From NCBI GenBank assembly GCA_963841435.1, contig CAWJCS010000005.1, forward strand, positions 1,504,001-1,568,000: a stretch of DNA of 64,000 nucleotides, written 5' to 3'. Position numbers and translations under genes: made by a program. Of the stretch, positions 1 to 64,000 are shown one piece after another; positions within the stretch are counted from its first letter, which is position 1; every line of letters starts with the position of its first letter. The stretch is from an uncultured delta proteobacterium (lineage in GTDB: Bacteria; Myxococcota_A; Polyangia; Polyangiales; Polyangiaceae). The notes beneath the pieces are model-generated. The model saw only the letters and a program-made list of their open reading frames with translations. It searched no databases and had not been told where the DNA came from.

Positions 1-1
1 C

Positions 2-229
2 AGCGACGCCACCATGCTGCGGATCCTCGAAGCCAAGGCGGCGGCCGCCGACACCGCGATCCGGGTCACGTCGGACGCCATGCACGCCTGCGGCGGGGCG
101 GCGTTCTCGCGGCACACCAGCGTCGAACGCTTCTTCCGCGACGCCCACGCCGGCGCCGTGATGGCGCCGACGAGCGACGTATTGCGCGAGTTCATCGGCA
201 AGGCCCTGCTCGGGATCCCGCTGTTTTGA
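2..229 (+). CDS. Acyl-CoA dehydrogenase, C-terminal part (5' truncated by window); FadE16/Rv1679-like
   Basis: Frame is open from the window edge. C-terminal ACAD motif AMHACGGAAF...VERFFRDAHAGAVMAPT; lies directly upstream of the Rv1680-like gene. Confidence 0.85.
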   Translation, partial: SDATMLRILEAKAAAADTAIRVTSDAMHACGGAAFSRHTSVERFFRDAHAGAVMAPTSDVLREFIGKALLGIPLF

Positions 230-264
230 TGCGGCGAGCCGCCGAGATCGGCTAAGGAAGCGAC

Positions 265-1077
265 ATGGAACTACTCCTCGGTGCGGTCGCCTACGACCCC
301 AAGGTCGTGACGATCTGGGAAGGTCTCCGCAGCTACTTCCGGGATGACGCTCGTCTCGACCTGGAGGTGGTCCTGTTTCTCTCGTACGAAGCGCAGGTCG
401 AAGCGCTCCTCCAGTCGAAAATCGACATCGCGTGGAACACGAATCTGGCGTTCTTGCAGGCCACCGCCAAGAACGAGCAGTGCAAGCCGCTGGCGATGCG
501 CGATACGGACATCGACTGGCGCACGTTGATCATCGCGCCCAAGGGCGGCGCGATCGGCAAATTGGAAGATCTGCGCGGCAAGCGCCTGGCGCTCGGAAGC
601 CGCGACAGTGGTCACGCGGCGATCTTGCCCGTGCATTTCCTGGCCGAGCTGGGCATGAGCGAAGGTCGCGACTACGAGAGCGTGCGTTTCGATTCCGACG
701 TCGGCAAGCACGGCGATACCGGCAAGAGTGAGCTCGAGGTGCTGCGCGCGGTGCTCGACGGCAGCGTCGCGGCGGGAGCCGTGGGTTCACCGTTCTACGC
801 GGGGCTCGCCGAGCAGCGCATCACGCCCGAGGGCGCGCTAGAAGTGGTGTGGGAGTCTCCCTCCTATCACCACTGCATGTTCACGAGCCGCCCTGGGCTC
901 GGGTCGGCGCAGGCGACGCGCTTCGCGCAGGCGCTGTTTGCGATGAGCTACGACAATCCGAAGCACCGCGAGATCCTCGACCTCGAGGGTCTCAAGCAGT
1001 GGGTCGAGCCCCGGCTCGAGGGCTACGCTTCGCTGAAGCGAGCGGGCGCCGAGCAGGGCTTCTTCCGAGGACACTGA
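265..1077 (+). CDS. PhnD/SsuA-fold substrate-binding-like protein without signal peptide (Rv1680-like)
   Basis: RBS AAGGAAG upstream. Motifs GAVAYDPKVVTIWEG, IDIAWNTNLA, LALGSRDSGHAAILP, GKHGDTG and YHHCMFT. No hydrophobic leader or lipobox. Confidence 0.85.
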   Translation: MELLLGAVAYDPKVVTIWEGLRSYFRDDARLDLEVVLFLSYEAQVEALLQSKIDIAWNTNLAFLQATAKNEQCKPLAMRDTDIDWRTLIIAPKGGAIGKLEDLRGKRLALGSRDSGHAAILPVHFLAELGMSEGRDYESVRFDSDVGKHGDTGKSELEVLRAVLDGSVAAGAVGSPFYAGLAEQRITPEGALEVVWESPSYHHCMFTSRPGLGSAQATRFAQALFAMSYDNPKHREILDLEGLKQWVEPRLEGYASLKRAGAEQGFFRGH

Positions 1078-1088
1078 CGCGTCCGCGG

Positions 1089-2372
1089 TCACCGGCTGCG
1101 GCCGACGGAGCGCCGTCCGACGAGCGTCTTGCCCGTGCCACCCAGCCGCGTCGCCAGGGTGACCATCGAGAAGCCGTAGCGCTCTCGAATTTCGTCGACC
1201 ACGCCGTCGACGCGCTCGTGGCGGTCGAAGAGACAGAGCTGCTCGAAGACGCCGAGATTCGAAAGCTGCAGGCCGAGCAGCCGCACCGGCAGTGAGCGTG
1301 TCCGCGCCGCCGTCAGGAGCTCCTTGACGACCGGGTACAGCTCGAGCTCCGAGCTCGTGGGCGCGAGCGTGCGCGAGCGGCTCAGCGTATTGAAGTCGGC
1401 ATAGCGGAGCTTCAGCGTCACCGTGCGCGCCTTGATGCCACGACTGCGCGCCCGCCAGCAGACTCGCTCGCACAAGCCGCACAGCACCGATTCGATCGAA
1501 GCGGGGTCGGAAATGTCCTCGCGGAAGGTGCGCTCGTTGGAGATGCTGCCCGCCGTCTCGCCCTCGGGGTCGTGCTCGGCGAAGGCGGGGCGCTCGCGGC
1601 CCAGATCGCCCGGGCCTTGCCCGCTCGCGCCGCGGCGAATCGTCGCCGCCCAGGCGCCGAAGATCCGGACGAGCGCTTCGAAGGGGGCGTCGGCCACCGC
1701 GCCGAGCGTGGTGTAGCCGGCCGCGCAGAGCTTGCTCTCCGCCACGGGGCCGATGCCGGGTAACGCGCGCACCGGCAAGGGACCGAGCACGGCGCGCTCC
1801 ACGCCACCGGGAACGAGCATCATGCCGCGTGGCTTGGCAAGATTCGAGGCCACTTTGGCCATGCTCTTGCTCGTGGCCAGCCCGGCACTGGCGGGCAGCC
1901 CGAGCTCGTCCCAGATCGCCGCCGTCAGGTCCAGCACCGATCGCTCGATCGCTACGTCGTCGCTTTCATCGCCAGGCTGCCGGTACAAGCCTTCGCAGCC
2001 GCGGAGGTCGAGGAACATTTCGTCGATGCTGGCGACCAGCACGACCGGCGTGTAGCGGCGCGCCAGCGCACGGACGCGTTCGGCGAAGTCCGAGTAGATG
2101 TCGCCGCGCGTGGGAAGATAGACGGCGTGGGGAGCGAGCTTGCCGGCTTCGACGAGCGACATACCGGATTTGACGCCGAGCGCGCGCACCTCGTAGCTCG
2201 CAGCCGTGACCACGCCGCGACTGCCCGGCTGGCCGCCAACGACGACCGGCTTGCCCTCGAGCGACGGATCGAGCACGCGCTCGACGGACACGAAGAAGGT
2301 ATCCAGATCGAGGCAGCAAATGCGTGGCTGGGGCAGCGGCCCCAGGTGGGCGAGCTGATGCGCAGTGGGCAC
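1089..2372 (-). CDS. dinB: DNA polymerase IV (Y family)
   Basis: CLDLDTFFVSVE, AASYEVR, SIDEMFLD, AKVASNLAKP, LPGIG and the little-finger motif TVTLKLRY. Confidence 0.95.
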   Translation of the reverse strand: MPTAHQLAHLGPLPQPRICCLDLDTFFVSVERVLDPSLEGKPVVVGGQPGSRGVVTAASYEVRALGVKSGMSLVEAGKLAPHAVYLPTRGDIYSDFAERVRALARRYTPVVLVASIDEMFLDLRGCEGLYRQPGDESDDVAIERSVLDLTAAIWDELGLPASAGLATSKSMAKVASNLAKPRGMMLVPGGVERAVLGPLPVRALPGIGPVAESKLCAAGYTTLGAVADAPFEALVRIFGAWAATIRRGASGQGPGDLGRERPAFAEHDPEGETAGSISNERTFREDISDPASIESVLCGLCERVCWRARSRGIKARTVTLKLRYADFNTLSRSRTLAPTSSELELYPVVKELLTAARTRSLPVRLLGLQLSNLGVFEQLCLFDRHERVDGVVDEIRERYGFSMVTLATRLGGTGKTLVGRRSVGRSR

Positions 2373-2391
2373 GGGAGCTCACGAGAGTAGA

Positions 2392-2409
2392 CCTGAACCC
2401 CTGTTCAGG
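2392..2409. promoter_or_regulatory. LexA (SOS) box, Myxococcus type
   Basis: Perfect inverted repeat CCTGAAC-CCCT-GTTCAGG about 20 bp upstream of the dinB start. One mismatch to the M. xanthus LexA consensus CTRHAMRYBYGTTCAGS. Confidence 0.85.
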
Positions 2410-2496
2410 CTAGAGCCACGTAAGCCACGGACATTGGAAAGAATTCCTGGCGGCTTCCCCTGCCGAAAAGCGAACCGCGTCCCGGCACGCCGCGCG

Positions 2497-3204
2497 CTAG
2501 CCGCCGGCATGGCGGCCGAGGCGGATCGCAAGGGCGTGACGGCCCACGCAGCTCACGATCTTGAACGCCGCTCGCGCGCTGCCGCCGAGCGTTCCCGAGA
2601 CCTTCGACTCACCTCCGGCGCGGCGGCGCCAGTGCACGTCAACCTCACGCCGCCGCAGCTCTTGCTGGTGCGCCTTGAGCAAGAGCTCGATGGTGAACCC
2701 GTGACCCGTGTCGCGCACGTCGAGGCGGTCGAGCGCCGCGCGCGTGATGGCCTTCTGCGGGGGCATGTCGTGGTAGTCGGCGCCGAGCGTCCAGCGCATG
2801 AAGAGCGGCGCCAGCAGATTGCCCACGCGCTGCACCGCGCTCATGCTCCCGGGCTCCATCAAGCGCGCCGCGCGCACCCCGAGCACAAGGTCCGCTTGTC
2901 CGGTCACCACGGGTGAGAGCACACTCGGGAGATCGCTCGGATCGTCGCTGCCGTCAGCGTCGAGGAACACCAGCACCGTCGCACCGAGCTGCCGCGCCCG
3001 CGCGACTCCCGCGAGGCAGGCGCTACCGTAGCCGCGGCGGGCCTCCCGCACGACGTCGGCGCCGGCCTCGGCGGCTCGCTCCGCGGTGCGATCGGCGCTG
3101 CCGTTGTCCACGACGATCACCCGGTCCACGAACGGCCGGACACCGTGGACCACGGTCGCAATGACCGCCTCTTCGTCGAGCGCCGGTAGGATCGCGGCGA
3201 TCAT
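2497..3204 (-). CDS. Glycosyltransferase family 2 (DPM1-like)
   Basis: ILPALDEE, VVDNGSADRT, GYGSAC and FLDADGSD (DxD). ATG at 3204 overlaps the upstream stop (ATGA). Confidence 0.92.
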   Translation of the reverse strand: MIAAILPALDEEAVIATVVHGVRPFVDRVIVVDNGSADRTAERAAEAGADVVREARRGYGSACLAGVARARQLGATVLVFLDADGSDDPSDLPSVLSPVVTGQADLVLGVRAARLMEPGSMSAVQRVGNLLAPLFMRWTLGADYHDMPPQKAITRAALDRLDVRDTGHGFTIELLLKAHQQELRRREVDVHWRRRAGGESKVSGTLGGSARAAFKIVSCVGRHALAIRLGRHAGG

Positions 3205-3860
3205 CGCAAGTCGAGCACCACTCGCGTGCGCGGACCCAGGCACGGGTCACGCGCGAGATCGCGGGAGAGCTCGTCGAGGTCCGGTACCTCGTCCACGTCG
3301 CAGCGGGCCGGCAGCTCGCGAACGGACAGGCCGAGCGCGGCGCACCGCTCTCGCGTCTTGTCCGCGACGCTGCTGGTGCTCCAAGGGATGTCCTCGAACA
3401 CCCCGAAGTCGCAGCGGGCGACGCCGATCAGGTAGTAGCCACCGTCGGTGCACGGTCCCAAAAGCAGCTGGCTCGGGTCGTCCCAGTCGCGGAGCGCCTC
3501 GCCGATTGCGTCGAACGGCGCCGTCGGCGAGTCGCTGCTCACGAGGATCGCGCGGCCGTCGCCGAGCACGGCTCGAGCGCGGACCAGCCGAGCGCCAAGA
3601 TCCGGGCCCATTTGCGGCTCGACGGACCAGCCCCGCGGCGAAAGGGCGCGGAGCGCCGCGACGCCATCGTTTTCGGGCGCGGCAAACAGCACGCGCGCCG
3701 CGAACGGCAGACGCGCATAGCCCTCGAGCGTGTCGAGCAACATCGCGCGATAGAGGTCCGCAGCTCTTACTGCGCCGAGCGAGCGCGCGAGGCGCGTCTT
3801 GCAAGCGCCGGGAATCGGGGCGCGCGCCATGACGCCGACCTTCGCGCCGTTCTCGAGCAT
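3201..3860 (-). CDS. TIGR04282/DUF2064 family transferase (GT-A/CofC-like)
   Basis: MARAPIPGACKTRL, QMGPDLGARL, SSDSP, LGPCTDGGYYLIG, IPWST and DVDEVPDL. Start reassigned to ATG 3860 inside the longer ORF. Confidence 0.9.
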   Translation of the reverse strand: MLENGAKVGVMARAPIPGACKTRLARSLGAVRAADLYRAMLLDTLEGYARLPFAARVLFAAPENDGVAALRALSPRGWSVEPQMGPDLGARLVRARAVLGDGRAILVSSDSPTAPFDAIGEALRDWDDPSQLLLGPCTDGGYYLIGVARCDFGVFEDIPWSTSSVADKTRERCAALGLSVRELPARCDVDEVPDLDELSRDLARDPCLGPRTRVVLDLR

Positions 3861-3867
3861 GCCGCGC

Positions 3868-4899
3868 TCACGCACAGTGGAACACCTTGAACATGCGCTG
3901 CCTGAGGGCGTGCTCCCGCTCGAACTCGCGCCGGAGGGCCGAAAGCGCGTTGGAAAGCGGTAGCGGCTCGCGGGTGACGAACAGGTCACGGTCCTCGGCG
4001 CCGACCGGGTGCCAAAACACTCCCTGGGCCGTGACGGTGAGCTCCGGCGCGAGATCCGCGCGCGATAGCACGATCCCCTGCTCGGCCGAGCCGCGGCGGG
4101 CCACGGGTCGGACGACGCGGTCCTCCTCTGCCACCTCCTGGCGATCGAGGAACGCGTGCATGGCTCTGGCGCTCGCGTCGCCCTCGACCGTCGCCGCCCA
4201 ACGTACTCGAAACCCGGCGCCCCGCGCTGCCCGGATCCCCCGCAGCGCCTTGTCCCAGCTGCCCTTTCCGCGATGGGTGTCGTGAAGCTCGGCCTCTGGG
4301 CTGTCGATGCTGATCTGAAACCGAAGGCGCTGTCGATCCAGGCCTTCGAGCTCCCGCAAGCGCTTGCCGAGCAGCAGGATGCCATTGGTGAGCACGGTGG
4401 TGGGCAGCGCTTCGCTGCAGATCGCCAAGAGCTCGGCGATGTACGGCAAGAGCAGCGGCTCGCCTCCAGTGACGAACAGCTCCTTCACGCCGAGGCCCGG
4501 CGCCTCACGAGCGAGCTCGCGAACCGTGTCGAGGCCGAGAGCGCGGCGCTCCGCCCGCGGCGACGAGCGCACGCAGCAGTAGTCGCAGGCAAGATTGCAG
4601 TCGAAATTGGTATAGAGCCAGAGCCGTTCCCCCAGCGCGACGGGCTCCTCGGAGGGCGCCGGCCCCTTGCGCAGCACGTAGCGCGTCCCTGCGGGCTCTT
4701 CGGAGGCCTCGACGATCGAGTTTTCGGTCAGCCTCGCCCATTGGTCGAGGCCCTCGGCGACGCCGAGGTCTCTCGAGACCAGCGCGAAGAGCTCTCCCGG
4801 ACCGAGCGAACGGAGCGCCTCCTGCAGGGTCAAGAGCAGCCCGTCGGCGAAGGTTCGTTCGACGATCCCCAAGTCGAGCTGGGCGGTCAGCTTGGCCAT
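3868..4899 (-). CDS. Radical SAM protein with N-terminal TusA/SirA-like domain (Rv1681/'MoeX'-like)
   Basis: RLWLYTNFDCNLACDYCC (CxxxCxxC), FVTGGEP, TTVLTNG, QISIDS, PELTVTAQGVFWHP and C-terminal FHCA. The first ~80 aa follow the TusA pattern but lack Cys. Confidence 0.9.
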   Translation of the reverse strand: MAKLTAQLDLGIVERTFADGLLLTLQEALRSLGPGELFALVSRDLGVAEGLDQWARLTENSIVEASEEPAGTRYVLRKGPAPSEEPVALGERLWLYTNFDCNLACDYCCVRSSPRAERRALGLDTVRELAREAPGLGVKELFVTGGEPLLLPYIAELLAICSEALPTTVLTNGILLLGKRLRELEGLDRQRLRFQISIDSPEAELHDTHRGKGSWDKALRGIRAARGAGFRVRWAATVEGDASARAMHAFLDRQEVAEEDRVVRPVARRGSAEQGIVLSRADLAPELTVTAQGVFWHPVGAEDRDLFVTREPLPLSNALSALRREFEREHALRQRMFKVFHCA

Positions 4900-4903
4900 G
4901 AGC

Positions 4904-6043
4904 TCAGCGGATCACGCCGCGGGCGCGCAGCTCCTGGTTGGCACGGTCCGAGCGATCGTCGGGGCGTTGCCGCGCGGCCCAGGCCGCGAGCTCGGCGATA
5001 CCCGTCTCGAGGTCGACCCGCGGTTGCCAGCCGAGCACGCCCTTGGCGCGGGAGATGTCCGCAAAACAGTGGCGAATGTCGCCGACACGGTATTCGTTGC
5101 TGAGCTCGGGAGCGAGCGGACTCTCGAGCGCCGAAACCAGCAAGCGCGCGAGGGCGAGGATCGTGACCGCGCGTCCAGAGCCGACGTTGAACGCCTGAAA
5201 GTCGGCCTCGGGCCCTGCGTCGGCCGCCGCGATGGTGGCGGCCGCAACGTCGCTCACGTGCACGAAGTCGCGCAGCTGGGCGCCGTCCTCGAACACCGCG
5301 GGACGGCGCCCGTTGAGCACGCGAGCAGCCCAGATGGCGGCGACCCCGGTGTAGGGATTTCCCAGCGCTTGACGCGACCCAAAGGTGCAAAGGTAGCGAA
5401 GCGCCACGGTGGGCAAGTCGTTGGCGCGGCCGACTACCAGGCATAGTTCCTCCTGATCGCGCTTGCTGATCCCGTACACGCTGTTCGGCCGGAGCGAGCG
5501 CGCTTCGGAGATGGGCAGCGGATCCGCCGTGCGGCCGCATTCGGGACAGGTCGGCTCCCAATGGTGCTCGGCGAGCCTTTCGGCGGAGCGCTCCGCGCTC
5601 ACGAGCTCCCCGTGCTCGGGACAGCAGTAGGCGCCATCGCCGTACACGACCATCGACGACGCGACGACCAAGCGCCGAACGTGCTTCCGCCGAACGACCA
5701 GCTGCTCGAGCAACGTGGCGGTCCCCACGCTGTTTGCGTCCACGTAGCGACGTACCTCGATCATCGACTGACCGTTCCCGACCATCCCGCCGAGGTGGTA
5801 GACGACATCGACGCCGTCGAGAGAGCGGGCGACCGCGTCGGCATCTCGGAGGTCCCCCACGACGAGCTCGGCGTCCTTCGACAGGTGGGGAGCCGTGCCG
5901 TCGGGGTGCGCCTGCAGATCGAGATTGTCGAGAACGCGCACCGCGTCGCCGCGCGCGAGCAACGCGTCCACGAGGTGCGAGCCGATGAAGCCGGCGCCTC
6001 CCGTCACCAGGGCGCGCTCGCCTGCTCTGCGTGTAAAAGCCAT
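4904..6043 (-). CDS. NAD-dependent epimerase/dehydratase (extended SDR, NDP-sugar modifying)
   Basis: ALVTGGAGFIGSHL, ASSMVVYG, YGISK (YxxxK), LRDFVHVSD and GDIRHC. Has a Cys-rich insert (CPEHG...CPECG). Confidence 0.92.
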   Translation of the reverse strand: MAFTRRAGERALVTGGAGFIGSHLVDALLARGDAVRVLDNLDLQAHPDGTAPHLSKDAELVVGDLRDADAVARSLDGVDVVYHLGGMVGNGQSMIEVRRYVDANSVGTATLLEQLVVRRKHVRRLVVASSMVVYGDGAYCCPEHGELVSAERSAERLAEHHWEPTCPECGRTADPLPISEARSLRPNSVYGISKRDQEELCLVVGRANDLPTVALRYLCTFGSRQALGNPYTGVAAIWAARVLNGRRPAVFEDGAQLRDFVHVSDVAAATIAAADAGPEADFQAFNVGSGRAVTILALARLLVSALESPLAPELSNEYRVGDIRHCFADISRAKGVLGWQPRVDLETGIAELAAWAARQRPDDRSDRANQELRARGVIR

Positions 6044-6188
6044 GCCGCCAGGGGTCGGGTACGGTGTGGAGTGGGGAGCGGTTACGATACAGCTCGTCCC
6101 ACCCTCGCGGGCTCCCGCGGCTTCCTCCGCGCCCGTGGGCTGACGAGGCGCACTCGGCTTCGAGGCCGGGACCCACTAGACTCGCCGG

Positions 6189-6974
6189 GTGCAGCTTGGC
6201 CCCACCCTCGGCCGCATCTTGTCGAACCTGGTGCTCCCCGGCTCCGTGGCGGTGTGTCTGGTCGCGGGGTTGCCTTCGGTGGCCCACGCCGAGGGTGGGG
6301 CAGCGCCGAGCTGGTGCGCCCCCGAGCTCGACGTGCTGTCCGGCGACGTGTGTCTCGCCACCCCCGAGCGGCCGAGCGAGCCGAAGACGGTGGTGCTCTT
6401 TCTCCACAGCCTGGTGTCACGGAACACGAGCGTCCAATGGGAGCAGCAGCGCACCATCGCGCGTGCCGCCCGCGGGCACGGGATGGCCGCGCTCATGCCG
6501 CGCGGCCGGCTGGGGCTCGGCCCGGGCGGCGCGCCGGACGTCTGGGCGTGGCCGACGGCCGAGCGCACCGAGCGAGCGGTCGAGGCCGAGCTCGTCGCCG
6601 AATGGACGCGCGCGCGGGAGCAAGCGGAAGAGCGGCTCGGACGGTTCGAGCGCGTCTTCGTGTTCGGCTTCTCGAGCGGCGCGTATTACGCGGCGTCACT
6701 CGCTTTGCGCAATCGCATCGGTGCCGACGGCTTCGGCATCATCGCGGGCGGCTCCGGCGCGAAGTGGAAGGCGCGTCTGGCTCGCACGGTCGAGCACCGT
6801 GCGCCCATCTTCATCGGCTACGGCACCAAGGATCCGGCGCGCGCGGACCCTCGCGGCCTCGCGCGGCTCCTGCACAAGCTCGCCTGGCCACACCGGCTCG
6901 AAGCCAAACCCGTCGGCCACACGGTGACGAACGCGCTACTCGATGACGCGTTCGCGTACCTGACGAAGCGTTGA
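6189..6974 (+). CDS. Secreted alpha/beta hydrolase (esterase-like)
   Basis: Signal peptide ending AHA. VLFLHS, nucleophile elbow GFSSG, GTKD and GH near the C-terminus. Confidence 0.75.
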   Translation: MQLGPTLGRILSNLVLPGSVAVCLVAGLPSVAHAEGGAAPSWCAPELDVLSGDVCLATPERPSEPKTVVLFLHSLVSRNTSVQWEQQRTIARAARGHGMAALMPRGRLGLGPGGAPDVWAWPTAERTERAVEAELVAEWTRAREQAEERLGRFERVFVFGFSSGAYYAASLALRNRIGADGFGIIAGGSGAKWKARLARTVEHRAPIFIGYGTKDPARADPRGLARLLHKLAWPHRLEAKPVGHTVTNALLDDAFAYLTKR

Positions 6975-7219
6975 GCTCGGTGGGTCGCTGTACTTCGTCG
7001 GGCAAATGAAGGCACCGAGCGACTGTGCCGGCAGATGCTGGAAACGCCGGTGCGCTTGACGACGACGTTCTCCGGGGGGCCGGCAGGCCGGAGTCGGGCG
7101 GGCCAGGGCGGGCCGGGCGGGCTCACCTACCTGCCCCCCGCCGCCGTGCATCGTTTGCACGCCCTCTGCGCGGGCCGCATGATCGCATGCTCCCAATGCA
7201 CGAGGTGCCGGCCCCATCC

Positions 7220-8542
7220 ATGACGCGTTCGCCCAACGGGTTCGTTCGACTGACGTGTTGCGTCGCGCTCCTTGCAGCGCTCGGGGGCTGCGGTGGAACG
7301 TCAACCAGCGGGACCACGCTGGGACCGCCCGACGCCGTGCTGTGGGCGGAGGCGACCTCGGGTCCGGTCGAGCTCCGCGGCGTCTACCAGGGGCACACGG
7401 GGACGATCCCGTTCGGTTTCGCGAACGGTAGCTACGTGGTCTCTCCCGATCGCCGTCACGTCTTTCTGCGCAACGACGACGGTTCCTCCATCGTGGACGT
7501 TGACGGCACGGAGCACCCCTTGGAGCAGACGTACTGGCTCGCCTGGTCCCCAGACGGAAAGCGCCTCGCCATGGTGAATGACGGCTCGCCCGTGGTCGCG
7601 GACGACGACGGAACCAATCCCGTGGGTGTTCCCTTCGACGCCCAGGCCCCCACCACCGCGATCACGTGGTCTCCGAACGGAGCCACCGTCGCCTTCGGCA
7701 TCGATCAAACCCTCGTGCTCTCGCCCGCGGACGGAACCACCGCCATCGTGGCCTCGACTGGCCCGCCGACGGCGCCCGAAAGCGACGTGCGCTGGACCCT
7801 CCAACCGAGCTTTTCTCCGGACGGGTCCACGCTCGCCGTGGTCTCGTCGGAGGGGACGCTGACCTTCGTGGACGCTGAGGGCACGGTCACTGCGTCGGTC
7901 CTCGGTGCCACGACTCCGACCTTCGGTTGGTCCGCCGACGGCGCATGGCTCGCCGTGAGGACGGCCAACGGCGCCTGCGTCGTCGCCAATCCTGACGGGC
8001 GGACGCTGGTCGTGCTTCCGGCGAACTGTGTCTCGGCGGCCTGGTCGCCCGTGGACGTCCGACTTGCCGTCAACGATTTCGGCGGCATGGGGCTCGGCAC
8101 GTTGGGCGTCTGGTCCCCAGGTGACGACGCTCCAGTCGCGCTCGCGGACAATCCCGTAGAGTCAACGCACGCCTGGTCGCCGGATGGTTCGATCCTCTCT
8201 TTTGTGTCACGCGACGGTGGCGTCGTGCTCATCGACGCCAGCGACGGTACCGAGATCGCGCGGGCGACGGCACGAGAGCTCGCGTGGAACTCGACGGGGT
8301 CGCGGTTGTTCTTCGTGTCCGACCAGGACGAGGTCGTGACGGCAGATGGGCGCGGTGCCTCGCAGCTGTCCATTGCGGGCGACGCGCGCGGCGTCACGTG
8401 GTTACCGGATGGGGAGCATCTCGCCGTCGCTGCGTCGCGCGAGGTGTTCACGGTGGGGGCCAATGGGGAAGGCCGAGTGATGGTCTCGGAGATCCCCGCG
8501 GGAATCGCGGCGGTTGGCTGGGCCGAGCCGCAGTCGCCCTGA
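7220..8542 (+). CDS. TolB/WD40-like beta-propeller lipoprotein
   Basis: Lipobox LGGC and repeated WSPDG/FSPDG motifs. Start reassigned to ATG 7220. Confidence 0.8.
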   Translation: MTRSPNGFVRLTCCVALLAALGGCGGTSTSGTTLGPPDAVLWAEATSGPVELRGVYQGHTGTIPFGFANGSYVVSPDRRHVFLRNDDGSSIVDVDGTEHPLEQTYWLAWSPDGKRLAMVNDGSPVVADDDGTNPVGVPFDAQAPTTAITWSPNGATVAFGIDQTLVLSPADGTTAIVASTGPPTAPESDVRWTLQPSFSPDGSTLAVVSSEGTLTFVDAEGTVTASVLGATTPTFGWSADGAWLAVRTANGACVVANPDGRTLVVLPANCVSAAWSPVDVRLAVNDFGGMGLGTLGVWSPGDDAPVALADNPVESTHAWSPDGSILSFVSRDGGVVLIDASDGTEIARATARELAWNSTGSRLFFVSDQDEVVTADGRGASQLSIAGDARGVTWLPDGEHLAVAASREVFTVGANGEGRVMVSEIPAGIAAVGWAEPQSP

Positions 8543-8672
8543 TCGGCGCGCTCCCGTCGCTTCGAGCGGCGGCGTCCGCGCCGGCGCGGCCAGGCCCGGT
8601 GTTCCGGCCGCGAAGGGGCGCTCCGAATCGTCCCTACACTCGGTCATCACCCGCGAGTAAGCTCCCGCCCGA

Positions 8673-10355
8673 ATGTCCGACGCGGAGCCGCTTCCCGACG
8701 CGACCCGACGCGAGCTCCTCGCCATGCTCGGCGCGGGAGCCGCCATCACGCTCGGCATCGGCGCTTGCTCCGGAAGCTGCCGGCGCGGTCGACGCGCAGG
8801 AGGCGAAGCGTCGAACGCCGCTCAGATCGCCGCCGTGCTTCCGGCGTACCACCCCATCAAGTTGCTCGAGCCGGAGGTCCCGGGAGAGGGTCCCATCCCC
8901 GATGGGTTCTTGAGTTACCCGAAGACGAAGTTCGCGCGCGTGATCAAAGAGAAGCCGGGGCTTCGTGGACCTCAGATCCGATCGATGACGCCGTGGTGGG
9001 GACCGGTCGCGCCGGGTCTGGGTCGTAACGCGTACCTTGCCGCGATCAACGCCGAGCTCGGCGTCGAGATGAACCCGATCATCCAGGACGGCAACACGTA
9101 CGGCGACAAGCTGAGCGCCGTGCTCGGCGCGCGGGACGTGCCAGATCTGCTCTGCGCGCCCTCGTGGGAAGTGGATAAAATCCCACGCTTCTCGCAGGCG
9201 GTGAAAGCATTGTTTGCGGATCTGACCGAGCATTTAAAAGGGGAGAACGTCAGCACCTACCCGATGCTCGCCACCCTCCCGACCGCCTCCTGGCAGCACT
9301 CGGTCTGGGGCGGGAGGCTCGCGGCGATCCCCTTCCCAACCGACGGACCTTTCCCGTGGGGGATGTTCTACCGCAAGGACCTCACCGACGCGGCCGGGCT
9401 CGAGCCGCCCGCGACGATCGACGAGCTCTATCGGTTCGGGAAGAAGGCGACCGACCCGAGCCGCGGCGTCTGGGCGTTCGGAGACACGTTCGAGATGATC
9501 CAGATGTACTTCAAGTGCCCCGGTTCCAAGGGCGGCTGGGGGCGCAAGCCGGGCGGCGGGCTCGAGTTCAAGTACGAGACCAAGCAGTACCGCCAGGCGG
9601 TCGAGTTCACGGCACGGCTCTACAAGGAAGGGTTCGTGCACCCGGACATGGTCGCGTCGAGCGGCGCCGACGCGAAGCAGCTCTTCAAGTCGGGAAAGAT
9701 CTTGATGCAACGCGACGGCATGGGTGCCTGGCGCGGCATGCAGAGCGAGCAAGTGAAGATCAAGCCGGACTTCGACATGCAGCCACTGCCGGTTTTTTCC
9801 GCGGTCGGCGGTGATCCGCTGGTCTGGGGCAGCAACAACCCCGTCTTCTTCACTTTCCTCAAGAAGGGCCTCGGTGAGAAGCGAACCCGGGAGCTCCTCC
9901 GCGTGTTGGACTGGTGCGCGGCGCCCTTCGGCAGCTTCGAGTACGAGCTCAACCTCTACGGCGTGGAGGGCCAGCACTTCACACGCGCTGCGGACAACAG
10001 CCCCATCCCCACGGAGCTCGGCCGAAAAGAGATTGTCAATCAGTTCGAGTTCATCAGTGGGCGCGCCCCCGTCCTGGTCGGAACGGACGACGTGCCGCAC
10101 TTCGTCCGCGACCTCATCGCGTACTCGAAGGCGACCGCAAAATACATGGAGCGTGACCTCTTCGAGGGCATCAAGCTCGAGTTTCCGGCGAGCTACTCGT
10201 CCGTCATCGTCAGCACCGAAGACAAGATCCGCGACGTGGTGCGCGGCCGCCGGCCACTCTCCGACCTCGACGAGATCGTGGAAGAGTGGCGCCGCACTGG
10301 TGGTGACGATGGGCGGGCCTTCTTCGAGAAGGCCCTGAGCGACAACGGCCGATGA
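8673..10355 (+). CDS. Carbohydrate ABC transporter substrate-binding lipoprotein, Tat-exported (LplA-like)
   Basis: TRRELL twin-arginine motif plus IGAC lipobox; FYRKD, YGVEGQHF and EWRRTGG. First gene of the ABC operon. Confidence 0.88.
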   Translation: MSDAEPLPDATRRELLAMLGAGAAITLGIGACSGSCRRGRRAGGEASNAAQIAAVLPAYHPIKLLEPEVPGEGPIPDGFLSYPKTKFARVIKEKPGLRGPQIRSMTPWWGPVAPGLGRNAYLAAINAELGVEMNPIIQDGNTYGDKLSAVLGARDVPDLLCAPSWEVDKIPRFSQAVKALFADLTEHLKGENVSTYPMLATLPTASWQHSVWGGRLAAIPFPTDGPFPWGMFYRKDLTDAAGLEPPATIDELYRFGKKATDPSRGVWAFGDTFEMIQMYFKCPGSKGGWGRKPGGGLEFKYETKQYRQAVEFTARLYKEGFVHPDMVASSGADAKQLFKSGKILMQRDGMGAWRGMQSEQVKIKPDFDMQPLPVFSAVGGDPLVWGSNNPVFFTFLKKGLGEKRTRELLRVLDWCAAPFGSFEYELNLYGVEGQHFTRAADNSPIPTELGRKEIVNQFEFISGRAPVLVGTDDVPHFVRDLIAYSKATAKYMERDLFEGIKLEFPASYSSVIVSTEDKIRDVVRGRRPLSDLDEIVEEWRRTGGDDGRAFFEKALSDNGR

Positions 10356-11338
10356 CCTCCGCCCAAGCCACCCTGAAAAGCCCGGGCGATGGCCGCACGC
10401 CGGCGGCGCGCAGCCGCCTAGCGGCGCGCTTCCGGCGTGATTGGCCGCTGCTCGCCATGACGGCGCCCGCGGCCCTTTTGCTCTTGATTTTCCACTACGT
10501 GCCGACGCTCGGCAACGTGATCGCGTTTCAGGACTACAACCCCTTCGAGGGCAAGGACGCGCTCGAGGCGTTCTTGAAGAGCGACTGGGTCGGCGTCGAC
10601 AACTTCATCACACTCTTCGAGCAGCCGGCGTTCTGGGACGCGGTCGTCAACACGCTCAGCATCACGCTGTTTCAGCTGGTGTTCTTCTTTCCGCTGCCGA
10701 TCTTCCTCGCCATCCTGCTGCACGGCCTCGCATCTCAAAAGCTCCGGGGCTTCATCCAGAGCGTGGTGTACCTGCCGCACTTCTTCAGCTGGGTGCTCGT
10801 GATCACGTTCTTCGTGCAGATGCTGGGCGGCGCCGGGCTGCTCGCACAACAGATGCGGGGCGCAGGGCTCGAGCCCTGGGAGCTGATGAGCAAGCCCGAT
10901 ACGTTCATCGTGCTCGTCACCGCAGAAGCGGTGTGGAAGGACGTGGGCTGGGGCTCGATCGTCTTTCTGGCAGCGCTCTCGGCGATCGATCCGACGCTGT
11001 ACGAGGCCGCCGCTGCCGACGGCGCTGGGCGCTTTCGCAGGCTCTGGCACGTCACGCTGCCGGGTCTGAGACCGGTCATCGTGCTGCTTTTGATCCTGCG
11101 GCTGGGCGACGCGCTCAGCGTCGGCTTCGAGCAGTATCTTTTGCAGCGCGAGGCCGTCGGTCGGCAGGCGGCGGAAGTGCTCGACACCTATGTCTACTAC
11201 CAAGCGATCGTGCCACAGCAGTGGGGCCTCGGCGCGGCGGCGGGCCTGTTCAAAGCCGTCGTCGGGCTCGTCTTGATCCTCGGCGCGAATCGCCTGGCCC
11301 ACGAGCTCGGCGAGCAAGGCGTGTACTCGAAGGCATGA
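10352..11338 (+). CDS. Carbohydrate ABC transporter permease (LplB-like)
   Basis: YLPHFFSWV and EAA loop LYEAAAADGAGRFRRLWHVTLP. ATGA overlap with the SBP gene. Confidence 0.93.
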   Translation: MTSAQATLKSPGDGRTPAARSRLAARFRRDWPLLAMTAPAALLLLIFHYVPTLGNVIAFQDYNPFEGKDALEAFLKSDWVGVDNFITLFEQPAFWDAVVNTLSITLFQLVFFFPLPIFLAILLHGLASQKLRGFIQSVVYLPHFFSWVLVITFFVQMLGGAGLLAQQMRGAGLEPWELMSKPDTFIVLVTAEAVWKDVGWGSIVFLAALSAIDPTLYEAAAADGAGRFRRLWHVTLPGLRPVIVLLLILRLGDALSVGFEQYLLQREAVGRQAAEVLDTYVYYQAIVPQQWGLGAAAGLFKAVVGLVLILGANRLAHELGEQGVYSKA

Positions 11339-12261
11339 GCGATATCGCCGCCACCCCGCGCCGCGCCACGCGTCCAATCTGGGAAGAGAAGCCGTCCCCG
11401 GCACTCGTTTTCGGCAAGGGGGTGGCGCTCACGTTGGCCGTCCTGGCGGTGCTCTTTCCGATGTGGTCGATCCTGGTCACGAGCCTCGCTTCGCGAGAAA
11501 CCATCGATGCGGTCGGCGGCATGGTGGTCGTGCCCCGCGAGCTCGATCCCTCCGCCTACTTCACGGTTTTCTCCGGCGGGCAGGTGACGCGCGCCGTGGC
11601 CGTGAGCTTGATCGTCACGCTCGTCGGGACGGCGCTGAGCCTGACCTTGACCGTGCTCGCCGCCTACGGGCTGTCGCGCCCGGGCTCGCTGTTCCATCGC
11701 CCGCTGCTCTTCTATTTCCTGCTCACGTTCCTCGTCTATCCGGGACTCGTGCCAAGCTACCTGGTCGTCACCGGCCTCGGCCTCAAGAACAACCTCCTCG
11801 CGCTGGTCCTGCCAACGGCCGTCAGCGTTTTCAACCTGGTCGTGATCCGCTCCTTCTTCATGGGCATCCCGTCGGAGCTCTTCGACAGCGCGCGCATCGA
11901 CGGCGCCACGGAGTGGAGCATCCTGTTTCGCATCGCGCTCCCGCTCTCCAAAGCGGTGATTGCGGTGGTCGGGCTGTTCTACGCGGTCGGCTACTGGAAC
12001 GTCTATTTCAACGCCGTCCTCTACATCGACGACGGCGATCTCTGGCCGATCCAGCGCGTGCTGCAAAGCTACATCCTCGCGGGTCAGTCACCGGCCGTGA
12101 CGGGTGCGGCCGTCAGCCTGCCGGGCATCACCGCCTACCCGCCGACGCTCGCCGTGAAGATGGCGGTCGTCGTGGTGACGATCGTTCCCGCGCTCATCAT
12201 CTACCCCTTCGTGCAGCGTAACTTCACGAAAGGCGTGATCGTGGGCGCGGTCAAAGGCTGA
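11335..12261 (+). CDS. Carbohydrate ABC transporter permease (LplC-like)
   Basis: ELFDSARIDGA loop, YAVGYWN and YPFVQRNFTKGVIVGAVKG. ATG 11335 overlaps the previous stop. Confidence 0.93.
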   Translation: MSDIAATPRRATRPIWEEKPSPALVFGKGVALTLAVLAVLFPMWSILVTSLASRETIDAVGGMVVVPRELDPSAYFTVFSGGQVTRAVAVSLIVTLVGTALSLTLTVLAAYGLSRPGSLFHRPLLFYFLLTFLVYPGLVPSYLVVTGLGLKNNLLALVLPTAVSVFNLVVIRSFFMGIPSELFDSARIDGATEWSILFRIALPLSKAVIAVVGLFYAVGYWNVYFNAVLYIDDGDLWPIQRVLQSYILAGQSPAVTGAAVSLPGITAYPPTLAVKMAVVVVTIVPALIIYPFVQRNFTKGVIVGAVKG

Positions 12262-12334
12262 GCGCGCGCGCGCTCGGCGGCTTGCGCTCGAGCCGAAGCC
12301 AACACTAGGCTCGCGACCCTTGGAGCACGAGTCG

Positions 12335-13201
12335 ATGAAGCTGCGAGCAAGCGGCTTCGAGCTGCACGCCGACGTGTGGGAGGGCGGTCCGGCCGACCCC
12401 GTGCTGCTCCTGCACGGTCTCGGGGGCAATTCCGTCACCTGGCACGGCGTTGCGCCGATCCTGGCTCGCGACCTGGGCGCACGCGTGCTCGCCGTCAACC
12501 TGCCGGGGTTCGGCAGCTCGCATCCGCAGGGCAAACCGCTCGGGTACTCCGTACTGTTCGACGTGGTCGCGGATTTGCTCCGTCACCAGGCCCCGAGCGG
12601 CGCGTCCTTCCACGTCGCCGGCAACTCGCTCGGTGGGCTGCTCGCTCTCAACGCCGCCGCCGTTCTCCCCGAGCGGGTGTCGAAGGTCACGCTGGCCGCC
12701 GTGTCGTTGCCGCTCGCGTGGGGTCGGAGCCTCGGGGAGCTCGTCGCGCTCGAATCGTACCTGCCGACGGCGCTGCCGTGGCTCGGCCGCCGGCTCGTGG
12801 CGCGTTACATGCGCTCGCTCGGCCTGCCCGGCGTCGTCGACGAGCCCGTGCGGTGGCTGTTCGGCGACGCGGCACGGCTCGACCCCGAGCTGAGGCACCG
12901 CATGCTCGAAGTCTCGCGCTATCGGCTGACCTGGGTCGAGGAGGCGGCTCGCGCCCTCGAAGAAACGACGCGCGGCCTCGGCGTTGCGCTCCTCAAACCC
13001 GATCGGGCGGCCCGCTGGATCCGCGACGTCGCGTGCCCGGTGCGAGCCATCCATGGCACGCGCGATCCGATCTACCCGTCAGGCGCCTGGCGTTACCTCG
13101 AGCGCGTGCGGCCCGATTGGCAGCACATCGGAATGCCGGATATCGGTCACGTGCCCCAGCTCGAAGCGCCGACCGCGTTCGCGCGCCACATGCTCGCCTA
13201 G
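12335..13201 (+). CDS. Alpha/beta fold hydrolase
   Basis: LLLHGLGG, NLPGFG, GNSLGG nucleophile, HGTRD and GHVPQLEAP. Alternative TTG start at 12320. Confidence 0.9.
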   Translation: MKLRASGFELHADVWEGGPADPVLLLHGLGGNSVTWHGVAPILARDLGARVLAVNLPGFGSSHPQGKPLGYSVLFDVVADLLRHQAPSGASFHVAGNSLGGLLALNAAAVLPERVSKVTLAAVSLPLAWGRSLGELVALESYLPTALPWLGRRLVARYMRSLGLPGVVDEPVRWLFGDAARLDPELRHRMLEVSRYRLTWVEEAARALEETTRGLGVALLKPDRAARWIRDVACPVRAIHGTRDPIYPSGAWRYLERVRPDWQHIGMPDIGHVPQLEAPTAFARHMLA

Positions 13202-13254
13202 TCGGCCGGGGCGAACCGGCACGGTAGACGCGATGGCGGCTGGCCGACGGGCGC

Positions 13255-14586
13255 TCACTTCGCGGGCGCGGGTCCACAGCGGGCTTTCATGCGCTCGGGT
13301 GTGAACAGGCTAGCCACGGAGCGGGGCAGGCGTTGCACGCTCGAGACGAGCCCCGCGTCGCCTCCGCCGACGCGATTGATGAACTCCCAGACGACCTCAC
13401 CCGCGGGGTCAACCTCGAATGCCCGCCCCCCGAACGCCTCCGTGATCAGCAAGTTGCCGTTGTCGAGCCACTGATGCTTGCCCATCTTCGACGTGAAAAA
13501 CGGGTGCTCGCGAGACCCGCGGAAAACGACGTGCTCGTTGCCGTCGGGCGCAGAGACTTCGACGATCTCGCTGGCTTGTCGCTGCTTGGGGCCGCCGTGG
13601 TTGTTGTTGACGAACACCGAGATGGTGTTGCCGTCCACGAAATCGGGATCGTGCTGCGCCACCAGCCGGCCGATCGACTCGAACTTCACCTTGAGCGTCT
13701 TGGCGTCCAGCACCATCACCGTGTGGACGTCCCTGAAGGAGACCATGATGTCGCCCCGCTGAAAGAAGCCGGGGGTCATCTTGCCCGAGAAGACCTCGAC
13801 GTCGTTCAGGTGCAGCGAAGTCCCCCCCATCTTCGGATCGGGAACGTAAGGCGCCCGCATCAAGAGCAGGCCGTAATATCCCTGGTCCCAGAGCTCCTTG
13901 AGCAAGGAGATCTCGCGCAACACTCGGCCGTCCTGCGACACGTGGAGGACCATCTGCTCGGGGAACGGCGGGTTATAGCCGGGCAGCCACGGCAGCCGGT
14001 CGAGGTGCCACTTCTTGCCGGGGATCCAGAGCGTACCGTCGTCGTCAACGTAGATCGAATGGTGCGTGAGGTAGGGCAAGCGCCAAACGGCGTGATCGCA
14101 CGGGTCCAAGCGCACCAGACCCAGTCCCTCGTAGTTGTAAATGAGGTCGCCATTTTCCGCGAGGAACGCGCCGTGGATGAGCGTGCCGGGCTCGGTCTGT
14201 GGGCGGGCGCCCTCGGGAATGTGCTTGGCGTCGGGCCAGATTTTGAACCAGTCCGGCTTCCACTCGTGGATGACGCGCTGATCCATGTCCATCAGGCGCA
14301 CGGACAGCTGGTTGTCGGCAACGACGCCGGCAACCAGGTTCACGCCGTCCTGCGTCCGCTTCCGCGCGTCCGCGGCGAGCGGTGTCGGCTTCGGCGCGGG
14401 GAAGTAGTGGACGGGCTTGCGCATCAGCGTGATGAGGGTCTGGCGCCCGGCCTCGAGCAGTGGATACGGAAACCAGTGGCGGACGGACGAGACGTAGCCG
14501 TACCCGACCGACACGACGACGAGGCCGACCATGAACGCCGCTCGCGACAGACCCTCCGCGCTGACGCGCTTGAGAAAATGCTGCAC
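13255..14586 (-). CDS. Arylsulfotransferase (ASST)-family beta-propeller protein
   Basis: N-terminal TM anchor; THHSI, HLNDVE, QHDPDF, QWLDNGNLLITE and EVVWEF. Confidence 0.8.
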   Translation of the reverse strand: MQHFLKRVSAEGLSRAAFMVGLVVVSVGYGYVSSVRHWFPYPLLEAGRQTLITLMRKPVHYFPAPKPTPLAADARKRTQDGVNLVAGVVADNQLSVRLMDMDQRVIHEWKPDWFKIWPDAKHIPEGARPQTEPGTLIHGAFLAENGDLIYNYEGLGLVRLDPCDHAVWRLPYLTHHSIYVDDDGTLWIPGKKWHLDRLPWLPGYNPPFPEQMVLHVSQDGRVLREISLLKELWDQGYYGLLLMRAPYVPDPKMGGTSLHLNDVEVFSGKMTPGFFQRGDIMVSFRDVHTVMVLDAKTLKVKFESIGRLVAQHDPDFVDGNTISVFVNNNHGGPKQRQASEIVEVSAPDGNEHVVFRGSREHPFFTSKMGKHQWLDNGNLLITEAFGGRAFEVDPAGEVVWEFINRVGGGDAGLVSSVQRLPRSVASLFTPERMKARCGPAPAK

Positions 14587-14899
14587 GATACTGCCTCAGC
14601 ACGGCCGAGGCGCGGAGCCAAGCCCCGAGGTATAGCGGAGTTGCGCGTTAACTCAGCAGCACCGGCCGGCGAGCTGGAACGGCTGCCCAGCTCGTGGCGC
14701 AAACCGCCCCCCCGGGTACCCGCTTGGCACGCGCTTCCTGCGCCTGTTCGAAAGAATCGCGCGGGCGCCCTGCGTGCCCGAGCCCGAGCTCGTCGTGGCT
14801 CTCGACGCGCGGCGCGAGCTGTCGCACTTCAGCGGATCGGCGCTCGGCGCGCGCTCGGCAAAACCACGACCATGACCTCAGGCGACGCGCGCCGCCGGC

Positions 14900-17509
14900 T
14901 CAGCGCACCGACGCCCCCGCCCCGAGCACGCGCAGATCGAAGCAGCGCACGGCCCCGCCGCTCCAGGTGACGCCGAGCTCACCCCGCTTTCCGCGGCGCG
15001 CCCGCGTGTCGAATTGCACGGTTTGCTCCCAGAGCCACGGGGGCTGTGTGGGGAAGTTGGCGAGCGGCGCACCATCGAGAACGACGGCTATCCGGCCTGC
15101 GCCGTTCTTCGGGGTGTCGTAGTCGAGCGCGAGAAACGAGCCCAGCTCGAGCTCGGTGGCGAGTGTCACGGCTCCGACGGGGGGCGCCGTCATGCAGAGG
15201 TGGATGCCCCACACCTCGGACTGGACGGCCGCTGCCGTCAGCGTGTGCGGACCGCAATGGAAAACGAGGGGGGCGGAGCGTTCGCAGCGCTCGCCTGCCA
15301 GCGAAAGCTCGGGCCCGGTGAGACCATGGAAGATCGACTCCTCGGAGAGCAGGCGCGCGCGTGTCCGCGTGCGAAGAGCCACGCTGCCGACGAGCAGAAG
15401 CAGCGTGACGATCAGCGCGTAGCCGATCGAGCGACGGTGCCGCACGAGCGCCTGCGCCGCACGCTCGACAACGTCCGGCCTGCGCCGCATCGCGAACGAG
15501 GCGCCGAAAAAGACCGGCAGCGATGCGAGTGATGCGAAGAGCCCGAGCCAGTCGGCCGGGCGACGCACGTACTCGAACACGACCTCGCCGTCCGTCACCG
15601 GAACCTCCATCAAGATGGGGTACTCGTATTCTTTGACGGCAACGGTGGTGATGGGAAGGACCGAACCGTGCTCGCTCGCTTGCCACCGCGAGTAGCTCGC
15701 GACGTGCAGCTTGAGGCGGGTGCCGGGTGACGTCCCCGAAAGCGCGATCCTGATCCGCTCGGCAGAAAATTCCAAGAGCCGCGCGTGTCCCGTACCGACG
15801 AGGGTGAAAGGATCCGGGCGAAAGTCGCGAAACTCGTACACCCAGAGGCTGCCGAAGCGCCGGGAAAACACGAGCTCGGGTGCGGACGCCGGCTCGGTCG
15901 TGACGACGTACTTGACCGAGAGCGCCCGGTAGAGGTCGAGGTCGTCCGCCATGGGAATGCGGCGGAAGATCTGCGCCGGCGTCGTACCCAGCTTGTAGAT
16001 GGGCGTCCGGTCGTAGACGGGCAACAGCGTCGGAAGGTGGTTGCCGCGCCAGACCTTGTACACGATGCGGTAGAGCCCGGGCGTCTCGTTTCGCACCTGG
16101 CGCGACCAGCGGAGGAGCGCCTCGTAGTCGTGCCAGTGCTCGATGTCGTCCTGTCCCTTGATGGGAAACGAGAGGTCTTCTTCGTAGATCTTGCGAGCAC
16201 CCGGGACCACGAGGCCCGCGGCGGCGACCAGGAGGATTGCCGCCCCGAGCACGCGCCCGACACTGCCGGCGCCTTCTCGCTTCGTCGTCGTTTCACGCCG
16301 GCGCGAGGACAGCGCGACGAGCGACGTGACTGCGTAGGCCGCGAGCGGGAACCAGACGAGCTTCGCGACCACGAGCAATCGGTTGACCTCGAGCTTGACG
16401 AGCGCGGGAAAGGCCCGCTCGAGGTGAAGGTCGGAAAAGATCGTGTTCGAGGCGAGAAACAGACAGACGAGCGCTGCGCTCGCGCAGAAGAAGCCTCCCG
16501 GAGCCTTGCGGCGCAAGGCCAGGTAGCCGCCGCCCAGCGCCAGGAAATGAACGACGGGCCATTGACCCTGAAAGCTCTGCCCGAAAAAAAAGCGCTGGCC
16601 GACCACAGCAAGCGACTCGTGCATCCAGCCGAGGTCCAGCGTGTCCTTCGTGTGCGAAAAGAACGGGATCAGGAAGAACCCGGACAGCCCGAGCCCCAAG
16701 CCCAGCGCAGCAGCAGCGCTCGCGAAGCGACGAGCCGGGGGCGGCGCCGCGCGCAGGGCATGGTCGAGAAAAAGCAGCGGAACGAGCAGCGGGAACGCGA
16801 CGATCGGCAGCGCGTGCGCAAGGAGCGAAAGGGCGAAGTAGAGCCCCGCGAGAAACACGTCGCGCACGCCCGCCCCACCGAGCACGCGGTCGAGGCGCAC
16901 CAGGGCGAGCGCGAAAAGCGCCATCGAGAGCGTCACGGGCCAGACGCCCCAATACGTGTGCCACTCCCAACCGCCCTCGAGCTGGCCGCCGCGATCGAGC
17001 GTCATGAGCACGGCGGCAAGCACGCCTGCCGTTCTCCCGAAGAAGTGCCGCGCGAAGCGAAAGGCCGCATAAGCCTTCAGCAGCATGAGCCCGGCGAAGG
17101 CGACGGCGTAGCTCCTCGCCCACGACAGCATGCCGAGGAGCGCGTAGTGAAACAGCCCGACCCAAACCTCACCGCCCGGCGGCACGAGCTCGTCGGAGGG
17201 AAAGCCGAAACCCCAGTAGTTGCTCCAGCCCCGGAGGCGTCCGCTCGGAAGGAGCTCGGTCCAGAAGTGCCACGCTTTGAAGACGTGCGTGAAGTGGTCG
17301 TACGTGAGCGGGATCTTGCTGATGATGCCAGGGGCGAGCAGCAACGCCGGAAGGAGCGCGAGCACGAGCGCCGCGATCTCCTTGCGGCGGTCCGAGGCGA
17401 ACAACGCGGGAACCGTGCGCCACGCGGCTTCGAGTCGATGGCGGAGCGAAGGGGCGCCCCCGGTCGGGGTGCGCTCGTCGGAAGCGCCGGGCGGATCCTC
17501 GGCGGCCAT
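14900..17509 (-). CDS. Large polytopic membrane protein, PTPS-related/YfhO-like (GT-C fold glycosyltransferase candidate)
   Basis: About 12-14 TM segments. First loop has DHFTH and GWSNYWGFGFP; soluble domain has LSVKYVV. Confidence 0.7.
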   Translation of the reverse strand: MAAEDPPGASDERTPTGGAPSLRHRLEAAWRTVPALFASDRRKEIAALVLALLPALLLAPGIISKIPLTYDHFTHVFKAWHFWTELLPSGRLRGWSNYWGFGFPSDELVPPGGEVWVGLFHYALLGMLSWARSYAVAFAGLMLLKAYAAFRFARHFFGRTAGVLAAVLMTLDRGGQLEGGWEWHTYWGVWPVTLSMALFALALVRLDRVLGGAGVRDVFLAGLYFALSLLAHALPIVAFPLLVPLLFLDHALRAAPPPARRFASAAAALGLGLGLSGFFLIPFFSHTKDTLDLGWMHESLAVVGQRFFFGQSFQGQWPVVHFLALGGGYLALRRKAPGGFFCASAALVCLFLASNTIFSDLHLERAFPALVKLEVNRLLVVAKLVWFPLAAYAVTSLVALSSRRRETTTKREGAGSVGRVLGAAILLVAAAGLVVPGARKIYEEDLSFPIKGQDDIEHWHDYEALLRWSRQVRNETPGLYRIVYKVWRGNHLPTLLPVYDRTPIYKLGTTPAQIFRRIPMADDLDLYRALSVKYVVTTEPASAPELVFSRRFGSLWVYEFRDFRPDPFTLVGTGHARLLEFSAERIRIALSGTSPGTRLKLHVASYSRWQASEHGSVLPITTVAVKEYEYPILMEVPVTDGEVVFEYVRRPADWLGLFASLASLPVFFGASFAMRRRPDVVERAAQALVRHRRSIGYALIVTLLLLVGSVALRTRTRARLLSEESIFHGLTGPELSLAGERCERSAPLVFHCGPHTLTAAAVQSEVWGIHLCMTAPPVGAVTLATELELGSFLALDYDTPKNGAGRIAVVLDGAPLANFPTQPPWLWEQTVQFDTRARRGKRGELGVTWSGGAVRCFDLRVLGAGASVR

Positions 17510-17679
17510 GCTCAGGTCGGCGCGTGACGAAGGGCGGGCACGGCCTGATCGAGACTAGTACGAAATCTGGGAGGTAAGTCGCCGGGTGCCCCGTGCTCGC
17601 CCACGCGTGCCCGAAAGGCGCCCCGGACTCGGGATGCGGGCCAAAGCGCGCTCCCTTTTCGACTCGTCCCTCGAAGCGT

Positions 17680-20524
17680 TCAGAGCCGTGCGGCTTTTGG
17701 CGAAGGCACGCCGCTGCTCACGCTCGCGCACCGCGGCCCCGTCGAGAGCTCGGGATGGAAACGCAGGATGACGCGATCGCCGGACACGTCGACGCGATAC
17801 CCAGGCGGCACGCTCGTGAAGCGACCCGACACGCCGCTCGTCGCCGTGAGGATCGTCCACGCGCTTCCGGGGGCCGGGGTCGCGCTCAGCTCGCCGACCT
17901 CGAGAGCGCCACCGAGCACGGCGTGGCCCGACACGTGGACGGCGTCGTGCTTCGCGCCGTCGAGGTCGAGACGGAGCGCGCCGTTCGAGAGCCTGAGAAT
18001 CGCCGCTAATCTCGAGCACGCCGACGCCCGGCCCGGGGGCGACCACGCCGCCGTCGACGACGAGATCGAAGCGCACGCTTCGCGTGGCGAGCAAGCCACC
18101 CCGGAAACGGAACGTCGCGCCGTGCGCCTTCGCGAGGCTCCCCGCGCGGAGCTCACCGCCCGTGAGCTCGAGCGAGCCGTGCGCGCCAATGCTCACCTGG
18201 TCGCCGACGTCGAGCCAGCCGTTTCGCACGGCGAGCACCGCGCTGCCGGCAATCTCGACGGCGCGCGCCACCTGGCCGGGCGCATCGACCACGGCCGTCC
18301 CCGCGAGAACGCGAACAACGTCGAAACGGCTCGGCTGCCAGTGCGCCGTCTTCGCGACGCGCGTGCCGCCGGAGGGCATCACGCCGAAGCTTTCGCTCTC
18401 CGCGTAGCGAGCCGTCCCCTCGACGGCGAACGCGAGCTGACCGGGCGCGGGCCACGCCGCGAGCTCGTTCAGGTACTCCTCGAGGTTCGTGTAGCCGTCG
18501 GCGTCGAGGTCGCCGTTGTTGTCGGCCAGCGCCGGGTTCGTACCGTGCGCGGATTCCCAGGTGTCCGGCATGCCGTCGCCGTCGGTGTCGAAGCCCGAGG
18601 GGCGGCTCGTCATCGGCGTCGCGACGAGCGCCCGCCACTCCGTGCCATCCTGCGAGCTCGAGTTGAACGGGTCGTCCGCCCACGCGACGATTTTGCCGGT
18701 GCCGGCGCGCGTCTCGGCAACGATCCGCGTGTCGAGCGCGGCGCGCTGCCAGTAGCGCGACCCCGCGTAGGAGAGCACACGGTCGAATGCGGCCTGGGCG
18801 CTGTCCGTCACGCCCGCGTAAGGCGTCTGCGTGAACGCGTTCGACTGAATGCTCGAAGATCCGAAATCGGAGCTCGAGAGCGACGCGCCGTCGGAAGCGT
18901 CGCCGTCCCGATTCGTGTCCTTCAGATTGCCGCTCTGGTACACCTTCGTGAGGGAGCTGTCGCTGCCGTTGAAGATGCTCGTGCCGCCGCCCGACGTGCT
19001 GATGGCGGTGCTCTCGTTGCCCGAAGCGTCGTCGCCGCCGTTTCCCGCCAGATAGAAGTTGCCGATGAAGTTGTTCTGGCTTGCCTGGCCCGAAGCACCG
19101 GTGCCGGCGGTGCCGAGCCAGTTGTAAAAGACGTTGTTCCGAAAGTCGTTGTAAGCGCCGACGCCCGCGACCGTGAGCGCACCCGACTCGGTGCCGACGC
19201 GCGGCAGGCGACCCTTGAGGTGCGCGTACAAGTTGTGGTGGACGCTGATTTTTGCGTTGGAGCCCGCCTGGAAAAGCGAGCCGAGCGCGTGACCCGTGTA
19301 CTTGATGCTGCTCGCCTCGGCGTCGGCTTGCGGATAGTTCTGGCCCTGCGCAATGAGCGCGTACTGCACGGTCACCTCGTTGGCGAGCTCGTTCATCGAG
19401 ACCGTCTCGTCGGTGGCGTAGACGGTGGTGACGTGGTCGATCATCACCTTCTGCCCGCTGATATCGAGCGCGTCGTACGTGTACGAGTCCGGGAAGTCGC
19501 CCGACACGGGAGGCTTGCTCGGCTCGTCGAAGCTGCGACAGCCGTAGCCGGGGGCGAACGTGACGTTCCGCAGGATGATATTGGTGCCGCCGACTTTGAT
19601 GGTGCCGCCCATGACGATCACGGGGCCGGGCGCCGTTTGCCCCGCAATGGTGACGGAGGCGGGTAGGTTGAGGCGCGAGGCGGTGTCCCAGCCGTTGCCG
19701 TTCGCGTCCCAGCCGGTCACGGCGGTGCGACCCAGAAAGAACACGCCCGACACGTCGAACACGATCGTGCGCGGCCCGGTGAGGTTCGACAGACCGTAGC
19801 GGAGCGTGCCCGGCCTCATGTCGCTCGAATCGGTGTCGAGCAGCGTCACGTGGTACACGTCGCCACCGCGACCGCCCGTGACCGTACCGGCCGCTCCGTC
19901 CGCGCCGGGGAAAGCGGGGAGCGCCGTACAATTGCCGGCCGTGCACTGGCAGGCCCCAGCGACGCACGTGCGCCCACCCGTGCACGGGCTGTTACACGCA
20001 CCGCAGTGCGCGTCGTCCGTCATCACGTCGACGCAGCTGCCACTGCAGCTCGCGTGACCCGCGTCGCAACCGGAGCTGCCGCCGCCGCCCGCGTCGCCAG
20101 CACCGCCGCCAGCACCCGAGCCGCCGCCCGCGACGCCCGCGTTGCCGCCCGATCCCGCCGTGCCGGCATCCGATCCACCTGCCCCGGCGGCACCGTCACC
20201 GGCGCTGCCGGCAGCGCCGGCGCTCGTCCCCGCGCTCCCGGCGGCGCCCGAGCCACCCGCGCCGCTTCCACCGGTTGCGGCCGCTCCACCCAACGCGCCG
20301 GACCCACCCATCCCCGCCAAAACGCCGCCGGTGCCGGAGCCCGCAGCGTTGCCCGCTATCCCCGAGCTCCCACCCGAGGCTCCCAGGCCTGACGATCCAC
20401 CCGTTCCGGGCGCGCCCGACCCCGCGCCCGGAGCGTCGCCGGATGCGGTTCCGCCGCCGCACCCGACGGCCGCCGGGGCCATCACCGCCACGAGGAAAGC
20501 TACACTCTTACTGGCACGCGTCAT
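17680..20524 (-). CDS. Pectate lyase (PL1-like) lipoprotein with Gly-rich linker, Cys-rich module, Ca-binding repeats and C-terminal beta-rich domain; +1 frameshift near 17998
   Basis: Lipobox AVGC; AFPGADG...GGRGGDVYHVT, GTLRY, RTIVFDVSG, TIAGQTAPG, IDH...DE, HHNLYAH...RLPR and DTDGDGMPDTWE...YTNLEEYLN. The C-terminus continues in the frame of ORF 17680..18189. Confidence 0.85.
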
Positions 20525-20774
20525 TTTCGGCCTCGCCGCCACTGCACGAGCTCAACGCGGATCGGTGGCCCGAGGCACGCGGCAGCGGTCATGTATGACG
20601 GCGGCCGGCGAACCGATCACGCCCCGCTGGCTTGAGACCAAAAAGGTCCGGGAGCCGCATGGCGCGCACTTCGTGCGATCCCCCACCGTCCGGAGGCAAT
20701 CCGTGCGCCCTCGGGCGCACCCGCTGCAGGCGTGCCCCGAGCAGCGGCCGACCTCGGACGGGAAACGGATCCGC

Positions 20775-21326
20775 TCAGGCGAGCAGCACGACCGTGCTCG
20801 CCTGGGGTCCCTTGTCGCCCATCTCCTCGACGAAGCGCACCTTGGAGCCGACCTTCATGCGCCCGAAAGCGTGGTGGAGCACGCTGTTCTGGTGGAAGTA
20901 GATCTCGTCACCTTCGGGCGTCTGCAAAAACCCATATCCTTCGTATTCGAGAAGCTTGGCGACGTGCGCCCGCCGATAGGCGTGCTCGTGGGGCTTCACC
21001 TCGCCTCGCTGCTGGCGCACGAAGTCCTCGAGCCTGCGCAGGGCATTGTCGAAGGCCTGATCGATGGCGGCATACGCGTCCTCGTGAATCGGATCGTCTT
21101 CGCGCGCATGGCTCACCGGAACCAGGCCGCCGGGCAAGGACACCTCGACGGCGACGCGAAAGGGCCGACCGTTGCGCTGGTGACGATGGGGCATCTCCAC
21201 GGTGACGTGGCAGTCGGTGATGCGGTCCGCGAATCGCTCGAACCGCTCCGCGCGTGCGCGGACGTACCGGTCGATGGCCTCCGAGGACGCCATGTCTCGG
21301 AAAGTGATTCTCAGTGGAATGGTCAT
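20775..21326 (-). CDS. HPF/RaiA family ribosome-associated protein fused to a cold-shock domain
   Basis: LRITFRDMASSEAI, DAYAAIDQAFD, then GYGFL...EIYFHQNSV...KGPQASTV. Start ATG 21326. Confidence 0.9.
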   Translation of the reverse strand: MTIPLRITFRDMASSEAIDRYVRARAERFERFADRITDCHVTVEMPHRHQRNGRPFRVAVEVSLPGGLVPVSHAREDDPIHEDAYAAIDQAFDNALRRLEDFVRQQRGEVKPHEHAYRRAHVAKLLEYEGYGFLQTPEGDEIYFHQNSVLHHAFGRMKVGSKVRFVEEMGDKGPQASTVVLLA

Positions 21327-21338
21327 GCCCATGATCGA

Positions 21339-21355
21339 AGCATCAACCGTGCCCA
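21339..21355 (-). promoter_or_regulatory. Sigma-54 (-24/-12) promoter for the HPF-CSD gene
   Basis: Minus strand reads TGGGCACGGTTGATGCT, an exact GG-N10-GC with a GGCACG core. Predicted +1 is about 21328. Confidence 0.6.
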
Positions 21356-21451
21356 CGATCCCCGCAGACGAGCAGGGCGCCCCGGACGAGCCCCTGCGCA
21401 AATCGTTCGCGTCGCCACCCCGGGGCGAATCGGCTGCACGCGGGCCCGCAA

Positions 21452-21467
21452 GGGCACGGCTTTTGCT
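21452..21467 (+). promoter_or_regulatory. Sigma-54 (-24/-12) promoter for the 21481 membrane protein gene
   Basis: GGGCACG-GCTT-TTGCT against consensus TGGCACG-N4-TTGCW. Predicted +1 is about 21478. Confidence 0.7.
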
Positions 21468-21480
21468 CTCCATCCAAACG

Positions 21481-21903
21481 ATGGCTCTCGAGGTTGCACG
21501 CTTCTATCGCTTTCTCGCCGGGGCGGTCAACGTCACGCACGGCCTCGTGATGCTCATTTGGGGGCTCGGGCTACCGCTCGTGCTCTGGCACCGTTTCGCC
21601 CGCTTGAGCCGGGCGTACATGTGGTTCTCCGTCAGTTTCGTGGTGCTCTCGCTTCTTTCGCACCAGATCTTCGGCGAGTGCTTCCTGACGACGCTGTCGC
21701 GCCACCTGCGGGTGACCGCCGGAGTCCGGGTCAATCGGGTGCCCTTCACCGTCGTCTTCGTGAACGCCGTCGCGGGCATTCGTCCAAGCACGCGTGAGGC
21801 GGTCCTGCTCTGGGAGACGACCATCGCGACCTCGTGCGTCGCGACGCTGCTCTACTGGCGGCGGGCGCGAAGCAGTCCGTCGGCGCGGAGCGGCGCGCGC
21901 TGA
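21481..21903 (+). CDS. Small membrane protein, DUF2784-like
   Basis: Three hydrophobic segments, a His in TM1 and GECFLTTL (CxLT motif). Confidence 0.65.
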   Translation: MALEVARFYRFLAGAVNVTHGLVMLIWGLGLPLVLWHRFARLSRAYMWFSVSFVVLSLLSHQIFGECFLTTLSRHLRVTAGVRVNRVPFTVVFVNAVAGIRPSTREAVLLWETTIATSCVATLLYWRRARSSPSARSGAR

Positions 21904-21981
21904 GCGCCGACGGCGCACCCGGCGGCCGCGGGTCCGGGCAGGGGCCGACGCTCGCGCTCGGTGCTAGATTTGTGAGACTCG

Positions 21982-22968
21982 ATGCTTCGCAAGCGACTGG
22001 TTGGCATGCTCCTCGGCACCCGTTTGCCTCGTCTCTTGCCGGTCGGCGCGCTCGGGATCGTCGTCTTGCACTTCGGTGCGCGCGAGGCCGTGGCCTCCGC
22101 CGTCGCGTTCGCTCCGAACGCCACGCGAGCGGCCGACGAGGCCGTGCCCCTGCCCGCGGAGCTTGCCGACCGGAGCGTGACGAGGCTAAAGGTGCCGGTT
22201 GGTCCGCCCAAGGCGACGCTCGCCGCGTGGGTCGTCGAGCCGAAGGCCCGGGCCGCGCGCGGAACCATCGTTTTGCTTCACGGCATTCGACTCGACAAGC
22301 GCTCGCTCGTGAGTCCCGCGCTCGCGTTCTCCGATGCCGGCTACCGCACCGTGCTCGTCGATCTGCGCGGTCACGGTGAATCGAGCGGGCGCTATCTGAC
22401 CTACGGTGCGGTCGAGAATCGCAACGTCTCGAGCGTGCTCGACGCGCTCGAGGCAAGCGGCACGAAGCTCGGCTGTGTGGGCGCGTACGGCTATTCCTAC
22501 GGCGCCGCCGTCGCGCTCGAGCTCGGAGCGCACGACGCGCGAGTGCGTGCCGTCGTGGCGGTCGCGCCGTTCTCGTCCCTACGCTCGGTGATCCTCGACT
22601 ACCGGCGCCGCTACCTACCGGCGCCCCTCAGTGCGATCCCCGACTCGTGGTTTCAGGGCGCGGTCAACGAGGCGAGCCGCATCGCCGCGTTCGATCCCGA
22701 CGGTTCCGCGCCCGAACGGGCAGCGACCTGGTCGACCGCCGAGCAGCTGCTCATTCACGGCACGAGTGACACGCAGGTGCCCCTGGCGCACAGCGAACGT
22801 CTCGCGCGCGCTGCCCAGGGGCGCGCACGCCTCGTCACCGTGGCGGGGGCATCCCACGATACGATCCCGGCGTTCGCAGAGACCCGACGCGAAAGTCTCG
22901 CTTGGTTCGAACGCTGGCTCGAGCCCGAACACTGCGAGAAGGCGCAAGCGCCAGCCGATCGGCACTGA
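21982..22968 (+). CDS. Alpha/beta hydrolase with N-terminal anchor
   Basis: VLLHG, DLRGHGES, GYSYG, LLIHGTSDTQVP and GASH. Confidence 0.88.
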   Translation: MLRKRLVGMLLGTRLPRLLPVGALGIVVLHFGAREAVASAVAFAPNATRAADEAVPLPAELADRSVTRLKVPVGPPKATLAAWVVEPKARAARGTIVLLHGIRLDKRSLVSPALAFSDAGYRTVLVDLRGHGESSGRYLTYGAVENRNVSSVLDALEASGTKLGCVGAYGYSYGAAVALELGAHDARVRAVVAVAPFSSLRSVILDYRRRYLPAPLSAIPDSWFQGAVNEASRIAAFDPDGSAPERAATWSTAEQLLIHGTSDTQVPLAHSERLARAAQGRARLVTVAGASHDTIPAFAETRRESLAWFERWLEPEHCEKAQAPADRH

Positions 22969-23069
22969 CCGGGCGCGGAGCGGTCCGTGCGCCGGCCATG
23001 GCTTGAGACCGGAAACAGATGACGCGGCGGCAGCTCGGAAAAGCGCTGCGTTTCGTGCACGAGAGAACC

Positions 23070-23097
23070 TTGACCATCGCTGGAATGGGATGATACT
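23070..23097 (+). promoter_or_regulatory. Possible sigma-70 promoter for the GT4 gene
   Basis: TTGACC-N16-GATACT about 40 bp upstream of ATG 23138. Confidence 0.35.
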
Positions 23098-23137
23098 CGC
23101 ATGGGCTCTCGATGGGCGAGGCGCCACGACCCGACCC

Positions 23138-24445
23138 ATGAGTGCCTCGCGTCCCCGAGTCCTCCTCATCGCGGAAGCTTGCAACCCGGAGTGGGTGAGC
23201 GTTCCGTTGATTGGCTGGTCGCACGGACGCGCGCTGGCGGGGCTCACCGACGCGCTCGTCGTCACCCAGGTCCGGAACCGTGAAGCGCTCGAGCGCGCCG
23301 GCTGGACGGAGGGTCGCGAGTTCGTCGCGCTCGACACCGAGGCAGTGGGTGTCCCCATCTACCGGGCGAGCCAGTGGCTGCGTCGAACGGCCGGGTTTGG
23401 CTGGACGTTGACCACGGCGACGGCGAGCATTCCCTACTACTACTTCGAGCACCTGCTCTGGCGTCGTTTCGGCGACGACATCAAAAGCAAGCGCTTCAAC
23501 GTCGTGCATCGACTCACGCCGCTCAGCCCGACCATCCCGAGTTTCCTCGCGGTAAGGTGCAAGGCGTCCGGAGTCCCCTTCGTGTGGGGGCCGATCAACG
23601 GCGGCGTGCCCTGGCCTCCCGGGTTCGGCAACGTCCGTCGCGCCGAGGGCGAGTGGCTCTCCTACCTTCGCAACGCCCATCGTCTCATGCCGGGTCACGC
23701 CAGCACCCGGCGCTCGGCGGCCGCGCTGATCGCCGGCTCCATGTCGGTGTGGGAGCAGCTCGACGGCCATCACGACCGCTCGGTGTACATCCCCGAGAAC
23801 GCGGTGGAGCCGGAGCGATTCCGCGGGTCCGTCGCGCCCTGGCAAGAGGGCCCACTCCGCGTCGCCTTCGTCGGACGGCTCGTCCCCTACAAGGGCGCCG
23901 ACATGCTCATCGAGGCCGCTGCGCCGCTGGTCCGCGCCGGCCGCGTTCGAGTCGACGTCTACGGTGATGGTCCCGAGCTCGGCAAGCTCGAGGCTCTCGT
24001 CGAGCGTGAAGAGCTCCGGAGCGGCGTCAGCCTGCACGGCTGGACGGCGCACGAAGCCCTGCAGGGCGAGCTCGTGCGCGCGCACGTGTTCGGTTTTCCG
24101 AGCGTGCGAGAGTTCGGGGGCGGAGCCGTGCTCGAAGCGATGGCGCTCGGACTCGTACCCGTGGTGGTCGGCTACGCGGGTCCGAACGAGTTGGTATCGG
24201 AACGCACCGGCATCCGCGTGCCGATCGGATCACGCGCATCCGTCGTCGCCGGCGTTCGCGCCGCACTGGAACGCCTGCTTGCGGATCCCGTCGAGCTCGG
24301 GCAGATGAGCAAGCGCGCACGGCACCACGTGCTTGAGAGCTTCACGTGGTCCGCGAAGGCCGCTCAGGTGCTCGAGGTCTATCGATGGGTGCTCGGTGAG
24401 CGAAGCAAGCCTAGCTTCGGAATGCCATTTCCGGACGACGCCTAA
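23138..24445 (+). CDS. Glycosyltransferase family 4
   Basis: VLLIAEACNPEWVSVP, FVGRLVPYKG and FPSVREFGGGAVLEAMA (EX7E). Start reassigned to ATG 23138. Confidence 0.92.
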   Translation: MSASRPRVLLIAEACNPEWVSVPLIGWSHGRALAGLTDALVVTQVRNREALERAGWTEGREFVALDTEAVGVPIYRASQWLRRTAGFGWTLTTATASIPYYYFEHLLWRRFGDDIKSKRFNVVHRLTPLSPTIPSFLAVRCKASGVPFVWGPINGGVPWPPGFGNVRRAEGEWLSYLRNAHRLMPGHASTRRSAAALIAGSMSVWEQLDGHHDRSVYIPENAVEPERFRGSVAPWQEGPLRVAFVGRLVPYKGADMLIEAAAPLVRAGRVRVDVYGDGPELGKLEALVEREELRSGVSLHGWTAHEALQGELVRAHVFGFPSVREFGGGAVLEAMALGLVPVVVGYAGPNELVSERTGIRVPIGSRASVVAGVRAALERLLADPVELGQMSKRARHHVLESFTWSAKAAQVLEVYRWVLGERSKPSFGMPFPDDA

Positions 24446-24570
24446 ACGCAGGAGATCGCACGGCGCGGGGAATCGCGGCGTGGGGGCTGTTGCCCGAGGA
24501 GTGCGAACGGTTCACTATTGCGCGCACGCTCGCGCACATGCGAGATAGCGGCTCGTCTGGGAATTCCGTC

Positions 24571-26046
24571 ATGGTCGGCTCAGCTTCAGGTCGGGGTGGT
24601 TCGGTGGCGCGAGCCCTGTGGGGTGCCGCGCTGGGCCTTGCTCTGGCTGCCGTGAGCGGGTGCGGAGCAGAGAAGGCCCAAGGCGGAGCACAACCAAGCA
24701 CCGTCGCGCCGACGGCGCCCAGAAGGCCCGGCCAACTGCCAGCGCCACCGAGCGCGGCGAATGCGCCACCGAAGGCGGCGAATGGTTTCACTCAGTTCAA
24801 GCCGAGCCCGGACACGACCATCTACTACGTGAGCGCCCAGGGCGACGACTCCAACGCCGGCACTTCGGAGGCTCAGCCACTCAAAACGGCCGGGGCCGCC
24901 ATGAAGATGCTCCACGACGGCCTCCCCGACTGGATCCTGTTTCGACGCGGCGACAAGTTCAGGGAGATCGGACAGGTCAAGGCGTCGGGCCGTTCCAGCG
25001 CGGAGCCCATGCTGTTCGGCGCCTATGGGAGCTCCACCACGCGGCCACGGTTCACCGCTGGCGGCCTGGCCACCAGCGGGGGCGGCGGCGGGCCCGAGTA
25101 CACGAGCTACCTCGTGTTCATGGGGCTCGACTTCGTGATCGAGCGGCGTGACCCGACACACCCGCGGCACGATCCGACCTTCGGAGGATCGCTCGTGAGC
25201 TGGCTGCGCGGCTCGGCGGGCGTCTGGTTCGAGGACTGCGTGTTCCAGTGGGGAGGCATCGGCTTTCAGGAGTTCGACAAGTTCGACATCGAAAACGTCA
25301 CCTTCCGCCGCTGCCAGTTCCTGGACTCGTACGACAGCCATGGCTCTCACGCGCAGAACGTGTACATTTCGCGCGCCAAAAACGTCGTCTTCGACGAGTG
25401 TCTCTTCGATCACGGCGGTTGGAACGCCTCGATTCCCGGGGCCGACTCGACGATCTTCAACCACAACATCTACATCCAGAACTACACGCCCCGGGTCACG
25501 CTCAAAAACTCGATTTCGATGCGAGCCTCGAGCCACGGCGTGCAGTTTCGTGCCGGGGGCACGGTGGAGAACAACTTCTTTTACCAGAACCCCATCAACA
25601 TCCTGATCGGCGGTGGCTCCACTCCCGATAAGGGCGGCGTGGAAGGCTTGGTGCGCGACAACGTCGTCGACGAAGGCGTCAACATGCACACTGGCGAGGG
25701 GCGCGGCTGGGGCATCGAGCTCGAGAACATCCGCGCCGTGACGGTGGAAGGAAACATCATCACGCATTGCCGGGGCACCGGTTGCAGGAACATCCCCAAG
25801 GGCGTCGCCGGTGCGACCCTGAACGAAAACATCATCCACGACTGGCCGGGCGAATCCCCCGCGACCCAAGGTGACTACCCGCACCCGGACGTTACACTGG
25901 CCGACTACGCGGCCACGCTCAACCTGACGATCGACCAATTTTACGGCGAGCTCCGCAAACAATCGCAGTTTCACTGGCGACCCGAGCTCACCGCCAACGC
26001 CATCAACAACTATTTCCGCTCCGCCTTTGGTCGGCCCAAGCGCTGA
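24571..26046 (+). CDS. Right-handed parallel beta-helix lipoprotein, paralogue 1
   Basis: Lipobox VSGC, Pro/Ala linker, YYVSAQGDDSNAG...PLKT, ILFRRGD and Asn-ladder repeats. Exact start uncertain. Confidence 0.8.
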   Translation: MVGSASGRGGSVARALWGAALGLALAAVSGCGAEKAQGGAQPSTVAPTAPRRPGQLPAPPSAANAPPKAANGFTQFKPSPDTTIYYVSAQGDDSNAGTSEAQPLKTAGAAMKMLHDGLPDWILFRRGDKFREIGQVKASGRSSAEPMLFGAYGSSTTRPRFTAGGLATSGGGGGPEYTSYLVFMGLDFVIERRDPTHPRHDPTFGGSLVSWLRGSAGVWFEDCVFQWGGIGFQEFDKFDIENVTFRRCQFLDSYDSHGSHAQNVYISRAKNVVFDECLFDHGGWNASIPGADSTIFNHNIYIQNYTPRVTLKNSISMRASSHGVQFRAGGTVENNFFYQNPINILIGGGSTPDKGGVEGLVRDNVVDEGVNMHTGEGRGWGIELENIRAVTVEGNIITHCRGTGCRNIPKGVAGATLNENIIHDWPGESPATQGDYPHPDVTLADYAATLNLTIDQFYGELRKQSQFHWRPELTANAINNYFRSAFGRPKR

Positions 26047-26096
26047 CGAGGCCACGAAAGCCGGCGCAACGCGCCCCGGTCCCGGAGGTCAGTAAC

Positions 26097-27707
26097 GTGC
26101 AATCCTTGAGTCCATCGTTCGTGCGCTCGGTTGTTTTAGTGAGCATTGTCGCGATGTCCGCCCTGTTCGGATGCGGGAAGGACGACTCGGCGACACCTAT
26201 TCCAACCGCCGGCTCGACGTCCGCGGGCACCTCGGGAAGCGCCGGCACGGCCACGGGCGGTTCTTCCGCGGCAGCAACCGGAGGAACCGGGGGATCCGCC
26301 GCCGCAGCAGGCGGCCGCGCGGGAAGCTCCGGCTCCGGCGCCCAGTCCGCCGGAGAAGCGGGCGCGGACACGGCGGGCACCGGCGGAACCGGCGGCAGCG
26401 CCGGCACGAGCGGGGCGGCCGGAGGACCTCCGACGGCGGCCGACGGCTTCACCGATTTCATGCCGAGCGCGGACACCACCATCTACTACGTGAGCGCCGC
26501 AGGCGACGACGCCAATGCAGGGACGTCGGAGGCCGCACCGCTCAAGACGGCCGCTGCGGCCCTGAAGAAGCTTCACGACGGCTTGCCTGATTGGATCCTG
26601 TTTCGGCGCGGCGACAAGTTCACGCAGATCGGACAGATCAAGGCGTCGGGGCGTTCGAGCGCAGAGCCGATGCTGTTTGGTTCCTACGGCGACTCGACCG
26701 AGCGGCCACGCTTCACCAGCGCCGGCCTGAACACCGCGGGGGGCGCCGGCGGGCCGGAGTTCACGAGCTACGTCGCGTTCATGGGGCTCGCCATCGTGTT
26801 CGAGCGGCGCGACCCGACCAACCCGCAGCACGATCCGACCTTCGGTGACGCCATCATCAACTGGCTGCGCGGCTCGGACGGAGCCTGGTTCGAGGACTGC
26901 GTGTTCCAGTGGGCGGGCGTCGGATTCCAGGAGTTCGACAACTTCGACATCGAGAACCTCACCTTCCGCCGCTGTCAGTTCCTGGATTCCTACAACAGCG
27001 AAGGCGCCCACGCGCAGAACGTGTACATCTCGGACGCGGGCAACATCGTGTTCGACGAGTGCCTGTTCGATCACGGCGGCTGGAACGAATCGATCCCCGG
27101 AGCCGACTCGACGATCTTCAACCACAACATCTACATTCAGAACAACACGCCCCGGGTCACGCTCAAGAACTCGATTTCGATGCGAGCCTCGAGCCACGGC
27201 CTGCAGTTTCGCGCCGGTGGGACGATCGAGAACAACTTCTTCTACAGAAACCCCATCAGCATCCTGGTCGGCGGTGGCTCCACTCCCGACCCGGGGGGCG
27301 TCGACGGCGTCGTGCTCGACAACGTCATCGACGAAGGCGTCAACATGCACACCGGCGAAGGGCGCGGCTGGGGCATCGACCTCGAGAACATCCACGACGT
27401 GACGGTGGACGGAAACATCGTCACGCACTGCTTGGGCGGCGGCTGCACCAACATCTTTAAGGGCATCGCCGGTGTCACGTACGGCAGCAACATCGTGTAC
27501 GACTGGCCCGGTGACTTCAGCCCGACCAACGGCAACTACCCGAATCCGGACGTCACGCTTTCGGACTACGCCGCCACGCTCAACATGACGATCGAGGAAT
27601 TTTACGACGCGCTCAGGGCGCAGTCGCAGTTCAACTGGCGATCCGAGCTCACTGCCACCGCGATCAACAACTATTTCCGCACCGCCTTTGGTCAACCAAC
27701 GCGCTGA
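26097..27707 (+). CDS. Right-handed parallel beta-helix lipoprotein, paralogue 2
   Basis: Lipobox LFGC, Gly/Ser/Thr linker, then a domain colinear with and highly similar to paralogue 1. Confidence 0.82.
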   Translation: MQSLSPSFVRSVVLVSIVAMSALFGCGKDDSATPIPTAGSTSAGTSGSAGTATGGSSAAATGGTGGSAAAAGGRAGSSGSGAQSAGEAGADTAGTGGTGGSAGTSGAAGGPPTAADGFTDFMPSADTTIYYVSAAGDDANAGTSEAAPLKTAAAALKKLHDGLPDWILFRRGDKFTQIGQIKASGRSSAEPMLFGSYGDSTERPRFTSAGLNTAGGAGGPEFTSYVAFMGLAIVFERRDPTNPQHDPTFGDAIINWLRGSDGAWFEDCVFQWAGVGFQEFDNFDIENLTFRRCQFLDSYNSEGAHAQNVYISDAGNIVFDECLFDHGGWNESIPGADSTIFNHNIYIQNNTPRVTLKNSISMRASSHGLQFRAGGTIENNFFYRNPISILVGGGSTPDPGGVDGVVLDNVIDEGVNMHTGEGRGWGIDLENIHDVTVDGNIVTHCLGGGCTNIFKGIAGVTYGSNIVYDWPGDFSPTNGNYPNPDVTLSDYAATLNMTIEEFYDALRAQSQFNWRSELTATAINNYFRTAFGQPTR

Positions 27708-27795
27708 ACGGGGACAGCAGCCGCGCTCGGGGTGCCGAGCGCGGCTGGCCGAAGCGAAGCTTCCCGCGGTACGCTGAGGGCGGAGCTCTTAAGCC

Positions 27796-28431
27796 ATGCC
27801 CCTATGCTTGCTCCTGGCTGCACCCGCGGGGAGCGACGGTCTGATCGGCAAATGGTCGCCCGGCATCGGCGATCCCAACTTCGTCGGATGGCTCACCGTG
27901 GTGGCCTACCTGTCCACCGCGGCTCTGTCGTTCGGCGTCGTGCGGCGGACTCCCCGCTTTCTCAGCGAGGCTCGGCGTGAGCGCTTTTTCTGGCTCCTGC
28001 TCGCCTGGTTGTTCGTGGCGCTCGGCATCAACAAGCAGCTCGATCTGCAGAGCGCCTTCACCGAGATCGGGCGCATGGCGGCGCGACAAGAAGGTTGGTA
28101 CGAAGAGCGCCGAGCGGTACAGCGCGAGTTCATCGTACTGGTTGGCGTTGGTGCGGCGCTCGGCGCTGCTGGGCTCCTGTTCCTGGTTCGAGGAGCGAGC
28201 ACCCATGCCCACGTGGCCGCAATCGGAACGAGCCTGGTGTTCGCTTTCGTCCTGATCCGTGCCGCGTCGTTCCACCACGTGGACGTCTTTCTCAGGGCTG
28301 CGCCGTTCGGCGTTCACGCCAACTGGGTGCTCGAGCTTTCGGGCATCGGCATCGTGCTCGCGGCCGCTGTCCGTCACTTCCGGCGCCTGCCACCGATACG
28401 CCCCACCACGCCGCCACCGCGCAAACGATAG
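27796..28431 (+). CDS. Conserved integral membrane protein of unknown function
   Basis: Five TM segments; WSPGIGDP, LGINKQLDLQ, WYEERR and RAASFHHVD. Confidence 0.75.
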   Translation: MPLCLLLAAPAGSDGLIGKWSPGIGDPNFVGWLTVVAYLSTAALSFGVVRRTPRFLSEARRERFFWLLLAWLFVALGINKQLDLQSAFTEIGRMAARQEGWYEERRAVQREFIVLVGVGAALGAAGLLFLVRGASTHAHVAAIGTSLVFAFVLIRAASFHHVDVFLRAAPFGVHANWVLELSGIGIVLAAAVRHFRRLPPIRPTTPPPRKR

Positions 28432-28537
28432 CGGCCCGGTGCGTCACGCGGGCCGGCCTTGACCGCGGCCCGCAGCAAATGAGCATATACCGCGCCGCGC
28501 ACCGGCCGCTCCTTCCCTGTGCACGAGCCAATCTCAA

Positions 28538-29311
28538 GTGACAAAGCCACTCTGTTTCGCCACCCTGCCCGCTCTCGCCACGTGCTTCTTCGCCGCTTGC
28601 GCGGGCGACGCCCCACCGCCGTCGAAGGCGCCCGAGCCTCTCCACCCGGTGGCCACCGCGATCGACACGAGCCCGATCCCGGACCCCGTCGCGAGCGTGC
28701 CGCCGAGCTGCGCGCACGGCACCAAGCCCGCCGCCGACGGGCTGATCGACGACCTCGAGGACGGCAACACCCTCGTGCAGCCGCTCGCCGGCCGCGACGG
28801 CAGTTGGTGGATGGGGAAGGCGGATCACGCGACGATCTCGATTCCATCGGGCGAGCTCCAGCCGTCGGAGGGCGGCGCGCCCGGCTCGAAGCTCGGCATG
28901 CACTTCGCCGGCAAGACGAACCCCTCCGACTCCTGGGGCGCCACGCTCGGCGTGACGTTCCTGAAGGCGGGCTTTTACGACGCGTCCAGGTACGCGGGCA
29001 TCGCCTTCAAGATCAGGTCGGCCAAGCCGAACCTCGACGTGCGCCTCAAGGTCCTCGACACGAACACGCATCCGGACGGCGGGGCCTGCGCCAAGGAGTG
29101 CTGGAACGCCTTCGGTCGGGAGCTGATCCTCGGCACCGAGTGGCGCGACGTGACGCTCATGTGGAGCGAGCTCACGCAACAGTCGGACTGGGGCGATCCA
29201 CGCCCGCCGATGGTCGAGGCATCGAAGATCAAAGACGTGGAGTGGCAGATCTGGCCCGCCACGGAATTCGACATCTGGGTCAACGACGTGCGCTTCCTCG
29301 CCTGTCAGTGA
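28538..29311 (+). CDS. Lipoprotein with galactose-binding-like (CBM11/CIA30-like) domain
   Basis: Lipobox FAAC; LIDDLEDG, YDASRYAGIAF, W..L.Q..WG and FDIWVNDVRF. Confidence 0.8.
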   Translation: MTKPLCFATLPALATCFFAACAGDAPPPSKAPEPLHPVATAIDTSPIPDPVASVPPSCAHGTKPAADGLIDDLEDGNTLVQPLAGRDGSWWMGKADHATISIPSGELQPSEGGAPGSKLGMHFAGKTNPSDSWGATLGVTFLKAGFYDASRYAGIAFKIRSAKPNLDVRLKVLDTNTHPDGGACAKECWNAFGRELILGTEWRDVTLMWSELTQQSDWGDPRPPMVEASKIKDVEWQIWPATEFDIWVNDVRFLACQ

Positions 29312-29670
29312 AGCGGCGACACCGGCGACGCGGGCGTGGTCAGGAGCTCGTCGGCGAGCCACTGGCCGAGCAGCGCGAGCGCGAGCCCCGCGGATGCTTC
29401 GGGCGAGCCGCCGTCGTCGAGCTCGGCGCAAAGTCGAGCAAGCGCGATCGGCTGCTGGAGGAGCTCGAGCGCTCGGGCCTCCATGCGGTCAACCGCGCGG
29501 TGGAAGACGCGAAACCCACGCCGCCACACGGGCAACACCTGGTCGCGCCGCTCGGTGGGCGGAGGTGTTTCGCGCCGATCGACCGCACGCCACGGCCCTT
29601 CGAGCTCGTAGTCGGAGCGCACGAGCCGGTGCGAGGGAACGAGGGACGGCACGAGGCTCGACCAACCGGG
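29305..29670 (-). pseudogene. C-terminal remnant of an HvfC/BufC (DUF2063-type) peptide-modification partner protein
   Basis: Pattern W..L...L.P...LV.S.Y...VWRRGFRVFHR...EARAL...LARLC...LGQWLADELL. N-terminal half and a partner DUF692 gene are absent. Confidence 0.5.
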
Positions 29671-29672
29671 CG

Positions 29673-30043
29673 CAGTTGATCCTCTTTTGCGACAACCAGG
29701 GTTGGTCGAGCCACACGGGCGGGGAGGGCAACGGCAGCTATCACTCGCGTGTCGTCGAGTACCACCTCGACGAGACGAAGAAGCAAGCCACGCTAACCTG
29801 GGAGTTTCCGGGGAGCTTCGAGGTCAACGCCCGGTACAAGAACGACTGGAAGACGCCAATCTGGGGCGCCGCAAATCGGCTCGCGAACGGCAACGTGCTC
29901 GTCACGGCGGGCGTGAAGGGCACGGGGCAGCACACGCGAATCTTCGAGGTGTCGCGCGCCGGCGAGGTTGTGTGGGGCATCGAATGGCCGGCTCGTACCG
30001 CGCGACACGCATCTCGCCGCCGGCCGCCGAGCCCATCCCCTGA
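29673..30043 (+). pseudogene. C-terminal remnant of an arylsulfotransferase-like beta-propeller, frameshifted near 29990
   Basis: LFCDN...SRVVEY.LD...ATLTWEF...WGAANRLANGNVLVT...IFEV...GEVVW. The terminal SYRATRI is in another frame, and there is no N-terminal half. Confidence 0.65.
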
Positions 30044-30094
30044 GCCGCCACGCTTCGGCCCGTCGCACGGCGCCTCGGCCTTGGCCAACGACCG

Positions 30095-30850
30095 TCAGTA
30101 AGCGAAAAGCGCCTCGCGGAGCTCTTTCGTCTTCGCAGGATCGCGCGAGAAGGCACACGGCACGACCTCGCGCCCTGCGTAGTACGCGCCGCTCGGTCCA
30201 GGTGCGTCGGCCGTGACGAGCCATGCGGGCGTGTCGGCGCCGCGCTCGGGGCTGTCGCTGCCGCCGAATCCGAGCGCGTTGCTCAGCTTCGAATTCACGT
30301 CGCCCGGATGACACGAGCCGATCCAAGCGCCCAGCTTGCCCAGGCGCCCCGCGAGCGCCGCAGCGAGCATGCGATCGGCTTGTTTCGACTGCCGGTACGC
30401 CGTTCCGTTGTCGTAGGGCCGCCGGCGAAACTCGAGGTCGTCGAGCTCGAGGCCGCCCGCCCAGTAGCTCGCGACGAACACCACGCGGCTCGCGCCCGAA
30501 AGAGCAAGTGCGGGCTCGAACGCGAGCACCATCCAGAGGTAGCCGAGCACGTTCGTCGCGAGCTGCCGCTCGATCCCCTCGGGCGTTTCCTCGCGCGTAC
30601 GCGGACATTGTGCCGCGTTGTTCACGAGCGCGTGCACGGGGCCGTCAACGGCGCGGGCCAGCCGCTCGATGGAGGCACGCCGCGAAAGGTCCACTTCGAG
30701 CACCCTGCCGGGAAGCTTCCTTTCGCGCGAGGCGTCGCGCACCGGCAAGATGAGCTCCCAACCCTCGGCGGCCAGACGCCGTGCGATGGCGCCTCCGATC
30801 GCCCCGGTCGCGCCCGTGACGACTGCGCGCTTCACGGGCCCGCTGCCCAC
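30095..30850 (-). CDS. Short-chain dehydrogenase/reductase (retinol dehydrogenase-like)
   Basis: VVTGATGAIG, LVNNAA, YRQSK and HPGDV. Start may be GTG 30835. Confidence 0.9.
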   Translation of the reverse strand: MGSGPVKRAVVTGATGAIGGAIARRLAAEGWELILPVRDASRERKLPGRVLEVDLSRRASIERLARAVDGPVHALVNNAAQCPRTREETPEGIERQLATNVLGYLWMVLAFEPALALSGASRVVFVASYWAGGLELDDLEFRRRPYDNGTAYRQSKQADRMLAAALAGRLGKLGAWIGSCHPGDVNSKLSNALGFGGSDSPERGADTPAWLVTADAPGPSGAYYAGREVVPCAFSRDPAKTKELREALFAY

Positions 30851-31731
30851 TCGATCGCGCCCGCAACGTGGTCGAGGAACGGTTGCTCGGAGTAGCTTTC
30901 CGGAGTGTGGCCGAGCGCGGTGTAGAAGGCCCGCCCGCCTTCCAGCTCGTGGTACCAGGCGATCGGGTGATCGGCGCCCATCGCGGCGTCGCCGGGCGCG
31001 TAACTCGTTTCATCGAGCGCGAGGAGCACCGTGACGTTCGCGCGTGGGTTCGTCTGAAACGCGTACCACTCGTCGGTGCGCATCCAGGGAGCGGGTAAGA
31101 GCTCGGTGGACGGGTGCGAGCGATCCTCGACGTGCACGCTGGCCGGCTGGACTGTTGAGTGGACCCTGAAATAGGCGCCCACGAGCGCGCCGTAGAAGGG
31201 CCAGTCGTACTCGGTGTCCGATGCCGAATGGATGCCGACGAAGCCGTTGCCCGCCCGAATGAAACGCTCGAACGCGACCTGCTCGGTGTCGTCGAGCACG
31301 TCACCCGTCGTCAAGAGAAAGACGATCACGTTGAAGGGCGCGAGCCCAGCATCGGAAAAGATCGCGGCGTCCTCGGTCTCGAGCACGTCCCAACCACGCG
31401 CGGTACCGAGGGAAGCGAGCGCCGGCAGGCCCTGATCGATCGAGGCGTGGCGGTAACCGATCGTGCGGGAGAACACGAGGACCACCGGGTCGCGCCCGCC
31501 GGCCTCGCCCCCGGCCGGCAATCCCGCGCCGCCCGTCGCGCCCCCCGCGAGCCCAACGCCCCCGTCACCGCTCGTCACCCCTTCGCCGGCCGTGCCGCCG
31601 CCACCCGCCGCGCCGGCCTCACCGGAGGCGCCGCCGGACCCGTTGCTGCTGGCCTCTTCGGTGCACGCCCCGAAGAGCGCGATGGCGACCACACAGAGCG
31701 CGCGATCCCGGCGGGGCGAGCGTTCGCTCAC
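30832..31731 (-). CDS. ThuA-domain lipoprotein
   Basis: Lipobox FGAC and Gly-rich linker; VLVFSRTIGYRHASI, GFVGIHSASDTEY, DEWY and RAFYTALGH. GTG overlaps the usp stop. Confidence 0.9.
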   Translation of the reverse strand: MSERSPRRDRALCVVAIALFGACTEEASSNGSGGASGEAGAAGGGGTAGEGVTSGDGGVGLAGGATGGAGLPAGGEAGGRDPVVLVFSRTIGYRHASIDQGLPALASLGTARGWDVLETEDAAIFSDAGLAPFNVIVFLLTTGDVLDDTEQVAFERFIRAGNGFVGIHSASDTEYDWPFYGALVGAYFRVHSTVQPASVHVEDRSHPSTELLPAPWMRTDEWYAFQTNPRANVTVLLALDETSYAPGDAAMGADHPIAWYHELEGGRAFYTALGHTPESYSEQPFLDHVAGAIEWAAGP

Positions 31732-32174
31732 GGCGGCTCGGGCCGGCTCGGCACGACGAGCACGGGCGCGCGCGAGCGTCGCAGCACGCCCTCCGTCACG
31801 CTGCCAGCGAGGAGCTGGAAAAGCGCGCCGTGCCCATGCGACCCGACCACGACGAGGCCCGCGTCGAAACGGCGCGCGTGGTCCAGGATCGTCTGGACCG
31901 TCGGTCCTTGCACCATGAGCGGCTTGACGACGACGCCCGCCGCCGAAAAACGCTCGGCGACGGCCGCGAGAGAGCGGTGCTCGTCGCGAAGCCCCTTCGC
32001 AACGTCGTCGCGAACCGTCGGCGGCCCCGCCTCGTACCCGACGAAGTCGGGCTCGGGCGCCGCGACGTGGAGCAGCCGCACCTCGGCGCCCTGCGCGCGG
32101 GCCATGACGATGCCCTGTTCGGCGACGGCGTCCGTCGCGTCCGAGAAGTCGACGCAAACCAAGATGTGCTTCAC
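31728..32174 (-). CDS. Universal stress protein
   Basis: ILVCVDFS, VVVGSHG, GSVTEGVL and PVLVVP. Confidence 0.93.
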   Translation of the reverse strand: MKHILVCVDFSDATDAVAEQGIVMARAQGAEVRLLHVAAPEPDFVGYEAGPPTVRDDVAKGLRDEHRSLAAVAERFSAAGVVVKPLMVQGPTVQTILDHARRFDAGLVVVGSHGHGALFQLLAGSVTEGVLRRSRAPVLVVPSRPEPP

Positions 32175-32344
32175 CCGCTCACCCGTCTTTCTGGCGTAGG
32201 ACGAAACGGCTCGAGCTCGCGGGGATCGCCCCTCGGTGGCTCATGACCCATACGATAAGCTCGCTCGGGCCATGCGTCGAATGGCCGACTCCGTCGCCCG
32301 CCGAGCGCCTCGCACGCCGCGTGGGCGTGCGCTAGGGTCGGCCC

Positions 32345-32842
32345 ATGCTCGGCAGTGGCGCGGCGCGCGCCTGCGCATGGCTGCTCATCGGACTTTTGGG
32401 GCTCGGGGGATGCGCGCCCGCCGCAGGCGCTGAACCTCGGGCGGGACGCACGGAGGCGGCGACCTGGACGGCCGAGTACACGGGTCGTGACACGCTCGTG
32501 CTGTCAATCGAGGCGCTGCCGGCACGCCGCGAGAACGACGACCATGCGTCGCTCGTCGTGGCGGGGCTTTCCAAGGGGCTCTTGCGCCTTTCTCTCGTTG
32601 ACGGCAAGAGCGGCGCGCCGGTGTGCACTTTGGTCGCCCGCGCACTCGGCAGCGACGCCACGGTGGAGCCGAACCAGCTCTGCTTCGACGGAGCGGCGAT
32701 GCGGATCCTCGTTCGATCCGGGAAGGCGGTCTCACGAGGCGCGAATCTACACTTCGAGCTCTTCGGCCTCGTCGAGCTCGAGCAGCAGGACGTGCTCGCC
32801 GACGGTACCCTCACGTACGCCTTCGAGGGCACGCGACGCTAG
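32345..32842 (+). CDS. Hypothetical lipoprotein
   Basis: Lipobox LGGC, beta-rich mature part and coding-like composition. Confidence 0.6.
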   Translation: MLGSGAARACAWLLIGLLGLGGCAPAAGAEPRAGRTEAATWTAEYTGRDTLVLSIEALPARRENDDHASLVVAGLSKGLLRLSLVDGKSGAPVCTLVARALGSDATVEPNQLCFDGAAMRILVRSGKAVSRGANLHFELFGLVELEQQDVLADGTLTYAFEGTRR

Positions 32843-32912
32843 ACCCGCGCCGCCACGCGCGTCGAGGGCCGTCGCGCGGGGGACGCCTCGCGACACCGAA
32901 GCTCGGGTTCGA

Positions 32913-34067
32913 TCAGCTCGCTCGCTCGAGGATTCGAAAAAGAGCGTCCTCGCCGAGCGTCACCGGATTGCCCTTCATGCTGCTCGACACGCGCGCTCGC
33001 TCGACGAGATCGGACGCCATTTTCGCAGAAAACCCATAGCTCGAGAGCCGCGGGATCGCGAGTGCCTCGACGAGCTCGCGCACCCAGAGCACGCCGGCCT
33101 CGGGGACGGCGTTCGCGTCGCCCGTGAGCACAATCGCGACCGTGGCGTAGCGCTCTACAACGTCGCGGAGCGATGCCGCGCGTGCCTCTGCCAAGTTCGC
33201 TTCCATCACCTCGGGCAGCAGGCGCGCACACAGTGCCCCGTGCGCCGCGTGCAGCGCGCCACCCAGCGGCCCAGCGAAGCCATGCACGGCGCCGAGCTTG
33301 GCGTTCGCGAGACAAAGACCTCCGAACAGGCTCGCTAGCGCCAGGTCTTCGCGAGCGTCGGCGTCCGATCCGTCCGCACACGCTCGAGCGAGGGAGCGTG
33401 CAGCTCGCCGCATGCCTTCCAGCGCGAGCGCGTCCGTGAGCGGCCCGCGCGCATTCGACACGTACGGCTCCATCACCTGCGTGAGCGCATCGAGCCCGGT
33501 CGCTGCCGTGACGGATGGCGGCACGCCGTGCGTGAGCTCGGAATCGACGAGCGCGAGGCGCGGCAGCATGAAAAGGCTGCGCAAGCTCACCTTGACGCGC
33601 TCCGATTCCACCGCAAGCACGGCATTTTTCGTCACTTCCGCGCCCGTCCCCGCCGTCGTTGGCACGAGCAGGCACGGCAAGCTCGCGCGCGATAGCGGGC
33701 GGCCGCGCCCGACGACCTCGAGGTAGTCGAGCGGTTCACCGGGATTGGTCGTCAGCGCGGCGACTGCCTTCGCAGCGTCGAGCGCGCTTCCGCCGCCGAA
33801 GCCGATCACGAGGTCGACCCCCGCGGCCCTCGCAGCGCTCACGCCGCGCTCGATCTCGCCCGTGGTCGGTTCGCTGGCCACCGCCATGGTCGAGACCACG
33901 ACGGCGTGGCAGCCACTTCGCTCGAGCGACGGCAGGACGCGCTCGGGGTGCGCGCCCGTCACGAGCAGCGCTCGGCTGCCGAGGCCCGCCGCACGCTTGC
34001 CGAGCTCGGCGACGCGCCCTCGCCCGAAGACGACTTCCGTCGCCGTGGCGAACTCGAACGAGCTCAC
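32913..34067 (-). CDS. Iron-containing alcohol dehydrogenase
   Basis: [34 protein letters not shown] and HGALC. GTG 34067 overlaps the upstream stop. Confidence 0.93.
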
Positions 34068-34390
34068 GCGGCCCCGGGAGGCGTTTCGAAGCGGGCGGGC
34101 TCGGGAAAGAGGGCGGCGTACCTGATGCTCGTGCGTGGCGCAGCCATGAGCGGTGCGACGATATCCCGCCACTTGGCGTAGTGCGCCGTTTCCTTGTGGC
34201 GGGCGGGCGCGCGTTCGTCGCGATAGATTTCGACCAGCAAGAAGCGCGTGGGGTCGTCGAGCTGCTCGATGATGTCGAAGCGGACGACGCCGGGCTCCGC
34301 GAGGCTCGCCGCGGCGTTCTCGAGCGTCGCGTGCTTGAACTCACTCACGCCGTCGGCCGTGACGTGAACGTGGACGTGGACGATTAGCAT
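34064..34390 (-). CDS. ABM-fold protein (LsrG/putative quinol monooxygenase-like)
   Basis: [15 protein letters not shown] and [11 protein letters not shown]. Confidence 0.88.
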
Positions 34391-34493
34391 GGGACAGCAA
34401 TCCTATCCCCATGCGCTCACGTGTCGGAAGGGGGCGGTCGAGTGGCGTACGGCTGGCGCGCAACCCCACGCGACGACGCGACGGCGGGCCTGC

Positions 34494-35363
34494 TCAGAAG
34501 CGGCCGCTCAGCGTGAAGAGCCCCTGGCGCGGGCCGAGCGAAACGTCCGCCTTGACGTTCGAGCCACGCACGGGTGCCGCGCTGTCCTGGTCGCGTGTGA
34601 GAAACAAATAGGCCGCCGTACCGAGGGAGACCACCGCGACCCCGAGCGAGATGTCGGCAACGAGGAGCTCCCGGCGGATGGGTGCCACTTGCCCCTCGGA
34701 GCAGCTCTTGTCGCGTCCGCAGGTACCCTCGAGATCGGCCGCCTCGGAACGACCTTTGATGGCGAAGTAACTGAAGCTCGCGATCCCGAGCAGTCCGACA
34801 CCCGCGAGCACGAAGGACGCCACGGGCACGCCCTTACCCGCGTGCTCATGGGCCGATACGGGCAGCTCCTGGCCCGGCGGCGCGACCGGCGGCGCTACGG
34901 CGAGCGCCACGACGATGGGCCGGCCCTTCTCACCCTCGCGAATCACCACCTGCTGCTCGACGGGCTCTGCGCCCGCGGTCGCGAAGCGAAACACGCGGAT
35001 GCCCGGATCGAGCGGCAGTGCGAGACCGTCGAGCCGATCGGTGAGCGTGTTGCCGTCAACCGTGACGTGCACGTCGATGAGGTCCGCGCCTGCCGCGTCA
35101 CGCGCCTCGATCACGACGGTGGGCAAGAGCTTGTCGACCTCGGAGAGCCAGAAAGCGCAGTCGTTGCGCACGACGCTCGGGCAACCGGCCTGCGCGCATT
35201 CCAGCAAGCCCTCGCGCGCCGCGAGTAAGCGGTGCGCCGAGCGGTCCGTTTGTGCGTCCTCAGCAGCCTTGACGCAGGCAACAACGTCCTCGCCCGCCAG
35301 GGCAAGACTCGGTGCAAGAAACCCCGCGAGGGCGACGGCCGCCGCCGCGAGGCGCCTCAGCAT
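34494..35363 (-). CDS. Secreted protein with Cys-containing helical N-domain, PEGA-like domain and C-terminal beta-signal-like end
   Basis: Signal peptide ending ALA; C...C...CP...DC..W pattern; VTVDG...LDPG PEGA-like segment; hydrophobic hairpin; ends TLSGRF. Confidence 0.75.
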   Translation of the reverse strand: MLRRLAAAAVALAGFLAPSLALAGEDVVACVKAAEDAQTDRSAHRLLAAREGLLECAQAGCPSVVRNDCAFWLSEVDKLLPTVVIEARDAAGADLIDVHVTVDGNTLTDRLDGLALPLDPGIRVFRFATAGAEPVEQQVVIREGEKGRPIVVALAVAPPVAPPGQELPVSAHEHAGKGVPVASFVLAGVGLLGIASFSYFAIKGRSEAADLEGTCGRDKSCSEGQVAPIRRELLVADISLGVAVVSLGTAAYLFLTRDQDSAAPVRGSNVKADVSLGPRQGLFTLSGRF

Positions 35364-35376
35364 TCAGACTCCGGCA

Positions 35377-36864
35377 TCACAGACACTCCATCTTATAACG
35401 GCGGTGTCCGGCCTCGTCGATCGTGTAGGGGGGCTCGCAATTTTTCTTGGTTTTGCCGCCGGGCTTTCGGGAAATCGAGCTCGGCGAGGAAGGCGGCGTC
35501 GCTTCGGCCTCGCCATCCGGTTGCGGCGAGCGGCTTGGCGTCCCCGCCGCCGGGGCAAGGGAGCTCGGTTCGGCAGCAGCAGCGGCAGCCGCCGCGGGCA
35601 CGGGGATGCTCGGCGCGACGGCCACGGGCGAAGGCGAAACGGGCCGGCTCGGCGGCTCGGCGGCTCGGAAGACGAGGAAAGCGGTCGTGACGAGGAAGCC
35701 GACGACCAGTGCGACGAGCGCCACGGCGACGCGGCGGCGTCGGTTGGGATTGAAGTCGACCGAGTCCGCCTCGAGGGCCTCGATCGACCGGTCACTTTGG
35801 CTCGGTCCGGTGCGAAGCTCGACGGCGGTCGGCTCCTCCGACCCAGCAAGCAGCCGCGGGGGGCGTGAGGACGAGCCCACCGAGACGAGATCCTGAATCT
35901 GCTCGATCTCCGAGATGGCGCGCGCGCGCGTTGCGAGCGCGCCACCCACCATCTTTTCGACCCACTCTCCCACGCGAAGCGGCGTGGCGAGCGGGGTCGC
36001 GGCCTCGAGAGCCCTTGCCATTTCGCGAGCCGTCGCGAAGCGCTCGGCAGGTTCGCGCTTTAGCCCTTTGAGCACGACCGCGTCGAGCTCGGGGGCGAGG
36101 CCCGGGACGACGGAGCTCGGCGGCAGGATCTCGGCGCTCAGGACGCGCGCGACGGTCGCGGCCTCGCTATCGGCGAGAAACAGGCGCTTGCCGGTGAGCG
36201 CTTCCCACAGCACGACGGCGGCGGCGTACACGTCGGCCTTGCGATCGGCGGCGCCGAGCTGCAGCTGCTCGGGAGCAATGTAGGCCATCTTGCCGCGCAC
36301 CTGACCCTCACGGGTGATCTGCGCCCGACCCGCAGCCTTCGCGATCCCGAAGTCCAAAACGCGGGCGATGCCATCCACACCCACGAGAATGTTCTGGGGC
36401 GAAACGTCGCGATGCACGATGCCGAGCGGCTCGCCACGCTCGTTCTTCGCTTCGTGGGCGGCGTGCAGACCGTGCAACACGGCCACCAGGATGGCCGAGA
36501 CCACGTCGAGCGGCGGCGCCTCGTTCGCTTCCCGAGCCGCGTAGAGCAACCTAGCGAACGACTCGCCCAGAAAATACTCCATCACGAGAAACAGCTCGCC
36601 CTGTGACGCCACGACGTCGAGGGTCGGGACCACGTTCGGATGCTGGATGCGAGCGGCGAGGCGCGCCTCGTCGAGAAACATCGTCACGAACTCGGGGTCG
36701 CGGGCGAACTGAGGGTGCAGCCGCTTGATGGCGACGGTCCGGGCGAAGCCGGCGGGACCGAGCAATCGCCCCACGTGCACCGAGGCCATACCGCCGGCCG
36801 CGATCTCGTCGAAGAGCGCGTAACGACCGATGACTCTCGGTCCCTGAACCGACGCGACTGCCAC
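35377..36864 (-). CDS. Membrane-anchored Hanks-type Ser/Thr protein kinase
   Basis: IAAGGMASV, VAIK, HRDVSPQN, DFG, YIAPE and DVY; one TM helix and a Pro/Ala-rich tail. Confidence 0.95.
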   Translation of the reverse strand: MAVASVQGPRVIGRYALFDEIAAGGMASVHVGRLLGPAGFARTVAIKRLHPQFARDPEFVTMFLDEARLAARIQHPNVVPTLDVVASQGELFLVMEYFLGESFARLLYAAREANEAPPLDVVSAILVAVLHGLHAAHEAKNERGEPLGIVHRDVSPQNILVGVDGIARVLDFGIAKAAGRAQITREGQVRGKMAYIAPEQLQLGAADRKADVYAAAVVLWEALTGKRLFLADSEAATVARVLSAEILPPSSVVPGLAPELDAVVLKGLKREPAERFATAREMARALEAATPLATPLRVGEWVEKMVGGALATRARAISEIEQIQDLVSVGSSSRPPRLLAGSEEPTAVELRTGPSQSDRSIEALEADSVDFNPNRRRRVAVALVALVVGFLVTTAFLVFRAAEPPSRPVSPSPVAVAPSIPVPAAAAAAAAEPSSLAPAAGTPSRSPQPDGEAEATPPSSPSSISRKPGGKTKKNCEPPYTIDEAGHRRYKMECL

Positions 36865-37163
36865 GGCGGGTCATGGTACGCGAGCTTGTCGGTCCGAGCA
36901 CGCCCCCGGAATTGCCCAAAAAACAGCCGGACCGGAGCAAGCACGGGCTCGTGGGGGCGAGGTCGCGCGCACTCGCGCCCACAGTTGCTCACCCGCGGCA
37001 TCAACGGCGGGCCGCGCGCAGCAAGCGTTCAGGCCATGCCCCGAGGGCGTGCATCGCGTAGAATGATAGAGACCGGCCACGTTGTCGCAGCGACGGTGCG
37101 CCGGTAAAAAGCACGTTGGTCAAACGGCATCCGAAGCATGACGGGGAGCCGCCGCGTCGGGGG

Positions 37164-37941
37164 GTGCGGCATCTCGACCGAGCGAGAGCGAGCGCGATCT
37201 CGGTGCTCGGCGTTGCGACCGCCTGCTCGCTCGTCACACCCCTCGACTTCGTCGGCGGCACGGGGGCGGCGGGCGCCCGGAGCGGCCCGCTCGGCGGGAG
37301 CGGGGGCATTGCCATCGGGCACGGGCGGTACTTTTCTCGAGGGCGGCGAGGCCGGGGCCAACGAGGGCGAAAACGGTGGGCTGAGCGGCACGGCGGGAGA
37401 CGCAATGGGCGGGAGCAGCGGCGCGGGCGCGGGCGGCGCGGGCACGGGCGGCGGAGGAGCAGCGGGCGCAGGACAAACTAGCCGCGGTGGCGACGCCGGG
37501 ACGAGCGGTAGCGCCGGCGCTTCGGGCCAGGGCGGGTGCCCCAGCGTGGATCTCCAGTCCGATCCCGAGCACTGCGGCGCGTGCAACACCGCTTGCTCCT
37601 CGACCGAGGATTGCATCGGCGGAAAGTGCATCGGCTCGCCGTGCGACGAGCTCTGCGGGACCTTCGTGACCGTGAGTGAGAGCGCCGACGGATTTCGGAT
37701 GGACGACATCGGCACGAGCGAACAGTGCTTCGAGGTCATCGGATACACGCGCCCCACGGGCACTCCGAGCCTCATTTGCTGGAACTTCGACGTGGGACGA
37801 ACGCTCCAGGTGAACGGCGAGGCCGCGACGTGCACCACCGAGCCCGGCTTCCCCGTGGGCTCTCCGCGGGCCGGCGGCTATTGCATCAAAGTCGGCGCCG
37901 GAAACTGGTCGTACGCGGGCTTCAAGCTGCCCCTGCCGTGA
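37164..37941 (+). CDS. Gly-rich/Cys-rich lipoprotein (Stig1/MXAN_6577-like module); probable +1 frameshift near 37314
   Basis: Lipoprotein leader VLGVATAC is in the frame of ORF 37116. The Gly linker and DPEHCGACNTAC...C...C module are in the frame of ORF 37138. Confidence 0.65.
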
Positions 37942-37977
37942 GGGGCTGGGTGCAACGCCCGGGCGAGACCGGGCGCG

Positions 37978-38232
37978 TCAGGCGGCCGAGTGTCGCGTGG
38001 CGGCGGCGCTCCCGGCGGATCGGCGCGTCGTTGCCGGCGCGGGCGGATCGTCGGCAAGGAGCACGAGGAGCTCCCGTAGCTCCTCCGCGGAGCGCATCTC
38101 CGTGTCGAGGGCGAGCAGGGCGTGGTCGGTGCAGAGCAGCACGTCCTGGTGCCCCAGCATGACGCCGATAAGCTTTGCGTTCCGCGGGGTATGTTCGCAA
38201 GCTTCGCAGTGCTGGCGCATGGCGAACACCAT
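37978..38232 (-). CDS. Small hypothetical protein, possible Zn binder
   Basis: CEAC...LCTDH; fills the gap between neighbouring genes. Start may be ATG 38220. Confidence 0.5.
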   Translation of the reverse strand: MVFAMRQHCEACEHTPRNAKLIGVMLGHQDVLLCTDHALLALDTEMRSAEELRELLVLLADDPPAPATTRRSAGSAAATRHSAA

Positions 38233-38357
38233 GGGGGCCGGTCTGGCCGGGGGCCGAAATTTTCGTCGGGCGACAGCCCAATTTCGGCGGCGTTTCGCCC
38301 GGGCTCGACCGGCCGCAGAGGGCGTGTTACTTCCTGCCCCCCCTGCCGAGGACGACG

Positions 38358-38471
38358 ATGTATCTCGCCACCAAGAACAAGCCCAGGAAGACCGACCGCA
38401 AGCGTTCCGCCCGCTTCCGTGCGGAGGTCAAGGCGAAGAACAAGCGCCGCCGCCAGGGCCTGAAGAAGTAG
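38358..38471 (+). CDS. Very small, highly basic protein (37 aa)
   Basis: GAGGA RBS 5 nt before ATG. Sequence MYLATKNKPRKTDRKRSARFRAEVKAKNKRRRQGLKK; nearly all third codon positions are G/C. Confidence 0.65.
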   Translation: MYLATKNKPRKTDRKRSARFRAEVKAKNKRRRQGLKK

Positions 38472-38525
38472 CGCGTACCCGCGCTGGCAAGCTGGAGCTC
38501 GGGTTCGGCCCCCCGCACGGGCCGT

Positions 38526-39044
38526 TCAGAAGTCGTCGTCGCGTCCGTGACCGAGCGCACGCACCGCCACGTCGTGGTCGAAACCTGCGCGCGCGAGCGT
38601 CGCGAGGTCCTTGCGACGATACTCCGCACGCTCGGCCTCCGGTCGCAACGGGCCGAGCCGGCGCCGCTTGACGAGAGCACGCGCCGCTTCGAGCTCGGAA
38701 GCCGTTTCCTTGGGGACGGCGCCGTCGGCGATGGCGCTCGGGATGCCCCGCAACCGCAGCCGTTGCACGATGGCACGCCGTGAAGCGCCGCGCTCCTTCA
38801 AGCGCGCCGTGAGCTGCGCGGCGAAGCGCCCGTCGTCGAGCAAGCCGGACGCCTGGTAGCGCTGGAGCAGGGCGTCACGGTGGCGAACGAGCTCGCCCTC
38901 GTCGCCGCCGCGGCGCCGCATCAACGTGCCGAGATGGCGGCGCAGTTTCTCCGTCGAACAGTCGAAACGATCGAGATAGCGGAGCGCCGCTTCTTCGAGC
39001 TCGGCCGGTGAGAGCGGCCCGGCCGGCTTGCGCTTGACGGTCAC
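38526..39044 (-). CDS. recX: Regulatory protein RecX
   Basis: ALRYL...[24 protein letters not shown] and LARAGF. Confidence 0.88.
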
Positions 39045-39628
39045 CCGCCGCGGCGGAGCTCGTTCAATACGAGCCGGCTGACGGCCTTGAGCGTGTCGAA
39101 CACCCCGACGCCCGAGCGTGCGTTGGCCTCGAAATCGGGCACGCCCGTGGGGTTGATGAGCGAGCGCAGCTCCTCCACCGTCACGACGTTCGGCAGGTCG
39201 CGCTTGTTGTACTGAATGACGTACGGGATTTTTTCGAGCGAGTAGCCTTGTTCGGCGAGGTTCGTGCGCAGGTTCTCGACGCTCTCCTGGTTCGCCTCGA
39301 GGCGCTCCATCTGCGAGTCGGCGACGAAGATGACTCCGTCGACGCCCTTCAGGATCAGCTTGCGGCTTGCGTCGTAAAAGACCTGCCCGGGCACCGTGTA
39401 GAGATGGAAGCGGGTCTTGAAACCGCGGATCTCACCGAGCGACAGCGGCAAGAAGTCGAAGAACAGCGTGCGCTCCGTCTCCGTCGCGAGGCTGATCATC
39501 TTGCCCTTCGCCTCGGGGTTGGTGCGCTCGTAGATGTACTGAAGATTCGTGGTTTTGCCGCACAGCCCGGGACCGTAGTAGACGATCTTGCAGTTGATCT
39601 CCCGGGCCATGTAGTTGATGAAGCTCAT
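39041..39628 (-). CDS. mglA: Mutual gliding-motility GTPase MglA
   Basis: [44 protein letters not shown] and NKRD. Confidence 0.98.
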
Positions 39629-39683
39629 CGCCCTGGATCCTCAGCGTTGGGTGCGTAGGGGGTCGCGCGCCGACGTTGCATGC

Positions 39684-40169
39684 TCAGTCGTTGAACAGAT
39701 TGTCGATGTCTTCGTCGGTGATCTCGGCGAAAGGCGAGTCCCCGCCCGGCTCCTGCACCTTGCTGAGCAGCGCTTCGAAGATGCGGTTCAGCTCGTCACT
39801 GGCCTTGCGGACACGCAAGCGAACCAGGCCCAGGCTCGACTTGGAATCGAAGATCACCACCAGGATGACGCGATTGCCCACCAGCTGGATGTGGATGTTC
39901 GCTTTTTCGCCCTCGTGAAACTGGGTCGCAAACTCATTCTCGCGCAGGAGCTTCGCGATGCCGCCCGTCGCCGCGATGTTGCCCGCCGTGAGCGAGGCGA
40001 GGGACGTGGTGTCGATATTGTCCACCTCGCCGCTAGCGGCGATGAGCTGCCCGTTCTTGTCGACGATGAAGACGACCTTGGCGTTCGCTTCCCGAACCAG
40101 GCGGTCCACGACCGTTTGGATCTGGTTGAACTCCTCTTCGTACATCACCATCTGTGGATTGACCATCAC
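39684..40169 (-). CDS. mglB: Roadblock-domain MglA GAP, MglB
   Basis: MYEEEF, DKNGQLI, DTTSLASLTAGN, LGLVRLR and C-terminal SPFAEITDEDIDNLF. Confidence 0.97.
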   Translation of the reverse strand: MMVNPQMVMYEEEFNQIQTVVDRLVREANAKVVFIVDKNGQLIAASGEVDNIDTTSLASLTAGNIAATGGIAKLLRENEFATQFHEGEKANIHIQLVGNRVILVVIFDSKSSLGLVRLRVRKASDELNRIFEALLSKVQEPGGDSPFAEITDEDIDNLFND

Positions 40170-40551
40170 GCCTCCACCAAAGCCCGGGGTGCGCCCGCGG
40201 CGCCCCGTGCCTCAGGGTCAGGCCCGGTCTCTTTGGGCGGACCGGGGTGCTCCGATCGCGCGGAGCTCGTCATCTCGTCGTGTTTCTAAAGCGAGGAACA
40301 CTTGTAACTGACCGCCCACGGGCGGACAAGGCCCGCATCGCCCCGAGCGCTCGACGGGCCTGCCGCACGCCCGCCAACCCACCCCATCCGCAGCGCTCGG
40401 CGCCCGCTCGAGGTGGCCAGGAGCGCCGCGCATCGGTGATCCGGGCCCGTGGAACCGGGTGACGGCCGTCCGGCCTCTGTTTCGAGCGGGTGGCCGCCCG
40501 ACCTTTCCGATTTGCTCGAAGCCCGCCTGGCGGTACGAGGACAGACCGCCC

Positions 40552-43500
40552 GTGAAGCTCCGTCTCGCCGCGCTCTGCCTCGGGCTCCTCGCCGTCTCCG
40601 AGACCTCCCGAGCCGCTCCGGCACCGTTTCACCCCGACCTCGTGACGCGCGTCGCCGAGCTCGGTGCGGCCCGCGGACCCGAGGCGTACGCGGCCGTTCG
40701 CCGCATCTGGTCGAGCTGGGACCGCGCGTCGCCGGAGCACGTCGAGGAAGCACTGCTCGCGGCGACGCGAGACGAAAAGCTCACGCCGCCCGTCCGCGCG
40801 TACGCATCCGTGCTCGCCGCGCTTTCGCGCATGCGCCGAGGAGACCTCGAGGGCGGCGCGCGCAGTGTCCGCGCGCTCGGCTACGTCGATCGCTGGCTCG
40901 TCATCGGGCCGTTCGACAACGAAGGCAAGGCGGGCCTCGACACGGCGTACGGCCCCGAGCTCACGCTCGACCAGCCGATCGTGCCGGGCCGCGCCGAATC
41001 GGGCAAGGAACGCCCCGTGCGCTGGCGCGGCGTGCCGCACGAATTCTCGCACGGCTTCGTCCACTTCGGCTCGCTCATGCGGCCGGAGAAGAAGATTTGC
41101 GCCTACGCGACGACCTTCGTGCGCGCGCTGCCGGGGACGAAAGCGCCCCGCAGCGTGAGCGCCTGGGTCGGCGCCGCCGGCGCGTTCAAGGCGTTCTGGA
41201 ACGGCAGCGAGGTCCTCGATTCGAAGACCTACGCCAGCCATGATTTCGATCGCTACGGCGTTCGCCTCGAGCTCGACGACGGAACGAACGCCCTCACGGT
41301 GAAGGTGTGCGGCGAGGACAACGCGCCCGTACTTTCGGTCCGCTTCGGCGACGCCGTGGGCGCGCCCGAGCACGGCCTCGAGTTCGGCAACGACCCCGCA
41401 GCGAGCGCCGACGCATCCGCGCTCGTCCACCGGCTGGGGCAGAAGGGACACGAGCCGCCCCGCGGTCGCCCGCTACTCGGCCCGATGCAGGCTTTCGAAG
41501 CCGAGATGAGCGCGAAGACCGTGAGCGCCCGCGCGCTCGAAGGGTACGCCCGCTACCTCTACGAAACGGACGGCGACGATCCCGCCGTCCACCTCGCTCG
41601 GGACCTGTCCCTGCGCGCCGCCGAAAAGGAGCCGAGCGTCCGGCGCTACCTGCTCGCCGCGTCGCTCGCCGAGGATCACAACCACAAGAAGGACCTCATC
41701 GACGAGGCGGAGGCGCTCGTTCCCGCCGGCACCACGGACCCCGACGTGCTGCTCGCTCGAGCGCTCGAGCGGCGCGAGAGTCCGAGCTTTCAGGAAGCCT
41801 TCCCCTATTTCGATCGGCTGCTCGCCATCGATCCCGACAACGTCGCCGCGATCCAGGGCCGCGTCGAGCTTTACAACATGGCGGGTCTGCCGCGTACCGC
41901 GCTCGCAACGCTGAGCGCGGCGCTCGAGCGCAATCCGAACGCCGTGAACCTCCTGAACCTCTACGCGTCGGAGCTCCGGCTGCTCGGGCGCGACACCGAA
42001 GCCACCGAGGTCGAGGCCCGTTACAGCGGGCTGCGTTTCGACGACGGCACCTTCCTCGGCCGTATGCTGGGGCTCGCCGTGGCCCGCCGGGAGCGACCGG
42101 CGGCGGAGCATTGGGCCGAGCGCCTCGTGGGCTCGCACCCCGGCGATCTCTGGGCGCTCAACGCATCGGCACGCGCCTACCGCGCCCTCGGCCAGACCGA
42201 GCGCGCCATCGCCACGTACCAGCGCTCGCTGGAGCTCGCCCCCGAGGACACCGGCACGCTGCGCACGCTCGCAAACCTCTACGGCGAGCTCGGCCGCACC
42301 GACGCGGAGCTCGCGCTCCTGCGCGAGATTTTGCGCCTTCGCCCCCAGGATAAGGCCGTGCGCGAGTACGTCGAGCACGTCGAGCCGAAGCGGCCGCGCC
42401 CCGACGAAGCGTACGCGTGGGGCCCCGAGCGCTTCCTGCCGCTCCGGCACGCCCCGGCGCGCGGCGAGAACCGGCGCACGCTGCGCGACCTCACGGTTTC
42501 GACGGTGTTCGACAACGGGCTTTCCAGCAAGTACCGCCAGATCGTCTTCCAGCCGCTCACGGACTCGGCGGCCGCGGCCGCGCGCCAGCACGCGTTCGTG
42601 TACGAGGCCGATCAGCAGGTGGTCGAGCTGCAGGGGCGCCAAGGTCTACCGCGCCAGCGGGCGCATCGACGAGGCGATCGAATCCGGCGAGGGTCCAGCC
42701 GACGATCCAACGGTGTCGATGTACACGTCGAGCCGCGCCTTCTACGTGCAGTTCCCGCGCCTCGAAGCGGGCGACGTCGTGGAGCTCCGCTACCGCATCG
42801 ACGACGTGACGCCCCGCAACGAGTTCAACGACTATTTCGGCGAAATCACCACACTGCAGAGCGACGAGCCGACCGAGAACGCCGAATACGTCGTCATCGC
42901 ACCGAAGAGCCGCCCGCTCTATTTCGACGCCCAGGTCCCAGGGCTCACGCAGTCGTCCGTCGAGCGCGGCGACCAGCGCTTTCTGCGCTTCTTTTCGCCG
43001 TCCGTGCCGGCCCTCGATGCCGAGCCCGCGATGCCGCCCGCGCAGGAGCTGCTCGGTTTCGTGCACGTCTCCACCTACAAGACCTGGGACGACCTCGGCC
43101 GCTGGTACTACGGCCTCATCAAGGACCAGTTCGACCTCGACGACGAGACGCGCAAGCTCGCGAAGAACATCGCGGGTAGCGCGAAGACCGAGCGCGAGAA
43201 GGTGGAGGCCGTCTACGACTGGGTCACGAAGAACACGCGCTACGTGGCGCTCGAGTTCGGCATCTACGGCTACAAGCCGCGGCGCTGCGTCCAGACGGTC
43301 ACGCGCGGCTGGGGCGACTGCAAGGACAAGGCGACCGTGCTCGTGACGCTGCTCAAGGAGCTCGGCATCCCGGCGACGCTCGTCGTCGTACGCACCCAGT
43401 TCAAGGGCGCCCTTCGCTCGAAGATCCCGAGCTTCGCCCCGTTCGACCACGCCATCGCCTACGTCCCTTCGCTCGATCTCTATCTCGACGGCACCGCGGA

Positions 43501-44246
43501 GCACACGGGCATCGACGAGCTGCCGCGCGCCGACATCGGAGCGCTCGGACTGCGCGTCAACGAGGGCAAGGCCCAGCTCGTGACCCTGCCGATTCCGGGG
43601 CCGGAAAAGAACTACGTCGAGCGCGAGGTCCACGCACGCGTGCAGAAGAACGGCGACTCGAAGCTTTCGCTCGACTACAACGCGCGGGGCTACTCGGCCG
43701 CGCAGTGGCGCCGCGAATACCACGCCGAGGCGGTGCTGCGGGAGCGGCTCAGCCACGACCTCGGCGGTGAGCTCCCCGGCTTCGTGATCGCCCCAGGCGC
43801 GCAGGGCATCCAGACGAGCGACCTCGACGACGCCCGCACGCCCGTCCAGATCCACGTCGAGGGTAGCGCCTCGAGCTTCGCCCGTCGCGAGGGCGATCGG
43901 CTCTCGATGGCGGTCACCAATCCGTTCCGCATGGTCGAAAACTTCGCCTCACTCTCGCAACGCAAGCAGGACGTTCTGGACGCTGGGCTTCACCGAGCTC
44001 CGCGATACCTTCATGATCGAGCTGCCGACGGGCGCTCGCGTGGTCTCTGCGCCCGTGAGCGCCGAGGGTAAGAGCCGCTTCGGCTGGTTTTCGATCGTCG
44101 TTGACCGACAAGGGGACCGCATGACGGTCAAGAGCCGCTACGGGCTCGGAGTGCCGCGCGTGGCCCCCAAGGACTACCCGGCGTTCCGTCGCTTCTGCGA
44201 GGACGTGGATCGCGCCATGAGCCCGCGGCTGGTGATCGAGCCATGA
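40552..44246 (+). CDS. Large secreted TPR + DUF3857 + transglutaminase-like + DUF3858 protein; two +1 frameshifts (about 42634 and 43978)
   Basis: GAGGA RBS then GTG 40552 and a signal peptide; TPR helices; FPRLEAGDVVELRY (DUF3857); triad GDCKD / FDHAI / LYLDGT. The protein runs across ORFs 40459, 42713 and 44013. Confidence 0.85.
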
Positions 44247-47200
44247 CGCTGGGCAGGCAGCGCGCCCGCCGCGCGGTCTGGGCGCGCCTGGCGGTTCTCG
44301 CCGGCCTCGCGCTGGCACCGGCGTGCGCGACCGAGAAACCCGCCCACGGACCGCCAGTCGCCGCGCTGCGGGGCGAGGGTTCGGCGTCCAAAGATCCGGA
44401 GCTCGTGGGCCGCTGGCTGCTCGGCGAGCTCGTGTCGCCCGGCGGCGATCCCAAACAGGCCGAGTCGGCACGCCGAAGGCTCGACTCGCTCGGTGGCCAC
44501 GGCTTGCTCGCGAGCCTTGCGCGGGGCCTCGACGACGCGGCGCACGGGCGATTGAGCCGCGTCTCGGAGGAATACCTCGAAGCCCTGGTGGCGGCGCGCG
44601 ACTCCCGCGACCCGCGGGCACCGATCTTCGCCTGGCTCGCCGCCCACGACGCCGCCGGGTATCGCCACGCCGCTCCCGGATTCTGGGAGAAGAAGAAGGC
44701 GACGGTCGAAGGGCTGCTCCGCGCGCCCGGCAAGATCGGCTGGCGCGCACGGCTCGAGCTGGCGGAGTGGTGGGCGATGGAAACGCGGGCCGCGGCCGTC
44801 AACGATGCGGACGAGCTCGCTGCCCGCCAGCAAGGCTGCGTCACGCCCGTGCGCCTCGCGGGCGCGTTCGGGCGCGACGCCGCGCGCGACGCGCTTCGGT
44901 CGTTTCCGCCCGAGTCGCCAGGCGCCTGGCCTGCGCGCTGGGAGCCGGACCCGGACGTGGGCAACGCGCCCCATGTCCTCGAGTCGAAGACCCAAGGCTG
45001 CCGAGTGACGGCCGACGAGCCCCCGTCGAGCGGCATCTACTACGCGGAGACGTTCGTCGACGTCGAGGAGCCCGTCGAGCTCTTGGTCGCGGTGCAGGGG
45101 GCGCTCGTCGTGTGGGTTGACGACCGACCGGTCGTCGTGCGCGACGTCCGGCGCTGGGGCTCGTGGCTCGAATTCGGCTCTCGCGTCACGTTCTCGCGCG
45201 GCCGCCATCGCCTGCTCGCCAAGCTCGGCGCTCCGACGACGTCCGTGCGGCTGATGTTCCCCGACGGGCGACCTTACGGCCGCCCGGGCAGCACCGACGC
45301 GACCACGCCGTACGTGCTCGCGCAGCCGGCGCGCGTCACCTCGGAAAACCCGCTCGATCCATGGGTGCACGGCGGCAAGGTCGTCGACGAAGGCGATGAT
45401 CTCGTGCGCTTCTTCGGCGCGCGGGCCGCGCAGATCGACGATCAGTCCGACGTGGCGGCGGTCCTGAGCGGCCCGCTAGTCCGCGAGCCGACGCGCGCCA
45501 CCGGCCTCTCGCTCGCGGTCGCCGCGCTCTTCTCGGAATCGGACCCGATCTTCGCCGACAGCCAGCAGCGCGATCTGTCCCGCGAGCTCGGCGAGCGCGC
45601 CCAGACACGCGACCCGCACCTCTGGCAGCCACGCCTCGCCATCGCGAGCTCGCTCAAGGAACGCAGCGGTCCGATCGAAGCGGCGCGCGCCGTCGCCGAG
45701 CTCGTCGACGAGTTTCCGGAGGTCCCCGCCGTGCTGAGCGAGCTCGCGCAGCTCTACCGCGAGCTCGGCTGGAGCGCCGAGTACGGGCGCGCGGCGCGCA
45801 CCATCGCCAAGCGCTTCTCCGACGATCCGTCGGCGCTGGAGATCGCGGTGGCGGTGTTCGACGAGCAGGGCGAGCCCGAAAAGGCCGAGGCGCTCGCGAA
45901 GCGCATCCAGAAGCTCGATCCGGACAACGAGATCGTGCTGTCACGCGCTCTCGAACGCGACGACTACACGGCGGCGCTCGCGGAGCTCGAGCGGCTCGCC
46001 AAGCGGCGGCCGGACCGCAAGGACATCGCCGAGCGCATCCACGACGTGATGGTGCGATCCGGTAACCAGGCCGAGTCGTGGAAGAAGCTCGAAGCCGCGA
46101 TCGAAAAGGACCCGCGCGATGACGACCCGCGGCTCGCACTCGCCGATCTGCGCTACGCCTCCGGTGATCGGCAGGCGCTCGTCGCGGCCGTCGTGGACTC
46201 GGTACGCAGCGGGGCGCCCACGGGCCGCCTCGAGACGGCGCTCGATCTGGTCGAGGGGGCGACCGAGCTCGAGCCGTACCGCATCGACACGGAGGCGGCG
46301 ATTCGCGAATTCGAGAGCCAGAAGGAGCCGCTCAGCGGCACCGCGGCGCGCGTGCTCGACTATTCCGCCGTGTGGGTCAAGAGCGACGGCTCGAGCCGCC
46401 TTTTGGAGCACGAGATCGTACGCGTGCAGAGCGCCGAAGCCATCGGCGAAATGGCGGAGCAGCCGCTCAGGGAAGGCGTGTTCCTCAAGCTGCGCGTGCG
46501 TAAACAGGACGGCAGCGTGCTCGAGCCGGAGCTCGTGGCGGGCAAGCCCACGGTCACGATGCCGCACCTCGAAGTGGGCGACTACATCGAGACGGAGCGC
46601 ATCGAGAGCTCGCCGGGCGACGGCCGGCACGGGCTACGCTGGGTTGGCCCGCGCTGGTTCTTCCGCGAGGAGAATGTCGCCTACGCGCGCAGCGAGTTCG
46701 TCGTCATCTCGCCGAAGAATCGCCCGCTGCAGATCGAGACCAAGAACCAGGTGCCACCGCCCCAGACGACCGAGCGCGACGGGCTCGTCGTGCGGCGCTG
46801 GCGCGTCGACCGGAGCGAAGCGGCGCCCGTGGAGCCGTTCGGCGCGCCGATCACCGAGTTTTTGCCCAGCGTGCAGGTGGGCTGGGGCGTCTCGCTCGAC
46901 GCGACGCTCCGCTCGCTCGCCGACAGCGCCGACGACCTCACCCCGATCGACCCGCGCGTCCGGCGCGTCGCTGAGCGCATCGTGGAGCCCCTACCGCCGA
47001 GCGCGCAGGCCGACCGGGCGCGGCGCCTCTATCACTGGATCACGGCGAACGTCGAAGAGGGCAACGAGGTCGACGGGCGGCGCGTCGTGATGGGCAAGAA
47101 CGGCAATCTCTGGCGGGGATACCTCGTGCTCTGCCGCGCGCTCGGCATCCCCGCCGATTACGCCGTCGTGCAGAACCGGCTCACGCTCGCTCCCACGGGC

Positions 47201-48028
47201 CCGTTCTCCGCGGCGACCGTGTACACGCAGCCACTGCTCCGCGTGAAGACCGAAAAGGGCGACACCTGGCTCACGCTCGGTAGCAAGCACGCGCCCTTCG
47301 GCTACGTGCCCGCCGACGCACGAGGCATGCCGGCCGTCGTGTTCTCGGGCGGAGAGGTGAAGAAGACTACGACGCCCGCCGCCGGAGCGCTCGATCACGC
47401 AGCAACGGACGGCACGGTCGAGCTCGCCGCCGACGGCTCGGCCACGCTGAAGCTCGTGCAGACGTTCCACGGAAAGTACGCGACGGGCCTGCGCGGCGCG
47501 CTCTCCCAGCTCCCCGAACGTCAGATCCGCGACGCCATCGAGACGCGCCTGCTCGGTGGCCCGCTGCGCGGCGCCGAGCTCCTCGACTATCACATCGACG
47601 GCGTCGCCGATCCCGACGCGCCGATTCGCATCACCACCCACTCGAAGAGCCGCACCTTCGCGCAGGCGGTGGGCGGCGTCTTGATCATCCAGCCGCCGGG
47701 TTTCGGTCCGCGCCTCGGTCAGATGGCGACCCTCGCGACGCGCCAGACTCCGCTCATCGTGGTCGACTCGATCTCGCAGAGCGTCAAGCTCACGCTCCAG
47801 CTGCCGAAGGGCGCCGCGCTCGAGACCGCGCCCAAGCAGCGCCACATCACCAACGCCGAACGTCGCGTTGACGTGCTCGACGCCGCCAAGGGCTCGACCC
47901 TCGTGCTCGACCGGCGCGTCTCGCTCCCAGCGGGGCGCGTGCAGCCGGCGGCCTATCCGGCGTTTCTCGAGTTCACGCGCCGCGCCGACGAAGCAACGTC
48001 CGGCAGCTTCCGCGTACGGCTTCGCTGA
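44243..48028 (+). CDS. Large TPR + DUF3857 + degenerate transglutaminase-like lipoprotein
   Basis: Lipobox APAC; TPRs; MPHLEVGDYIE; PFGYVP. The catalytic positions are replaced (GNLWR, TQPLL, WLTLG). ATGA overlap with the previous gene. Confidence 0.85.
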   Translation: MTLGRQRARRAVWARLAVLAGLALAPACATEKPAHGPPVAALRGEGSASKDPELVGRWLLGELVSPGGDPKQAESARRRLDSLGGHGLLASLARGLDDAAHGRLSRVSEEYLEALVAARDSRDPRAPIFAWLAAHDAAGYRHAAPGFWEKKKATVEGLLRAPGKIGWRARLELAEWWAMETRAAAVNDADELAARQQGCVTPVRLAGAFGRDAARDALRSFPPESPGAWPARWEPDPDVGNAPHVLESKTQGCRVTADEPPSSGIYYAETFVDVEEPVELLVAVQGALVVWVDDRPVVVRDVRRWGSWLEFGSRVTFSRGRHRLLAKLGAPTTSVRLMFPDGRPYGRPGSTDATTPYVLAQPARVTSENPLDPWVHGGKVVDEGDDLVRFFGARAAQIDDQSDVAAVLSGPLVREPTRATGLSLAVAALFSESDPIFADSQQRDLSRELGERAQTRDPHLWQPRLAIASSLKERSGPIEAARAVAELVDEFPEVPAVLSELAQLYRELGWSAEYGRAARTIAKRFSDDPSALEIAVAVFDEQGEPEKAEALAKRIQKLDPDNEIVLSRALERDDYTAALAELERLAKRRPDRKDIAERIHDVMVRSGNQAESWKKLEAAIEKDPRDDDPRLALADLRYASGDRQALVAAVVDSVRSGAPTGRLETALDLVEGATELEPYRIDTEAAIREFESQKEPLSGTAARVLDYSAVWVKSDGSSRLLEHEIVRVQSAEAIGEMAEQPLREGVFLKLRVRKQDGSVLEPELVAGKPTVTMPHLEVGDYIETERIESSPGDGRHGLRWVGPRWFFREENVAYARSEFVVISPKNRPLQIETKNQVPPPQTTERDGLVVRRWRVDRSEAAPVEPFGAPITEFLPSVQVGWGVSLDATLRSLADSADDLTPIDPRVRRVAERIVEPLPPSAQADRARRLYHWITANVEEGNEVDGRRVVMGKNGNLWRGYLVLCRALGIPADYAVVQNRLTLAPTGPFSAATVYTQPLLRVKTEKGDTWLTLGSKHAPFGYVPADARGMPAVVFSGGEVKKTTTPAAGALDHAATDGTVELAADGSATLKLVQTFHGKYATGLRGALSQLPERQIRDAIETRLLGGPLRGAELLDYHIDGVADPDAPIRITTHSKSRTFAQAVGGVLIIQPPGFGPRLGQMATLATRQTPLIVVDSISQSVKLTLQLPKGAALETAPKQRHITNAERRVDVLDAAKGSTLVLDRRVSLPAGRVQPAAYPAFLEFTRRADEATSGSFRVRLR

Positions 48029-48040
48029 CCGAGCGCCGCT

Positions 48041-48703
48041 CTACTTCGAGCTCTTGCGCATCGATTCGTCGGCTTCCTTGATACGCTTCTCGATGCGAGC
48101 CTTGACCTCCGCCGCATCGGCCGAGATCTTCTTCCAGTCCTCCGCGCGCTTGATGCGATCCGCCGCGGTCGCGGGATAGCCGCGGGCCTCCGGCTGAGAC
48201 TGGACGTGCTGCTGGTACTCCTTCCAGCGAGCGACGCTCTCGTCGTAGGTCTTCGCGCGCTCCTTGAGGTCGGCCAGCACGAACAAGATCTTGCTGCGGA
48301 AGGCTTGATCGTTACCAACGAAACGCAGCGCGGCCTGCCAGGACTGCTCGGCCTCGTCGAGATCACCCTTGGCGAGCTGCGCCGAGCCGAGCCGATAGTG
48401 GCCAAGGGCCGCATCGGGGTGCTTCTCGACCTCTTTCCGGTACGCCGCGATGGCGCCGTCGAAGTCGCGCGCGAGGTACGCGCTGTCGCCCTTTTGCACG
48501 GCCTCCGAGTAGGGGCTCGGACCGGCGGGTGCAGCGGGCGCCTTCGTGGTGGCGGGCGCGGCGCTGGCGGGCGCGGCGCTGGCGGGCGCGGCGGCGGCCG
48601 GCGCGGCAGGGGGCGGCGTGGCGGGCGCCTGCGCTAGCGCCGATGCGCTCACGAGAACACCGAGCGCGACGACCACAGGCGAAAACGACTGCGAGCGCTT
48701 CAT
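48041..48703 (-). CDS. Secreted TPR protein with Pro/Ala-rich linker
   Basis: Signal peptide ending ALA; TPR motifs DFDGAIAAY and GHYRLGSAQL. Start ATG 48703. Confidence 0.82.
   Translation of the reverse strand: MKRSQSFSPVVVALGVLVSASALAQAPATPPPAAPAAAAPASAAPASAAPATTKAPAAPAGPSPYSEAVQKGDSAYLARDFDGAIAAYRKEVEKHPDAALGHYRLGSAQLAKGDLDEAEQSWQAALRFVGNDQAFRSKILFVLADLKERAKTYDESVARWKEYQQHVQSQPEARGYPATAADRIKRAEDWKKISADAAEVKARIEKRIKEADESMRKSSK
48550..48593. repeat. 15-bp coding tandem repeat, about 2.9 copies
   Basis: TGGCGGGCGCGGCGC repeated; encodes APASA units in the TPR protein linker. Confidence 0.7.
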
Positions 48704-48764
48704 GAAAGCGACGCTAGCACGGCTCGCCAGGGCACCGAAGCCCAGCGTGGTATGCCTCGAATCC

Positions 48765-50798
48765 ATGCTGCGCGCGAGCCTTGGAAACGCCCGGCGCAAG
48801 CTCGCGGCGTTCTTGGTCGCCGTGGGCGTCGCGTCCTGCGGGGCTCGACCCTCCACTCCCGTCAGCGCTCCAGAGGACGCGCTCCCGAGCGAGCCCGCGG
48901 CCGTCGCCCCGATCATCGTGGCGCGGGGCGACGCCGAACAGGGCGTCGATCACGGCACGGCCAAGGTCCCAGTGACGGCAGCCGACCCCCAGCTCGGCGA
49001 CGCCCTCGCGCCCGTGACGATCGTCGAGTTCGGCGACTTCGAATGTCCCTTCACGGCTCGCGTCGCGCCGACCTTGCGCGCGATACGAGAGCTCTACGGC
49101 CCGAGCCAGGTGCGGATCGTCTGGAAGCACGAGCCGCTCGACTTTCACTTGCACGCGCGTGCGGCGCACGAAGCCGCCGCGGCGGTCTTCACGCTGGGAG
49201 GCAACGCGGCGTTCTGGAGCTTTGCCGAGCGCCTTCTCGCCCACCAAGACCAGCTGGATGCGGCGCATTTCGCCGTTTGGGCTGCACAAGCCGGGGTGGA
49301 TCCCACGCGTTTTGCGCAAGCGCTGGGGTCAGGTGCGGGACGGGCCGACGTGGACGACGACCTCGCGCTCGCGGGGCAGCTCGGCCCGCGTGGGACGCCG
49401 GCATTCCGCATCAACGGCGCCGTGCTGACCGGCGCCCAGCCGCTCGAAGCGTTCCGCGCCATCATCGACGAGCAGATCGCGGCTGCGCGGGAGCTCTCCG
49501 AAGCAGGCACGCCGCCGGAGGCCATCTACCCGACCCTTACGAACCGCGCCGTCGCCGTCGAGCCGGAAGCCGCCACGGCCCGCGCCGAGCCCGACGTGGA
49601 CGAGACCGTCTGGAAGATCCCCGTGACGGCCCAGGATCCCGCGCGGGGGCCAGCCGATGCGCTCGTGACGATCGTCGAGTGGAGCGACTTCGAGTGTCCG
49701 TTCTGCAAGCGTGTTCAAGACACGCTCGAGCGCGTCCGGAGCACGTATCCGGACGACGTGCGACTCGTCTGGAAGGACAATCCACTCCCGTTCCATCGAC
49801 ATGCCAAGCCGAGCGCCGTGCTCGGCCGCGTCGTCTTTCACGCCAAGGGCAACGACGCCTTCTGGCAGGTCCACGACGCGCTGTTCCTGAGCCAGCCGGC
49901 GCTGGAAGACGGCGACCTCGGGGACATCGCGCGCGCCGCCGGTGTCGCCTGGCCCCGCGTGAAGCGCGCCATCACACGGAGCGCGGAGCTCACCGAGGTC
50001 GAACACAGCATCGAGCTTGCCTCTGCGTTCGAGGCGCGCGGCACGCCGCATTTCTTCGTGAACGGACGGCGGCTCGCCGGAGCGCAGCCCTTCGAGGCTT
50101 TTCAGGAGATGATCGACAGCGAGCTCGGCAAAGCCCGAGCGCTCGTCGAACGCGGGACGCCGCGCGCCCGCGTCTACGCGACGATCCTCGAAACCGCGAA
50201 GGACCCGCCGGCTCCGGAGCGGAAGGAGCTGCCCCCGCTCGACCCGAGCGCGCCTTCGCGCGGCAAGCGGAGCGCCCCCGTGGTGATCGAGGAGTGGGCC
50301 GATTTCCAGTGCCCCTTCTGCTCGCGCGTCGAGCCGACGCTCGAGGCCATCCGTCGCGAGTTCGGGGGTCAGGTGCGGCTCGTCTGGCACCATCTGCCGC
50401 TTCCCTTCCATCAGGACGCAGCGCTCGCGGCCGAAGCCGCCGAGGAAGTCCGTGCTCAGAAGGGCGACGGCGCCTTCTGGCGCTATCACGATCTCTTGCT
50501 CGAAGCGCAGAAGGAGCCCGAGGGGCTCGCCCGCGAGCAGCTGGAGGTGCTCGCTCTGAAGGTCGGCGTGAGCGTCGAACGCTTCCGTGAGGCGCTCGAC
50601 GACCACCGGCACCGTGACCGCGTCGACGCCGACGCCGAGGTCGGAAAGACCGTGGGCATCAACGGAACACCGGCTTTCGTCATCAACGGCTACTATTTGA
50701 GTGGCGCGCAGCCCGAAAGCCGCTTTCGAGCGCTCGTGAAGCGAGCCCTCGCCGATCGAAAGCGACCGCATCAAGGCCCGCCAACCGGCGCGCCCTAG
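48765..50798 (+). CDS. Triple DsbA/thioredoxin-domain lipoprotein
   Basis: Lipobox VASC. Three domains DFECPFT, DFECPFC and DFQCPFC, each followed by GTP.F.(I/V)NG...GAQP. Confidence 0.92.
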   Translation: MLRASLGNARRKLAAFLVAVGVASCGARPSTPVSAPEDALPSEPAAVAPIIVARGDAEQGVDHGTAKVPVTAADPQLGDALAPVTIVEFGDFECPFTARVAPTLRAIRELYGPSQVRIVWKHEPLDFHLHARAAHEAAAAVFTLGGNAAFWSFAERLLAHQDQLDAAHFAVWAAQAGVDPTRFAQALGSGAGRADVDDDLALAGQLGPRGTPAFRINGAVLTGAQPLEAFRAIIDEQIAAARELSEAGTPPEAIYPTLTNRAVAVEPEAATARAEPDVDETVWKIPVTAQDPARGPADALVTIVEWSDFECPFCKRVQDTLERVRSTYPDDVRLVWKDNPLPFHRHAKPSAVLGRVVFHAKGNDAFWQVHDALFLSQPALEDGDLGDIARAAGVAWPRVKRAITRSAELTEVEHSIELASAFEARGTPHFFVNGRRLAGAQPFEAFQEMIDSELGKARALVERGTPRARVYATILETAKDPPAPERKELPPLDPSAPSRGKRSAPVVIEEWADFQCPFCSRVEPTLEAIRREFGGQVRLVWHHLPLPFHQDAALAAEAAEEVRAQKGDGAFWRYHDLLLEAQKEPEGLAREQLEVLALKVGVSVERFREALDDHRHRDRVDADAEVGKTVGINGTPAFVINGYYLSGAQPESRFRALVKRALADRKRPHQGPPTGAP

Positions 50799-50844
50799 GA
50801 GCGCATTTCCGGTACGCCGGAGGAGCGCTAAGGTCGCCCGGAGC

Positions 50845-51912
50845 ATGGCGCTCGACCCCTACCCTTGGGACGCCCTTCCTCGCGTGCCGAAGAGCGCCCT
50901 GCCCGGGCTCGGTCGAGCCCGCGCGAGCTGGATGGCGGCGTTCGATCCCGGCGGGCTCGCGGCCGCGCTCTCGAGCCTCCTCGAGACGCCGGTCGTGCTC
51001 AACGTCAACGGGTTCGACCTCGGCCCGCCCGAACGACGTTACCCGGAGGTGACGCTGCGGGCCGGCGCGGCGTGGGTCACCCTCGGGCTCGAGCCCGATC
51101 TGGTGCAAGCCATGCTGATGCGCGTGCTCGGGCGTCCGTTCGCGCTCGGCGTTTCATCGAGCACGCTTTCGCCCGCTGTCGCCGGCGCGCTCGCGGCACT
51201 CTCGGTCGAGGTCGCGCGGCGGGTCTCGGCGCTGCCCGTCGCGCTCGAATCCGCGCCAGCCGGCGAGACGGCACTCCGCGTGGGAGCGACACTGACGCTC
51301 GAGGGTCGCCCGTACGCCGGCTACGCTCTCGTCGGCGCGCCGCTCATTGCCCCCGAGGGACCCGCCCCGAACCTCGCGGACCTCGGGGATATCGCGTTGC
51401 CCGTCCCGCTCGTGGTCATGACGTCGCTCGTCACGCGGGCGGAGCTCGAGCTCTTGGTGCCCGGCGCGGCGTTCCTGCCGAGCGAAAGTTGGGTCGACGC
51501 GGGTGGCGTCGGGCGCGGGGTCTTGATCGGCGCCCGGAGCGAGCGCGGGGTCTGGGTGGAGCTGCCTGCCGACGGCAGGATCGTGCTAGGTGACGGGACG
51601 GCGGAGCTCCCTTTCGACGCGGGGAGCGACAAGGACATGACGGCGGACTCCGACGACGTGAACGAGACGCTCACCGAGGCCGCGCTCGAGGCCCCGGTGG
51701 TGGTGCGAGTCGAGCTCGGCGTCGTCAGCTTGTCCGCCCGAAAGTGGGCCGAGCTCCGCCCGGGCGACGTGCTCGAGACAGGGCAACCCCTCGGCGCTCC
51801 CGTGCTGCTACGCATCGCAGGGCGCGCGGTCGCCCGGGGAGAGCTCGTCGCCATCGACGGCGAGGTCGGCGTCCGCATCCGCGAGCTGTTCGGCCAGGCG
51901 AGCGAGCGGTGA
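50845..51912 (+). CDS. sctQ: FliM/FliN/SctQ (YscQ) family C-ring protein
   Basis: C-terminal SpoA domain PVVVRVELG...LRPGDVL...VARGELVAIDGEVGVRI, preceded by a degenerate SpoA-like segment. Confidence 0.8.
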   Translation: MALDPYPWDALPRVPKSALPGLGRARASWMAAFDPGGLAAALSSLLETPVVLNVNGFDLGPPERRYPEVTLRAGAAWVTLGLEPDLVQAMLMRVLGRPFALGVSSSTLSPAVAGALAALSVEVARRVSALPVALESAPAGETALRVGATLTLEGRPYAGYALVGAPLIAPEGPAPNLADLGDIALPVPLVVMTSLVTRAELELLVPGAAFLPSESWVDAGGVGRGVLIGARSERGVWVELPADGRIVLGDGTAELPFDAGSDKDMTADSDDVNETLTEAALEAPVVVRVELGVVSLSARKWAELRPGDVLETGQPLGAPVLLRIAGRAVARGELVAIDGEVGVRIRELFGQASER

Positions 51913-51943
51913 CCACCTCGGGGCGGCCGGGCGGGGCTTCGCG

Positions 51944-52679
51944 GTGAGCGCCGACGGCATCGCTGAACGCCTCGAACGTGTGCGCGAGCGCGTCGAACGC
52001 AGCGGCGGCGCGCGCCGGACGACCCGGCGGCGTGCTTTTGGTTGCGGTTTCCAAGGGGCAGCCGGCGGTCGCGCTGCGGGTGGCACACGCCGCAGGGCAG
52101 CGTCACTTCGGCGAGAACTACGTGCAGGAGCTCGTCGAGAAGGCGGGCGTCCTCGCCGATCTCGACGGCATTCGCTTCCATTTCATCGGTCACCTACAGC
52201 GCAACAAGGCGCGCCACGTCGTGCGCGTCGCTCAGGCCATGCACAGCGTCAACTCGATCGCGCTCGCAAAGGAGCTTGGACACCGCGCGGGAGGCACCGA
52301 CATCCCCGAAGCGCGCCGCGCCTTCGGAGGCGACGGGCGTTTGCCCGTGCTCGCCGAGGTGAGCATCGCGGGGGAAGCGCAAAAGAGCGGCGTTTCACCA
52401 GAGCGTCTCGGCGAGTTGCTCGAAGCCGTGGAGCGGCAGCCGGGCCTGCGCCTCACGGGTCTCATGGCAGTCCCACCGCTCGCCACCGAGCCGGACGCCG
52501 CGACACCCCATTTCGAAGCGCTTGCTCGGCTGCGCGAAGAGCACGGCGGAGCCGCGCGGCTGCCCGAGCTCAGCATGGGCATGACCGCCGACTTCGAGCA
52601 GGCCGTGGGAGCGGGTGCAACGGTGGTACGGATCGGAAGCGCGATCTTCGGACCGCGCCCCGGGCGCCGGGAGGCGTGA
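51944..52679 (+). CDS. yggS: PLP homeostasis protein YggS; +1 frameshift near 52001
   Basis: IAERLERVRERV is in one frame. LVAVSK, FGENYVQE, HFIGHLQRNK, GLMAVPP, LSMGM and VRIGSAIFG are in the next. Confidence 0.93.
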
Positions 52680-54049
52680 TGTCCCGCGCACGCGGACGCA
52701 AGCCGGGCGACGCGGGACCGACCTTGCTGGAGCGGGCGGCCGAGCGCGGGGCCTTCGGCGGTCCACAGGCTCCGCTCGCGGATCGCATGCGGCCGCGCAC
52801 GCTCGACGAGATCGTGGGCCAACGAGCGCTGCTCGCGCGCGGCAAGCCGCTACGCGAGGCGATCGAAGGCGATCGCATGCCGTCGTTCTTGCTCTGGGGG
52901 CCACCCGGCTCCGGCAAGACGACGCTCGCGAGCGTCATTGCCAAAACGACGCGCACGGAGTTCGTCCCCTTTTCGGCCGTTCTCGCGGGGATTCCGGAGC
53001 TGCGCGAAATCATTCGCGAGGCGCGCGAGCGCCGATCCTATCAGGGTCGCGGCACGACGCTTTTCGTCGACGAAATCCACCGCTTCAACAAGGGCCAGCA
53101 GGACGCCTTCCTGCCGCACCTCGAAAGCGGAACGATCGTGCTCGTTGGTGCGACGACCGAGAATCCGTCGTTCGCCGTCAATGCGGCGCTGCTCTCGCGC
53201 TGCCGCGTCTTTCGGCTCGAAGCGCTCGGCGAGGCCGATCTCGTCACCTTGCTCGAGCGCGCCATCGAGGATACCGAGCGCGGGCTCGGTGAGCAAAAGC
53301 TCGAGGCCGACGCGGAGGCGCTTTCTCTCGTGGCTCGGGCCGCGCGGGGCGACGGGCGGCGCGCGCTCGGTCTGCTCGAAGTGGCCGCTGATCTCGCCGG
53401 ACCGGGGGGCCGCGTCGACCTCGCGCTCGTCGAGCGAGCCGGTGAGCACCGCACGCTGCTCTACGACAAGGCCGGTGAGGAGCACTACAACGTCACGAGC
53501 GCGCTCATCAAATCGCTGAGGGGAAGCGATCCCGACGCCGCGCTTTACTGGCTTTTTCGCATGCTCGACGCAGGGGACGACCCGCTCTTTCTGCTGCGCC
53601 GTCTCATGATCTTCGCGAGCGAAGACGTCGGCAACGCGGATCCGCGCGCGTTGTCCGTCGCCGTCGACGCCGACGCTGCGTTTCGCCGCATGGGCATGCC
53701 CGAGGGCGCGTTTCCCCTCGCGCACGCCTGCCTCTACCTGGCGAGCTGCCCGAAATCGAACGCCGTGAAGAGCGCCATGTCGGCCGTGCGTGCCAGCATC
53801 GACGAGCGCGGCGCGCTCCCCGTGCCGAAGAAACTGCGCAACGCCGTCACGCGCCTGATGCGGGAAGAGGGTTACGCCGACGGCTACCGCTATCCGCCGG
53901 ATCACGCGGGCAGCTTCGTGCCCGGCGAGACTTACCTTCCCGACGAGCTCGTCGGCCGACGTTTCTACGATCCGACGGATCAAGGGCTCGAGAAAGCGAT
54001 CGGCGAGCGCCTCGGGCGCTTGCGGCACAAAAAGCCAGAAGAGAGCTAG
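52679..54049 (+). CDS. rarA: Replication-associated recombination protein A (MgsA)
   Basis: PLADRMRP, GPPGSGKT, FVDEIHRFNK, GATTENP, KSLRGSDPDAA and SEDVGNADP. ATG overlaps the yggS stop. Confidence 0.96.
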   Translation: MSRARGRKPGDAGPTLLERAAERGAFGGPQAPLADRMRPRTLDEIVGQRALLARGKPLREAIEGDRMPSFLLWGPPGSGKTTLASVIAKTTRTEFVPFSAVLAGIPELREIIREARERRSYQGRGTTLFVDEIHRFNKGQQDAFLPHLESGTIVLVGATTENPSFAVNAALLSRCRVFRLEALGEADLVTLLERAIEDTERGLGEQKLEADAEALSLVARAARGDGRRALGLLEVAADLAGPGGRVDLALVERAGEHRTLLYDKAGEEHYNVTSALIKSLRGSDPDAALYWLFRMLDAGDDPLFLLRRLMIFASEDVGNADPRALSVAVDADAAFRRMGMPEGAFPLAHACLYLASCPKSNAVKSAMSAVRASIDERGALPVPKKLRNAVTRLMREEGYADGYRYPPDHAGSFVPGETYLPDELVGRRFYDPTDQGLEKAIGERLGRLRHKKPEES

Positions 54050-54107
54050 CTCGCGCGGACCTGCCGCGCAGGATCACGCGCGGCCAGGCTCGGGGTAGAG
54101 TCGGGCC

Positions 54108-55445
54108 ATGCGCGCCCTCGCAGGGCTCCTCTTCGTGATCGTGGTGTCGGGCGGGTGCGGAGAGCGCCGCGAGGCGTCCGCTCCGCCGCCGAGAAGCCCA
54201 GCCGTCTGCGAGGACGAGAAGCGGGCGCTCCTTTTCGTCGTGGCGGCGCTCCCCGACCACGCGCTTTCCGTGGAACGGCTCGGCCCGCTTCCCGAGTCCA
54301 CGCTGGGAGCGGCCCCGCTCGCGGGACCGGTGCTCGTCGTGAGCGAGCGTGCGCTGTCGCTCGACGGGGAGACGGTCACGCCCGCGACGATCGGAGAGCG
54401 CCTCGGAACCCGCTCGGCGCCCAAGACGCTCTACGTCGCCGCGGAGCCGGCGACCACCATCGGACGCATTCGTGCCGCAGTCGCGTCGGTCCCGAAGGGT
54501 GTCGAGCTCTCGTTGCTCGTCCGTGCGCACGACGACCAGGCGAGCCATCCTGCGAACACCACGCCGGAGCGCGCGAAACCGCTCGTCGAGGGCGTGCTCG
54601 CCGAGCGCGACGAAGCGGCGCGGGACGAGCTCCTCAGGCGCGGTTACGAAGAGCTCGCGAGCTGCCAAGCGCTGTCCACGGCCGTCGCACGCGCCGATGC
54701 CGCGCCCGCGGACAAGCGTTGGGCCATCCGACGCAGCGCCGCCCTCGAGGCGCTACCCGGCTGCCCCTGCGACACCCTGCAGTCTCCGGAGCTTGGCGCC
54801 CTGTTCGCGGCCGAGCAACGCGCAGGAACTGCCACCCTCGCCGCGATTCCATTTTCGTTCGTTCGAGACCAGCGCTGCGGCGCGAGCATGCCGTTGCGTT
54901 CGGTCGCTCGACTGCTCGAGCAGATCGAGCGTTTCGATGCCGACTACGCCGGCACCTGGCAGGACGACGCCCTGCGCTTCGACGCCGTAGTGACGAACGA
55001 CCGGCTGCTCGTGCAGTTCTGCGACGCGCTGCCGGGCGAGACGCTGGCGGCGCTCGCACGTGCCAAGGCGACGCTCTACTTTCGCGCGTCCGGCAGCGAC
55101 GCTTGCCAAGGCTTTCACTTCGAGCCGCTCTCCCCCGGCGCCCCGATGGGCACCTGGCGGCGCACGGCCCACGCCGGTCCTCTGCTCGCGTTTCACTACT
55201 GGCAAGCAGCCGAGGAGATCAGCGTGTTCGGTCCGCTCGTCGCGGGAACGCCCAGCAAGCCCACCGACGAGCACGAATGGCCCTGCCGAACGACATTGCA
55301 CCTCGTCGGAATCGACGGTGACTCGATCGAGACCGACGCCGGGCGGCTGTTTTTCGAGGAACGCACCTGTCGAGCCGCGCCCCCGAGCGCGAGCGCGGCT
55401 CCCACCGCGTGCTTCGCGTCCCTCGGCACGGGTGACGCGCCATGA
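54108..55445 (+). CDS. Hypothetical Cys-rich lipoprotein with an ExbD-like segment
   Basis: Lipobox SGGC; LSLDGETV...LYVAAE...TI pattern; about 10 Cys. Confidence 0.65.
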   Translation: MRALAGLLFVIVVSGGCGERREASAPPPRSPAVCEDEKRALLFVVAALPDHALSVERLGPLPESTLGAAPLAGPVLVVSERALSLDGETVTPATIGERLGTRSAPKTLYVAAEPATTIGRIRAAVASVPKGVELSLLVRAHDDQASHPANTTPERAKPLVEGVLAERDEAARDELLRRGYEELASCQALSTAVARADAAPADKRWAIRRSAALEALPGCPCDTLQSPELGALFAAEQRAGTATLAAIPFSFVRDQRCGASMPLRSVARLLEQIERFDADYAGTWQDDALRFDAVVTNDRLLVQFCDALPGETLAALARAKATLYFRASGSDACQGFHFEPLSPGAPMGTWRRTAHAGPLLAFHYWQAAEEISVFGPLVAGTPSKPTDEHEWPCRTTLHLVGIDGDSIETDAGRLFFEERTCRAAPPSASAAPTACFASLGTGDAP

Positions 55446-55760
55446 GCCATCGCGCGGCGGCGAGGGCCCGAGGGTTCGCCCGGTCGCATTGATCACTCAC
55501 GGCAGAGCACCTCGTGGTTGGCGCACCTACCCGCGACGGGCGGGAGCCGCGCTCGGCAGCTGCCTGCTCGGCGTGGCGCGCTCGACACAATTCGGCGCGC
55601 AGCCCGAGCCGCTGAGCTTCGCGATTCCGATCGCCACGCGCGTCGTCCGGCGCTAACCGGGCCCGAGCGCTCTCTCTCGCCCGGACGCCGCAGCCCCTCC
55701 CGGCCGGCCGATGACGGCAACTCGAGGGCGAGCCCTGGCGACGCGCCGGGGCAGGCCGGG

Positions 55761-56267
55761 TCAGCGCGTCGTGAGCGGCCCCAAGAAGTCGAGCTTGCCG
55801 AGCTCGACGCCGTTGTGGCGCAAGATCGCGTAGGCCGTCGTGAGGTGAAAATAGAAGTTTGGTAGCTGCATCTCGAAGAGGTAGTCCCAGCCGGAGATGT
55901 GCTTGCCGTGGAGGGGCGGCGGCGCGATGAGCCGCGTCTCGGCGCCGGTGAAGTCCTCGGGCTTGAGGGTGTCGAGGTATTCGAGCACCGAGGTGATGCG
56001 TGCGCGAACCTCGTCGACCGTCCTCTCGCTGTCCGGGTGGCGGGGCGCTTCCTTGGCGGCGAGGCGCGCGCTCGTAAACTTCGCCGTGTCGCACGCGGCA
56101 CCGCACTGCTGGACGAGCGCGAACTGGTCGGGGGCGAGGCGCGCCGACATCAGGATCTCGGGATCGAATCGCTTCCGATCGGCGTGGGCGACGGCTAGAT
56201 CGATCCAACGCTCCAGGTTTCGGAGCTTTTTCCTGAATTCGGCTACAGACGCTCGGTAAAGATCCAT
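55761..56267 (-). CDS. DUF1993 (DinB-like fold) protein
   Basis: ARLAPDQF.L..Q...ACD and LPNFYFHLTTAYAILRHNGVELGKLDFLG. Start ATG 56267. Confidence 0.92.
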   Translation of the reverse strand: MDLYRASVAEFRKKLRNLERWIDLAVAHADRKRFDPEILMSARLAPDQFALVQQCGAACDTAKFTSARLAAKEAPRHPDSERTVDEVRARITSVLEYLDTLKPEDFTGAETRLIAPPPLHGKHISGWDYLFEMQLPNFYFHLTTAYAILRHNGVELGKLDFLGPLTTR

Positions 56268-56349
56268 GGATCGGGTCTGCCGTCGTCTGCTTACCGCCGA
56301 CGGCACACCACGGCCAGTGCCCAGCCGGGCAAGGGGGCTACACTCGGCC

Positions 56350-56541
56350 ATGGCCTTGTTCACGGGTGGTGCCATCGGCACCTTGATCCGCCTGCGCTGT
56401 CCGCGCTGCCGGACGGTTCAGGCCCGCGCCCGCAAGCCGGGGGGCAAGAAGGTGGTGTACCGATGCAGCACCTGCCATGCGCCGTTCTCGCGCGAGCAGG
56501 GCGAAGCCGCTGCACGCCCCAAAGCAGGGGGCCGGCGCTGA
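56350..56541 (+). CDS. Small zinc-ribbon protein (63 aa)
   Basis: CPRC-x18-CSTC, basic; lies just upstream of the antiporter. Confidence 0.6.
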   Translation: MALFTGGAIGTLIRLRCPRCRTVQARARKPGGKKVVYRCSTCHAPFSREQGEAAARPKAGGRR

Positions 56542-56557
56542 GGCGCCATGGGCAACC

Positions 56558-58258
56558 GTGCACTCGTTCGAGCTCGTCTCTCTGCTCGCCGGAGGTCTCG
56601 CCGCGGCGCTCCTGCTCGGGCTCGTGGCGCACCGGCTGCGCCTGCCTCCAATCGTCGGCTACCTGGTCGCCGGCGTGCTCGTCGGCCCGCACACGCCCGG
56701 CTTCGTCGCCAACGACGGCCTCGCACGCCAGCTCTCGGAGGTCGGCGTCATCCTGCTGCTCTTCGGCGTGGGCCTCGAATTCCACCCGGAGAAGCTCGTC
56801 GCCGTGGGCCGCGTGGCCGTGCCCGCCGCCATCGGTCAGCTCGTGCTCGTGACGGCCGCTGCAGCATTGACGCTGCGCGGGTTCGGCTTCGCCCCCACGG
56901 GCGCCGTCGTGATGGGGATTGCGCTCTCGGTGTCGAGCACGGTCGTCGTGACACGCATGCTGGCCGAACGCCGCGAGCTGCATACTTCGACGGGGCACCT
57001 CGCCGTCGGGTGGTTGCTGACGGAGGATCTGGTCACGGTGCTCGTGCTCGTGCTGCTCCCGGGTCTCGTGGGGGCGCATGCGGGGGCCCGGGACGTTCTC
57101 TGGCTAGCAGGTGTTTCGCTCCTCAAGCTCGGCGCTCTCATCGGCTTCACGCTGCTCGCCGGGGGCCGCTTGATCCCGTGGCTGCTCGCGCGCGTCGCTG
57201 CCACGCGCTCGCGTGAGCTCTTCACGCTCTCGGTCCTCGCGCTGGCGCTCGGCATCGGCGTCGCCGCCGCGGAGCTCTTCGGCGCCTCGATGGCACTCGG
57301 CGCCTTTCTCGCGGGTCTCGTCGTGGGGCGCTCCGAATTCGCGTTCCGCGCGGCCACCGAGGCGCTCCCCATGCGCGACGCATTCGCCGTGCTGTTCTTC
57401 GTGTCGGTGGGCATGCTCTTCGATCCGGCCTTCTTGCTCGAACGCCCCGGGCTGGTCCTCGCAGCGCTCGGGTTCGTGATCGTGGTAAAGCCCCTCGTCG
57501 CTGCGATCTGTCTGCGCGCGCTAGGCCGCCCCGCACGCTCGGCGCTGACCGTCGGCGTGGGCCGCGGACAGATCGGCGAATTTTCCTTCATCCTAGGCGG
57601 CCTCGGCAGCGAGCTCGGCGTGCTGCCCGCCGCCGCCGGCAACGCCCTCGTGGCCACGGCGATTCTCTCCATCACGCTCAATCCTCTGCTGTTCAAGCTC
57701 GCGCCACGCGCCGAAGCGCTGCTGCCGGGGCCGCCGGTAGGGACGGACGAGGCGTCCGTCGCGCGCCGCAGCGCCGAAAAGCGGCACCGAGCGGTCATCA
57801 TCGGCTACGGCCCCGTGGGGCGCGCCGTGTCGCGCCTACTCGCCGACAGCGGCATCGAACCGACGGTCGTCGAGCTCAACCTCGACACCGTGCGCGCGCT
57901 TCGCGAGCGGGGGCAGCCCGCCGTGTACGGCGACGCCAGTCGCCGCGAAACGCTCGAGGAAGCTGGCCTACACGGCGCGATCGCGCTCGTTTTGAGCGCT
58001 CCGCTCGAGGGCGGCGCCGAGGGCATCGTGCGCCAAGCGCGCGACATCAACCCCGCCGTCTACGTGATCGCGCGAGCCGGATTCCTCGCCGAAGTGCCCG
58101 GGCTCAAGCGCGCCGGCGCCGATGCCGCATGCTCGGGTGAAGGGGAAATCGCTCTCGCGATGACCGAGCTCGTGCTCACGCGCCTTGGCGCGACGCCCGA
58201 GCAGATCGATCGCGAGCGCGCGCGCGTCCACGGGGATCTCGGCGGAGCGACGAGCTGA
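56558..58258 (+). CDS. CPA2 cation:proton antiporter with TrkA-N (RCK) domain, YbaL/RosB-like
   Basis: PPIVGYL, SVSSTVV, LLTEDL, LGAFLAG, FFVSVGM, QIGEFSF and IIGYGPVG. Confidence 0.93.
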   Translation: MHSFELVSLLAGGLAAALLLGLVAHRLRLPPIVGYLVAGVLVGPHTPGFVANDGLARQLSEVGVILLLFGVGLEFHPEKLVAVGRVAVPAAIGQLVLVTAAAALTLRGFGFAPTGAVVMGIALSVSSTVVVTRMLAERRELHTSTGHLAVGWLLTEDLVTVLVLVLLPGLVGAHAGARDVLWLAGVSLLKLGALIGFTLLAGGRLIPWLLARVAATRSRELFTLSVLALALGIGVAAAELFGASMALGAFLAGLVVGRSEFAFRAATEALPMRDAFAVLFFVSVGMLFDPAFLLERPGLVLAALGFVIVVKPLVAAICLRALGRPARSALTVGVGRGQIGEFSFILGGLGSELGVLPAAAGNALVATAILSITLNPLLFKLAPRAEALLPGPPVGTDEASVARRSAEKRHRAVIIGYGPVGRAVSRLLADSGIEPTVVELNLDTVRALRERGQPAVYGDASRRETLEEAGLHGAIALVLSAPLEGGAEGIVRQARDINPAVYVIARAGFLAEVPGLKRAGADAACSGEGEIALAMTELVLTRLGATPEQIDRERARVHGDLGGATS

Positions 58259-58293
58259 GCCGACGGGCGCGAGGGAGGCGCCGCGGGAACGGG

Positions 58294-58839
58294 CTACACG
58301 CCTCCCGCGGTGAGCTCGCACAGCGCCGGCAGGTTGCGGTACTGCTGCGCACAGTCGAGGCCGTAGCCGACGATGAACGCGTCGCCGACGACGAAGCCGA
58401 CGTAGTCCACCGGTACCTCGACCTTGCGGCGCGAAGGCTTGTCGAGCAGCGCGCAAACCCGAACGCTGCGGGCGTTGCGCGCCTTGAGCAGGTTCAGGAT
58501 GTACGCGAGTGTTAGACCGGTATCGACGATGTCTTCCACCACGAGCAGGTCCTCGCCTTCGATCGGGTGGGCGAGGTCCTGGATGATCCGCACGGCGCCC
58601 GTCGAGGTCGTCCCACTTCCGTAGCTTTGCACGCCGAGAAACTCGACGCGCACGGGCAGGGGCACCGAACGCACGAGATCCGCCGCGAACACGAAGCTTC
58701 CCTTGAGCACCGGCACGACGACGGGCGCTTGCTCGCCGTAGTCTCGCGCAATCGTCGCACCGAGCTCACCGACGCGCGCCGCGATTTGCGCTGCGGTGTA
58801 CAGCACGCGGACAGCGCTCGGCAGGGGGAACTCCGGCAT
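58294..58839 (-). CDS. hpt: Hypoxanthine phosphoribosyltransferase
   Basis: VLKGSFVF, LLVVEDIVDTGLTL, LLDK and FIVGYGLD. Confidence 0.96.
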   Translation of the reverse strand: MPEFPLPSAVRVLYTAAQIAARVGELGATIARDYGEQAPVVVPVLKGSFVFAADLVRSVPLPVRVEFLGVQSYGSGTTSTGAVRIIQDLAHPIEGEDLLVVEDIVDTGLTLAYILNLLKARNARSVRVCALLDKPSRRKVEVPVDYVGFVVGDAFIVGYGLDCAQQYRNLPALCELTAGGV

Positions 58840-58894
58840 CGATCGCCACGATTAGCGGGCTCGATGTCGCGGGTCAACCGCTGCCCGCACCGCT

Positions 58895-61276
58895 CTAGTG
58901 GGGCACGACGGCGGTCCGCACGGCGGCGGCTTGCCCGTCCGTCGTGAAGGTCGCGCCGCCCCCACGGTCCAGGCGCAAGGCGGCGACACCGTGCCTGGCG
59001 AGGCGCTCGAGCACGGGCGCGTGCGGGTGCCCGAATCGATTGCGGACGCCTGATGAAATGGTCGCCCACGTAGGGCGAACCGCGGCGAGCAGCGCATCGC
59101 TCGTGGAAGTGCGACTGCCGTGATGGCCCGCTTTGAGGAGATCGGCGCGGAGCGCACCGCCGTAGCGCGCCACGAGGTCGCTTTCCTCGGCGCGCTCGGC
59201 GTCACCCGTCAAGAGCAGCGCGCGCGCACCGAAGCGGACGTGCAAGACGAGCGAATTGTCGTTGGCGCCGCGCCCGGGCACGTACCCCGGGCATGGCGCG
59301 AGGAGCTCGATGGTGGCTCCCCCGGCGTGCCGCGGACGACCGCAGAGCTCCGCAGGCCGCCGCACGGGGATGCCGCGCTCGCGGGCCAGCGCGAGCAGAG
59401 CCGCGTAGTCGGGACCCGCACCCTCGCGCTCGCCCTGCCCGCTGTCCCAGAGCTCGCCGACCGATACGCGCCGTAGCACCGACGCTAGCCCGCCGAAGTG
59501 GTCGGGGTGCGGATGCGTGAGCACGACGACGTCGAGGCGCGTCCGGCGTTCGGCGCGCAAGACGGGAAGCACCACGGCGGCACCGGTATCCACCGGGTTT
59601 CCCACCATGCCGCCCCCGTCGATGAGCCAGGCACTGCCGTCGGGCAGCTCGAGCAAGTTCGCATCGCCCTGGCCGACGTCGAGCGCGCTGAAGCGCACGA
59701 CACCGCGTGGCATCCCCTGGGAGCGCACCGCGAGCTCGACCAAAAAGAGCGCCACGGTGAGCACGCTGAACCAGAGGCGCCGATGGGCGCGCGAGCGCCC
59801 ACCGCCCGCGGAGAGCAGAACACCCGCGCCGCCCACCGCGAGGAGCGCGAGGTGAAACCCCGTCGGCTCGGGAACGCCGAACGCGAGCCACGTGGTCGCG
59901 GCGCTTTCCCAGGCGATGCGCTTCACGACGAGGAGCGCGCCCGAAGCCACGAGCGCAACACCGCGTTCGAGCTGAGGAAATGGGGCGAGAAGCACGTGCC
60001 CGAGGCAGAGCGGCAGCGCGATCGTCTCGCCGAACGGAGCCGCGAGCACGTTGGCGAGCACACCCGCGAACGTGAGCTCCGGGGCGAGCAGCGCGAGCAG
60101 CGGCGCGCACGGCAGCATCGACGAAAGCGTCGCCCCCACGCTCGCGCCGACGAAGCGCCCGACGCGCGAGGGAATGCGCTTCGCGTGGCGAGCGAGCACG
60201 GGGCCCACGACGAGCAGCCCGGACGTTGCCGCGGCCGACAGCAGGAACGAAATGTCGAAGGCGACGAGCGGATCGCGCGCGACGCCCACGACGAGCGAGA
60301 TCGCCAGGGTGCGCGTGGGCCGCGGTGCGCGGCCGAGCGCGCGCGTGAGGAACGCCGCCGACAACATGAACGCGGCACGCCACGCCGAGCCACTTCCCCC
60401 GGCAAAATCGGCGTAGACGAGCGCGAGCGGCACACCGAGCAGGCTCGCGAGGCGTGCGACCTCGAAGCGTACCGCGAGCGCTTCGACGCGCACGAGCAAC
60501 GCACCGAGCGCGCTCACGAGCGCCGCCACGGCGAACACCAGGTGCGTCCCGCTCACGGCAAGCATGTGCGAAAGGCCGCTCCGGCGAAACGCGGCGTCGT
60601 CCTCGGGGTCGAGATCGTTTTCTCCGAGCACGAGCGCGCGAGCCATCGGCTCCGCGTCGCGCACGAACGTCGCCGTGATCCGGGCACGGGCGCGAGCGCG
60701 GACGCGGTCAACGAGCGACGCGACGGCCCACCCCCGTTGGGTCACGTCACACGCCAGGATGGCGCCGCTCAGCGTGACACCGCGACGCGCCGCGCCCGGG
60801 AGCGGATCACGCAGCGTGGCGTTGCGGAAGAGCTGGAGCGGCGCAAGCTGCGCCACGACGTCGATGCGGTCGCCGCGGGCAAGGCCGTCGGGCGCGCCGA
60901 ACCCGCGCACCGTGACGGGCCCTTCGATGCTCCCGGCCTCGCAGTCGAGGCGCTCGAAGACGGCCACGAACGCGAGCGCGTCGCCCGAACGCGCCGGTGA
61001 GCCCGTGACGACACCGCTCCCCGCACAGCGGGAAGGCGCCCCGAGCGCGTCTCGCACGCGCACGCGCTCCGCTTCGAAAGCCGCGAGGGAATGTCCGGCA
61101 CGGAGCGACGAGAGCTCGACGAGCAGGAGAGCACCGACGAGCACCGGCCGGCTTACCCGCCGCACCAGGAGCGCCCCGAGCGCAAGCACCGCGCACCACG
61201 CCGGAGCCGGCGCCACCGCGGCCGCCTGCCCCAGAACGAGGGCACAGGACCCAACGAGCACGGCGTCCAGACGCAC
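58895..61276 (-). CDS. comEC: DNA internalization competence protein ComEC/Rec2
   Basis: GLSHMLAVSGTH, F.LS..A, LDVGQGDA, THPHPDH, NDNS, LLTGD, HHGS and NRFGHP. Confidence 0.93.
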   Translation of the reverse strand: MRLDAVLVGSCALVLGQAAAVAPAPAWCAVLALGALLVRRVSRPVLVGALLLVELSSLRAGHSLAAFEAERVRVRDALGAPSRCAGSGVVTGSPARSGDALAFVAVFERLDCEAGSIEGPVTVRGFGAPDGLARGDRIDVVAQLAPLQLFRNATLRDPLPGAARRGVTLSGAILACDVTQRGWAVASLVDRVRARARARITATFVRDAEPMARALVLGENDLDPEDDAAFRRSGLSHMLAVSGTHLVFAVAALVSALGALLVRVEALAVRFEVARLASLLGVPLALVYADFAGGSGSAWRAAFMLSAAFLTRALGRAPRPTRTLAISLVVGVARDPLVAFDISFLLSAAATSGLLVVGPVLARHAKRIPSRVGRFVGASVGATLSSMLPCAPLLALLAPELTFAGVLANVLAAPFGETIALPLCLGHVLLAPFPQLERGVALVASGALLVVKRIAWESAATTWLAFGVPEPTGFHLALLAVGGAGVLLSAGGGRSRAHRRLWFSVLTVALFLVELAVRSQGMPRGVVRFSALDVGQGDANLLELPDGSAWLIDGGGMVGNPVDTGAAVVLPVLRAERRTRLDVVVLTHPHPDHFGGLASVLRRVSVGELWDSGQGEREGAGPDYAALLALARERGIPVRRPAELCGRPRHAGGATIELLAPCPGYVPGRGANDNSLVLHVRFGARALLLTGDAERAEESDLVARYGGALRADLLKAGHHGSRTSTSDALLAAVRPTWATISSGVRNRFGHPHAPVLERLARHGVAALRLDRGGGATFTTDGQAAAVRTAVVPH

Positions 61277-61492
61277 ACGAGCGCCGGAGCACGACGTGTG
61301 CCGAGCTGCACGGCCGCGGAGGGCGCGTCACCCGGGCGGGCCGAGCGGCAGGCGGCCGCCCGGCGCCGCGCGCGGCCGCCAGGGGCGCCTCCGCCCGGAC
61401 GCGAGGTGCCGCCACGAGGGCGCTCGAGTCGCCGCGCCCCGAGGCCCGGTCAGCGCGACGGCAACTTGCCCGCGCGCGGCATCGAAGTCAGC

Positions 61493-62149
61493 TCAAGGGC
61501 CGGCGTCGCAGAGGGCCGTGCACTCTTCGGCATTGGTGCCGTAGGTGCACTCGCAGTACGAGCAGTTCGAGTCGCAGCCGCTGCAAGCGCCCGTGTTCTC
61601 GTTGCACTGATTGCCCGGGTTCTGCTCGAGGTCGCCCGAGCACGCGGCGTAGGCAGTGAGCTCCGTCTCGCACTGGGCCAGGAGCTCGTCGGTATTGAGG
61701 TCCGGCTCGACGTTGCCAGCGCAGAGCTGGCTCAAGAAGTCCTGGTAGGTCGGGCTGTGGAGGAAGCAGCGAAGCGCCGCCGCGAACTCCTCCGCGCAAA
61801 TGTCGTACTGGGCGAACGCATCCTCACAGGCGCCAGGGCAGGCCGCGATGTCGGCTGCCGTCGCCACGGCCTGGCACGAGCCGCTCGCCACGATGTTGCA
61901 AAGCTCCGTGCAGACCGCCGCCGTCGCGCCGCCTGGCGTCTGGTAGGTCGGCGGTGGATTGTCGTAGGTGGGCGGGGGCGCCTGATAACCGCCGCCGCTC
62001 GGCGGCTGGTAGCTGCCGCCCGGTGTCACGGTGTCGTCGGTCGCGCCGGGAGATTCCTGCGCGGCGTCACCCTGGGCTTTGCCCCCGCAGCCACCAGCAC
62101 CGACGCCTGCTCCGACGACCATCAGAGCGGCCATTGCAAGACGGGTCAT
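61493..62149 (-). CDS. Cys-rich myxobacterial lipoprotein
   Basis: GGAGG RBS; lipobox-like AGGC; Pro/Tyr/Gly linker; about 17 Cys. Confidence 0.8.
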   Translation of the reverse strand: MTRLAMAALMVVGAGVGAGGCGGKAQGDAAQESPGATDDTVTPGGSYQPPSGGGYQAPPPTYDNPPPTYQTPGGATAAVCTELCNIVASGSCQAVATAADIAACPGACEDAFAQYDICAEEFAAALRCFLHSPTYQDFLSQLCAGNVEPDLNTDELLAQCETELTAYAACSGDLEQNPGNQCNENTGACSGCDSNCSYCECTYGTNAEECTALCDAGP

Positions 62150-62239
62150 GAAGCCTCCTATCGAAAGGGAACCAGTGAGTCTGACACGTCACGGGGCGGC
62201 CAGCCCGAAGCCGAGCCGCCGCCCCGCGCATGAGGACCG

Positions 62240-63058
62240 TCAGAAGTAGTAGAAGGCCGCGATCCCGTTCGTGAAGATCGCCCAGGGGTTCGTGCCGGCG
62301 CTCGTCTGGAAGGCCGTGCGGCTGGATTTGTAATCGATGTCGGCTGCCGGAGCGGCGGGCGTGCTGTCGGTCGTCGTGCCCTTGTCGAGCGCGAAGCCGA
62401 GGCCGACCGAGCCCTGCAGCGACAGCTGCGGGAGACCCATGAAGCCGAAGTGGATCTCGGCGCCCGCGCGCGCGCCGATGTCGAGGTGGAAGCCGCCGTG
62501 CGAGAGGTCACCCTCGGTGGCGGAGCCGTTCGGGTCCTGGCCGAGGCTGGCGAAGCCGATGTTCGCCTCGGGCGTCAGTTGCCAGGAGAAGTGACCCGTG
62601 TTGGCGAGCGCCAGGGGAACGCCCGCGTGGATGGTGAGACCGAAGAACGAGTCGCGATCCGCCCGGAGAGCCGCCGCAGGGGGCGTTTCCGTGCTGACGC
62701 TGCCGCCAATCACGGCGAGGCCGAGGCCGACGTTGAGGCCGATCATCGAATCGAGCCAGTAGCGAACCCCCACGACGGGTGCCGCACCCGTGAAGACGTA
62801 CGGGGTCGTGTTCGCGCCGGGGCCGCCAGCGGGGATGTTCGCGCCAGCACCTGACTCGCTGATGCCGAAGTACCCGACGGCGAGCCGACCCACCATCTGG
62901 TCGTGGTCGCTGCTCGCCGATGTGGCTGCCGCGGGAGCTGCTCCGGGAAGGGAAACGCCGACGTTGCCAGAGCCGCTGGCGGCCGCGTCCTGAGCGAAGG
63001 CCCCGGTCGTCGCGGTCATCACCGCCAAGGTTGCTGCGCCAAAGATCGTGTTTCGCAT
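62240..63058 (-). CDS. Outer-membrane beta-barrel protein
   Basis: GGAGG RBS; signal peptide ending AFA; alternating amphipathic strands; terminal AAFYYF beta-signal. Confidence 0.8.
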   Translation of the reverse strand: MRNTIFGAATLAVMTATTGAFAQDAAASGSGNVGVSLPGAAPAAATSASSDHDQMVGRLAVGYFGISESGAGANIPAGGPGANTTPYVFTGAAPVVGVRYWLDSMIGLNVGLGLAVIGGSVSTETPPAAALRADRDSFFGLTIHAGVPLALANTGHFSWQLTPEANIGFASLGQDPNGSATEGDLSHGGFHLDIGARAGAEIHFGFMGLPQLSLQGSVGLGFALDKGTTTDSTPAAPAADIDYKSSRTAFQTSAGTNPWAIFTNGIAAFYYF

Positions 63059-63203
63059 AGATTTCCTCCGATTTTCGGACGTTCATCGGCGACCCCGCGC
63101 GGGCCGCCCGTCTTAGAATGACGACCATGCTCCTCCGACTGCCCCGTGAAGGTCAACTCGAGCGCAACGCGGCGCGTCATCCACTCGCGGCTCTGAGGCT
63201 TAC

Positions 63204-64000
63204 CTGACGAAAGCACGAGAGAAATCGTCAGCCTCGAAGCTTCGCGCGGACTTGCTCGTTCTCGAGCGAGGCCTCGCGGAGACGCGCGCCAAGGCCCAGG
63301 CGCTCATTCTCGCGGGGCGGATCCTGACGGGCACGCGACGGGTGGACAAGAGCGGCGAGCTCCTGGCGCGGGACGCCCCGCTCGAGCTCAAGGCGGGCGC
63401 GCGCTACGTCTCCCGTGGCGGTGACAAGCTCGAGGGAGCCCTGGTTGCGCTGAAGGTCAATGTTTTGGGCGCGCTGTGCGCCGACGTCGGCGCCTCGACC
63501 GGCGGCTTCACCGACTGTCTGCTCCAGCACGGCGCTGCGCGCGTGCTTGCGATCGACGTGGGCCACGGTCAGCTCGCGGCGTCGCTCCGCGGCGACCCGC
63601 GCGTCGTCGTGCTCGAGCGAACCAACGCGCGCACGCTCACGGCCGAGGCGCTCGGCGGCCCGGTTGACCTCGCCGTCGTCGATGTTTCGTTCATCGGCCT
63701 CGCCAAGCTGATGCCCGCGCTCCGCTCGATTCTGCGCCCGGGCGGGCGTCTGCTCGCGCTCGTGAAACCCCAGTTCGAGGCGGGCCGCGCCGAGGTGTCA
63801 CGCGGCCGCGGGGTGATCCGAGACGAAGCCGTTCGCGAGCGCGCCATCGACGACGTTCGCACGACGCTGCGCGCGGCGGGCTTCGAGCTGCTCGCCGAGG
63901 CCGACTCCGAGCTCAGGGGGCCGAAGGGAAACCTCGAGCGCTTCGTGCTCGCGCGCCTGGCGGCACCCTCCGAGAGCGTCGCCGCTCAGCCCAAAAAGAC
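63204..64000 (+). CDS. tlyA: TlyA family rRNA methyltransferase (3' end beyond window; probable CTG start)
   Basis: KLRADLL...ETRAKAQALILAG (S4 domain), YVSRGGDKL, DVGASTGGFTDCLLQ, DVGHGQL, DVSFI, LVKPQFE and GPKGNLE. Confidence 0.95.
   Translation, partial: MTKAREKSSASKLRADLLVLERGLAETRAKAQALILAGRILTGTRRVDKSGELLARDAPLELKAGARYVSRGGDKLEGALVALKVNVLGALCADVGASTGGFTDCLLQHGAARVLAIDVGHGQLAASLRGDPRVVVLERTNARTLTAEALGGPVDLAVVDVSFIGLAKLMPALRSILRPGGRLLALVKPQFEAGRAEVSRGRGVIRDEAVRERAIDDVRTTLRAAGFELLAEADSELRGPKGNLERFVLARLAAPSESVAAQPKK

Follow-up and report, generated by a model that had tools for sequence, protein, structure and literature searches.

A Rv1679/Rv1680/Rv1681-like gene trio clustered with predicted homologues of the methylthioxylose capping module in an uncultured Polyangiales-type bacterium

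Genes of the locus

The window, by which we mean the whole 64,000-nucleotide stretch analysed, opens with two genes on the plus strand and continues with five on the minus strand. Four further genes that we assign to the same cluster lie immediately upstream of it on the same contig (C5).

2..229, plus strand: 3' end of a Rv1679/FadE16-like acyl-CoA-dehydrogenase-fold gene (full gene C5:1503084-1504229, 381 amino acids)
265..1077, plus strand: Rv1680-like, predicted cytoplasmic PhnD-fold (SBP-like) protein (NF049985, 327.9 bits, under the cut-off of 400; PF12974, 130.6 bits)
1089..2372, minus strand: DNA polymerase IV (DinB; PF00817 and PF11799; NF002882, 286.8 bits, under cut-off)
2497..3204, minus strand: MtxS-like GT2 of the polyprenyl-phosphate sugar synthase type (PF00535, 67.9)
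3201..3860, minus strand: DUF2064/TIGR04282 protein of CofC/MobA-like nucleotidyltransferase fold (TIGR04282, 150.3 bits, cut-off 134)
3868..4899, minus strand: Rv1681-family radical SAM protein with an N-terminal TusA-like domain (NF049973, 410.8 bits, cut-off 380)
4904..6043, minus strand: GalE3-like extended SDR epimerase with a Cys/His insertion (PF01370, 153.9)
C5:1497374-1498396, upstream of the window: MTAP (NF006492, 472.8, cut-off 437)
C5:1498419-1499954, upstream of the window and downstream of MTAP: GT-C-fold membrane glycosyltransferase (predicted fold)
Also directly upstream of the window: two genes, one lipoprotein-like, the other for a CxxCH protein

A preliminary description of this DNA had listed six of the window genes with a 4-bp gap, a 7-bp gap and an ATGA overlap among them, and open reading frames, family scans and the sequence itself agree that these are real. 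The epimerase/radical SAM junction reads TGA-GCTC-ATG, the radical SAM/DUF2064 junction TGA-GCGCGGC-ATG, and the DUF2064 and GT2 genes share the ATGA. The dinB gene, absent from that description, separates the PhnD-like gene from the GT2 gene and splits the cluster in two halves. No DinB homologue was seen in related loci, and the gene is not counted in the pathway. In the genome of the window (7.78 Mb, 95% complete) a search found DUF2064 as a single-copy gene located 7 bp from the radical SAM gene, which makes their linkage far stronger than chance.

The Rv1679/Rv1680/Rv1681-like trio

The claimed resemblance to Rv1679, Rv1680 and Rv1681 was borne out, as the NCBIfam families in which these genes are grouped are the best matches of all three window proteins. 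The radical SAM protein matches its family model over positions 1-326 and scored 410.6 bits in the genome search. For the PhnD-fold protein the Rv1680 family is the best match by more than 220 bits, and the complete flavoprotein reaches 413.5 bits with NF049984, under the cut-off of 600, the runner-up family scoring 122.2. The arrangement departs from that of the families: the window has its trio genes on both strands, and the DoxX-like membrane gene that precedes it in 26 of 35 fully flanked actinobacterial loci was not found in the genome.

Alignment of the acyl-CoA-dehydrogenase-fold protein to three solved acyl-CoA dehydrogenases revealed that the canonical catalytic glutamate (YEGT) is replaced by alanine (VMAPT), a replacement conserved to at least 95% across 71 sequences of the family. 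The PhnD-fold protein begins right at the family-invariant GAVAY strand and AAGGAAG precedes its ATG by 5 nt, which leaves no space for a signal peptide; none is present on the start site read from sequence and family alignment. ABC permease or ATPase genes were not found among the conserved neighbour clusters of trio loci. Judged from sequence, a role of these two proteins in beta-oxidation or transport, already disfavoured in the preliminary description, is unlikely because the glutamate is replaced and the signal peptide is missing. The lesser family matches of the flavoprotein include 3-sulfinopropanoyl-CoA desulfinase (109.8) and SfnB (100.8), those of the PhnD-fold protein a putative selenate binder (104.7) and SsuA (40). 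Together with the TusA-like fold and the DoxX/DoxD-like genes found among the neighbours of trio loci, these matches hint at sulfur.

The radical SAM protein carries the motif CNLxCDYCC, i.e. CX3CX2C plus an extra cysteine. Residues C101, C105, C108, C109 and C342 as well as F340 are invariant in 36 sequences, actinobacterial ones included, and in the structural model (pLDDT 86) the tail 340-343 is disordered. The N-terminal domain is modelled with the beta-alpha-beta-alpha-beta-beta fold typical of TusA-like proteins; a function as TusA sulfurtransferase was rejected on account of its PF01206 score (18.6 versus a gathering score of 28.6) and of the active-site cysteine, there being no cysteine in this domain across 16 aligned members. 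Likewise rejected was molybdopterin synthesis of the MoaA/'MoeX' kind (TIGR02666, 56.2 versus 284; TIGR02668, 58.6 versus 325). Scores of 37.9 bits with ArsS and 54.6 bits with HpnH indicate no special likeness to either. Structural neighbours of the model are BlsE, MoaA, DesII and viperin, all of them hydrogen-abstracting enzymes acting on nucleosides or NDP-sugars, at TM values of 0.4-0.5 that are generic for the radical SAM core.

The sugar genes and their association with the trio

The window GT2 is 40% identical (E 2e-32) to a 'putative dolichyl-phosphate sugar synthase' of the M. tuberculosis complex (P0413), a degree of identity that leaves the sugar itself unfixed. Going by its annotation text, P0413 is probably Rv0539/MtxS, and presumably pnp, galE3 and Rv0540 are further members of the mycobacterial methylthioxylose (MTX) pathway; Angala et al. 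reportedly assigned Rv0535, Rv0536 and Rv0540 roles in MTX synthesis in 2017. AglJ, PpgS and MtxS-like proteins are the best matches of the window GT2, AglJ being the best in NCBIfam (111 bits, under cut-off); TIGR04283 scores 39.1 versus 182.

A locus of M. simiae with the order menE, a 450-amino-acid membrane gene, DUF2064, GT2 and, further on, epimerase and MTAP offers a close comparison. The GT2 encoded there shares 89% identity with a cluster containing M. tuberculosis-labelled proteins, and the epimerase gene of the locus overlaps by 4 bp the MTAP gene, whose product scores 469.7 bits (cut-off 306). The window epimerase is 42% identical to that of M. simiae and shares with it a YxCxxHG...CPxC insertion. 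Among solved structures 3cgx comes nearest to the window DUF2064 protein. The latter shares 32% identity with the M. simiae copy next to the MtxS-like GT2 and 35% with an ArsS-linked copy. Based on these comparisons, the epimerase, DUF2064 protein and GT2 are predicted to be homologues of the mycobacterial MTX capping module. The membrane protein downstream of MTAP adopts a GT-C fold in its model (pLDDT 87.8) with ArnT, STT3/PglB, ALG12, AftA/AftB and PimE as top PDB matches. While it has no Pfam match itself, PMT_2 is matched by 5 of 15 members of its family. The 450-amino-acid protein of M. simiae gave no tblastn match on the window region, and no sequence homology could be demonstrated between the GT-C-like proteins from different lineages (hhalign probabilities 2% and 0.7%).

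According to passages of PMC12088412 and PMC8780516, Rv0539 is MtxS, the maker of the lipid-linked MTX donor, and passages of PMC8780516 and PMC3229680 name Rv0541c as MtxT, the GT-C transferase. Passages of Kelly et al. 2024 (PMC11127046) give 5'-methylthioadenosine as the MTX precursor, describe GT-C enzymes as working outside the membrane with donors that are lipid-linked, and call it unclear whether MTX-type modification exists beyond lipoarabinomannan assembly.

Co-location of these genes with the trio was counted by tblastn (E ≤ 1e-6, query cover ≥ 50%) in two sets of radical SAM loci, 80 from Bradyrhizobium, Acidobacteria, Polyangiales and Verrucomicrobia (set 1) and 76 mostly actinobacterial ones (set 2); a locus counted as fully flanked if it had 8 kb or more on each side. 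A Rv1680-like gene lies within the locus in 76/80 and 73/76 cases, respectively. In set 1, DUF2064 is present at 60 loci (42 of 46 fully flanked), GT2 at 57 (41/46) and a GT-C-like gene at 45 (35/46); the SDR epimerase is found at only three of the 80, all of which have the radical SAM gene. Set 2 yielded DUF2064 at 25 loci (15 of 35 fully flanked), GT2 at 24 (14/35) and the epimerase at 17 (8/35). Some loci are single-strand operons in which the two gene sets are mixed, namely FadE16-SBP-epimerase-radical SAM-DUF2064-GT2 (L007), GT-C-PNP-like-FadE16-SBP-radical SAM (L044), PNP-like-epimerase-radical SAM-lipoprotein-GT2 (L022) and DUF2064-GT-C-epimerase-GT2-DoxX-like-radical SAM (L053). All five actinobacterial genomes with the trio but without DUF2064 within 10 kb have DUF2064 elsewhere; the best-scoring copies are accompanied by the same kind of GT2 (adjacent in 5/5) and of epimerase (in 5/5 loci), whereas neither gene accompanies two additional copies found in two of the five genomes.

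Trio and sugar gene set recur together in at least five phyla, with the GT-C-fold transferase and lipoprotein genes as conserved cluster parts. Thus, the functional linkage postulated in the preliminary description holds, because the gene sets co-occur across phyla. Among 151 sampled Mycobacteriales genomes (G012 included), DUF2064 was present in 98 and the Rv1681-like radical SAM protein in 15, with both in 14 of these 15, which implies that the MTX-like module works without the trio as well. The DoxX-like, radical SAM/SPASM, PNP-like (cluster 20) and GT-C-like (cluster 9) genes of the larger neighbour clusters were not found in a search of the window's genome; the methyltransferase profile gave at best weak matches there, of about 44 bits and far from the cluster.

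A proposed pathway and related systems

The six window genes and the four upstream genes (MTAP, GT-C, lipoprotein-like, CxxCH) probably form one pathway that leads to a 5-deoxy-5-substituted pentofuranose, linked to polyprenyl phosphate and intended for an envelope glycan. MTAP would phosphorolyse a 5'-substituted 5'-deoxyadenosine to a 5-substituted ribose-1-phosphate, which the DUF2064 protein may turn into an NDP-sugar for conversion by the SDR epimerase. The MtxS-like GT2 would then move the sugar onto polyprenyl phosphate, and outside the cytoplasmic membrane the GT-C enzyme could pass it on to a glycan of the envelope or to a lipoprotein. We speculate that the 5-substituent is defined by the trio. 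The radical SAM protein would fill the slot of ArsS in arsenosugar cassettes and join the 5'-deoxyadenosyl group to a small acceptor held by the cytoplasmic PhnD-fold protein and most probably sulfur-based; the non-canonical flavoprotein may oxidise or prepare that group. This pathway of the MTX type, with a trio supplying or tailoring the 5-substituent, is our best explanation, although as a whole we hold it with a little less than even confidence, and adenosyl transfer by the radical SAM protein is a rather doubtful part of it. It is based on homology, gene order and conserved co-occurrence, from which we infer every chemical step. A 5-substituent with selenium or another heteroatom is possible.

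Alternatively, an MTX-like pathway might be fed by ordinary 5'-methylthioadenosine and the trio only tailor its product: the radical SAM protein would abstract hydrogen from a nucleoside or NDP-pentose (for epimerisation, dehydration or similar), the flavoprotein form a sulfoxide or sulfone from the thioether, and the PhnD-fold protein bind a sugar phosphate. A true MTAP within the cluster is in line with this model, as are the nucleoside and NDP-sugar substrates of the radical SAM protein's structural neighbours and a flavoprotein lacking the catalytic glutamate and distantly resembling SfnB and DszC. Moreover, nearly all set 1 loci lack the epimerase but have the radical SAM gene, so that the latter could replace the former. 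Yet both are present in the window and several other loci, the structural likeness is that of any radical SAM core, and in the Streptomyces locus L193 a Rv1681-like protein sits exactly at the ArsS position. We think this model unlikely to be right, but well worth keeping in mind. Considerably less probable is the soluble glycosylated S-, Se- or As-containing metabolite or cofactor of the preliminary description. The TIGR04282 name and CofC/MobA-like fold fit cofactor-type chemistry, the combination of radical SAM protein, flavoprotein and binding protein is reminiscent of cofactor pathways, and a selenate-binder family is the second-best match of the PhnD-fold protein. However, its best matches place the GT2 with the polyprenyl-phosphate sugar synthases, genes for a GT-C-fold transferase and a lipoprotein are among those conserved in the cluster, and the donors of GT-C enzymes outside the membrane are lipid-linked, as passages of PMC11127046 have it. 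Since the sugar genes appear to be MTX module homologues, the product is more likely a lipid-linked pentose of the thio type, meant for an envelope glycan, than a soluble cofactor, and nothing points to arsenic.

Two further readings we consider very improbable. A true arsenosugar pathway is suggested by the NCBIfam name of TIGR04282, which is matched above cut-off, and ArsS is common in the phylum (over cut-off in 61 of 151 sampled genomes). By contrast, the genome of the window has neither ArsS nor TIGR04283 over cut-off (best 38.1 bits versus 300 and 72.9 versus 182), in agreement with the earlier statement that the radical SAM protein here is not the usual TIGR04282 partner; no ArsM lies near the cluster, and only 1 of 13 ArsS loci fetched has DUF2064 within 7 kb. 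Equally improbable is a chance neighbourhood of generic functions, i.e. beta-oxidation, phosphonate uptake, molybdopterin synthesis ('MoeX') and UDP-glucose epimerisation. It draws on generic Pfam matches and on a passage of PMC8562490 that lists Rv1680, by fold, as putative phosphonate transporter component, but it conflicts with the replaced glutamate, with a binding protein devoid of signal peptide and conserved ABC partner, with the MoaA scores (56-59 bits versus 284-325) and with co-location counts and a gene set recurrent in at least five phyla.

To return to the pathway of the MTX type, it is tempting to speculate, albeit with still less confidence than for adenosyl transfer as such, that Rv1681-type radical SAM proteins are a second heteroatom-adenosylating family analogous to ArsS. 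Acting jointly with the binder of Rv1680 type and the flavoprotein of Rv1679 type, they might make a new 5'-X-5'-deoxyadenosine (X being an oxidised sulfur, selenium or phosphorus group, not methylthio), from which the line of MTAP, DUF2064, epimerase, GT2 and GT-C would build a 5-substituted pentofuranose not seen before and place it on envelope glycans. If true, such a system would occur widely among soil Proteobacteria, Acidobacteria and Actinobacteria, and in mycobacteria too. The orphan trio gains a first testable role in that relatives of mycobacterial sulfur-sugar capping enzymes share its cluster in a soil bacterium.

Three known systems resemble the cluster. In HpnH, HpnG, HpnA and HpnB, hopanoid synthesis has a similar set of adenosyl-transferring radical SAM protein, adenine-removing PNP-family enzyme, SDR 'sugar epimerase' and GT2; with model scores of 54.6, 24.9, 63.4 and 17.5 bits, all far under cut-off, and no hopanoid genes nearby, this is an analogy of logic, not membership. 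Arsenosugar cassettes (ArsS, TIGR04282, TIGR04283), in which ArsS adenosylates arsenic (a passage of PMC12159101), likewise place a radical SAM gene beside a TIGR04282 DUF2064 and a GT2 gene. The window differs from them by a radical SAM protein of another family, a GT2 that is not TIGR04283 and the absence of arsenic genes. In the Streptomyces locus L193, however, a MTAP-like gene is followed by both canonical partners (TIGR04282, 153.5; TIGR04283, 228.7; both passing) and by a Metallophos fusion to a Rv1681-like radical SAM protein (273 bits). In three more genomes about 3 kb separate a short radical SAM gene of this type from a TIGR04282 gene with a high score. From mycobacterial MTX capping of lipoarabinomannan the window cluster is set apart by a Polyangiales-type host without lipoarabinomannan, by a GT-C of another sequence family and by interleaved genes for radical SAM protein, flavoprotein and PhnD-fold protein; the two have in common five kinds of genes, encoding MTAP, a GalE3-like SDR in which the Cys/His insertion recurs, DUF2064, a small GT2 and a transferase of predicted GT-C fold.

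Organization of the gene cluster

The cluster lies on both strands and, as GC3 analysis and searches revealed, extends by four genes upstream of the flavoprotein gene, beyond the edge of the window.

Genes of the cluster, with the DNA polymerase gene that lies within it
Upstream of the window, on contig C5 of the source genome:
C5:1497374-1498396: true MTAP (NF006492, 472.8 bits, above the cut-off of 437)
C5:1498419-1499954: 511-aa multi-pass membrane protein, 22 bp downstream of MTAP
C5:1500417-1501283, opposite strand: lipoprotein-like gene, signal ending VVGC, no significant Pfam match
C5:1501678-1503210, opposite strand: signal-peptide protein with a CxxCH motif, no significant Pfam match
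In the window (C5:1504001-1568000; genes from ORF listing, translation and Pfam/NCBIfam):
2..229, + strand: ACAD-fold protein, last 75 residues
265..1077, + strand: PhnD-fold protein, 270 aa
1089..2372, - strand: DNA polymerase IV (DinB), between the two halves of the cluster (SBP-like gene and GT2)
2497..3204, - strand: GT2
3201..3860, - strand: DUF2064 protein
3868..4899, - strand: TusA-like plus radical SAM protein
4904..6043, - strand: SDR epimerase

The 4-bp gap, 7-bp gap and ATGA overlap given in the preliminary description are exact; the junctions read TGA-GCTC-ATG, TGA-GCGCGGC-ATG and ATGA in the sequence. The DinB gene, which is absent from that description's gene list, lies 125 bp beyond the stop codon of the GT2 gene. 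No DinB homologue was seen in related loci, which points to a local insertion or rearrangement. Divergent from the epimerase gene, on the + strand, lies a gene for an exported alpha/beta hydrolase (6189-6974) that weakly resembles short-chain PHA depolymerase (NF050058, 35.8 bits, below cut-off) and did not turn up in related loci. GC content is not deviant across the cluster.

The 511-aa membrane protein has no Pfam match of its own, and of 15 members of its family five match PMT_2 and one GT87. Its predicted structure (pLDDT 87.8, pTM 0.90) matched GT-C glycosyltransferases only, down to an E value of 0.01, with ArnT on top followed by STT3/PglB, ALG12, AftA, AftB, Pmt4 and PimE. The lipoprotein-like and CxxCH genes have homologues within other Polyangiales/Myxococcales versions of the cluster: the former beside DUF2064/GT2 genes in four fetched loci (L007, L012, L022, L044), the latter in L007, with paralogues on contig C3 of the source genome. 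The CxxCH protein may be an acceptor or a periplasmic helper.

Features of the encoded proteins

The resemblance of the trio to Rv1679, Rv1680 and Rv1681, previously proposed from motifs, was confirmed by profile searches at differing strength. The radical SAM protein matches the full model NF049973 ('Rv1681 family radical SAM protein') with 410.8 bits, above the cut-off of 380. The other two proteins have the expected family as best match, below cut-off: the PhnD-fold protein scores 327.9 bits (cut-off 400) with NF049985 ('Rv1680 family SBP-like'), a putative selenate binder coming second (104.7), and the complete flavoprotein, fetched from upstream, scores 413.5 bits (cut-off 600) with NF049984 ('Rv1679 family'), the next match reaching 122. 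No close relative with a solved structure was found for any of the three.

In an alignment the flavoprotein has VMAPT where three solved ACADs show YEGT, so that the canonical catalytic glutamate is missing; this type of replacement is kept at ≥95% across 71 family members. The SBP-like protein begins at the invariant GAVAY strand of its family, its start codon being preceded at 5 nt by a ribosome-binding site, and is therefore cytoplasmic. Many polar residues (DSGH, GKHGDTG, HC.F, HR) are invariant in 28 sequences of this family from several phyla. The radical SAM protein contains a single CX3CX2C motif followed by a fourth invariant cysteine, no SPASM or twitch cysteine set, a cysteine-free TusA-like N-domain and an invariant cysteine as second-to-last residue. 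Its AlphaFold model (pLDDT 86.2) predicts a beta-alpha-beta-alpha-beta-beta N-domain and a disordered C-terminal tail (340-343), and Foldseek returned generic radical SAM neighbours only, at TM 0.4-0.5 (BlsE, SkfB, SuiB, MoaA, DesII, EpeE, viperin).

Readings based on more familiar relatives were rejected. MoaA models score below cut-off with the radical SAM protein (56.2 versus 284 and 58.6 versus 325 bits), which speaks against a MoaA or 'MoeX' function; phosphonate transport is made unlikely by a PhnD-fold protein that has no signal peptide and by the lack of ABC genes among the conserved neighbours, and beta-oxidation by a flavoprotein devoid of the canonical ACAD glutamate.

Among the sugar enzymes, the DUF2064 protein passes TIGR04282 (150.3 versus 134 bits), its sole match of solved structure being the uncharacterised entry 3cgx. 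The GT2 protein does not fit TIGR04283 (39 versus 182) and resembles polyprenyl-phosphate sugar synthases (AglJ, 111 bits; PpgS, 77 bits; both below cut-off).

Gene neighbourhoods and the mycobacterial MTX module

Relatives of the cluster were surveyed in two scans. An alignment-based scan with one genome per species gave at least 586 relatives, the best 80 of which form set 1; their hosts are Bradyrhizobium and other Alphaproteobacteria, Acidobacteria, Verrucomicrobia and Polyangiales/Myxococcales. A second scan, seeded with a divergent member, gave 80 mostly actinobacterial loci, of which 76 were kept as set 2 after leaving out three that repeated set 1 contigs and one already included. For the gene counts, the tblastn queries were the proteins of the window and representative members of the conserved neighbour clusters, matches being accepted at E≤1e-6 and a query cover of ≥50%, with bit thresholds. 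Fully flanked loci (≥8 kb on either side) number 46 in set 1 and 35 in set 2.

Genes found in the surveyed loci (fully flanked loci in brackets)
SBP: set 1, 76/80; set 2, 73/76
Flavoprotein: set 1, 69/80; set 2, 62/76
DUF2064: set 1, 60/80 (42/46); set 2, 25/76 (15/35)
GT2: set 1, 57/80 (41/46); set 2, 24/76 (14/35)
GT-C-like membrane protein: set 1, 45/80 (35/46); set 2, 21/76 (11/35)
DoxX-like membrane protein: set 1, 54/80 (39/46); set 2, 46/76 (26/35)
PNP-family enzyme: set 1, 21/80; set 2, 11/76
Epimerase: set 1, 3/80; set 2, 17/76 (8/35)

In set 1 the trio thus co-occurs with DUF2064 and GT2 (42 and 41 of the 46 fully flanked loci), and the epimerase is nearly always missing (3 of 80). 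Core and sugar genes are intermixed in single-strand operons of several relatives, and most actinobacterial loci carry DoxX-like, flavoprotein, SBP and radical SAM genes, in that order, on a single strand.

Gene order in four relatives with intermixed operons
L007: flavoprotein > SBP > epimerase > radical SAM > DUF2064 > GT2
L044: GT-C > PNP-like > flavoprotein > SBP > radical SAM
L022: PNP-like > epimerase > radical SAM > lipoprotein > GT2
L053 (Verrucomicrobia): DUF2064 > GT-C > epimerase > GT2 > DoxX-like > radical SAM

All-against-all clustering of set 1 ORFs also yielded a radical SAM/SPASM protein, present in 32 loci, and a methyltransferase, present in 22. The larger clusters are Bradyrhizobium-type loci (L008-L068; e.g. 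L026, 14267-19586), where the radical SAM/SPASM protein is nearest to TIGR04317 (145.7 bits, below cut-off) and is accompanied by a methyltransferase weakly similar to ArsM and by DoxX/DoxD-like membrane proteins. In the source genome (95% complete) the HMMs for DoxX-like, radical SAM/SPASM, PNP-like (cluster 20) and GT-C-like (cluster 9) proteins had no match at E≤1e-5, and the methyltransferase profile gave two weak matches (about 44 bits), both distant from the cluster.

Five actinobacterial genomes possess the trio with no DUF2064 gene within 10 kb, and all five encode DUF2064 elsewhere. The five best-scoring copies all adjoin a GT2 gene (37-41% identical to that of the window), and all five loci include an epimerase gene (37-44%); two of the five loci also have a GT-C-like gene. 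Two of these genomes contain a further DUF2064 copy with no GT2 or epimerase gene next to it. In Mycobacterium simiae, where 18 kb separate it from the trio on one contig, the locus consists of an AMP-binding (menE-like) gene, a 450-aa gene without Pfam match, a permease gene, DUF2064, GT2, a DUF7937-family gene (PF25592), unassigned ORFs, the epimerase gene and, overlapping it by 4 bp, an MTAP gene (NF005876, 469.7 bits, above the cut-off of 306). This order agrees with what we take to be that of M. tuberculosis Rv0535 (pnp), Rv0536 (galE3), Rv0539, Rv0540, Rv0541c and menE, the pnp, galE3 and Rv0540 products presumably having roles in the synthesis of methylthioxylose (MTX). Passages in the literature identify Rv0539 as MtxS, maker of the lipid-linked MTX donor (PMC12088412, PMC8780516), and Rv0541c as MtxT, a GT-C enzyme that places MTX on mannoside caps (PMC8780516, PMC3229680).

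The window and M. simiae proteins are 42% identical for the epimerase, with a Cys/His insertion common to both, and 32% for DUF2064. A 90%-identity cluster whose representative shares 89% identity with the M. simiae GT2 includes GT2 proteins labelled as M. tuberculosis and a 'putative dolichyl-phosphate sugar synthase' of 210 aa; to the latter the window GT2 is 40% identical (E 2e-32). Because a related-loci search covered 80 other mycobacterial species, M. tuberculosis not among them, the tie to the latter rests on the cluster members so labelled. Judged by sequence, the sugar genes of the window are homologues of the MTX module. Sequence homology among the GT-C-like families was not supported by hhalign, with probabilities of 2% for the Polyangiales family against cluster 9 and 0.7% for the M. 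simiae 450-aa protein against cluster 9.

Among 151 sampled Mycobacteriales genomes, including the unpublished genome G012, 15 have Rv1681-like matches (E≤1e-40; three over cut-off, eight of the short form) and 98 have DUF2064 (E≤1e-15), which is present in 14 of the 15. Therefore, the MTX-like module is widespread without the trio, and the trio nearly always occurs with the module. The Rv1681 family occurs commonly among Alphaproteobacteria and Acidobacteria from soil (best 80 of at least 586 relatives). In the phylum of the window it was found in two of 151 sampled genomes, the source genome and, weakly, one other, and in none of 11 genomes of the source genome's own family; this is compatible with a patchy and probably horizontal spread and suggests acquisition by horizontal transfer.

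A putative MTX-type pathway and its relation to arsenosugar systems

The reading with the best support, which we consider somewhat more likely than not, is that trio and sugar genes serve one MTX-type pathway, the chemical steps of which we infer as follows. MTAP would release a 5-substituted ribose-1-phosphate, from which DUF2064 would form an NDP-sugar that the epimerase converts; GT2 would transfer the sugar to polyprenyl phosphate and the GT-C enzyme from there to an envelope acceptor. The trio would set or alter the 5-substituent.

How the trio might do so is suggested by arsenosugar cassettes, in which ArsS (TIGR04167) adenosylates arsenic (PMC12159101). The source genome has no protein over cut-off for ArsS (best 38.1 versus 300 bits) or TIGR04283 (72.9 versus 182). 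ArsS exceeds its cut-off in 61 of the 151 genomes sampled from the phylum, and only one of 13 fetched myxococcotal ArsS loci (L289-L301) includes DUF2064 within 7 kb, so that ArsS and TIGR04282 are not generally linked in Myxococcota. The identity of the window DUF2064 to this one ArsS-linked copy (35%) and to the mycobacterial copy (32%) is non-discriminating. A Streptomyces locus (L193, G004:C1:4651915-4668481) contains, at positions 3564-11086 and in this order, genes for a MerA-like flavoprotein/disulfide oxidoreductase, a weakly radical-SAM-like 552-aa protein, an MTAP-like phosphorylase, TIGR04282 (153.5, pass), TIGR04283 (228.7, pass) and a fusion of a Metallophos_2 domain with a short Rv1681-like radical SAM domain (273 bits) that has no TusA-like part. 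This is a second, distinct system of the same logic. In three more genomes a gene for the same short form and a TIGR04282 gene of high score are some 3 kb apart; thus, an Rv1681-type protein can occupy the position of ArsS. Our favoured, still tentative, proposal for the trio is that the radical SAM protein fills the ArsS slot by transferring an adenosyl group to a sulfur-type acceptor, which the binding protein would hold. Its main rival, which we regard as possible rather than likely, is that the trio tailors an ordinary methylthio sugar, the radical SAM protein acting on a nucleoside or NDP-sugar by radical chemistry and the flavoprotein, in which the ACAD glutamate is replaced, oxidising the sulfur.

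Supplements aside, we found no open publication treating Rv1679, Rv1680 and Rv1681 together. By title, the matches listed for Rv1681/MoeX concern urinary biomarkers, those for DUF2064/TIGR04282/TIGR04283 are unrelated, and all but one of those listed for fadE16/Rv1678/Rv1680 are omics or unrelated work, none functional; searches for 8WM2 and AbmM gave unrelated matches only. One paper describes Rv1680 as PhnD-like by fold (PMC8562490). Among the matches listed for the MTX sugar, almost all are by title mycobacterial or LAM studies, the remainder being metabolomics or general glycan work, with none on a non-mycobacterial glycan. MTX is seen as a mycobacterial peculiarity, and a passage in Kelly et al. 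2024 (PMC11127046) calls its presence elsewhere unclear. The MTX link offers the NCBIfam-curated orphan families Rv1679-Rv1681 a concrete, testable place in a pathway. On this view many soil bacteria would bear MTX-like thio-sugars, or analogues, on their envelope glycans. The link would also recast the TIGR04282/TIGR04283 'arsenosugar' proteins, whose database name appears over-specific, as general handlers of 5-substituted ribose-1-phosphates.

ArsS proteins carry ..SSCGG.. a few residues before the C-terminus and members of the Rv1681 family end in F-x-C-A/G, which we regard as a parallel, not as homology. Likewise, the likeness between HpnH/G/A/B and the window cluster is one of analogy only.
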